22,838 nt of DNA from a virus, in IMG/VR virus record IMGVR_UViG_3300031992_000470; one strand, written 5' to 3'. The position numbers and the translations under genes were made by a program. Shown in pieces: positions 1 to 22,838 of this stretch (positions within the stretch are counted from its first letter, which is position 1; each line of letters opens with the position of its first letter). A model generated the notes under the pieces. The model saw only the letters and a list, made by a program, of their open reading frames with translations, did no database searches and was not told where the DNA came from.

Positions 1-127
1 CACTCCTCGAGTTTCATCGTTACGAGCCAGGGACAGTTGTTCTTGCGGTGGAATACGGCGGGAAGATCGTTCTCCCCCGCGTCCCTGGTCGCCTGGGCGA
101 TCGCGTCGTATAGGTTGAGATGCTCGA
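1..127. repeat. Terminal direct repeat, copy 1 (identical to 22712-22838). This is the signature of a circular assembly overlap.
   Basis: Base-by-base comparison: 1-127 (cactcctcgagtttcatcg...gagatgctcga) equals 22712-22838. Confidence 0.95.
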
Positions 128-287
128 CCCGTTTACACTCTATGTGGATATTGGGAAGCCCCACCACATCGGGCGAGTCGGGGCTTCCCTTGTATTGCAT
201 CCCCCGACGCGTTTGATATCCATACTTGCGGAGCTCTGACGCAAGTTCCCTCTCGCCTCTCGCTCCTTTATCGCGTGAGTTTGTCAT
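1..287 (-). CDS. Holliday-junction resolvase-like PD-(D/E)XK nuclease, N-terminal part. The ORF runs off the window start and continues at 22711 -> 22654.
   Basis: ATG at 287-285 preceded by GAAAGGAGAA. Own translation: MTNSRDKGARGERELASELRKYGYQTRRGMQYKGSPDSPDVVGLPNIHIECKRVEHLNLYDAIAQATRDAGENDLPAVFHRKNNCPWLVTMKLEE..., with the GxRGE...PDV...hhIE-x-K nuclease motif. Joined product is 114 aa. Confidence 0.75.
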   Translation of the reverse strand, partial: MTNSRDKGARGERELASELRKYGYQTRRGMQYKGSPDSPDVVGLPNIHIECKRVEHLNLYDAIAQATRDAGENDLPAVFHRKNNCPWLVTMKLEE

Positions 288-555
288 CGGTTCTCCTTTC
301 TCCGTAGCATTCTTCTAATTCTGCTATCGTCTTGCGGATCACTTTCGTCCACCGATGGCAGCAATGAGCTTCTTGGTCGTACTCTTTGCAATCGTGACAC
401 CACTCCCATTCCGTGTCGTCCCTCCTTGCCTTATATGCCTCAATGGCCTCCTTGCGGTCGATGAACTCGCACTCCCAGGCGTCGCATCGGTTATCGTTCT
501 CTCCGCCGAAGGGTCGGGCGTGTGCGCAATTTTCGCAATCTCGTTTGTTCGTCAT
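268..555 (-). CDS. Hypothetical Cys-rich protein (95 aa, 10 Cys, probably metal-binding)
   Basis: The internal ATG at 555-553 has GGAGGAGG 6 nt upstream and forms an ATGA overlap with the stop of the upstream PAPS-reductase gene. CxxC and CxxxC clusters are present (DCENCAH, WCHDC, HCCH). Confidence 0.6.
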   Translation of the reverse strand: MTNKRDCENCAHARPFGGENDNRCDAWECEFIDRKEAIEAYKARRDDTEWEWCHDCKEYDQEAHCCHRWTKVIRKTIAELEECYGERRTDDKLTR

Positions 556-1361
556 ACTATCCTCCTCCACCACTTCATGACATCCTCGGGTGTGCCCCAT
601 TTGGGATATTCTCTTTTGCCGTTCTTTAGCATCCTATCGAACGCACGGAGATATGCCTTTTCGTATTTCGGCCATCTTTTGAATTGTCTTTTCTTCTCCC
701 TCTCTGTCGCCATTGGGCAGCCAATGCATCCCAGGCGGTGAAATCCCTCATCGTATAGTTTGCAATATGGAATATTGAAGCGGTGGATGAACTCCCACAC
801 TTCGTCGGTCGTCCAATCGATGATCGGGTTAAGAATGAAGCCTTTGCTCTGCAAACAATAGCGCACCATATCCTCGTCCATGTTGTCGGGGTCGAGCCTT
901 TCGCGCTCTTTAGTGTATTTCACTTCTAATCCGCTTCTCGTCAACTTACGCCTTGAAGATTCGTCCCATCTGACGCCCGTGATCTTGTCACGACCTTCGC
1001 CTCCATCCTCTTTTAGTTCTTGGCAACAATATCTCACTATCATGGTCGGCGGCATTGTGTACTTCGGGATCAGATTCCACATTGTGATCACCTTCCCGTC
1101 CTTGTCCCTCGGGAAGTCTATCGAAACATCGGGATGCTTTTCCTTGATAAACCGAACGAGCTCGGGCGGGTCGACAGAACTGACGCGATAATGTGCATCG
1201 TATTTGATCCCCGCCATGTCAGCGAGGGCTTTTATCACGCAAGAGTCCTTGCCCCCACTAAATGCGAGATACCAACTCCCGCCCCTGGGCTCGATCGCTT
1301 TGAGGCGTTCAAGGGTCACCTCCAATTTTGTCATCCCGTAGATGTTTAATTGCTCAAGCAT
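552..1361 (-). CDS. Phosphoadenosine-phosphosulfate reductase family / DndC-like PP-loop ATP pyrophosphatase
   Basis: 269 aa with the PP-loop SGGKDS, RYCCQELK...ITGVRWDESSRRK, NPIIDWTTDEVWEFI and a C-terminal GCIGCP. These are the typical PF01507-type motifs, recalled rather than searched. Confidence 0.8.
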   Translation of the reverse strand: MLEQLNIYGMTKLEVTLERLKAIEPRGGSWYLAFSGGKDSCVIKALADMAGIKYDAHYRVSSVDPPELVRFIKEKHPDVSIDFPRDKDGKVITMWNLIPKYTMPPTMIVRYCCQELKEDGGEGRDKITGVRWDESSRRKLTRSGLEVKYTKERERLDPDNMDEDMVRYCLQSKGFILNPIIDWTTDEVWEFIHRFNIPYCKLYDEGFHRLGCIGCPMATEREKKRQFKRWPKYEKAYLRAFDRMLKNGKREYPKWGTPEDVMKWWRRIV

Positions 1362-1631
1362 TTATTCCCCCATCCTTGCCCCGCAATTCGGGCAATATCT
1401 GTGAGGGCTCTCTTTTGCATAATATTGATATCCGCAGACGGAACACTCCCTCGCGCCTTTGTCCATGTCAATAAAAAGCCACTTCCCTCTTACTTGATCG
1501 GGTGATTCTACTCGAATGGTATTCGGGAGGAGTATCATGCCGGGGTAGCGGTGTTCCCATTCGTCCCGCAGCTTTTCGTATTCTTCGGGGCGGGTAAAAT
1601 AATTCAATCGCAATATGATCCTATCGTCCAT
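1362..1631 (-). CDS. Hypothetical protein with C-terminal zinc ribbon
   Basis: 89 aa. GAGGAGGA lies 6 nt upstream of the ATG. CSVC...CPNC near the C-terminus. Its TAA stop is immediately followed by the ATG of the next gene. Confidence 0.6.
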   Translation of the reverse strand: MDDRIILRLNYFTRPEEYEKLRDEWEHRYPGMILLPNTIRVESPDQVRGKWLFIDMDKGARECSVCGYQYYAKESPHRYCPNCGARMGE

Positions 1632-1643
1632 GGTTTTCCTCCT

Positions 1644-1895
1644 CTATTCCGCTATGATCTTGATGTATTTCTCTTTGCTCAACGGGCGGATCGCCTCGTC
1701 GATCGTTAGCACCTTGCGGAGCGGACATCCGTCCGCATCCGTTCGTGCGGTGCAATATGCCCATGCCATCAATGTCAGCCCGTCGTCGCCGAACTCGCTC
1801 TCGATGCTCTGAAGTCTGCAATCGTCGCACTCGCCCGGCGCGTTATCCAGGACGAGGATGCTCTTCCCCTCGAGGGGCGTGTCTTCCCACCACAT
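1644..1895 (-). CDS. Hypothetical protein
   Basis: 83-aa ORF in the operon orientation, with a GAGGTG Shine-Dalgarno about 4 nt from the ATG. No motif recognised. Confidence 0.5.
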   Translation of the reverse strand: MWWEDTPLEGKSILVLDNAPGECDDCRLQSIESEFGDDGLTLMAWAYCTARTDADGCPLRKVLTIDEAIRPLSKEKYIKIIAE

Positions 1896-1905
1896 GCTTC
1901 ACCTC

Positions 1906-2298
1906 TTAAAATGGAATATCGTCCTCGATCTTGGTGAAGCCTTCGGGAACATATTCCTCGGTCTTCGCTGCTTTCGGCTTTTCGTCATTCCAATCGATGA
2001 TATCCACCTTTGAGACCGAGATCTCGGGGCGCATTTTCTCAACGCCGTTCTTGTCCGTATAGGTGACGAGCTTCTCCGTTCCCGTGACGGCGAGACGGCC
2101 TCGCTTGAATCCGTTCCTCGCGATCGCTTCGGCGGTCGAGCCATATGCTACGATGTCGCGCCAGGTGTAAACGGGATCTCCGTTCTCTGCCTTCCCGCTA
2201 TATTCATATATGGAGTTCTGTAAGTATGTCCTTCCGTTCTTTGATGTCTTCAGCTCGGGCTCTTTCCCTAATTGCCCGATTAAAATGATTGTATTCAT
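1906..2298 (-). CDS. ssb: Single-stranded DNA-binding protein
   Basis: Start chosen at the internal ATG 2298-2296 (AAGGAGAAG upstream). MNTIILIGQLGKEPELK... is an OB-fold N-terminus, and the acidic C-terminal tail ends in EDDIPF. Confidence 0.85.
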   Translation of the reverse strand: MNTIILIGQLGKEPELKTSKNGRTYLQNSIYEYSGKAENGDPVYTWRDIVAYGSTAEAIARNGFKRGRLAVTGTEKLVTYTDKNGVEKMRPEISVSKVDIIDWNDEKPKAAKTEEYVPEGFTKIEDDIPF

Positions 2299-2375
2299 GT
2301 GCTTCTCCTTTGAGTTATCCACAACATAGGTGTCCAAAATCCGTTCGATGATTCCGGGGACTATATTCTGTATTC

Positions 2376-2430
2376 CTAATCTAATCTATACTAATCTAAT
2401 CTAATCTTATCTTATCTATTCTTATCTACG
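2376..2430. repeat. Eleven consecutive 5-bp units CTWAT (ctaat x6, cttat x3, ctata, ctatt, ending ctacg). AT-rich phased array.
   Basis: Read directly: ctaat ctaat ctata ctaat ctaat ctaat cttat cttat ctatt cttat ctacg. Confidence 0.9.
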
Positions 2431-2494
2431 GAGCACGATGTGGTACAGTTGTGCTCCGCTTGTGCTCCGTTCGTGCTCCGCTTGCGCTCCGCTA
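2429..2494. promoter_or_regulatory. Iteron array (putative replication origin). Four direct 11-bp repeats of GTGCTCCG (the last is GCGCTCCG), plus one inverted copy CGGAGCAC.
   Basis: GTGCTCCG at 2451, 2462 and 2473; GCGCTCCG at 2484, giving exact 11-bp spacing. Inverted copy at 2429-2436. The array lies immediately 3' of the initiator-like gene; its last unit (2484-2494) overlaps the gene's final Gly codon and stop codon (2492-2497). Confidence 0.6.
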
Positions 2495-2875
2495 CCCCTG
2501 GCGGAAGGCGTCGATCGTGACGCCCGTGTCCTTCAGAGTATAGGCGCGGTTGGGCTTTACCCGCAGAAGAGCCCTCTCTTCCGTGAAGGTCGACGGCGTG
2601 TATCTATCGCGCTTTATGGCGTTATTAATGAGCCAATGCTTGACCACTACACGCCCCGAAGGGAAGGCGAGAAGGAATCGCGCCTCGATGAGATCGTTCA
2701 AGTCCTCTCGGGTGAGCCCGAGGGATTGGGTGATCCTAATAGGTGCGCCGATGATCCCGTCATCGTCTGCCCCTTCGAGATTCAGATGGAAATACAGAGC
2801 TTGGGCGGGGAATGGGAGCGATATGAAGGCATCGCTCCCAATCACTTCGGGGCTAAACATCCGCCTTTTAGCCAT
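2492..2875 (-). CDS. Putative replication initiator / replisome-organizer-like winged-helix protein
   Basis: Start at the internal ATG 2875-2873 with a GAAGGAGAGGAAGG upstream. MAKRRMFSPEVIGSDAFISLPFPAQALYFHLNLEGADDDGI matches the N-terminal motif (MFSxxIxxSDxF...LYFHL...DDDG) that I recall from Firmicute phage replication/DnaD-associated proteins. Confidence 0.5.
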   Translation of the reverse strand: MAKRRMFSPEVIGSDAFISLPFPAQALYFHLNLEGADDDGIIGAPIRITQSLGLTREDLNDLIEARFLLAFPSGRVVVKHWLINNAIKRDRYTPSTFTEERALLRVKPNRAYTLKDTGVTIDAFRQG

Positions 2876-3464
2876 CTCTTTCCTTCCTCTCCTTCTTCTC
2901 GATCGCATCCCGAGCCTGGGCGAAGGTCAATTCCTCCAGGCGGGTCACGCCATAATATCCCAGGAGTCCCGCGATGTTCTCGATCGTGTCCTTTATCCGC
3001 ATTATCTGCGCAGCCGTCGCGGGTCTGTTGTCCAACTCTGCGATGGCCTTGTGAGCCTCTGTTTGCCCTTTTCCGTGGGTGTTTGTCGCGTCGGCGTCCT
3101 TTGTATCATCTATCGCAAAAAGCCCATTCAATGCGTATTTTCGGGCGTATGAGGACGCGCTCCCCGTTATCTGCGAGTCATCCATTCCCTTCTTCATCTC
3201 CGCTTCTCTTGCGAAGGCGGAGGTCGAGATCGTGTCCTCGCCGTCTGATAGGGTCGCGGTCGCTTTCACATATACGCGGCCACCCACCTCGATGATATCG
3301 TCTGATATGGTGAGGGTGACCTTCTCCTTCTTGAGGAGGGGCTTGACCGCTTCGAGGATGTCCTCACATGAGCGGTATTTGTAACCGCCGAACTTGTTCT
3401 CTTGACTTTTGGGGGCTTTCAACTCCCCTTGAATGTGGATGAGCCTCTCGTCTATGTTTCCCAT
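2868..3464 (-). CDS. erf: ERF-family single-strand annealing recombinase
   Basis: 198 aa with KAPKSQENKFGGYKYRSCEDILEAVKPLL and GSASSYARKYALNGLFAIDD, the hallmark ERF motifs. Confidence 0.85.
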   Translation of the reverse strand: MGNIDERLIHIQGELKAPKSQENKFGGYKYRSCEDILEAVKPLLKKEKVTLTISDDIIEVGGRVYVKATATLSDGEDTISTSAFAREAEMKKGMDDSQITGSASSYARKYALNGLFAIDDTKDADATNTHGKGQTEAHKAIAELDNRPATAAQIMRIKDTIENIAGLLGYYGVTRLEELTFAQARDAIEKKERKERDG

Positions 3465-3483
3465 TTCTCTCTCCTTTTCGGTC

Positions 3484-3978
3484 TTACTTGATCGTGATGT
3501 TTTGATTCGTGACCAGGGTCGCCCCTTCTATGGTCTGCCCCTCCTTGATCGCCTTCTTCAGCTTTGCCTTGTCGGGCTTGACTTCCACCTTCTCGACCAG
3601 GAACTCCTCCGGCAGATGTGCGAGGGGGTCGATCTCAACGGCCTCGCTCTTTCTGATGGACATCTGCACCCGTGTCGATTCAAATCTCGGGCGGTCGGTG
3701 CTGACCAGGTACGCCTTGAGATATTCGGCGTAATGGTCGGCGACATTGGTCTTGTGTTCTCTCCTTTTCTTGAGGTTTGCCTCTTCAGCCTTGATCGCGT
3801 CCGCCTCGGCTCTCAAGTCCTTCACGAAGAGACCGATGTTCTCGATCTTCTTCTCAAGGTCGATTTGAAGTTGGTCGAGATCTCCGTCCTCGAATAAGAT
3901 TTCCCCCGTCTCGGGGTCGAATGAGATTCCGTTCTCTATTACTTCGCGGATCGCTCCGTCAATTTCGTATAATGTCAT
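3484..3978 (-). CDS. Siphovirus Gp157-family protein (recombination accessory, adjacent to ERF)
   Basis: 164 aa. MTLYEI..., a coiled-coil middle and a C-terminal EGATL...ITIK resemble Gp157. Its position directly upstream of erf is typical. ATGA overlap with the upstream gene. Confidence 0.65.
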   Translation of the reverse strand: MTLYEIDGAIREVIENGISFDPETGEILFEDGDLDQLQIDLEKKIENIGLFVKDLRAEADAIKAEEANLKKRREHKTNVADHYAEYLKAYLVSTDRPRFESTRVQMSIRKSEAVEIDPLAHLPEEFLVEKVEVKPDKAKLKKAIKEGQTIEGATLVTNQNITIK

Positions 3979-4259
3979 GCCTTTTCATCTCTCCTTTTGA
4001 TGTACTTGTCCGCGTTCTTGTCGTATTCGCGGATGACCTCCTCGCGTGTCTGATATTTGATCCCGTGCTTCGCGCATCTTATGGCGCATATCATCTCGAT
4101 GGCGGTCTGTTCTGCCCTTGTCTTGAAGAACGGACACGAGCCGAATCCACATCGGGGGTCGACCTCTTCGAGGGCGAAGCACCCCAAGCCGAGCGCGCCC
4201 GAGTTGATGCATTCGGGATTGCTCGGGAGGAGCTTTCCGCTTGACTTTGGTCTTGCCAT
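3975..4259 (-). CDS. Hypothetical Cys-rich protein (94 aa)
   Basis: AAGGAGGG lies 5 nt upstream of the ATG. 7 Cys. No family recognised. Confidence 0.55.
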   Translation of the reverse strand: MARPKSSGKLLPSNPECINSGALGLGCFALEEVDPRCGFGSCPFFKTRAEQTAIEMICAIRCAKHGIKYQTREEVIREYDKNADKYIKRRDEKA

Positions 4260-4260
4260 G

Positions 4261-4536
4261 TTAGCCCTCCTTGCAGAAGAACGCGGTCACGAGGGTCAGT
4301 TCTCCGGGGTTGTCCCCATCATCGTTGTCCAGGATATACCCGAGCCAATTCAGAGTATGGAGGGCGGCTTTGATCTTCGTCCTCATGATCTCGTTCTTGC
4401 GTTCTCTTTCGTCCCATAACTTGCCCATCGAATCAATGGGCGGTCTGTCGCCTTGTTCGATGATCTCTGCCGACCAGGATTCTAAAAACGGGAACTGTCC
4501 CATTCTGTCATGTAAGTCCTTACTTAAACGCGTCAT
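4261..4536 (-). CDS. Hypothetical protein (91 aa)
   Basis: The internal ATG 4536-4534 is preceded by GGAAGGAGGG. The longer ORF-track start lacks a ribosome-binding site. Confidence 0.5.
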   Translation of the reverse strand: MTRLSKDLHDRMGQFPFLESWSAEIIEQGDRPPIDSMGKLWDERERKNEIMRTKIKAALHTLNWLGYILDNDDGDNPGELTLVTAFFCKEG

Positions 4537-4771
4537 TTGTGAGCCCTCCTTCCTCATCTACGCGACCGAGGAGACGATAGACGGCATAATGTGCGCCCTT
4601 TACGCGGGGCTTTTCCGTTACAATCAGCCATCCGTCCGCCCTTAAATCTGAAATACGGGCGGCGAGTCTGTCGCATCCGCACAATTTCCGGGCTTCCTTC
4701 GGCGTGATCGTGTACCCGTGCATCATCCAATTAAGGATATGAGCCTTCTGTGATTTCTTTTCTGCTTCCAT
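4520..4771 (-). CDS. Helix-turn-helix (HTH_39-like, winged-helix) DNA-binding protein
   Basis: 83 aa. ILNWMMHGYTITPKEARKLCGCDRLAARISDLRADGWLI matches the pattern of small phage HTH proteins. GAGGAGG lies 5 nt upstream. Confidence 0.55.
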   Translation of the reverse strand: MEAEKKSQKAHILNWMMHGYTITPKEARKLCGCDRLAARISDLRADGWLIVTEKPRVKGAHYAVYRLLGRVDEEGGLTNDAFK

Positions 4772-4783
4772 GTCTGCCTCCTC

Positions 4784-4912
4784 TTATATCGCCAGGGCGA
4801 ACATGATCCCGAGGATCGCGCCCTCTATCCCGAGAAGTGTGTTCCCGAGCCATGCGTGTGTGTTGATATAGTTGATCGCGGTCTTTCCGTTTTCCTTTAA
4901 TCTACCAAGCAT
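4784..4912 (-). CDS. Small membrane protein (42 aa, one C-terminal TM helix)
   Basis: ATG 4912-4910 with AAGGAGG 7 nt upstream. MLGRLKENGKTAINYINTHAWLGNTLLGIEGAILGIMFALAI. The upstream part of the ORF-track call overlaps the neighbouring gene out of frame. Confidence 0.45.
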   Translation of the reverse strand: MLGRLKENGKTAINYINTHAWLGNTLLGIEGAILGIMFALAI

Positions 4913-5289
4913 ATCCTTGCCTCCTTGTTGTTCAACTTCTCGAAGATCACCTCGCACATGGACGATGTCGCCGATGTTCTCCCGAGATGCGCGTGGGGAC
5001 AGTCGCCCCATTTGCTCCTGGCGTCGATAGTGCCGTCTGCGTTCCTCTTCGGCTCGAAGTACGGGCAATCGGCGCATGTAAGTCTCACGCCCTTCGCGAT
5101 ATACTCGTCGGCGATGTCCTCGGGTTCTCTCGCCTCTTCAATGTAGCGGATGAGTGCCTGGTCGCCGTTGACCTCGACGGACGGGCTTTTGTGCCGGAGC
5201 TCATACATTGCTTGGTTTAGTCTGTCCGTCAGCATTTCCGCGGATGCCTCTCTTATCACGCGGAACTGTTCGAATCGTTCGCTTTTCAT
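4897..5289 (-). CDS. Hypothetical protein (130 aa, CxxC-containing)
   Basis: ATG 5289-5287 with GGAGGTG 8 nt upstream. It is the first gene downstream of the promoter at 5393-5422. Confidence 0.55.
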   Translation of the reverse strand: MKSERFEQFRVIREASAEMLTDRLNQAMYELRHKSPSVEVNGDQALIRYIEEAREPEDIADEYIAKGVRLTCADCPYFEPKRNADGTIDARSKWGDCPHAHLGRTSATSSMCEVIFEKLNNKEARICLVD

Positions 5290-5326
5290 AAAAAAATCAC
5301 CTCCAAATCTAATACTACGATTCGTC

Positions 5327-5385
5327 GGTGATATGTTAGTCAAGTATTCCCGCCTTTATGATTTTAGGAATAGTTTCATATCACC
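5327..5385 (-). promoter_or_regulatory. Nested inverted repeat in the 5' leader: GGTGATATG (5327-5335) / CATATCACC (5377-5385), with an inner pair TATTCC (5345-5350) / GGAATA (5367-5372).
   Basis: Read directly. It lies between the -10 box at 5393-5398 and the ribosome-binding site at 5298-5304. Confidence 0.6.
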
Positions 5386-5392
5386 TGGTCTG

Positions 5393-5422
5393 ATTTTAGC
5401 ACCGCCACCCTTGCGGTGTCAA
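5393..5422 (-). promoter_or_regulatory. Sigma-70-type promoter (minus strand): TTGACA - 18 nt - TAAAAT
   Basis: Plus-strand tgtcaa at 5417-5422 and atttta at 5393-5398. Both hexamers are at or near consensus. Confidence 0.6.
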
Positions 5423-5425
5423 CGC

Positions 5426-5605
5426 CTATTTTCCAAATTCGGCGATATCCTTCAGAACGAGGCGGAGCATCCACCCCGGCATCGCCGTGTCCTCATGCAC
5501 CCAATGTTGAAAAGTGCGGAGCGAGATCCCGCTCCTCTTACAGTATTCCGTCTGCGTAAGCCCCGCAGCCTTGAGGGCGGTCTTTAACTGTTCCCCTTGT
5601 TTCAT
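5426..5605 (-). CDS. Cro/XRE-like helix-turn-helix transcriptional regulator (59 aa, not in the ORF track)
   Basis: ATG 5605-5603 with AGGAGGA 5 nt upstream. Own translation: MKQGEQLKTALKAAGLTQTEYCKRSGISLRTFQHWVHEDTAMPGWMLRLVLKDIAEFGK, a classic HTH core. Confidence 0.7.
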   Translation of the reverse strand: MKQGEQLKTALKAAGLTQTEYCKRSGISLRTFQHWVHEDTAMPGWMLRLVLKDIAEFGK

Positions 5606-5615
5606 GTCTTTCCTC

Positions 5616-5783
5616 CTATTTTTCTCTGCATGAGAGTAAGATTCTCTCTCTATCGCTATCCCAGGCGATGAAGTCCTGGATTGCTTTCTTTTTGCTGGCC
5701 TTTGATTGATACCCCCATATGGTTGTATGGAGTTTTGTGTCGCCTTTATAATACCATCGAATAACGAACTTTGTTTTGTCCAT
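5616..5783 (-). CDS. Hypothetical small protein (55 aa)
   Basis: The internal ATG 5783-5781 is preceded by AAGGAGGAAGG. MDKTKFVIRWYYKGDTKLHTTIWGYQSK... Confidence 0.5.
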   Translation of the reverse strand: MDKTKFVIRWYYKGDTKLHTTIWGYQSKASKKKAIQDFIAWDSDRERILLSCREK

Positions 5784-5808
5784 TTCCTTCCTCCTTGTTT
5801 TCTTCGGT

Positions 5809-5826
5809 GGGGGGCTTTCGCCCCCC
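5809..5826 (-). other. GC-only 7-bp hairpin: GGGGGGC-GAAA-GCCCCCC on the minus-strand RNA, a GNRA tetraloop
   Basis: Plus strand ggggggc tttc gcccccc. There is no U-tract on the minus strand. On the plus strand it is followed by cggggttttattt. Confidence 0.6.
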
Positions 5827-5833
5827 CGGGGTT

Positions 5834-5941
5834 TTATTTCGTCGCTTTGACGATCTTCGCGCCGTTCTCGTCGACCTGGTTGGTAACTGTCCAACCGCTC
5901 TTGTTGAGGAGTTCCTCAACGGGGTTTGTGTTGTATGTCAT
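5834..5941 (-). CDS. Micro-ORF (35 aa), first ORF of the early operon
   Basis: ATG 5941-5939 with GAAAGGAGGGG 6-7 nt upstream. MTYNTNPVEELLNKSGWTVTNQVDENGAKIVKATK. Confidence 0.45.
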   Translation of the reverse strand: MTYNTNPVEELLNKSGWTVTNQVDENGAKIVKATK

Positions 5942-5988
5942 TGTGTCCCCTCCTTTCGGGATCGTGTCTCTCTCTTGTTTACATCCTT

Positions 5989-6017
5989 ATTTTATGCCAT
6001 ATTGGCGTATTTGTCAA
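5989..6017 (-). promoter_or_regulatory. Early promoter (minus strand): TTGACA - 17 nt - TAAAAT
   Basis: Plus-strand tgtcaa 6012-6017 and atttta 5989-5994, with an exact 17-nt spacer. It sits about 45 nt upstream of the first ribosome-binding site. Confidence 0.7.
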
Positions 6018-6054
6018 TAGCAAAAATGCCATTTTTTCATATTTTTCAAAAAAT

Positions 6055-6083
6055 TTGAAATCCCTTCCCCTTTCTGCTATGAT
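6055..6083 (+). promoter_or_regulatory. Divergent promoter (plus strand): TTGAAA - 17 nt - TATGAT
   Basis: ttgaaa 6055-6060, 17-nt spacer, tatgat 6078-6083. GGAGGAGG at 6088-6095 and ATG at 6104. Confidence 0.65.
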
Positions 6084-6103
6084 TAGCGGAGGAGGTGGAT
6101 GAT

Positions 6104-6427
6104 ATGAAAGTGAATCTCGATTTTGCAAATTTCGGCCAGGAGCGCGAGAGGATCGCGACAGAATCAGAACTCGCCATTTTTGAACATCTCAAGGAAATGG
6201 CAGAAACCGAAGACATAGAACTTGTTAGGAAGTGCGACGATTATGTGACCGCCGTCTTCAAGGGTTGGGATCTCGCCCGTTTTAAATACACGCCGAGGGC
6301 GAAGTGGGTCGCTTTCCCCTCTACGGAGCGAGGCACTACGAAGCACTACATCGAATCGCCGGAAGAGGTGCGGGAGTATGCCGACCTTCTGAAGAGGTCG
6401 CTTGAAACTATCAACAAATTCGCGTAA
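6104..6427 (+). CDS. Hypothetical acidic protein (107 aa), the only plus-strand gene
   Basis: ATG 6104 lies 8 nt after GGAGGAGG. The gene has its own promoter and terminator. No HTH or other motif recognised. Confidence 0.7.
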   Translation: MKVNLDFANFGQERERIATESELAIFEHLKEMAETEDIELVRKCDDYVTAVFKGWDLARFKYTPRAKWVAFPSTERGTTKHYIESPEEVREYADLLKRSLETINKFA

Positions 6428-6433
6428 CAATTG

Positions 6434-6457
6434 CCCGAGGGTCTCCTCGGGTTTTTT
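6434..6457 (+). terminator. Rho-independent terminator: CCCGAGG-GTCT-CCTCGGG-TTTTTT
   Basis: Perfect 7-bp GC-rich stem, 4-nt loop and a run of six T, 7 nt after the TAA stop. Confidence 0.85.
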
Positions 6458-6557
6458 CGTGCAACGAGAAGCCTCCGCCCCTCTTCAAGGCCGTTTGTGA
6501 GCCTCTATTTTGCGTTTTGGCGCGTTTTTCTGTGCGGGTCGATATATTCACCCAATT

Positions 6558-6592
6558 AAAAAAGCGGGGCGGCGGATTGCTCCGTGCGCCCC
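6558..6592 (-). terminator. Rho-independent terminator ending the late operon
   Basis: Minus strand: GGGGCG-ca-CGGA-gcaa-TCCG-c-CGCCCC, then G and TTTTTT. It lies 29 nt after the last lysis gene. Confidence 0.7.
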
Positions 6593-6620
6593 ATATAGAG
6601 AAAGGAGAAAATGAAAGGGT

Positions 6621-6854
6621 CTATTTTTCGAGGACTTTGATTCGCGCCTCATGGTCGACAATGGTCTCCTTGATGTCCGCGATCTCGTTCCCGTGGTCGG
6701 CGACCTTCCCCTTCAATTCGTTGAGGATGTCCTTCAACTGATTCACCGAGAGGGTCAACGCCGTGATGTTGTTGTTTAAATTTATGAGGGGCTTGATCAC
6801 CACCGCGATCGCAGCGATGAAGCCGAGAGCCCCGATCAAAATCTCATATGTCAT
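6621..6854 (-). CDS. BhlA/UviB-like holin-type protein (N-terminal TM helix plus coiled coil)
   Basis: 77 aa. MTYEILIGALGFIAAIAVVIKPL is a TM segment, followed by heptad-like LKDILNELKGKVADHGNEIADIKETI. It is located immediately after the endolysin. Confidence 0.5.
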   Translation of the reverse strand: MTYEILIGALGFIAAIAVVIKPLINLNNNITALTLSVNQLKDILNELKGKVADHGNEIADIKETIVDHEARIKVLEK

Positions 6855-7334
6855 TTATAGCCCCCTTAATTCGGCATACGGGTTGTTTGTCTGTCGGCCG
6901 TTCCTATCCGTATGCCAATGCACAAACTTTCTGCCCGTAGAGTCTGCTTGTGTGGGATTCTGAATGCCCAGGTGAATCCACCCGTTGTCGTATAATCCCG
7001 CTTCTCCAACGCATCCAAACAGTTTACAGATCTCCGCCCACTTCTTGGCATAGCTGATAAACTGTGCCTTGGTGAATCCCTTGCCGTTGCCGAGATTCCA
7101 GTCCATGGCCGCCCCGCGAAGGTGATTCGAATTGTAATGTCCGTGAAGCTTCGTGTTTTGAGCCTTCGACCGCCACCACGAGATCACATACATGGGGTGT
7201 TTGAGCCAGGATCTGAATTTCTGAATGCATTTGACAAATGTATATGTCACATCGTACATGTATGCGGTGCTGACGCCCTTGTAGTATTCAGCTTGGCTGA
7301 AGTTCTTTGAAAGATTTCCCGATGCTACTATCAT
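6855..7334 (-). CDS. Endolysin, peptidase M15 family (zinc D-Ala-D-Ala / L-Ala-D-Glu peptidase type)
   Basis: 159 aa with HGHYNSNHLRGAAMDW (the SxHxxGxAxD zinc motif) and a distal WIHLG His. ATGA overlap with the upstream holin. Confidence 0.75.
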   Translation of the reverse strand: MIVASGNLSKNFSQAEYYKGVSTAYMYDVTYTFVKCIQKFRSWLKHPMYVISWWRSKAQNTKLHGHYNSNHLRGAAMDWNLGNGKGFTKAQFISYAKKWAEICKLFGCVGEAGLYDNGWIHLGIQNPTQADSTGRKFVHWHTDRNGRQTNNPYAELRGL

Positions 7335-7600
7335 CCTTCGGCCTCCTCTTCTTCGTCTTCTTCATATGATGCAAGGAGATCGTCGTCCGTCGGCTTTGCC
7401 AGGTCTTCGAGGTATGTCTTGCGGGATACCCCGATGATCGCTGCCAGGAATACGCCGATCGCGGCGATGGTCGCGCCGATCTCGGTATAATACGGGAGTT
7501 CCCATATCTTGCCGACAGTTAAGATTAAGACCTCAAGGGCGGGGATGAGATTCAGAGCCACCCACTTGATCCCGTCATATGTTTCGTTTGATATTCTCAT
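7331..7600 (-). CDS. Holin (Dp-1-family-like, two TM segments, acidic C-terminus)
   Basis: 89 aa. NETYDGIKWVALNLIPALEVLILTVGKIWELPY...TIAAIGVFLAAIIGVS, then a DDDLLASYEEDEEEEAEG tail. Confidence 0.6.
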   Translation of the reverse strand: MRISNETYDGIKWVALNLIPALEVLILTVGKIWELPYYTEIGATIAAIGVFLAAIIGVSRKTYLEDLAKPTDDDLLASYEEDEEEEAEG

Positions 7601-7678
7601 TTTTTGCGCCTCCTATTATTCTGCGATGAATGTGACAATGCCGATTGCGCTTGTCCTTGTTGACATTGCTACACCTCA

Positions 7679-9418
7679 TTAAAAACAAATATAATTTACT
7701 CGCATTACACTAACGGCCGTCCCGACGTATACCGTTATGGTCGTGCCATTGATGCTCGCTCTTAACGGCGGGTTGCCCGCGTCCTGTGTACCGCAGATAA
7801 TAAACGATTTGCCCGATATATTCGCGTCTGTGAAACTAAACGACGTTGCGGCAGTTCCGTTATATACATACGTTCCCGTTATTAGGGCGGTACTGCTCAT
7901 TGCCCCGATGTTCGCGGGGGTAGCCCAATGCAAGATACCCTCTTTTAACCTCGCGGGGGTTATAAGCCGTGCCGTGGTGCTTGTTCCCGCTTGCATTTCG
8001 GCTTGCGTCATGGATGAATAGGTCGAGTTGATCCATCCTACAATCTGCCAATACGAACCGTCGTACATAAGCGCGACAATGCCGCCCGCGTTCCACGAAC
8101 TCGCCGTGCTTGTTCCCGCCGCGGTTGCGCCATACCGTTTTATGGCCTTTGCGCCCGTCCCGTTAACGTTTAGGGTTGGATTTGTTGCCGTGTTGTAATG
8201 GCTGAACTTAACGTATATCAGTACGCCCGCCTCAAGCGTCCCAAGGTCGGGGGATACGTTCACGGTTTTGGCGACAGTTCCGGCTGTGTTGGCGCACTCG
8301 CCATAGCGAACAAGGGACGAACCCCCGCCCCCTGTCTGCCCTGTCGTTTCTCCCTCAACGCCCAACGCCTCGCCAAGTGTGGCGACAAGGTTGCCGAGTT
8401 CCATTTCGTCGAAACGTTCGGCAAGAACGTTATAAACAGTACGGACGATCTTGAAATATCCGCTTGTACCGTAGTCGGGAAATATGACTTCGATCTCGTC
8501 GCACAACTTGCAGTTTAACAGGGGCGCAATGTCTGCATACTCTGCAAAGTCGCTCAAGCGCACAAAATCAACTTTGATGTTCTGCGACGGCATATTAGCG
8601 CGCTTGCTGATCATTGTACTTTCCGCGAGTGCCTCCAACTGTGCCGTGGTCGGTTCGTTTTCGTATTTATCGCTAAAGTCAAGGGGGACGCACTTTTCTA
8701 TGCCGTTATACGGCAAAAGTCCCGAATAAACGGGGTTGCCCTTTACGACCGTTTCCCCGCCGTTTCCGTCGTCGCCTTTCCAATATGGTATTGCCACGGT
8801 GTATGTGTCGGCATAGTCCACGGACTCGTTGTAGTCGATCATATTAACGCCGTATCTAACGGAAAAATCGAGTATTTGGCCGCGTTTCTTGTGGAGTATG
8901 ACGCGAAACCCATTAAACTCATATTCCCCGCCGTAGGCGTCTAAAATCGACCCTCTAACGCCTCCCAATAACTGACGTACCGAACGGGGCACACCGTCGA
9001 ACGCGGCGGCGTATGCGCCCGCTACAAAATCGGCCTCAAAACTAAAAGGCGTTGCGGGTGTCGTATGGGTCAAAGCGTCCAAAGCGTCGGCTAACGTGTT
9101 AACGTCCGTTTGCTCGCATACCGCGCCCGTTAGGCGGTAGGATATATGTACGCAATGAAACGAAACGACGCCGTTTATGGGTTTTTCATAACTCACGATG
9201 TCGAACGGTTGTATGTCCTCGGTGTCGTCGTGAAAAACGCCCACGATCCGGCCGCACTTAATTGCGTCAAAGTTTGCGCCTGTGGTCGGATATGTAAAAT
9301 CAAGTTCGTAAATGCCGTTTCGTTCCTCCACCACCTCGGCGGTTATAGTGTCATATAGGCGGCATATTCCGTTAGTATTAAAGTTTGTTTCTCCTGTTTC
9401 AAATAAAATAGGTATCAT
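7679..9418 (-). CDS. Tail-associated protein Tal (prophage tail endopeptidase-like N-terminus) with a C-terminal receptor-binding-like domain
   Basis: Start at ATG 9418-9416, an ATGA overlap with Dit. MIPILFETGETNFNTNGICRLYD...ELDFTYP is the typical Tal N-terminus. The C-terminus carries a Gly linker (GGGGSS) and a fibre-like motif MTQAEMQAGTSTTARLITPARLKEGI. Confidence 0.7.
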   Translation of the reverse strand: MIPILFETGETNFNTNGICRLYDTITAEVVEERNGIYELDFTYPTTGANFDAIKCGRIVGVFHDDTEDIQPFDIVSYEKPINGVVSFHCVHISYRLTGAVCEQTDVNTLADALDALTHTTPATPFSFEADFVAGAYAAAFDGVPRSVRQLLGGVRGSILDAYGGEYEFNGFRVILHKKRGQILDFSVRYGVNMIDYNESVDYADTYTVAIPYWKGDDGNGGETVVKGNPVYSGLLPYNGIEKCVPLDFSDKYENEPTTAQLEALAESTMISKRANMPSQNIKVDFVRLSDFAEYADIAPLLNCKLCDEIEVIFPDYGTSGYFKIVRTVYNVLAERFDEMELGNLVATLGEALGVEGETTGQTGGGGSSLVRYGECANTAGTVAKTVNVSPDLGTLEAGVLIYVKFSHYNTATNPTLNVNGTGAKAIKRYGATAAGTSTASSWNAGGIVALMYDGSYWQIVGWINSTYSSMTQAEMQAGTSTTARLITPARLKEGILHWATPANIGAMSSTALITGTYVYNGTAATSFSFTDANISGKSFIICGTQDAGNPPLRASINGTTITVYVGTAVSVMRVNYICF

Positions 9419-10665
9419 ACAAACCACCACCTTGGAACTACTTTTAATTGCGTTATCGTGTTATCAAAAGTTATGGTGTTGTTTCCGCTTTTCAGTTCCG
9501 GCAGTTTGCCCCCCATTGATACAAGGCGGTTAAGTGAAACGGGGTTGCCCCCGTCCAACTTGTACGCCTCGCCTATTTCGCAGTTAATATACGTTGGAGT
9601 GCCAAGGGCTGACGTCGTACTGTCCGCGTCTACTTCCTCAAGAAAAGACATTTTAGATTTGGCCAAAACGCACGACGGCCACGTAGTATTTGCAAGTGAG
9701 ATAGTAAACGTGCGCGCGCTTGCGTTATACGCCACGGTGGGCGTTAGGGTCAAAAACTCACTCTGTTCCGTGCCCCCGTTAACGCGAAAATAAAACTCAA
9801 GCGAGAACGCGTCCGTTTTGGTCGCGCTCGTTCCCGCCGTAAAGTCCATTTCTTTAAGGCTGAAGCGCAAAGTGGCCTTTTTGGTGTTTACGGATTTTGT
9901 CATAACCGCAAACGTGCCCCCGCTTACGCGGTCAATATCTATACTTGTTATATTCGACGCAAACGTAAGGTTTAAATATATGTCGCTCCCCTGTAATACG
10001 GTTAAGACGTCCCCGTTGTTAACAAGGTTTGACGAATACGCGGGGGTCGTGTAAGAGGGGTTTGCCCCTCCCCTGTCGGTAAGTTTCACGACGCCCAACG
10101 CCTCATTGGCAAGGGATATATTATACCCGTTAAAACCTATATTCCCGTACCCCCAAACCCTCAACGAGGGATTTGACGGGAACGGCGACGGGTTGGTAAG
10201 TGTTCCCCCGTTTGTTACGTTCTGCGGTAAGCTGCCCGCGACCGTGAACCGTTGGGGCTTGCACTCAAAAGTTATATTGAACTTGCCCGCACGCCCCATA
10301 AGTTCGGGGGATACCTCAAGCCCGCTTTTGTATACCGCGAGGCGGTATTCGTCGGGGTTATAATCGTCGGTCAACTGCTGATAACCTATCTGCGAGCATA
10401 AGGCGTTGCGAAATGCCGCGATCCCCTCCGCAAAATCCGTTTGGGCGTCGCCAAACATTCCCGCAGTATATTCCACGATAATATTATTAAACCGCCCGTT
10501 ATCGCGCGCAAAAGACCCGTTGCGCCCTGGTATGTCGATCATTTCGACATCGCGCTCGGGCGCATTGTATACGGCTTCGCCCGTGATATACACGCCAAAA
10601 TCTTTTGAATTAAACCCGTTGAACGTTAGCCCCTTATATATGTCACCCGTCACGTTTACGCCCAT
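9415..10665 (-). CDS. Distal tail protein Dit (siphovirus tail component) with an internal extension
   Basis: 416 aa. N-terminus LTFNGFNSKDFGVYI...IDIPGRNGSF and C-terminus NCEIGEAYK...LKSGNNTITF...VVPRWWFV are Dit-like. About 150 extra residues lie in the middle. Confidence 0.7.
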   Translation of the reverse strand: MGVNVTGDIYKGLTFNGFNSKDFGVYITGEAVYNAPERDVEMIDIPGRNGSFARDNGRFNNIIVEYTAGMFGDAQTDFAEGIAAFRNALCSQIGYQQLTDDYNPDEYRLAVYKSGLEVSPELMGRAGKFNITFECKPQRFTVAGSLPQNVTNGGTLTNPSPFPSNPSLRVWGYGNIGFNGYNISLANEALGVVKLTDRGGANPSYTTPAYSSNLVNNGDVLTVLQGSDIYLNLTFASNITSIDIDRVSGGTFAVMTKSVNTKKATLRFSLKEMDFTAGTSATKTDAFSLEFYFRVNGGTEQSEFLTLTPTVAYNASARTFTISLANTTWPSCVLAKSKMSFLEEVDADSTTSALGTPTYINCEIGEAYKLDGGNPVSLNRLVSMGGKLPELKSGNNTITFDNTITQLKVVPRWWFV

Positions 10666-12404
10666 GCCTGTCTCCTCCTGTTCGATAGTGTTATTATTTT
10701 CTCTTGCACTTTCATGGCCAATTCGTCAACGCTCATATTGTCTGATCCGTAGACATTGACCACCATGCCGGTGGTGTTAAATCGTTTGTCCATCTCCTCC
10801 CATAGTTTCGCCAGGGGAAGGACGGCTTCAGCACCCGCTTCGCCGACACCCACCCCGCCGAATATCGTCGGGGAGCGGAAGATTCCGCCTTTCGCGTACC
10901 AATCAACATTGATCTTTGGCACGGATGGCGGGATGAGGGAGAGGTCTCCCGTGATCGAGAAGTGCGGGAGTTTGATGAAATTCTTGATCTTTTGAATGAT
11001 GGCCCTCACCCTATCGGGAATTGACTTGATGAAGTCTATCGCTTTCGTAAAACTTGCCAACATGATGGCCATTCGTTCCTTGATGAACTCTATGACCGCT
11101 CCCACTACTTCCTTGACCTTGGTGAACGCGGCGTTCACGATATTGCGGAATTTTTCGCTATGCTCATACGCGTACATGAACGCGGTGACCAATGCGCCCA
11201 CGGCTGCGATGACGAGCCCGATCGGGCCAAGGGCGGCCGTGAATGCCGGAGGAAGCATCGCAAGAAGTCCTAAAACTGTGCTGATGATACTTGCCACGGG
11301 TGAGATCGCTGCGACGAGTCCCGCGATGACCAGGATGAACGCCTGGGTCGGGCCTTGTAAATTGCCAAACCATTCAAATAGTTTAGCGAGGAAGCCCACG
11401 ACCTTCTCAAGTACGGGGACGAGGGTCTGTGCGAGTGATGCCCCCGCTTTTAATAAGTCGCCCGTGAGGGTCGCCTTTAATCTGTCCATCGCATCGTTGA
11501 ACTCGTTGGCAGATGCCACTCCATCCTCTGAAAGTATGAGCCCGGCATCCTCGGCCTCTTTCCCGTATGCTTTGAGGGATGCACCTCCGTCATCGATGAT
11601 TCCCGCGAGTTCAGCCGCCGAACGACCGAATAGCTCTTGTGCGAGGATGTCTCTCTGCGTCTCGTTTTGTACATTCCCGAGTGCGGCGAGGACATCATAC
11701 CACACCGCCGTCGAGTCTCTCATTTCGCCGTTTGCGTCGGTAATGCTGACGCCCAAAGCCTGGAATGCAGAATTATTCGCGCCCATTTGCTTGGTCATCT
11801 TCTGCATTGACCCGAGCATTGTCCGCGTGTCCACATCTACGAGGTTTTGAGCATAGTTGAACTTTTGAATCTCGTCGGTGGTGACGCCGTACTGTTTCGC
11901 CAAGGTCGCGATCTCGTCCGCTTGTTTCGCCGAGTTTATTGTGTTGGCAAGTAATGCCCCGCCAAGTGCTCCCGCAGCCATCGAGAGCCCCCTGGTCTTT
12001 TTGGCGATGTCGTCGAACTGATTCGAGAGACCCTTGAGGGATGCGTTCCCGACCTCCTTCAGTTGAGCATTGAAGGTCTTCAGTTTGCTCTCTGTCTCGA
12101 TGATCTCTCTCTGTAATTCCCTATATTCCGCCGAGTTCTTATCGACCCCCGACGCGTCCATGTTATTCTGTGCTTGTTTCAGAACATCGAGGCGTTTTGC
12201 GGTCTCGTTGACCTTTTCGTTCAGAAGGGTCTGCTTCTGTCGCCACAATTCGACCGATGTGGGGTTAAACTTCAAATCCTTGTTGACTTGCTTCAGTTCC
12301 CCGTCGATGTCCTTGGTCTTCTTGTCGATGTCCTTGAGGGCGTCGTTGAGCTTCGTCGTCTTGGCGTCAAATTCAATTGTTATTCCTTTAATGTTTCCCG
12401 CCAT
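10656..12404 (-). CDS. Tail tape measure protein
   Basis: 582 aa. Coiled-coil N-terminal half and a hydrophobic Ala/Gly/Leu-rich segment. Positioned between the G/GT chaperone and Dit. Confidence 0.85.
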   Translation of the reverse strand: MAGNIKGITIEFDAKTTKLNDALKDIDKKTKDIDGELKQVNKDLKFNPTSVELWRQKQTLLNEKVNETAKRLDVLKQAQNNMDASGVDKNSAEYRELQREIIETESKLKTFNAQLKEVGNASLKGLSNQFDDIAKKTRGLSMAAGALGGALLANTINSAKQADEIATLAKQYGVTTDEIQKFNYAQNLVDVDTRTMLGSMQKMTKQMGANNSAFQALGVSITDANGEMRDSTAVWYDVLAALGNVQNETQRDILAQELFGRSAAELAGIIDDGGASLKAYGKEAEDAGLILSEDGVASANEFNDAMDRLKATLTGDLLKAGASLAQTLVPVLEKVVGFLAKLFEWFGNLQGPTQAFILVIAGLVAAISPVASIISTVLGLLAMLPPAFTAALGPIGLVIAAVGALVTAFMYAYEHSEKFRNIVNAAFTKVKEVVGAVIEFIKERMAIMLASFTKAIDFIKSIPDRVRAIIQKIKNFIKLPHFSITGDLSLIPPSVPKINVDWYAKGGIFRSPTIFGGVGVGEAGAEAVLPLAKLWEEMDKRFNTTGMVVNVYGSDNMSVDELAMKVQEKIITLSNRRRQAWA

Positions 12405-12419
12405 GGTTTTCCTCTTCAG

Positions 12420-13081
12420 TTATCCAAAAAACGCATTGATGTCCTTCTGCGTTGCTCTTCGTTTCTGCGTTCCCTTCTGCGATTTCTCCCCTTGTTTCTG
12501 TCGGTTGTTGTACGCGATGCAAAAGTCTACTATCTGACCTATTTGCATCGATTTCACATCGGTCATCGTCAGACCTCGCTCGAGTCCGGCGAGGATGATG
12601 GTGTCGGTGTCGATGGGGTCGTTGTCGGCTGAAGGCGTCCCATGATTGTCTTCAGCCTCTCGAAGTTTTTTGAGGAGATCAGACCCTTCGCTATTAAACC
12701 GAAGACCGCCGGAACGATCTCATCCAGGGGGAAGATCTCGAACTCCTTCACCCACTCCTTCGGCTCGGGGATGTTCTCATCGGCGCATTTGGCCAATGAC
12801 CACACGATGTTGATAAAATCCGCGAACTCGAGTCCACTCAAGTGAATTACGGCGTCGGTGAACTTGTCCCCGTCCAATACAGAGAGGATGTCCTGGGGAC
12901 GGATGTTCTTGGTCTTTCCCGTCTCCTCTATGATCCCCGAGACGATGTCGAGCGCACTCGCGATCATCGGCATCAATGCGGGGATGATGTCTCTCCCGAA
13001 TTGGTCTCTATAGGCTAATGCCCACCCGATGTTGTTGTTAAGTTTGACGGCCTTGTCGCCGATGTTGATGGTTTTCTCCAT
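12420..13081 (-). CDS. Tail assembly chaperone GT fusion product, made by a -1 programmed frameshift at 12671-12665 (about 220 aa)
   Basis: The -1 frame is open from 12719 to the TAA at 12422-12420. It encodes ...KKLREAEDNHGTPSADNDPIDTDTIILAGLERGLTMTDVKSMQIGQIVDFCIAYNNRQKQ..., a gpT-like segment. Confidence 0.7.
12569..13081 (-). CDS. Tail assembly chaperone (gpG-like)
   Basis: 170-aa ORF between the major tail protein and the tape measure. It contains an in-frame slippery heptamer. Confidence 0.75.
   Translation of the reverse strand: MEKTINIGDKAVKLNNNIGWALAYRDQFGRDIIPALMPMIASALDIVSGIIEETGKTKNIRPQDILSVLDGDKFTDAVIHLSGLEFADFINIVWSLAKCADENIPEPKEWVKEFEIFPLDEIVPAVFGLIAKGLISSKNFERLKTIMGRLQPTTTPSTPTPSSSPDSSEV
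12665..12671 (-). promoter_or_regulatory. -1 frameshift slippery heptamer A_AAA_AAC
   Basis: The minus strand reads TCA AAA AAC in the zero (G) frame. The X_XXY_YYZ phase was verified from coordinates. Confidence 0.7.
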
Positions 13082-13098
13082 TTCTTTCCTCCTAATAG

Positions 13099-13123
13099 AA
13101 AAGGGGCGAGGTCTCCCCCGCCC
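13099..13123 (-). terminator. Attenuator or terminator-like hairpin after the major tail gene
   Basis: Minus strand: GGGCG-GGGGAGACCT-CGCCC, then C and TTTT. The stem is imperfect. Confidence 0.4.
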
Positions 13124-13138
13124 TTCCTTCCGTAACTT

Positions 13139-13696
13139 TTAGGGAGCGAGCACCGGGGCGGTGGGTGCGGTGAACAATGTGGCATATCCATCATCGCCCT
13201 CCTTGAAGACCGCCATGGTTACGCCCGAGGCATTATCCCCGACACATGTCACGGGAAGAGTCTCGGTCGTCGGCTCTTTTGATTCCTCGATGGTGTTGTA
13301 CTCTCTTGTGATTCCGCCAAGGGAACAATTGTAGAGTGCAACTCTGCGGCTCTCGTCATCGCCTTCGACCTGGAAGAAGATCGCGACGGACGGCTTTGTG
13401 GGGTTCTTGACATTGGCAAGTCCGCCGTTTGTCAGAGCCTTGTATCCCAGGAATTGGGTCTTAAAGTCATCGTCGAACATGGCGACCTCGAGATCTCCCT
13501 CAAGTGTTCCGCCGGAATATCCGCTCCAATACACGATGTTGTCGGCATAGAAGTTGTTCTGCTCACTCTGCTCTTCGGGGCTGAATGAAACCGCCCCCTT
13601 CTGATGGTAGGGTGTGCCGAGTGTTACTGTGCCATTGCTTTCCGTGTATGTGCAAACATGGAGCTGCGATATACCAAATTCTACCTTGTTAGCCAT
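13139..13696 (-). CDS. Major tail protein (phi13/TP901-like family)
   Basis: 185 aa. MANKVEFGISQLHV...YADNIVYW... Position and size fit. GGAGGA lies 6 nt upstream. Confidence 0.75.
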   Translation of the reverse strand: MANKVEFGISQLHVCTYTESNGTVTLGTPYHQKGAVSFSPEEQSEQNNFYADNIVYWSGYSGGTLEGDLEVAMFDDDFKTQFLGYKALTNGGLANVKNPTKPSVAIFFQVEGDDESRRVALYNCSLGGITREYNTIEESKEPTTETLPVTCVGDNASGVTMAVFKEGDDGYATLFTAPTAPVLAP

Positions 13697-13710
13697 TTAA
13701 ATCCTCCATG

Positions 13711-14022
13711 CTAAATTTGATAATAAATTACGAAGACGCCCTCGCTTTCGATGTAGACATCTTCGCTTTTTTCGTAGAGGAAGCCGTTCGCAAGAAGCGC
13801 GTTCTCGATCTCGGCCTCCGTCTCTTCGTTCTTGTCTTTGAAGTAATATTCTACCTGGTATCGATTCTCCCGATAGTAGTGCGTATTGTCCGCCTGGAAT
13901 GTGTCTTGCCCCGCTCCTAAATACACCAAATAAGGCGGTGCTTTCGGTGCGATGCCGTCATCCCGGAAATGCGAATATGCACACGGGAGGCCGATGGTCT
14001 GCAATGTCTCGAATATTGTCAT
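13711..14022 (-). CDS. Tail terminator / tail completion protein (putative)
   Basis: Start at ATG 14022-14020, an ATGA overlap. 103 aa. The call rests on synteny: last neck gene before the major tail protein. Confidence 0.5.
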   Translation of the reverse strand: MTIFETLQTIGLPCAYSHFRDDGIAPKAPPYLVYLGAGQDTFQADNTHYYRENRYQVEYYFKDKNEETEAEIENALLANGFLYEKSEDVYIESEGVFVIYYQI

Positions 14023-14405
14023 TTGTTGCTCAACTCCTTCTCGATTTCTTGGGGGAGTTCGGTCTGCGACCACTCCTCGACGGGCTTGATGTGGGGGATC
14101 GCCGGGGCGCGTCCGTATGTGCCGTACTTGTTGCGGACGATGTGCCCGTATTCAAGTAAATGGGTTAATTGGTAATTGGTCGCGTTGTGGACGATCACCG
14201 AATTAATGCCAAGAGCACCCTTCTCGCGTTTCACGCGCCACCCCCTCGCATATTGACCCTTGCCGGGTCTTTTGGGCGAGGTGGTGCGCAACTTCTGAAC
14301 GGCTTCCTTTGCCACGATGTCCATCGAGTTATTGATTGCCCGATAGGCTTCCTTTTTGTACTCGGCAAGGATATCCTCCATTTGTTTTGTGATGCTTTCA
14401 GCCAT
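14019..14405 (-). CDS. HK97 gp10-family neck/tail-attachment protein
   Basis: Start at ATG 14405-14403. 128 aa with ...SPKRPGKGQYARGWRVK...VHNATNYQLTHLLEYGH, a gp10-like pattern. Confidence 0.65.
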   Translation of the reverse strand: MAESITKQMEDILAEYKKEAYRAINNSMDIVAKEAVQKLRTTSPKRPGKGQYARGWRVKREKGALGINSVIVHNATNYQLTHLLEYGHIVRNKYGTYGRAPAIPHIKPVEEWSQTELPQEIEKELSNK

Positions 14406-14709
14406 TGTCAACTTTCTCCTCGCAGATGAGCGAGATCCCGTCCCTCTGCGCTTTCCAGTCCACACGAATGACCGAATACTCGCGCCCCTCATATTCGAGG
14501 GTCTTCTGCCCGTCGTAATCGGCGCGGTTGGTCATGTAGAGGACGATGGAGGGCTTGAGCCCCACCTGGGCGGCGTCATAGAACTCTGACGCGTAGACGC
14601 TCCTGGGCTGAACGAACACCTCCGTCATCTCGATTGTCGGGATCGCGTTCCCATACGCGTCGAAGGTTGGAGTCCCGTATTTTTTCAGAATAGCGATTCC
14701 GTCATACAT
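14398..14709 (-). CDS. Head-tail adaptor / head closure protein
   Basis: Start at ATG 14709-14707, with GGGAGG 7 nt upstream. 103 aa. FVQPRSVYASEFYDAAQVGLKPSIVLYMTN...EYSVIRVD resembles head-tail joining proteins. Confidence 0.65.
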   Translation of the reverse strand: MYDGIAILKKYGTPTFDAYGNAIPTIEMTEVFVQPRSVYASEFYDAAQVGLKPSIVLYMTNRADYDGQKTLEYEGREYSVIRVDWKAQRDGISLICEEKVDNG

Positions 14710-14986
14710 TGGAGACCTCCCAGGATGTGTATCCCGTCGCGTTCGAGAGTTGGGCTTTCTGCTCGTCGTATGCCTTTTTGAGGCGGTCATAGTCCTCGGG
14801 AAGACCGAAGGACATCTTCACATATGTGATGATGGCCGTCGATACAAGCGCGTCAAATCCCTCGGGGATTTCCACCCCCGCGATGCCGAGGTCGGCCTCG
14901 GCGGAAGAGATCAGATCGAGAATCTCGTCATCGAATCCGTCGGCCTTGATGCGGAGCGCATTTTTTACTTTTTCGAGATCAAGCAT
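14702..14986 (-). CDS. gp6-like head-tail connector (DNA-packaging) protein
   Basis: 94 aa. LEKVKNALRIKADGFDDEILDLISSAEADL is the typical N-terminal motif. Confidence 0.7.
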   Translation of the reverse strand: MLDLEKVKNALRIKADGFDDEILDLISSAEADLGIAGVEIPEGFDALVSTAIITYVKMSFGLPEDYDRLKKAYDEQKAQLSNATGYTSWEVSNV

Positions 14987-14997
14987 TGATATTACCT

Positions 14998-15026
14998 CTT
15001 AAAGGCGACCCCCTAAAGGGTCGCCT
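14998..15026 (-). terminator. Stem-loop with a short U-tract after the capsid gene (attenuator)
   Basis: Minus strand: AGGCGACCC-TTTAGG-GGGTCGCCT (9-bp perfect stem), followed by TTTAA. Confidence 0.5.
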
Positions 15027-15120
15027 CTATCCTTTCAATTATTGCCGATTTTGTCATCCTCGAAGAAACACCTTCGACCCCGTTCTCCTCCGCATAGGCG
15101 AGGATTTCGGCCTTTGTCAT
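15013..15120 (-). CDS. Micro-ORF (35 aa) with a Rho-N / HeH (SAP-like) motif
   Basis: Own translation: MTKAEILAYAEENGVEGVSSRMTKSAIIERIEATL, matching the helix-extension-helix pattern. No clear Shine-Dalgarno sequence. Confidence 0.45.
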   Translation of the reverse strand: MTKAEILAYAEENGVEGVSSRMTKSAIIERIEATL

Positions 15121-15152
15121 GGTCGAGGTGTCGGCTTTAGACTTCGAGGAAT

Positions 15153-16319
15153 TTATTCCCCCGCGATGCCGTCGATGATAACGAACATATTCAGACCGAC
15201 CACATCGATGGCGGCGTAAAGTCTGCCGACGAGTTTGATGAGGTCTTTCTCGGCGAGTGAATACTCGTCAAGGACGAATCTGACATTTGCACCCTCGGGA
15301 AGGTTAGCCTGGACGCCGGAGAGGTCTCCAACGATGGCCTGGTTGAGGAGGACGCCCGCCGGAGCTACGATCGGTGTCAGCCCCTGGAATGGGTCATATG
15401 CATAGTGGGCGTTGAGTGCTGCGATTCTGATGTTTGCGATGGTCTGCGCATTTGCGATGAGAACAAGGTCTCTCGCTTCGGGGTTAAGGTTTGCGATGGC
15501 CTGGATGATGGTGGCGGGTGTAACTTCTCCGCTTACACTACCTCCGTTAAGGTTGTTCGTATTGTTGAGAATGGCATCGAGAGCCACCTGGGCTGCCTTC
15601 TGTATGATGCGATAAGTGATCTCATCGTACACATACATGAGGAAGTCCTCTGATCCCATGGCGAGGACTTCGGTGGAGAATGCCACCCACTTCTTAATGG
15701 TATGCGGTACGAGGTTGATTACTGTGAGGGTCACCTTTTCCATATTGGGAGCTTCTATGCCCTCGTAGTGGATGACGGCGGGATCTGCCTCGGTCTCGAC
15801 GGCGACCTTGAGGTTGCCCTTGACGAATGTCTTGGTCACTCTGTTAAAGATCTCGTCTCTCTCCCATGCGGTTCTCACTCTGCTCTCGACGAATGTCGGG
15901 ACGGGAACATGGCCTTCGCCCACAATTTCGGTATTTTCGGTGAGGAATGTTGAATCAGGGGTATTGCCCTGGGCTCTGTACTCCTTGATGAGAGATCTGC
16001 ACTCTTCATCTTTGCCGGTCTTGATGTAGTTGGCGAATGCGTCAACATATGCCTTTGAATTTCTGAATTCTTCGAATGTCATGGTTGATTCCTTTCTTGA
16101 TTCGATGGTTTTTCCCGCTCCGGCAACTACGGCCTGGGCGGCTTTCTTTCTTTCCTCGACCTCTTTATCGAGGGCGAGTTTCCTTTCCTCGATCATGTCG
16201 AGCTCGGCGGAGAGGGTCTCGATCATTTCGGCGGTCGCCGTGTCTGTCTCGACGGCGATCTCTGCCTTCCTGGTCTCTAATTCCTCATAGCCGAGATTTG
16301 CGATTTCTTCTCTTGTCAT
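15153..16319 (-). CDS. Major capsid protein, HK97 fold, with an N-terminal coiled-coil (delta/scaffold-like) region
   Basis: 388 aa directly after the S78-type protease. The N-terminal 80 aa are rich in E, K and A. Confidence 0.85.
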   Translation of the reverse strand: MTREEIANLGYEELETRKAEIAVETDTATAEMIETLSAELDMIEERKLALDKEVEERKKAAQAVVAGAGKTIESRKESTMTFEEFRNSKAYVDAFANYIKTGKDEECRSLIKEYRAQGNTPDSTFLTENTEIVGEGHVPVPTFVESRVRTAWERDEIFNRVTKTFVKGNLKVAVETEADPAVIHYEGIEAPNMEKVTLTVINLVPHTIKKWVAFSTEVLAMGSEDFLMYVYDEITYRIIQKAAQVALDAILNNTNNLNGGSVSGEVTPATIIQAIANLNPEARDLVLIANAQTIANIRIAALNAHYAYDPFQGLTPIVAPAGVLLNQAIVGDLSGVQANLPEGANVRFVLDEYSLAEKDLIKLVGRLYAAIDVVGLNMFVIIDGIAGE

Positions 16320-16978
16320 TAGTGTCCTCCTAATGCTCTTCTTTTGATTTCTGCTCTTCTCTGTTCCAGGGCTCTCTTCTCTTCCTCAAGTCTCTCCGCT
16401 TGAATCTTCTCGATCACTCCGTCGGTCAGATTGCTAATGCTTCGAGTCACGGCATCCGCCGAGATCGAAGTGCCATCATTAGCCGGAAGGGAAACGGCCG
16501 AAACATCGTAGAGTTTGCCCACCGATTTGATGTGCCTGGTGTACTTGGTCACGCCCGTCTCTTCGTCCTTTTCGCGGTCTTCAGAGTCGGCGGTGACAGT
16601 AAAGCCGAACGACATGCGGTCGGTGTAGCCTCCGGCGATCTCCTCATAAAGGGCTCGGCCTATTTCCGTTCCCCCGAGGTCTGCCTCTATAAATAATCCC
16701 TTGTCGTTTGGCGTCACGGCGAGGGTATTATTTCTTGTTCTTGCAAAAACGCGACCCTGGTGGTCGTATTGCATGATGACATCTGTCATGTCTGTGTTGT
16801 CGAATGCGGTCGGGTCTACTGTCTCCCACAACTCCCATCCGTCGCCCTTATAGAGCATATAGGGCTCGTTGAATGTTGAGGCGTAGCCCACTACGATCTT
16901 GCGCTCTTCCGTTCCCTCTTCGGGATCACGGACTTCGATCGTCATGTTTCGATATTCTCTATTGTCTTTAATTGCCAT
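16319..16978 (-). CDS. Prohead serine protease (HK97 / S78 family)
   Basis: 219 aa. VVGYASTFNEPY..., QYDHQG, MSFGF and DVSAVSLPAN motifs. Confidence 0.8.
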   Translation of the reverse strand: MAIKDNREYRNMTIEVRDPEEGTEERKIVVGYASTFNEPYMLYKGDGWELWETVDPTAFDNTDMTDVIMQYDHQGRVFARTRNNTLAVTPNDKGLFIEADLGGTEIGRALYEEIAGGYTDRMSFGFTVTADSEDREKDEETGVTKYTRHIKSVGKLYDVSAVSLPANDGTSISADAVTRSISNLTDGVIEKIQAERLEEEKRALEQRRAEIKRRALGGH

Positions 16979-18158
16979 TTGTGTCCTCCTCTTGGGTCAG
17001 TTCGTCGGTTGCTTTGTATTCGCCACGGATTGGCGCAACTTGTCCCGCTCCGTTCGGTAGCGGTGCGTAATTGAATAACTCTCTTATCTCGTCGATGAGG
17101 ATCGCGCCTCTGTCGCCGAGTTCCTTCGCCATCTGCACCTTCTGCGATGTGCTCATGTACTGAAGTCTGTTCGCGTTCGCGATGAGGTATGATCCTTGCG
17201 CCCTCTCCCTTTCAGAGAAAAGTGCGGCGGTCATGGATTCGCTGAACTGAATCGCGAAGGGCTCGATGCATCCGTCGAAGAACGCTTCGAGATCCTCGGC
17301 CTTGGCCTTGTTCTGAAGCACATCTTCAGACACGCCGAAGTAGTTGAAGACATTCTCTCTGATCTGCTTCATCTGCTCCGCGTCTATCGAGTACGGGCGG
17401 ACATCGATCTGTTTGATGTCTTTATAAGTGTTCGGGAATAAAAGGAATCCCCCGCTCTTGGAATCCGTTGAGAGATTGGATTCTGTGAATCTTTCCCTCT
17501 CCTTCGCCAGGTCAGCTGCCGAACTGAAGTTGTTCAAGGTTGCCATAAAGCGGAAGGTCGCCGCGTTCTTGACACCCTCCTCGATGCCCTGGTTTTGTAT
17601 GTGAATCAATTGCATCGTTTCCTTGAGCGGTGCGTTCGAATCGCCGAAGAAATCCTTGCGGTATTGGTGCTTGGTCAAGATCGCGCACTTCCTCGCCTCC
17701 ACGGCTGCGGTCTGCCCGTTGTTGAACTGATATTTCAGCCACACCTCGCCGTCGTAGTCGATGAGGGATGTCTGCTGCGGGAGGATGGGATAGACCCCCG
17801 TGATGATCATCCGCTCGTCAAATACCGGCACAATAAACGCGGTATTGTTCACATCGAGGATCGTGCTCGTTCGGTACAAAAATTGCGACCAGGTCATGAA
17901 CTGATTCGGCGCGAGGGCGAGTTTGCTCTGAAGGGACGGGTTCGCCGTTCCTACGGTCTCGACCTTCAATTTTGAGATGTGCCGAGCCCTGGCATCGATT
18001 GCCGCCCGAACGATCTCGCTCTCATAGATCATCCCGCCCCAATTAGTGAACACGGGCGTGTATGCGCTCAAGGTCTGAAAGAATCCCCTCGCGTCCCGAA
18101 GCGCGTCTTCTGATTTTGTTGCCCTATCCGGGCGAAATATTTTGTCGAACAAAGACAT
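16968..18158 (-). CDS. Portal protein (HK97 family)
   Basis: 396 aa between TerL and the protease. Starts MSLFDKIF... and contains VRAAIDARARHISKLK. Confidence 0.8.
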   Translation of the reverse strand: MSLFDKIFRPDRATKSEDALRDARGFFQTLSAYTPVFTNWGGMIYESEIVRAAIDARARHISKLKVETVGTANPSLQSKLALAPNQFMTWSQFLYRTSTILDVNNTAFIVPVFDERMIITGVYPILPQQTSLIDYDGEVWLKYQFNNGQTAAVEARKCAILTKHQYRKDFFGDSNAPLKETMQLIHIQNQGIEEGVKNAATFRFMATLNNFSSAADLAKERERFTESNLSTDSKSGGFLLFPNTYKDIKQIDVRPYSIDAEQMKQIRENVFNYFGVSEDVLQNKAKAEDLEAFFDGCIEPFAIQFSESMTAALFSERERAQGSYLIANANRLQYMSTSQKVQMAKELGDRGAILIDEIRELFNYAPLPNGAGQVAPIRGEYKATDELTQEEDTNGN

Positions 18159-18160
18159 AT

Positions 18161-19912
18161 TTATTGATCTCCTTCTCGGTGATTCTGTAACTGAATCCCG
18201 ACATCATTCCACCACTTTTGTCTAACAATAAAGGCATCCAGGAGGGACGCCATTCCGTCGATGTGTGCGTTTGGTCTTATCTTCACGAGCCTCGCCCTTC
18301 CCTTCTCTGTGCTGATCTTCAGCGCGGAATTATAGAAGTGAATCTTGAGGAGGTCATTGTCCCCGATGTGAAGCGCGTGATCCTTGATGTGCGCCTCCAC
18401 CTCCTGGATGGCGGGGTCAAGGTTGAAGCCCTGGAAGACATCATCCATGTGGAATCCGTAGGCGTCCATCTGTTGGACGAGATACGATGCCGAATAGCGG
18501 TCATATCCCACTTTTAAGGGGTATATCTCCCACTTTTCGACCAATTCCCTAAAAAACATAAAAACATCGTTGTAATCGATGATATTCGTCCCCGAAGGGT
18601 ATAGAAGCCCCCGCTCCATGTATAGGTTATACGGGACGCCGTCCATTGCGGTCAGTTCCTCGATTCTCTCACTCGGCAGCCAAAACCGGGCGAGGACATA
18701 GAACTCCGCGTTCTTCTCGATGACTATCACCGCCGAGGTCAAGTCTGTTGTCCTTGAGAGGTCGATTCCCGCGACGCAATAGCACCCACGGAAGTCTTCA
18801 AGTTTCAGTTCCTCGCCCGTGCAACTTTCGATCGCCTGGGCGTCGAGCCATGCGAGGGAACTGTTGGACTTCAGACAACAATATTTGGTGATGAACTCGC
18901 TTTTCTTTGAAAGCGATCCCTCGGCGATCGCGATCTCCTCGAGCATGTACTTCACGGAGACCGACACATTCAAGTTGGGATTGGCCTTCGCGAGTTCGTT
19001 GATGTCGTTCCACTTGCCGACCTCGTCTATCATGTAGAGGAACGGGAGGAGGCGGGTTTCCTTACTGTCTCCCAGGAGGAATCGGGTCGCCCTCTTGACC
19101 ATCTCGTCATAAATGGAATCGTTGATATAGCCCGATGTCGTGCAGCTTAAAAGAATCCCTTCGGGCCGTGCTCCCATTCCGCTCTTCATGACTTCGTATT
19201 GTTTGAGCCCCGCATCGCCTTCCCAGGATGCGATCTCGTCGCAGATGCAGAGGGACGGGTTGAATCCGTCGCTCTTCTTCGCCGAGAAAGCGATCTTCTT
19301 CACGATGCTATTCGTTCCGGGGATGGCGAGGTCGCTCATCCTATGACGGGGAACGAGTCCATCGTCGTGGATTTTCTTGTTATGCATATCCTTCTCCCCG
19401 AGGGTCTCCTTCAAGACCTTGTACTCGGGGTCGAGGGTGGTCATCTGCCAAATATCATTGTAGACCAAATCAGCCTGGTCAAGTTTCGGGGCGATGCAGA
19501 ACACGCGAGACCCGTATTCTTGATTACGGAACTCATACGCACCTATTGAAGAGGCGAGTTTTGTCTTGCCGTTCTTACGGCCAACGACCAGGAGGGTCTC
19601 TCTAAAATATCGATGTCCCTCTTCATCTACGAGGCCGTACATGCACGAAAGCATTGCCTTCTGCCACACCTCCAACTTGATGGGGCTCGGCGCGAGTGCG
19701 CCTTCGGTGTGATAGCAATGCGTTTCTATCCAATCGATGACATCGTTCGCCTTCTTTGCGTCAAAAATGAATCGCTTTTCGCTGATCCCGTTGACGATGT
19801 ACTCGTATATGAGGGATATCCACCGCCCCACGATGAACTTCCCGTTTCTGATACCTTGATAATAGGTATAAATCCAATTATCTCCGGCTTTCCTTTTCCC
19901 TTTTCCCGCCAT
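18161..19912 (-). CDS. terL: Terminase large subunit (Terminase_1 type)
   Basis: 583 aa. Walker A VVGRKNGKT. The N-terminus NWIYTYYQGIRNGKFIVGRW is typical of the family. Confidence 0.9.
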   Translation of the reverse strand: MAGKGKRKAGDNWIYTYYQGIRNGKFIVGRWISLIYEYIVNGISEKRFIFDAKKANDVIDWIETHCYHTEGALAPSPIKLEVWQKAMLSCMYGLVDEEGHRYFRETLLVVGRKNGKTKLASSIGAYEFRNQEYGSRVFCIAPKLDQADLVYNDIWQMTTLDPEYKVLKETLGEKDMHNKKIHDDGLVPRHRMSDLAIPGTNSIVKKIAFSAKKSDGFNPSLCICDEIASWEGDAGLKQYEVMKSGMGARPEGILLSCTTSGYINDSIYDEMVKRATRFLLGDSKETRLLPFLYMIDEVGKWNDINELAKANPNLNVSVSVKYMLEEIAIAEGSLSKKSEFITKYCCLKSNSSLAWLDAQAIESCTGEELKLEDFRGCYCVAGIDLSRTTDLTSAVIVIEKNAEFYVLARFWLPSERIEELTAMDGVPYNLYMERGLLYPSGTNIIDYNDVFMFFRELVEKWEIYPLKVGYDRYSASYLVQQMDAYGFHMDDVFQGFNLDPAIQEVEAHIKDHALHIGDNDLLKIHFYNSALKISTEKGRARLVKIRPNAHIDGMASLLDAFIVRQKWWNDVGIQLQNHREGDQ

Positions 19913-20005
19913 CTCCGTCCAATGTTGCTCTCGTTTTATCTAAATCTTGACCCTTTCACACCTCGGTCTATCCCCACGGGGGTCTCTGATGCCCCTGGGG
20001 GGGCT

Positions 20006-20353
20006 CTATTTTGCGCTTACACGCCCGAACTCGTCGATTTGGTATCGTTGTTCGTTTGCTCTCTTTTCCCTCTTCCTGGCGTTGATTATCGCCCATTTAC
20101 CGCCATGCAAGTCATGCCTTTCCGCATGGCATTCCCGACATAACAACTCGAGGTTGTCGAAGTTCAACGCGATCTCGGGCTTCTCGATGGTGATCGGGTC
20201 TATCTCTATCTTGTGATGGACTATCACGCCGGGCTTGTAGATTCCCTTCTTGAGACAGTTCTCGCAGAGGAAGAGCCGCTTCTTTGCGTATGCATTCCGG
20301 CACTCTTGCCAAGCCTTCGAACTATAGAAATGTTTTGCGAAGTCTTTAGCCAT
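20006..20353 (-). CDS. HNH endonuclease (terminase-associated type)
   Basis: 115 aa. CENC...VHHKIEI...NLELLCRECHAERH. Confidence 0.85.
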   Translation of the reverse strand: MAKDFAKHFYSSKAWQECRNAYAKKRLFLCENCLKKGIYKPGVIVHHKIEIDPITIEKPEIALNFDNLELLCRECHAERHDLHGGKWAIINARKREKRANEQRYQIDEFGRVSAK

Positions 20354-21479
20354 TGATCGCCTCTATCGCTCCGGCGTATGCGCTCCAACTTGCATCCGCC
20401 TGGTATGCGCTTACTAAATTCGCGGGAACATATATATGCCCGCTCCCGTCTTCTATCGGCGTTCCCTCAAGCGCGCCCTCTCCAAGAGTCACTACTTGAT
20501 TTGCTCGAAGTGTAAGGCTTGACAATTCGTTGTTGTAAAAAGCATATGCCCCGATCTCGGTGACATTAAGGTCTGCGGTTTCGATGGAATCCGTCTCTAC
20601 TGTCGGGATCTCCGCACCGCCCGTCAGCTCGTTTCCTACGGGAAGTTTGAACACATTGTTCACCGAATCGTAATAGCCGACCTTGTTGTCGCTCAATCTC
20701 TTAACGGGCACATAGTTATACGCAAGGACATTATTGCTGAAGAACTTGATCTCACCGTATACAGAGCCGATGATGGTGTAGTCGAGTCCGTCGCTGCTAT
20801 TGATGCACCCGCCGATCATGACATTTCGCGCCATGCCCGTGATATTTCCGCTACGGGTTTTCGTTGTTCCGTTAATTGTGGCGGATATTGAATAGTTTGA
20901 TGGGGCGACAAAATTCGGGGCGATCTTGATGTGTGTCCTCGTAAATGCTGACGAGAAATTAAAACTACCACCCAATGACCATATTGAAGTGTTCGGCATT
21001 ACTCCAAAATATGATCCTCCATTTCCCGAGCCATCAAAGCCATACAGAACTTGGGAAATGCTTCTCGTTCCGTCCATCGATGCTTCAATTTCTGCGACGC
21101 AATTACTCTCACGAGGCACATCTGTCAGAAGTACAGTATTGCCATTGAAGTGTACCGATTCCAACTGAACATATTCGCTTGGGAGTTGTCTCGTACTGTG
21201 GTAAAAAGCATAGGGTTTTATCTTGGGAAGTCCGCCCGGCAGACCGCTCAACTCTGTTGCGCTTCCGTCAATGATCCCCTTTAACTCGTCGGCCCATTGC
21301 TTGACATTGACCTCCACGGGAGAGTATGCCTTGCCCGTCGGCGCGGTGTGTGTCCCGTTCTCGGTCACTTGAAGAGGCTCAACTATAATGTCAACATCCC
21401 CTCCGCCTATCGCTGCCTTGAACGGAATAGGCTTATTCAATTCGTCAACTATGAAAGAATATGATGCTACGATTGGCAT
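20346..21479 (-). CDS. BspA-type leucine-rich-repeat protein with a central beta-rich domain of about 200 aa of unknown function
   Basis: Start at ATG 21479-21477, with GAGGAG 8 nt upstream. LRR_5-like segments IKPYAFYHST and VTEIGAYAFYNNELSSLTLRANQVVTLGEGALEGTP...IYVPANLVSAYQADASWS. Central EYVQLESVHFNGN...GYYDSVNNVFKLPVGNELTGG. Confidence 0.6.
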   Translation of the reverse strand: MPIVASYSFIVDELNKPIPFKAAIGGGDVDIIVEPLQVTENGTHTAPTGKAYSPVEVNVKQWADELKGIIDGSATELSGLPGGLPKIKPYAFYHSTRQLPSEYVQLESVHFNGNTVLLTDVPRESNCVAEIEASMDGTRSISQVLYGFDGSGNGGSYFGVMPNTSIWSLGGSFNFSSAFTRTHIKIAPNFVAPSNYSISATINGTTKTRSGNITGMARNVMIGGCINSSDGLDYTIIGSVYGEIKFFSNNVLAYNYVPVKRLSDNKVGYYDSVNNVFKLPVGNELTGGAEIPTVETDSIETADLNVTEIGAYAFYNNELSSLTLRANQVVTLGEGALEGTPIEDGSGHIYVPANLVSAYQADASWSAYAGAIEAING

Positions 21480-21481
21480 GG

Positions 21482-21805
21482 CTATATCTCCTCGTCGACC
21501 AGGTTGGAATCCGTTGCGATCAACATCTTCTCTGATGCCGCTCTCTTTTCGATTCCGTCCTCGACAAATAACCAATTTATCTGCGCCTTGATTCGGCCTT
21601 TCGGGAACTCCAAGGTCTCTTTCTGCGTTAGAAATACGCTTACACTTTGAGCCGTCAATTCGAGATCGGCGTCCTTCTTGGTCAAGATCTCCTCCTCGTT
21701 CGTGGTGGAGAATGTGACCCACACCTCCGTCGCTTGTGTCAGATCAATATCTGCGGTCGTTTCAAATATGAATGTCGGCGTTGTTCCTTTTATCGTCTCT
21801 ATCAT
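21482..21805 (-). CDS. Hypothetical beta-rich (Ig-like?) protein, 107 aa, first gene of the late operon
   Basis: The internal ATG 21805-21803 is preceded by GGAGA. MIETIKGTTPTFIFETTADIDLTQATEVWVTF... Its stop lies 2 nt before the next ATG. Confidence 0.5.
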   Translation of the reverse strand: MIETIKGTTPTFIFETTADIDLTQATEVWVTFSTTNEEEILTKKDADLELTAQSVSVFLTQKETLEFPKGRIKAQINWLFVEDGIEKRAASEKMLIATDSNLVDEEI

Positions 21806-21818
21806 GTTTTTCTCCGTT

Positions 21819-21863
21819 ATAAAAAGTCCCCGCTTGGGCCACATCGTTGAGAGGTGCGCGGGG
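21819..21863 (-). terminator. Second terminator-like hairpin in the late leader
   Basis: Minus strand: CCCCGC - 24-nt loop - GCGGGG, then AC and TTTTT. The U-tract ends about 10 nt before the ribosome-binding site of the 21805 gene. Confidence 0.4.
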
Positions 21864-21878
21864 CTCTGTCCGTAATGT

Positions 21879-21904
21879 AAAAGCCCACGGGATCGCCGTG
21901 GGCT
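21879..21904 (-). terminator. Rho-independent terminator downstream of the ArpU-like gene
   Basis: Minus strand: AGCCCACGG-CGATC-CCGTGGGCT (9-bp stem), followed by TTTAC. Four T in a row if the closing A-T pair is counted. Confidence 0.6.
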
Positions 21905-21998
21905 ATGTTGAGAAATAGGGGTTTTTGTTTGGTGATATGTTTTTATGTGAGGCTTGTTTTTGCTATTTCTCCATCTACCACATTTTTATCATAGGAGG

Positions 21999-22433
21999 TT
22001 ACCTTTGCGCAAGGGGTAATAATTCCCCGTCGAGTTTTTTCTCCGCGTTCCTCTTCAGCTTCCTCGCCTTGTAGATGTTCGCCTCCGTGATCTCGCCGTA
22101 TATCTCCCGGGCGATCATAGGCCAGGATTCGAACTTATAGAAGCGGAGGGTGATGACCTTCCTCTCCTTCTCGGTGAGGAGTCCCATGAAATCGTCGAGG
22201 ACGATTCTGATGCTCTGCATCTCCGTCTCGATCTCTTCTATCCTGGCATCTATCTCCTCGGCGCGGACGATATAATCAAGCACTTCATTCCCTCCCGCTC
22301 CCGATGTCTGAACGACCGCAGCCTTGTATTCGATGGGCTTCGGGTAGGCGACATTGGCGAACATCTCCCGCCTTCGGTCTTCCAGGGCGGTCTTTTGCTT
22401 GTGTAATTGTAAAAGGCGGAATGTGTACCACAT
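21999..22433 (-). CDS. ArpU/RinA-like late transcriptional regulator (sigma-70 region-4-like)
   Basis: 144 aa. LTEKERKVITLRFYKFESWPMIAREIYGEITEANIYKARKLKRNAEKKL. It is the last early gene before the packaging module. Confidence 0.7.
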   Translation of the reverse strand: MWYTFRLLQLHKQKTALEDRRREMFANVAYPKPIEYKAAVVQTSGAGGNEVLDYIVRAEEIDARIEEIETEMQSIRIVLDDFMGLLTEKERKVITLRFYKFESWPMIAREIYGEITEANIYKARKLKRNAEKKLDGELLPLAQR

Positions 22434-22657
22434 CAGATTTGTCCCTTCTTTACCTTGCGCCCTCTCCGTGTAGTGTGGTTGAGGACTTGTTCACTTATTC
22501 CGGCGTAATGCTCGGCCTTCCCTTCTCTGACCTTCTCCTTGTATTCGTCGTGAGCCTTCTTCTCTTTTTGATATTTCTCACATGTCGAATGGCAGCCCTC
22601 ATGCCTCTCGGGCGGGACGCACCCCTTGCAACATTTGATCGCTCCCAATTGGGTCAT
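22433..22657 (-). CDS. Hypothetical Cys-rich protein (74 aa)
   Basis: The internal ATG 22657-22655 forms an ATGA overlap with the resolvase stop, with GAGGAGGATGG upstream. CCKGC...GCHSTC. Confidence 0.55.
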   Translation of the reverse strand: MTQLGAIKCCKGCVPPERHEGCHSTCEKYQKEKKAHDEYKEKVREGKAEHYAGISEQVLNHTTRRGRKVKKGQI

Positions 22658-22838
22658 GCTTTGCCATCCTCCTCGTCCTTGTAGAGTTCGAAGATTCTGA
22701 ATACCTTCATCCACTCCTCGAGTTTCATCGTTACGAGCCAGGGACAGTTGTTCTTGCGGTGGAATACGGCGGGAAGATCGTTCTCCCCCGCGTCCCTGGT
22801 CGCCTGGGCGATCGCGTCGTATAGGTTGAGATGCTCGA
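22654..22838 (-). CDS. Holliday-junction resolvase-like nuclease, C-terminal part. It continues the ORF at 287 -> 1; 22712-22838 duplicates 1-127.
   Basis: The frame was verified across the junction (…GAG TG|G ATG AAG…). TGA at 22656-22654. Confidence 0.75.
   Translation of the reverse strand, partial: EHLNLYDAIAQATRDAGENDLPAVFHRKNNCPWLVTMKLEEWMKVFRIFELYKDEEDGKA
22712..22838. repeat. Terminal direct repeat, copy 2
   Basis: Identical to 1-127. Confidence 0.95.

Follow-up and report, generated by a model that had tools for sequence, protein, structure and literature searches.

A PAPS-reductase-superfamily PP-loop enzyme without the CysH catalytic cysteine in the cargo slot of a small siphovirus

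The window, meaning the whole 22,838-nt stretch of IMG/VR record IMGVR_UViG_3300031992_000470, represents a circular siphovirus genome of 22,711 bp, described as a small, gut-type phage, with every called gene on the minus strand. Positions 1-127 duplicate positions 22712-22838, and this terminal overlap of 127 nt on a circular genome means that the gene for a PDDEXK/Hjc-like resolvase spans the window ends, its 5' part at 1-287 continuing over the circular junction into a 3' part at 22654-22711 (both minus strand; PF24608, E=1.5e-7). Profile searches bear out the DNA-metabolism setting proposed earlier, with SSB (1906-2298, minus strand; PF00436), ERF, the resolvase and a sigma-like regulator, and also identify Gp157 and a DnaD-like protein. 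The gene under study is expressed from this early replication/recombination operon and occupies a variable cargo slot bounded by SSB, at the upstream edge, and by the resolvase. Neither promoters nor terminators were found on the coding strand within 268-2300, the phage has no detectable tRNAs or RNA elements, the 22.7-kb genome contains no sulfur-metabolism (cys) genes, and a whole-genome nucleotide comparison with known phages returned no match.

The slot gene (552-1361, minus strand) encodes a stand-alone PP-loop enzyme of the PAPS-reductase superfamily (269 aa), with a predicted [4Fe-4S] site and without a catalytic C-terminal Cys. Upstream lies a gene for an 89-aa protein (ZnR89; 1362-1631, minus strand) composed of an N-terminal domain and a C-terminal zinc ribbon (RGKW...CxxC...YCPNCGARM) with weak zinc-ribbon Pfam matches, and downstream a gene for a 95-aa protein (268-555, minus strand) made of two Cys-rich halves and matching no family. 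The gapless junctions noted in the preliminary description are real: the TAA of the 89-aa ORF runs straight into the ATG of the enzyme (1361-1359), and the 95-aa ORF begins in an ATGA overlap (552-555), each of the three genes having its own GGAGG-like Shine-Dalgarno sequence. The downstream protein exists as described except that it has 9 Cys and not 10, a count reached only in a 110-aa ORF starting from 600. Two further Cys-rich proteins lie nearby, one of 83 aa with 4 Cys (1644-1895, minus strand), found only in close relatives (4 loci), and one of 74 aa with a CxxC...CHxxC pattern (22433-22657, minus strand), whose family is often placed ahead of the late regulator and occurs in 19 viral loci at varied offsets. 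In total, the six small Cys-rich ORFs reported for this genome are all present, with 9, 4, 4, 6, 5 and 5 Cys, and nothing above threshold was found for the Cys-rich proteins in Pfam, PHROGs, NCBIfam or PADLOC.

In the enzyme, PF01507 (63.5 bits) is the sole domain recognised, and phrog_424 is the best library match (E=6.1e-34). All the motifs that had been read from the sequence are confirmed, as is the missing ECGLH. The PP-loop SGGKDS (residues 35-40; 1242-1259, minus strand) is a canonical ATP-pyrophosphatase motif of the SGGxDS form found in DndC-type proteins, and is invariant in 22 and in 31 homologues; the RYCC dyad (Cys112-Cys113; 1023-1028, minus strand) and GCIGCP (Cys212-x-x-Cys215; 717-728, minus strand) are also invariant in homologues, while GVRWDES occupies residues 129-135 and a variable insert residues 139-175. 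GCIGCP, previously called C-terminal, is actually located 54 residues before the end of the protein. These motifs are beyond chance because they are conserved across the family, the combination of SGGxDS, [RK][YWF]CC and GCxxC being kept in 109 of 135 representatives. The two Cys pairs form a CC...CxxC tetrad which aligns column for column with that of Fe-S APS reductase and Bacillus-type CysH, the dyad with their CC and GCIGCP with the GCFHC and GCEPC of Fe-S sulfonucleotide reductases, and by this alignment the tetrad is predicted to provide the [4Fe-4S] ligands. An AF2 model of the enzyme (pLDDT 82.8) has the PAPS_reduct fold in common with these reductases, which are the best fold match (Foldseek against PDB; 2GOY first, E=1e-7, with moderate APR matches at TM 0.52-0.61), and the motif TG-x-R-x-(D/E)-(E/Q)-S...R is common to both. 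Solved structures of DndC, SspD or BrxP are absent from the matches of the enzyme by sequence or by fold.

Within the PAPS-reductase / PP-loop superfamily, the enzyme falls into a very large clade carried on mobile elements, comprising 442 representative clusters (50% identity) at E<=1e-30, 1,464 at 1e-10 and 3,569 at 1e-3, more than 7,800 metagenome homologues and at least 585 IMG/VR loci. Carriers include phages of Clostridium, Ruminococcus, Bacteroides, Methanosarcina and Altiarchaeum, plasmids and conjugative elements, and members are found in prophage or ICE(-like) settings in anaerobic Bacillota and other phyla. Ten long representatives checked for fusions contain PF01507 alone, except one which also has DUF3102, and a single truncated protein among 150 representatives is fused to a zinc ribbon.

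The tight arrangement of the three genes had suggested a module of the enzyme with Cys-rich partners, in its strongest form an obligate complex with the zinc-ribbon and 9-Cys proteins as, for example, DNA-targeting or sulfur-relay subunits. The gapless trio is kept in phages with about 91% identity, the flanking proteins appear fused in one relative (L092, in which the N-domain of the 95-aa protein is joined to a ZnR89-like protein plus another zinc ribbon, downstream of the enzyme), and in viral loci position +1 is occupied by a small Cys-rich protein in 31 of 77 cases as opposed to 12-22 at other offsets, with members of a related zinc-ribbon family at +1 in at least 7 loci. However, the zinc-ribbon and 95-aa genes flank the enzyme only at this level of identity and are shuffled or missing at 83-84%, ZnR89 being absent from a relative with 84% identity (L003), and in most of 80 viral loci the neighbours are unrelated. 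Co-occurrence of the flanking genes, whose absence in relatives had been named beforehand as grounds for refutation, is essentially lacking in 80 species-level genome loci (zinc-ribbon family in 3/80, N-domain of the 95-aa protein in 0/80, 74-aa family in 2/80), and these loci show no excess of Cys-rich proteins at +1. Furthermore, the ZnR89 family moves about and occurs in several copies in related loci, and the N-terminal 45-aa domain of the 95-aa protein recombines with other C-termini, as in generic small phage proteins; the one zinc-ribbon fusion is truncated; and 20 of 40 adjacent gene pairs in the genome overlap or abut, with 29 of 40 separated by <=15 nt, a packing so tight genome-wide that the gapless chaining around the enzyme is not beyond chance. 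Since no obligatory neighbour emerged from the 80 viral loci (+/-4 genes) and the 80 genome loci (+/-3 kb or +/-3 genes) searched by BLAST, jackhmmer and Pfam, the module idea is rejected and the obligate complex appears improbable: the flanking Cys-rich genes are ordinary, fast-shuffled small phage zinc-ribbon proteins and not required partners.

A true auxiliary metabolic gene (AMG), i.e., a phage CysH or APS reductase raising the sulfite or cysteine supply of the host during infection, would agree with the PAPS_reduct domain and its database label, with the presence of APS/PAPS reductases among the closest solved structures by fold and sequence, with the conserved APR-type tetrad and with the role argued in several virome papers. 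Against this, true CysH and APS reductases end in ECGLH in the alignment, whereas the last Cys of the phage enzyme is Cys215, the position of that tail being taken by a Cys-free helical extension of about 50 residues, and ECG[LI]H occurs in 0 of 135 near-full-length family representatives. This tail carries the catalytic thiol in sulfonucleotide reductases, and the enzyme would thus be unable, judging from its sequence, to form the enzyme-thiosulfonate intermediate, which argues against a CysH-type sulfur AMG. At the PP-loop position, CysH and APS reductases are degenerate (SFGIE, S-GAED, SFGIQ) while the phage enzyme has the ATP-type loop, and it further differs from them by the insert and the helical C-terminus, as well as by its lack of cys-gene context. 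NCBIfam scores of the enzyme reach roughly one quarter of the curated thresholds (PRK02090, 47.2 bits against 154; TIGR00434, 43.3 against 165; TIGR02055, 44.6 against 235), and it falls far under every curated cut-off for CysH, APS reductase, DndC and CysD. Finally, the carriers include hosts reported to be without sulfate assimilation, e.g., Bifidobacterium, and relatives lie on conjugative elements and beside DNA methylases. The earlier statement that the enzyme is not an assimilatory CysH is therefore well supported by the missing tail, the loop, the low scores, the absence of sulfur genes and carriage on mobile elements, and the lack of ECG[LI]H among representatives together with scores below the cut-offs makes a sulfur-AMG reading very unlikely.

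A role as a small-molecule adenylyltransferase, similar to CysD or the eukaryotic FMN adenylyltransferase (FMNAT), that would synthesise or break down a nucleotide cofactor or signal is hinted at by the xGKDS loop common to CysD and the enzyme and by the best PDB sequence matches, which are PAPS-type domains of FAD synthases over NPIIDW...PYCxLYDxG (E=1e-7 to 3e-9). These matches nevertheless span only about 35-60 residues, the Fe-S tetrad is absent from FMNAT and CysD, and the genomic context is DNA-centred, leaving little probability for such an activity. The canonical PP-loop and Fe-S Cys set would also suit an RNA modifier, namely a tRNA/rRNA thiolase or related PP-loop enzyme (TtuA/TtcA-like) tuning translation or countering tRNA-targeting defences, and TtuA and LarE are among the fold matches (ranks 22-39). 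This is unlikely, as these fold matches (TM 0.35-0.42) are weaker than those to APR, the phage lacks tRNA genes and the neighbours are DNA-metabolism and DNA-methylase genes.

The commonest identifiable neighbours of the enzyme family are DNA methyltransferases, although at only about 12-18% of loci (raw share). A C5-methyltransferase occupies this cargo slot in the closest IMG/VR relative, seen in L003 between SSB and the homologue of the 83-aa protein. A precedent for counter-defence comes from a Vibrio phage, in which a PAPS-domain-Dam fusion gave anti-Dnd activity (Piel et al. 2022; preprint 10.1101/2021.05.05.442762), the phenotype having followed the transfer of two phage-specific genes of which the fusion is one (same preprint), and phage PAPS reductases are listed as candidate anti-defence genes in a 2026 NAR paper. 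The DNA-modification or anti-restriction role put forward in the preliminary description is thus favoured by the methylase neighbours and the Vibrio precedent, and is plausible but unproven.

Our best explanation, to which we assign a probability of about 0.5, is that the enzyme acts on nucleic acid in mobile-element counter-defence. It would bind ATP and adenylate an oxygen of a nucleic acid, which is most likely the DNA of the element itself but may be RNA. A second transfer, in which a host donor probably supplies sulfur, would then be aided by the Fe-S site, and incoming or replicating phage DNA would be shielded from host restriction or phosphorothioate-based defences. Such a mechanism would not need the flanking Cys-rich genes. 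A counter-defence or nucleic-acid role in general is plausible. A far more specific version, in which the enzyme alone or with host IscS-type donors, and without DndD, SspC or BrxC, would install an undescribed ATP-dependent and possibly sulfur-containing mark on the element's DNA, the shuffling zinc-ribbon neighbours supplying or varying target specificity, is quite speculative. If true, it would turn the reported "cysH AMG" into a widespread minimal DNA-modification counter-defence system.

Phosphorothioate defence could also be disarmed without any modification of phage DNA, by a decoy or inhibitor mimicking DndC, SspD or BrxP that sequesters partners or sulfur donors or burns ATP. The stand-alone nature of the enzyme, with no partner ATPase, the match of the PADLOC BrxP model over its whole domain (44.9 bits) and the presence of the PAPS-domain-Dam fusion among the two transferred anti-Dnd genes are consistent with this. 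On the other hand, the PP-loop and all Fe-S cysteines are strictly conserved across hundreds of clusters, which argues for catalysis and against a decoy, and no more than a few percent of gut genomes have phosphorothioate systems, yet the enzyme family is very common; a decoy is accordingly rather unlikely, and action on nucleic acid remains the preferred reading.

"Phage cysH / PAPS reductase" is among the genes most often reported as viral AMGs, and ecological and health conclusions have been drawn from phage cysH in recent studies, while a literature search found no paper noting the absence of the catalytic cysteine in phage "cysH". In the large clade described here, this cysteine is gone and the ATP-pyrophosphatase loop and Fe-S site are strictly kept. 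If this is general, sulfur-cycling interpretations would be wrong for this clade, and a very common mobile-element enzyme, plausibly a nucleic-acid modifier in counter-defence, awaits characterisation. As the counter-defence idea is already in the literature, the window provides a clean test case and not a new concept.

Among known systems, DndC, SspD and BrxP belong to the same PP-loop ATP-pyrophosphatase superfamily as the enzyme, with Fe-S cysteines and a nucleic-acid and defence context. The term "DndC-like" used initially is nonetheless overstated, as the scores place the enzyme nearer to APS reductase/CysH, and to archaeal models without a name, than to DndC, for which only 22-25 bits over a partial stretch are reached (TIGR03183, cut-off 290, 24.6 bits over residues 128-201; PADLOC model, 22.7 bits). 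BrxP of BREX type 4 is a PAPS domain fused to DUF4007 and encoded in a brxPCZL cluster; the match of its model covers only positions 126-343 of 779, and brxC, brxZ and brxL are missing from the window genome. Overall, DndC and BrxP carry extra domains (the long C-terminus of DndC, DUF4007 in BrxP) which the 269-aa enzyme lacks. Known phosphorothioate synthesis requires a P-loop ATPase partner (DndD, SspC or BrxC), and neither these ATPases nor DndE or SspB were found in the window genome or among the Pfam families listed (top 25 per scan) for 235 genes lying at +/-1 and +/-2 in relatives, which weighs against the proposed sulfur-transfer role, as do the scores nearer to APS reductase/CysH.

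IbrA / COG3969, of the same superfamily and common on prophages, combines a PAPS-reductase-like domain with DUF3440 and is paired with the ParB-like IbrB, whereas the enzyme has neither DUF3440 nor any second domain; ParB is not encoded in the window, only 2 of 127 immediate neighbours of relatives contain ParB_N, and the fold match to a viral model labelled COG3969 is weaker (TMq 0.42). The tRNA thiolases of the TtuA/TtcA/NcsA type have a three-Cys cluster and zinc fingers, and Fe-S tRNA thiolases match the enzyme weakly by fold (TM 0.36-0.42, rmsd about 16 Å), with no family-level sequence match. In descriptions of Fe-S thiolases and DndC, three Cys hold the cluster and one iron stays free; since the enzyme keeps all four APR-type ligand Cys, its chemistry may not be sulfur insertion.

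The Vibrio phage 44E38.1 protein p0018 offers a parallel in context, being a phage-borne PAPS-reductase domain joined to a DNA methylase and involved in counter-defence; methylases are frequent neighbours in the clade of the enzyme. However, p0018 is a 479-aa fusion, while the window enzyme is stand-alone in a genome without a methylase, and the failure of tblastn with the enzyme to recover the Vibrio PAPS-Dam phage at E<=1e-5 indicates that the fusion belongs to a different clade. Finally, PHROG 424, a group of phage proteins named "phosphoadenosine phosphosulfate reductase" and assigned to the AMGs, gives a significant profile match (positions 155-366 of 460), and the viral structural neighbours of the enzyme are labelled likewise, but labelling it as a CysH-type AMG conflicts with the absence of the catalytic Cys from the clade of the enzyme. 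The enzyme adds a new member to a kind that is known but uncharacterised.

The 269-aa PAPS_reduct-fold protein encoded at 552-1361 (minus strand) contains the motifs SGGKDS, RYCC, GVRWDES and GCIGCP noted in a preliminary description of the sequence, all conserved without exception in sets of 22 and 31 diverse homologues, although GCIGCP, described there as C-terminal, lies 54 residues short of the C-terminus. In an alignment of the phage family with Bacillus-type CysH, Acinetobacter APS reductase (APR), E. coli CysH and E. coli CysD, the CC dyad and GCxxC of the Fe-S reductases align with the phage RYCC and GCIGC, respectively, and the reductases' TG-x-R-x-x-QS..R aligns with the phage Arg loop TGVRWDES..R. 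In contrast, the phage PP-loop has the canonical ATP form SGGKDS (IGKDS in CysD), as opposed to SFGIE, S-GAED or SFGIQ in the reductases, and the ECGLH that terminates each of the three reductases is replaced in the phage proteins by a Cys-free helical tail of ~50 residues. A census of the best 150 representatives at 50% identity, 135 of them near full length, identified all three phage motifs in 109 of these 135 and ECG[LI]H in none. The ECGLH cysteine of sulfonucleotide reductases makes the covalent thiosulfonate intermediate, and CysH chemistry is not possible without it; in PP-loop enzymes, an intact SGGxDS denotes ATP alpha-beta cleavage and substrate adenylation. The earlier statement that the protein has no ECGLH-type C-terminus and is not an assimilatory CysH is thus borne out, and a true sulfur auxiliary metabolic gene (AMG) is the least likely of the alternatives retained, and very improbable.

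The protein matches PAPS_reduct in Pfam (63.5 bits) and phrog_424 "PAPS reductase" in PHROGs (E=6e-34), and clears no cut-off of the curated NCBIfam models: the top matches, the unnamed archaeal PRK13795 and PRK08557, reach 60-70 bits (cut-offs 366-745), CysH and APS reductase models 43-47 bits (154-235), DndC 24.6 bits (290) and CysD 22.5 bits (195). Among PADLOC models, BrxP covers the whole domain (44.9 bits) and the DndC match is partial (22.7 bits). The top solved-structure match of an AlphaFold2 model (mean pLDDT 82.8) is the Fe-S APS reductase 2GOY (E=1e-7, TM 0.52-0.61), followed by CysD, FAD synthase and PAPS reductases, and more weakly by TtuA and LarE. Motif matches to FAD synthase favor a small-molecule adenylyltransferase, a reading that we nevertheless regard as unlikely.

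Relatives are widely distributed, with >7,800 metagenome proteins matching at E<=1e-10, at least 585 IMG/VR stretches encoding them, and 442, 1,464 and 3,569 clusters at 50% identity for E<=1e-30, 1e-10 and 1e-3, respectively. Among deposited viruses, phages of Clostridium, Ruminococcus and Bacteroides, Methanosarcina virus MetMV and an Altiarchaeum virus carry relatives, as do plasmids of C. perfringens, C. baratii and Bacteroides. Genome matches are predominantly in anaerobic Bacillota and extend to Bacteroidales, Spirochaetes, Thermosipho, Patescibacteria and Bathyarchaeia. The family is a mobile-element gene and not a host metabolic gene. One subclade (~48% identity) adjoins PcfK-like, DUF5688, DUF6103 and DUF7666 genes (loci L122, L126, L127, L134 and other Lachnospiraceae/Hungatella loci); the PcfK/DUF5688/DUF6103 neighborhood is taken to reflect a conjugative element rather than a phage.

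The window ends share a perfect 127-nt direct repeat (1-127 and 22712-22838), and the sequence is therefore a complete genome of 22,711 bp, either circular or terminally redundant, for which no nucleotide match was found among deposited phages. Every called gene is encoded by the minus strand, with an HNH protein, TerL, portal, prohead protease, capsid, tail tube, tape measure, Dit-like and Tal-like proteins, holin and an M15 endolysin in the late half, and HTH and wHTH proteins, Gp157, ERF, a DnaD-like loader and SSB in the early half. Downstream of SSB follow, in the direction of transcription, an 83-aa protein (1644-1895), an 89-aa zinc-ribbon protein (1362-1631), the enzyme, a 95-aa protein (268-555), a PDDEXK/Hjc-like resolvase whose gene crosses the circular junction (287-1, continued at 22711-22654), a 74-aa Cys-rich protein (22433-22657) and a sigma-like regulator (21999-22433), all on the minus strand. 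The enzyme gene is placed in the early operon, and the DNA-metabolism setting described previously (SSB, ERF, resolvase) is present around it. Neither a small terminase nor an integrase was recognized anywhere in the 22,711-bp genome; the interval between the sigma-like regulator and HNH/TerL, the expected small terminase site, is occupied by a 107-aa phrog_15594 protein and a 377-aa protein (20346-21805; 458 aa with an alternative GTG start) whose sole family match is a weak BspA-type LRR. Between the DnaD-like gene and SSB, a 193-nt gap holds two tandem repeat blocks (2376-2425, 2439-2482) with 15-nt CTAATCTAATCTATA-type and 11-nt TGTGCTCCGCT-type units, which resemble the iterons of an origin of replication. 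Two near-consensus sigma-70-like promoters (5393-5422 and 5989-6017, minus strand; 11/12 matches) face the early genes and, with the one plus-strand ORF of appreciable size (6095-6427, 110 aa, no family) and the strong terminator-like hairpin at its end (6433-6452), may form a divergent regulatory region.

The preliminary description had proposed that the enzyme and its flanking Cys-rich proteins form a DNA-modification or anti-restriction module. Its junctions stand (TAA followed by ATG without a gap at 1362/1361; ATGA overlap at 552-555), as do its six small Cys-rich ORFs, with 9 rather than 10 Cys counted in the 95-aa protein. Such chaining carries no special information, because dense packing is genome-wide: of the 40 pairs of neighboring genes, 20 overlap or are contiguous and 29 are no more than 15 nt apart. 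Each gene of the trio has its own GGAGG-type ribosome-binding site, and no promoter or terminator was found on the coding strand within 268-2300. The trio recurs at ~91% enzyme identity (L090, L091) and is already rearranged at 83-84%: the zinc-ribbon gene is missing from L003, and L092 (enzyme 83% identical) has none upstream of the enzyme. Downstream in L092, the N-terminal ~45-46 residues of the 95-aa protein are fused to a protein like the 89-aa one, followed by a paralogue joining the same type of N-domain to a different zinc ribbon (4810-5202 and 5495-5815), an instance of small Cys-rich phage proteins shuffling their domains.

Across 80 IMG/VR loci (enzyme identity 38-84%), no neighbor family is common to more than 12, with zinc-ribbon at +1 in 7, YopX in 10 and SSB in 9. 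Iterative profile searching with the zinc-ribbon domain (RGKW...CxxC...YCPxCGA[KR]M) recovers it from 33 of ~90 loci, often in 2-3 copies at varied offsets. The 74-aa family (CxxC...CHxxC), which has no Pfam or PHROG assignment, occurs in 19 viral loci; its members (CxxC...(G)CHxxC(E)xY) are usually encoded immediately before the late regulator or terminase. A small Cys-rich protein occupies +1 in 31 of 77 viral loci, compared with 12-22 for the other offsets. This excess is absent from an independent set of 80 genome loci, one per GTDB species, where the zinc ribbon occurs in 3, the 74-aa family in 2 and the N-terminal domain of the 95-aa protein in none. We therefore regard the Cys-rich genes as generic, domain-shuffling small phage proteins that occupy a variable cargo slot together with the enzyme and are not its partners; the three-gene module is accordingly improbable.

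Methyltransferases are recurrent neighbors, the C5 type being the top neighbor cluster (12 of the 80 IMG/VR loci) and the N6/N4 type being found in 10. Consistent with these counts, Pfam scans of 127 neighbors at +/-1 and 108 at +/-2 identified DNA_methylase (7 and 4, respectively), N6_N4_Mtase (2 and 2), Dam (1) and ParB_N (2), and no DndD-, SspC- or BrxC-like ATPase or desulfurase among the families listed. Methyltransferases lie within 3 kb of the enzyme in 11 of the 80 GTDB-species loci. In L003, the closest IMG/VR relative, a C5-cytosine DNA methyltransferase lies between SSB and the 83-aa homologue (2994-4621), with motif IV (GSPCQDLS) in one ORF and C-terminal motifs plus a motif-I-like FDGIGG in a later one; permutation, splitting or a frameshift of the gene may explain this arrangement.

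With its fold, ATP-type PP-loop and APR-type Cys tetrad, and its catalytic tail lost, the enzyme would perform ATP-dependent adenylation of a nucleic-acid substrate, followed by an Fe-S-assisted step, possibly sulfur transfer; modification of RNA is conceivable, though we think it rather unlikely. Carried by mobile elements as a stand-alone early-operon gene with recurrent methyltransferase adjacency, it may provide a counter-defense benefit to the phage. DndC, SspD and BrxP, which make DNA phosphorothioate (PT), are ATP pyrophosphatases with a PAPS domain, anti-Dnd activity appeared in a Vibrio phage after transfer of two phage-specific genes, one a PAPS-Dam fusion (preprint 10.1101/2021.05.05.442762), and a recent listing includes phage PAPS reductases among candidate anti-defense genes in variable regions. 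Known PT synthesis requires a partner ATPase, and its absence from the window counts against the proposed mechanism, as do scores that place the protein closer to APR than to DndC and the retention of all four APR ligand Cys, as opposed to the three described for thiolases and DndC. A decoy or inhibitor of PT systems is somewhat less likely still than RNA modification.

The enzyme belongs to a known, uncharacterized phage family, and a role for such proteins in DNA modification or anti-defense has already been proposed in print. What is added is a clear demonstration, across the family, that the clade lacks the CysH catalytic cysteine with the ATP loop and Fe-S tetrad kept, together with evidence against the Cys-rich proteins as partners. 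The phage gene is still classed as a sulfur AMG in virome papers up to 2026, and no paper found in the literature notes the missing catalytic cysteine in phage "cysH"; the case is therefore of practical value, but represents no new kind of system.

Follow-up and report, generated by a model that had tools for sequence, protein, structure and literature searches.

A probable tail-displayed receptor-binding cassette heading the late operon of a small phage genome

The window analyzed here comprises 22,838 nucleotides of viral DNA (IMG/VR record IMGVR_UViG_3300031992_000470). Two adjacent genes, encoding proteins of 107 and 377 aa, are placed in it between a putative late regulator and the genes for an HNH endonuclease and the large terminase (TerL). 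The question raised by this locus is what the pair does, since it was originally predicted to occupy the slot where the small terminase normally sits. Most likely, the pair represents a familiar type of phage component in an unusual genome position, and not a missing DNA-packaging protein. It is probably a self-contained, tail-displayed receptor-binding cassette that has moved to the front of the late operon.

The locus is encoded on the minus strand. A 144-aa putative late regulator of the sigma-70 region-4-like/ArpU type (positions 21999–22433; weak matches to Sigma70_r4, DUF722, phrog_36 "transcriptional regulator", and NCBIfam sigma factors) was found directly upstream of the pair, and a terminator-like hairpin between the regulator and the 107-aa gene (21882–21904; 9 pairs, 7 of them G-C, then TTTT) marks where the late transcription unit begins. 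The 107-aa gene (21482–21805) ends with the stop codon TAG (21484–21482), followed by CC and the ATG of the 377-aa gene (20346–21479) at 21479, which leaves a spacing of 2 nt. Each gene is preceded by its own Shine-Dalgarno sequence, GGAG and GAGGAG, respectively. The 377-aa gene and the HNH start share 8 nt, as had been noted: ATGGCTAA holds both the stop codon of the former and the start of the latter. The HNH endonuclease (115 aa, 20006–20353; Pfam HNH 1.1e-9, phrog_119) and TerL (583 aa, 18161–19912; TerL_ATPase, TerL_nuclease, and phrog_9 at 2e-126) are separated by a 93-bp spacer containing C/G-rich palindromes (19913–20005). A small-terminase gene would not fit into the spacer. The tail genes Dit (416 aa, 9415–10665) and Tal (583 aa, 7679–9430), also on the minus strand, form the presumed docking platform (7679–10665), and the major tail protein is encoded at 13139–13696. 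The enlarged Dit and a C-terminal extension of Tal could carry primary receptor binding.

Cos phages of the HK97 and phi12/phiSLT types canonically have their small-terminase slot between HNH and TerL. The pair is located upstream of HNH, and the original prediction therefore did not hold in this respect. Both ORFs are genuine genes, because about 40 full-length homologues were found for the 377-aa protein and 2,939 cluster representatives (E ≤ 1e-3, nearly all 100–110 aa) in the profile search with the 107-aa protein. A programmed −1 frameshift joining the two ORFs was also considered. In this genome, the 377-aa frame runs without a stop through the 88 codons before its start, which is attributed to chance. 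The frameshift was rejected because the open stretch was only 1–14 codons in five relatives, including one that is 93% identical, because no slippery heptamer was present for it, and because a GAGGAG of its own precedes the 377-aa gene.

The 107-aa protein is beta-rich, as was expected from the sequence: the AF2 model is a confident Ig-like beta-sandwich with nine strands (pLDDT 89, pTM 0.79). Ranked by TM, the best Foldseek matches were all baseplate anchor domains of siphophages, of the BppU N-terminal type. TMq values of 0.62–0.69 over 108–119 columns were obtained for TP901-1 BppU (4v96), 80alpha (6v8i, including chains 6v8i_AJ and 6v8i_AK), and NF5 (9m8o), all with a probability of 1.00 and E of about 2e-3 to 8e-3, and the TMq to Douge (8zdo) was 0.51. 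By sequence, the protein matches phrog_15594, annotated as function unknown. It had no match to Pfam BppU_N at E ≤ 0.1, the PDB sequence-profile search with its family returned spurious matches only and no BppU, and tblastn against GenBank phages gave no match. The link to BppU-N is a superposable predicted fold without sequence-profile membership, and Ig-like folds are common. A role as a fiber anchor is proposed for the protein on the basis of this BppU-N-like fold.

The 377-aa protein consists of four parts: an N-terminal anchor and shaft, an LRR-like unit, a LamG/ConA-like jelly-roll, and a BspA-type LRR_5 cap. Residues 1–59 (21303–21479), which have low pLDDT in the model, form a putative lineage-specific anchor, as seen by comparison with the protein P0040 of a close relative, and one "VTENGTY...VNV" shaft repeat; among the homologues, the number of such repeats varies from 1 to 4. 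Residues 60–99 (21183–21302) contain a linker helix and the LRR-like unit (LPGGLPKIKPYAFY), and are 55–92% conserved in most homologues. Both ends of the protein had been predicted to be LRR. At the N-terminal end, this comes down to motif resemblance (KIKPYAFY). The C-terminal LRR holds up at the family level. Pfam LRR_5 (PF13306) matched residues 305–338 at E = 1.2e-4, with a score of 22.4 bits, below the gathering cut-off of 27.7. In the family, 33 of the 39 members matched LRR_5 at E ≤ 0.01 (best 5.2e-11), and the C-terminal LRR also gave weak matches to the solved LRR_5 proteins 4fd0 and 4fdw. The protein has no tandem LRR array, the profile covering residues 305–338 and one motif-level unit being found at about 85–93. 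The C-terminal part, residues 291–377 with the stop codon (20346–20609), comprises BspA-type LRR_5 units and a cap. In phage NatCom_3357, a tail-module protein of 1673 aa ends in a C-terminus with 49% identity to this part.

The LRR units are interrupted by a 190-aa jelly-roll (residues 100–290, 20610–21182), modeled with pLDDT mostly >85. Foldseek searches matched it to agrin G2/G3, laminin LG5, the pentraxin PTX3, and CBM40 in PDB (probability 0.95–1.0), as well as to LamG/ConA-like phage proteins in BFVD (E down to 2e-11); Pfam and PHROG gave no match for these residues. The model has a LamG/ConA-like lectin fold, and the domain, which is variable, is a putative receptor-binding domain. Within the literature collection searched, nothing relevant turned up on phage receptor-binding proteins with BspA-type LRR domains.

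The center of the 377-aa gene had been described as an AT-rich inserted module with divergent codon usage. The drop in GC is real (0.43–0.45 at 20850–21224) but not distinctive, with similar dips elsewhere. No gene in the genome has a lower GC3 than this one as a whole (0.53, against a mean of 0.645 with an sd of 0.062). As GC3 is alike across the N-terminal, central, and C-terminal parts (0.556, 0.534, and 0.506), composition does not set the center apart as an insert, and the codon-usage argument for it falls. At the family level, an inserted central module is supported: in second-tier homologues with conserved flanks, the flanks are 55–74% identical and the center 18–26%. In the close relative L022, the protein P0040, encoded at the same locus, is 84% identical to the 377-aa protein over residues 1–59 and unrelated to it in the rest. 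The two proteins share a conserved N-terminal attachment part and differ in an exchangeable distal part, as receptor-binding proteins and fibers do. Host-range genes usually show this signature, an unchanged N-terminus combined with an exchanged distal domain.

In other phages, homologues of both genes are found side by side in tail modules, usually adjoining lysis genes. In L002 and L003, a homologous small and large pair is located in the tail module just before the holin or lysin, and in L007 between Tal and the baseplate genes. The small upstream ORFs of these three pairs are weakly similar to the 107-aa protein, and its profile matches that of L002 at 5e-15. A fiber-like gene was found downstream of the 107-family member in 38 of 55 loci, and an LRR_5-capped protein within 7 kb downstream in 11 of these 55. 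Searches for the 377-aa family came up empty in GTDB genomes and, in IMG/VR, recovered no more than the known relative at 93% identity, while tblastn against GenBank phages yielded a single partial match and nothing else. The synteny survey also answered whether the homologues are always beside terminase genes: they are not, the 107 family being mostly in tail or lysis contexts. Cassettes led by a 107-family member occupy at least five late-operon positions, the TerL-portal and post-holin junctions among them. One outcome named beforehand as counting against the original prediction, homologues being ordinary tail fibers transposed to this site, essentially matches the synteny, with the whole anchor-plus-fiber cassette being mobile among late-operon positions in these phages. 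Positions between TerL and portal or after the holin are unusual for essential tail genes, and a dispensable accessory would also fit them.

A close parallel in gene arrangement is phage T5, in which the gene of p132, a stand-alone 140-aa protein, is directly upstream of ltf (gene order in AY587007). The BppU-Nt fold is a conserved anchor of receptor-binding proteins or fibers on Dit/MTP rings, and p132 is among the proteins with this fold (PMC7291167, PMC7048315). As a collar protein, p132 anchors the accessory sugar-binding L-shaped tail fibers to the tail (PMC7291167). In T5 p132 and pb1 (ltf), as here, a small stand-alone BppU-N-fold protein is encoded immediately upstream of a fiber. However, hhalign detected no similarity between the 107-aa protein and p132 (probability 0.1%), the T5 fiber is 1396 aa long and has a C-terminal intramolecular chaperone whereas the one here is 377 aa with an LRR_5/LamG head, and T5 has its two genes within the tail module and not at the late-operon start beside HNH and cos.

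In the baseplates of TP901-1 (BppU/BppL) and Tuc2009 (BppU/BppA/BppL), receptor-binding proteins specific for saccharides are held by a protein whose Ig-like N-terminal domain attaches to the Dit ring; the Ig-like N-domain and modular distal parts are common to these systems and the pair. BppU is, in contrast, 299 aa long with a coiled-coil and a C-terminal domain that holds the receptor-binding protein, the head fold of the latter is different, and the 107-aa protein has no match to the Pfam family. The 107-aa protein corresponds to the N-domain alone and lacks the coiled-coil and C-terminal domain used for holding. FibL (gp62) and FibU (gp68) of 80alpha also have BppU-like N-terminal Ig domains, which form rings carrying lateral fibers, but there the Ig domain is fused to the fiber, and the fiber is coiled-coil/collagen-like and not LRR/LamG. 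The BspA-type LRR_5 surface proteins of gut bacteria (for example, Bacteroides 4fd0 and 4fdw) share the LRR_5 units and characteristic C-terminal cap with the 377-aa protein. They have many units, whereas the 377-aa protein, which is phage-encoded and preceded by a fiber-type N-terminus, has about 2–3, interrupted by the LamG domain.

The gene following Tal is the holin (7331–7600), and the tail module thus has no fiber gene. Together with the folds, synteny, distal-domain swap, and shared C-terminal cap, this makes the pair best read as a receptor-binding module. As in the tail modules where a fiber or receptor-binding protein gene stands next to the 107-family member, the partner here is adjacent, the pair itself being outside the tail module. 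Of the roles originally put forward, that of a virion-displayed adhesin or auxiliary receptor-binding protein agrees with the BppU-N-like fold, the LamG and LRR_5 head, and the tail-module pairs. Both genes stand in the opening stretch of the late transcript, from which they are translated, and its order is terminator, 107, 377, HNH, cos, TerL ... Tal, holin, lysin. The 107-aa protein, as a stand-alone BppU-N-type Ig domain, would assemble on Dit or a tail-tube ring. The 377-aa protein would be the fiber, docking onto the virion with its first ~59 residues. Its single beta-repeat would make a very short shaft, and its head would be a small BspA-type LRR_5 scaffold bearing the LamG/ConA-like lectin domain, which may bind a cell-wall polysaccharide of a Clostridia host, with Lachnospiraceae and Ruminococcaceae as candidate families. 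Presence in the virion, docking partner, oligomeric state, and sugar ligand are what we infer for the pair.

A broader and more tentative proposal, which is possible but which we would not expect to hold in full, is that the 107-aa family is a widespread portable adhesin cassette. A universal Ig-like anchor would be combined with exchangeable fiber genes, hopping as a unit between late-operon junctions in small cos phages of the HK97-like kind that infect gut and rumen Clostridia. The pair would then be a minimal two-gene version with an LRR_5-LamG head, the only dedicated host-recognition device of the phage, placed at the extreme right chromosome end beside cos in a genome without a recognizable small terminase. 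If the anchor is universal and the cassette portable, this could make it easier to predict or redesign which hosts gut and rumen phages infect. A testable function is offered both for a large family of small phage proteins annotated as "hypothetical" (including phrog_15594; about 2,900 cluster representatives) and for an uncharacterized LRR_5/LamG type of fiber head in phages probably infecting Clostridia. To our knowledge, the receptor-binding proteins of Clostridia phages are largely unknown. The locus also illustrates that position alone cannot locate host-recognition genes. BppU-N-fold anchors and lectin-type receptor-binding heads are established concepts, and the general understanding of phage biology is unchanged.

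The pair might instead be a dispensable, moron-like accessory adhesin displayed on the tail tube, neck, or head of the virion, which helps adherence to the host capsule, other cells, or mucus glycans, with Dit and Tal carrying the essential recognition. We consider this unlikely, though well worth weighing. The occurrence of the cassette at no fewer than five late-operon positions in related phages is consistent with it, as are the GC3 of the 377-aa gene, which suggests recent acquisition, the enlarged Dit together with the Tal extension of about 230 aa, and the accessory fibers that BppU-N-like rings also hold on the tail tube in 80alpha. However, the complete 22.7-kb genome has no other dedicated fiber or receptor-binding protein gene, and determinants of host range typically show this kind of distal-domain swap between close relatives.

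It is improbable that the pair is a late non-virion factor that targets the host surface or rival phages, for example in superinfection exclusion, defense, or an accessory role in lysis. Proteins with BspA-type LRRs are typically found on the surface of bacteria, which would suit such a factor, and the cassette adjoins the holin or lysin in several relatives. Yet the folds match baseplate anchors and phage lectin domains, the cassettes contain fiber-type repeats, and no obvious N-terminal hydrophobic signal or membrane segment was seen by eye in either sequence. The superinfection or defense role suggested in the original prediction was dropped, as PADLOC had no match for either protein at E ≤ 0.1.

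That the 107-aa protein, or the pair jointly, replaces the absent small terminase can be set aside almost entirely: the complete genome has no recognizable small terminase, with no TerS match in Pfam, PHROG, or NCBIfam, and the pair and several related cassettes do adjoin HNH, TerL, or portal genes, but the 107-aa model is all-beta without a helix-turn-helix or helical oligomerization core, and its family is mostly found far from terminase, so that fold, family context, and missing profile matches rule the protein out for this role, while the relative L033, besides the cassette, has a further ORF for a helical protein of 106 aa that separates HNH from TerL (no Pfam match, no homologue in the window). 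The physical genome end (cos) is probably at 19966|19965, inside the HNH-TerL spacer; the contigs L006 and L022, obtained from different samples with different assemblers, end at an identical nucleotide.

The gene pair preceding the HNH and TerL genes is best read as a tail-displayed receptor-binding cassette, in which an Ig-like anchor is combined with a short fibre bearing an LRR_5/LamG lectin head. This is broadly in line with the adhesin suggested in the original prediction, given the anchor-type fold, the lectin/LRR_5 head, and the tail-module synteny. Based on predicted fold and synteny, the two proteins would be virion components that bind host polysaccharide. A BppU-N-type anchor with a lectin-headed fibre is already known as a kind; unusual here are the head composition, the genomic position, and the apparent portability of the cassette.

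The window ends were compared and found to be an exact 127-nt direct repeat (1-127 and 22712-22838), so the assembly was considered circular and the phage genome complete, with a length of 22,711 bp. Every convincing gene lies on the minus strand. In transcriptional order, a sigma-70-region-4-like regulator of 144 aa (21999-22433) is followed by the 107-aa gene (21482-21805), the 377-aa gene (20346-21479), HNH (20006-20353), TerL (18161-19912), and the structural genes (portal, protease, capsid, connectors, major tail protein, and tape measure). Dit (9415-10665) is enlarged to 416 aa, and Tal (7679-9430) has a C-terminal extension of approximately 230 aa (phrog_33513). Holin (7331-7600), endolysin (6855-7334), and the early genes (Gam-like, Erf, DnaD-like, SSB, and PAPS reductase) come last. 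No integrase was recognised in the complete genome.

Both predicted ORFs of the pair were present. The stop codon of the 107-aa gene is separated by 2 nt from the ATG of the 377-aa gene, both starts are preceded by a good Shine-Dalgarno sequence, and the 8-nt overlap of the 377-aa gene end with the HNH start was confirmed on the sequence. A terminator-like hairpin (21904-21882) separates the regulator from the pair, which thus opens the late transcription unit. A compositionally distinct centre had been proposed for the 377-aa gene: the GC dip was found (0.43-0.45 at approximately 20850-21224), but the codon signal covers the whole gene and is not specific to the centre. No other gene in the genome has a GC3 as low as that of this gene (0.53; mean 0.645, sd 0.062). 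Its frame also lacks stop codons over the 88 codons ahead of its own ATG (21480-21743, minus strand), where it runs through the 107-aa gene in the -1 frame; this was judged to be due to chance, since relatives have only 1-14 such codons and there is no slippery site.

The sole match of the 107-aa protein was phrog_15594 (function unknown). A profile search with its family yielded 2,939 cluster representatives, nearly all of them stand-alone proteins of 100-110 aa. The AF2 model is an Ig-like beta-sandwich (pLDDT 89), and its highest-TM matches were baseplate anchor domains, namely those of TP901-1 BppU, 80alpha baseplate chains, phage NF5, and mycobacteriophage Douge. BppU-like N-terminal Ig domains are found in 80alpha FibL and FibU (PMC7048315), and the fold is a conserved anchor of receptor-binding proteins on the Dit platform (PMC7291167). 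The same fold is adopted by the stand-alone, 140-aa T5 protein p132 (PMC7291167), the gene of which is directly upstream of ltf; p132 and, as predicted, the 107-aa protein are both small stand-alone proteins with a BppU-type fold. No sequence-level relationship of the 107-aa protein to BppU or p132 was detected, and the predicted link to these anchors is a structural one only.

For the 377-aa protein, approximately 40 full-length homologues were obtained, every one metagenomic. Their alignment revealed four modules: a variable N-terminus with 1-4 repeats of the xTENGTYDVTxYAxAxVNV type, a conserved linker with KIKPYAFY at its end, a central domain of approximately 190 aa, and a highly conserved C-terminus. 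Pfam LRR_5 matched the C-terminus of this protein weakly, but 33 of 39 family members matched, and a profile of the family weakly matched 4fd0 and 4fdw, two LRR_5 proteins of solved structure, at their C-terminal caps. In the AF2 model, residues 100-377 were confident and the central domain was a LamG/ConA-like jelly-roll, matching agrin G, laminin G, pentraxin, and CBM40 in the PDB and LamG/ConA-like phage proteins in BFVD. In second-tier homologues, the flanks are 55-74% identical whereas the centre is only 18-26% identical, which marks the lectin domain as exchangeable or hypervariable. Over its final 77 residues, the 377-aa protein shares 49% identity with the C-terminal end of a 1673-aa protein of the Heliusvirales gut phage NatCom_3357 (PV036416.1, 3255-8276), whose gene lies in the tail module, downstream of those for Dit and a Tal-sized protein. 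Both proteins have the same LRR_5 cap at this end, and such caps therefore seem to recur as a distal module in the fibres of gut phages.

Homologues were not always located beside terminase genes, and were also seen in tail modules, by holin or endolysin, and between portal and lysis genes. In two related loci (L002 and L003), the tail module ends in a small and a large gene, encoding 103 or 109 aa and 371 or 427 aa, directly before holin or endolysin; the small gene product is weakly similar to the 107-aa protein. Another locus (L007) has a homologue between Tal/amidase genes and baseplate genes, and a fourth (L004) between portal and lysis genes. The gene arrangement of the window recurs in the 93% relative L006. 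In the close relative L022, the order is the 144-aa gene, a 107-aa gene (93% identical), a gene for a 339-aa protein, and HNH; over residues 1-59, the 339-aa protein shares 84% identity with the 377-aa protein, and the remainder is unrelated. Judged from this sequence comparison, the two phages differ by a putative receptor-binding allele swap at a fixed locus.

Beyond close relatives, 107-family genes head cassettes of fibre-like genes. Typically, the 107-family gene is followed by a protein of approximately 90 aa ending in NYGLITWNGSxITVS, a protein starting with MAQNVVINGVTY, and variable proteins, often LRR_5-capped. Among phages whose TerL, portal, and Tal are homologous, the cassettes were found before HNH, between TerL and portal, after portal, after Tal, and before or after holin. 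With at least five positions relative to homologous core genes (loci L008-L069; e.g., L050 1790-3416, L045 2926-3933, L037 9995-11917, and L033 7531-9130), the cassette appears to relocate as a whole. MAG matches were to Clostridia (Shuttleworthella, Ruminococcus, and an uncultured Clostridia bacterium).

This mobility, together with the enlarged Dit and Tal, leaves room for the pair having merely an accessory role. Additional binding modules could reside in either the enlarged Dit or the C-terminal extension of Tal. Holin comes directly after Tal, across a 78-nt gap (7601-7678) that holds no fibre gene, which leaves the pair as the sole dedicated fibre candidate of the complete genome. The idea that the 107-aa protein is a small terminase is argued against by its all-beta fold and the tail contexts of its family.

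The pair had been placed in the small-terminase slot, but it lies upstream of HNH. The canonical slot in HK97-type and phi12/phiSLT-type cos phages is the HNH-TerL spacer, here only 93 bp (19913-20005). No small terminase was recognisable in the complete genome with Pfam, PHROG, and NCBIfam. In the relative L033, a 106-aa helical ORF (9578-9898) occupies the space between HNH and TerL, with no Pfam match and no homologue in the window. The contigs of L006 (11475-11513) and L022 (4777-4816), which stem from different samples and were built by different assemblers, break off at one and the same nucleotide, 40 nt past the HNH stop, corresponding to 19966/19965 of the window, within C/G-rich palindromes. 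In two more distant relatives, L015 and L016, contigs end 48-51 nt past HNH. These coinciding ends point to a probable physical genome end (cos) in the spacer between HNH and TerL, in which case the pair would sit at the right end of the packaged chromosome.

Among the early genes, the PAPS-reductase-family gene (552-1361) is also present in L006, where it adjoins DNA methylase genes and may have a DNA-modification function. Two adjoining short tandem arrays (2376-2482), one CTAAT-rich with 15-nt spacing (three copies) and the other with an 11-nt unit, TGTGCTCCGxT (three copies), are present in the spacer that separates the SSB gene from the DnaD-like gene and represent a candidate replication origin or iteron region.
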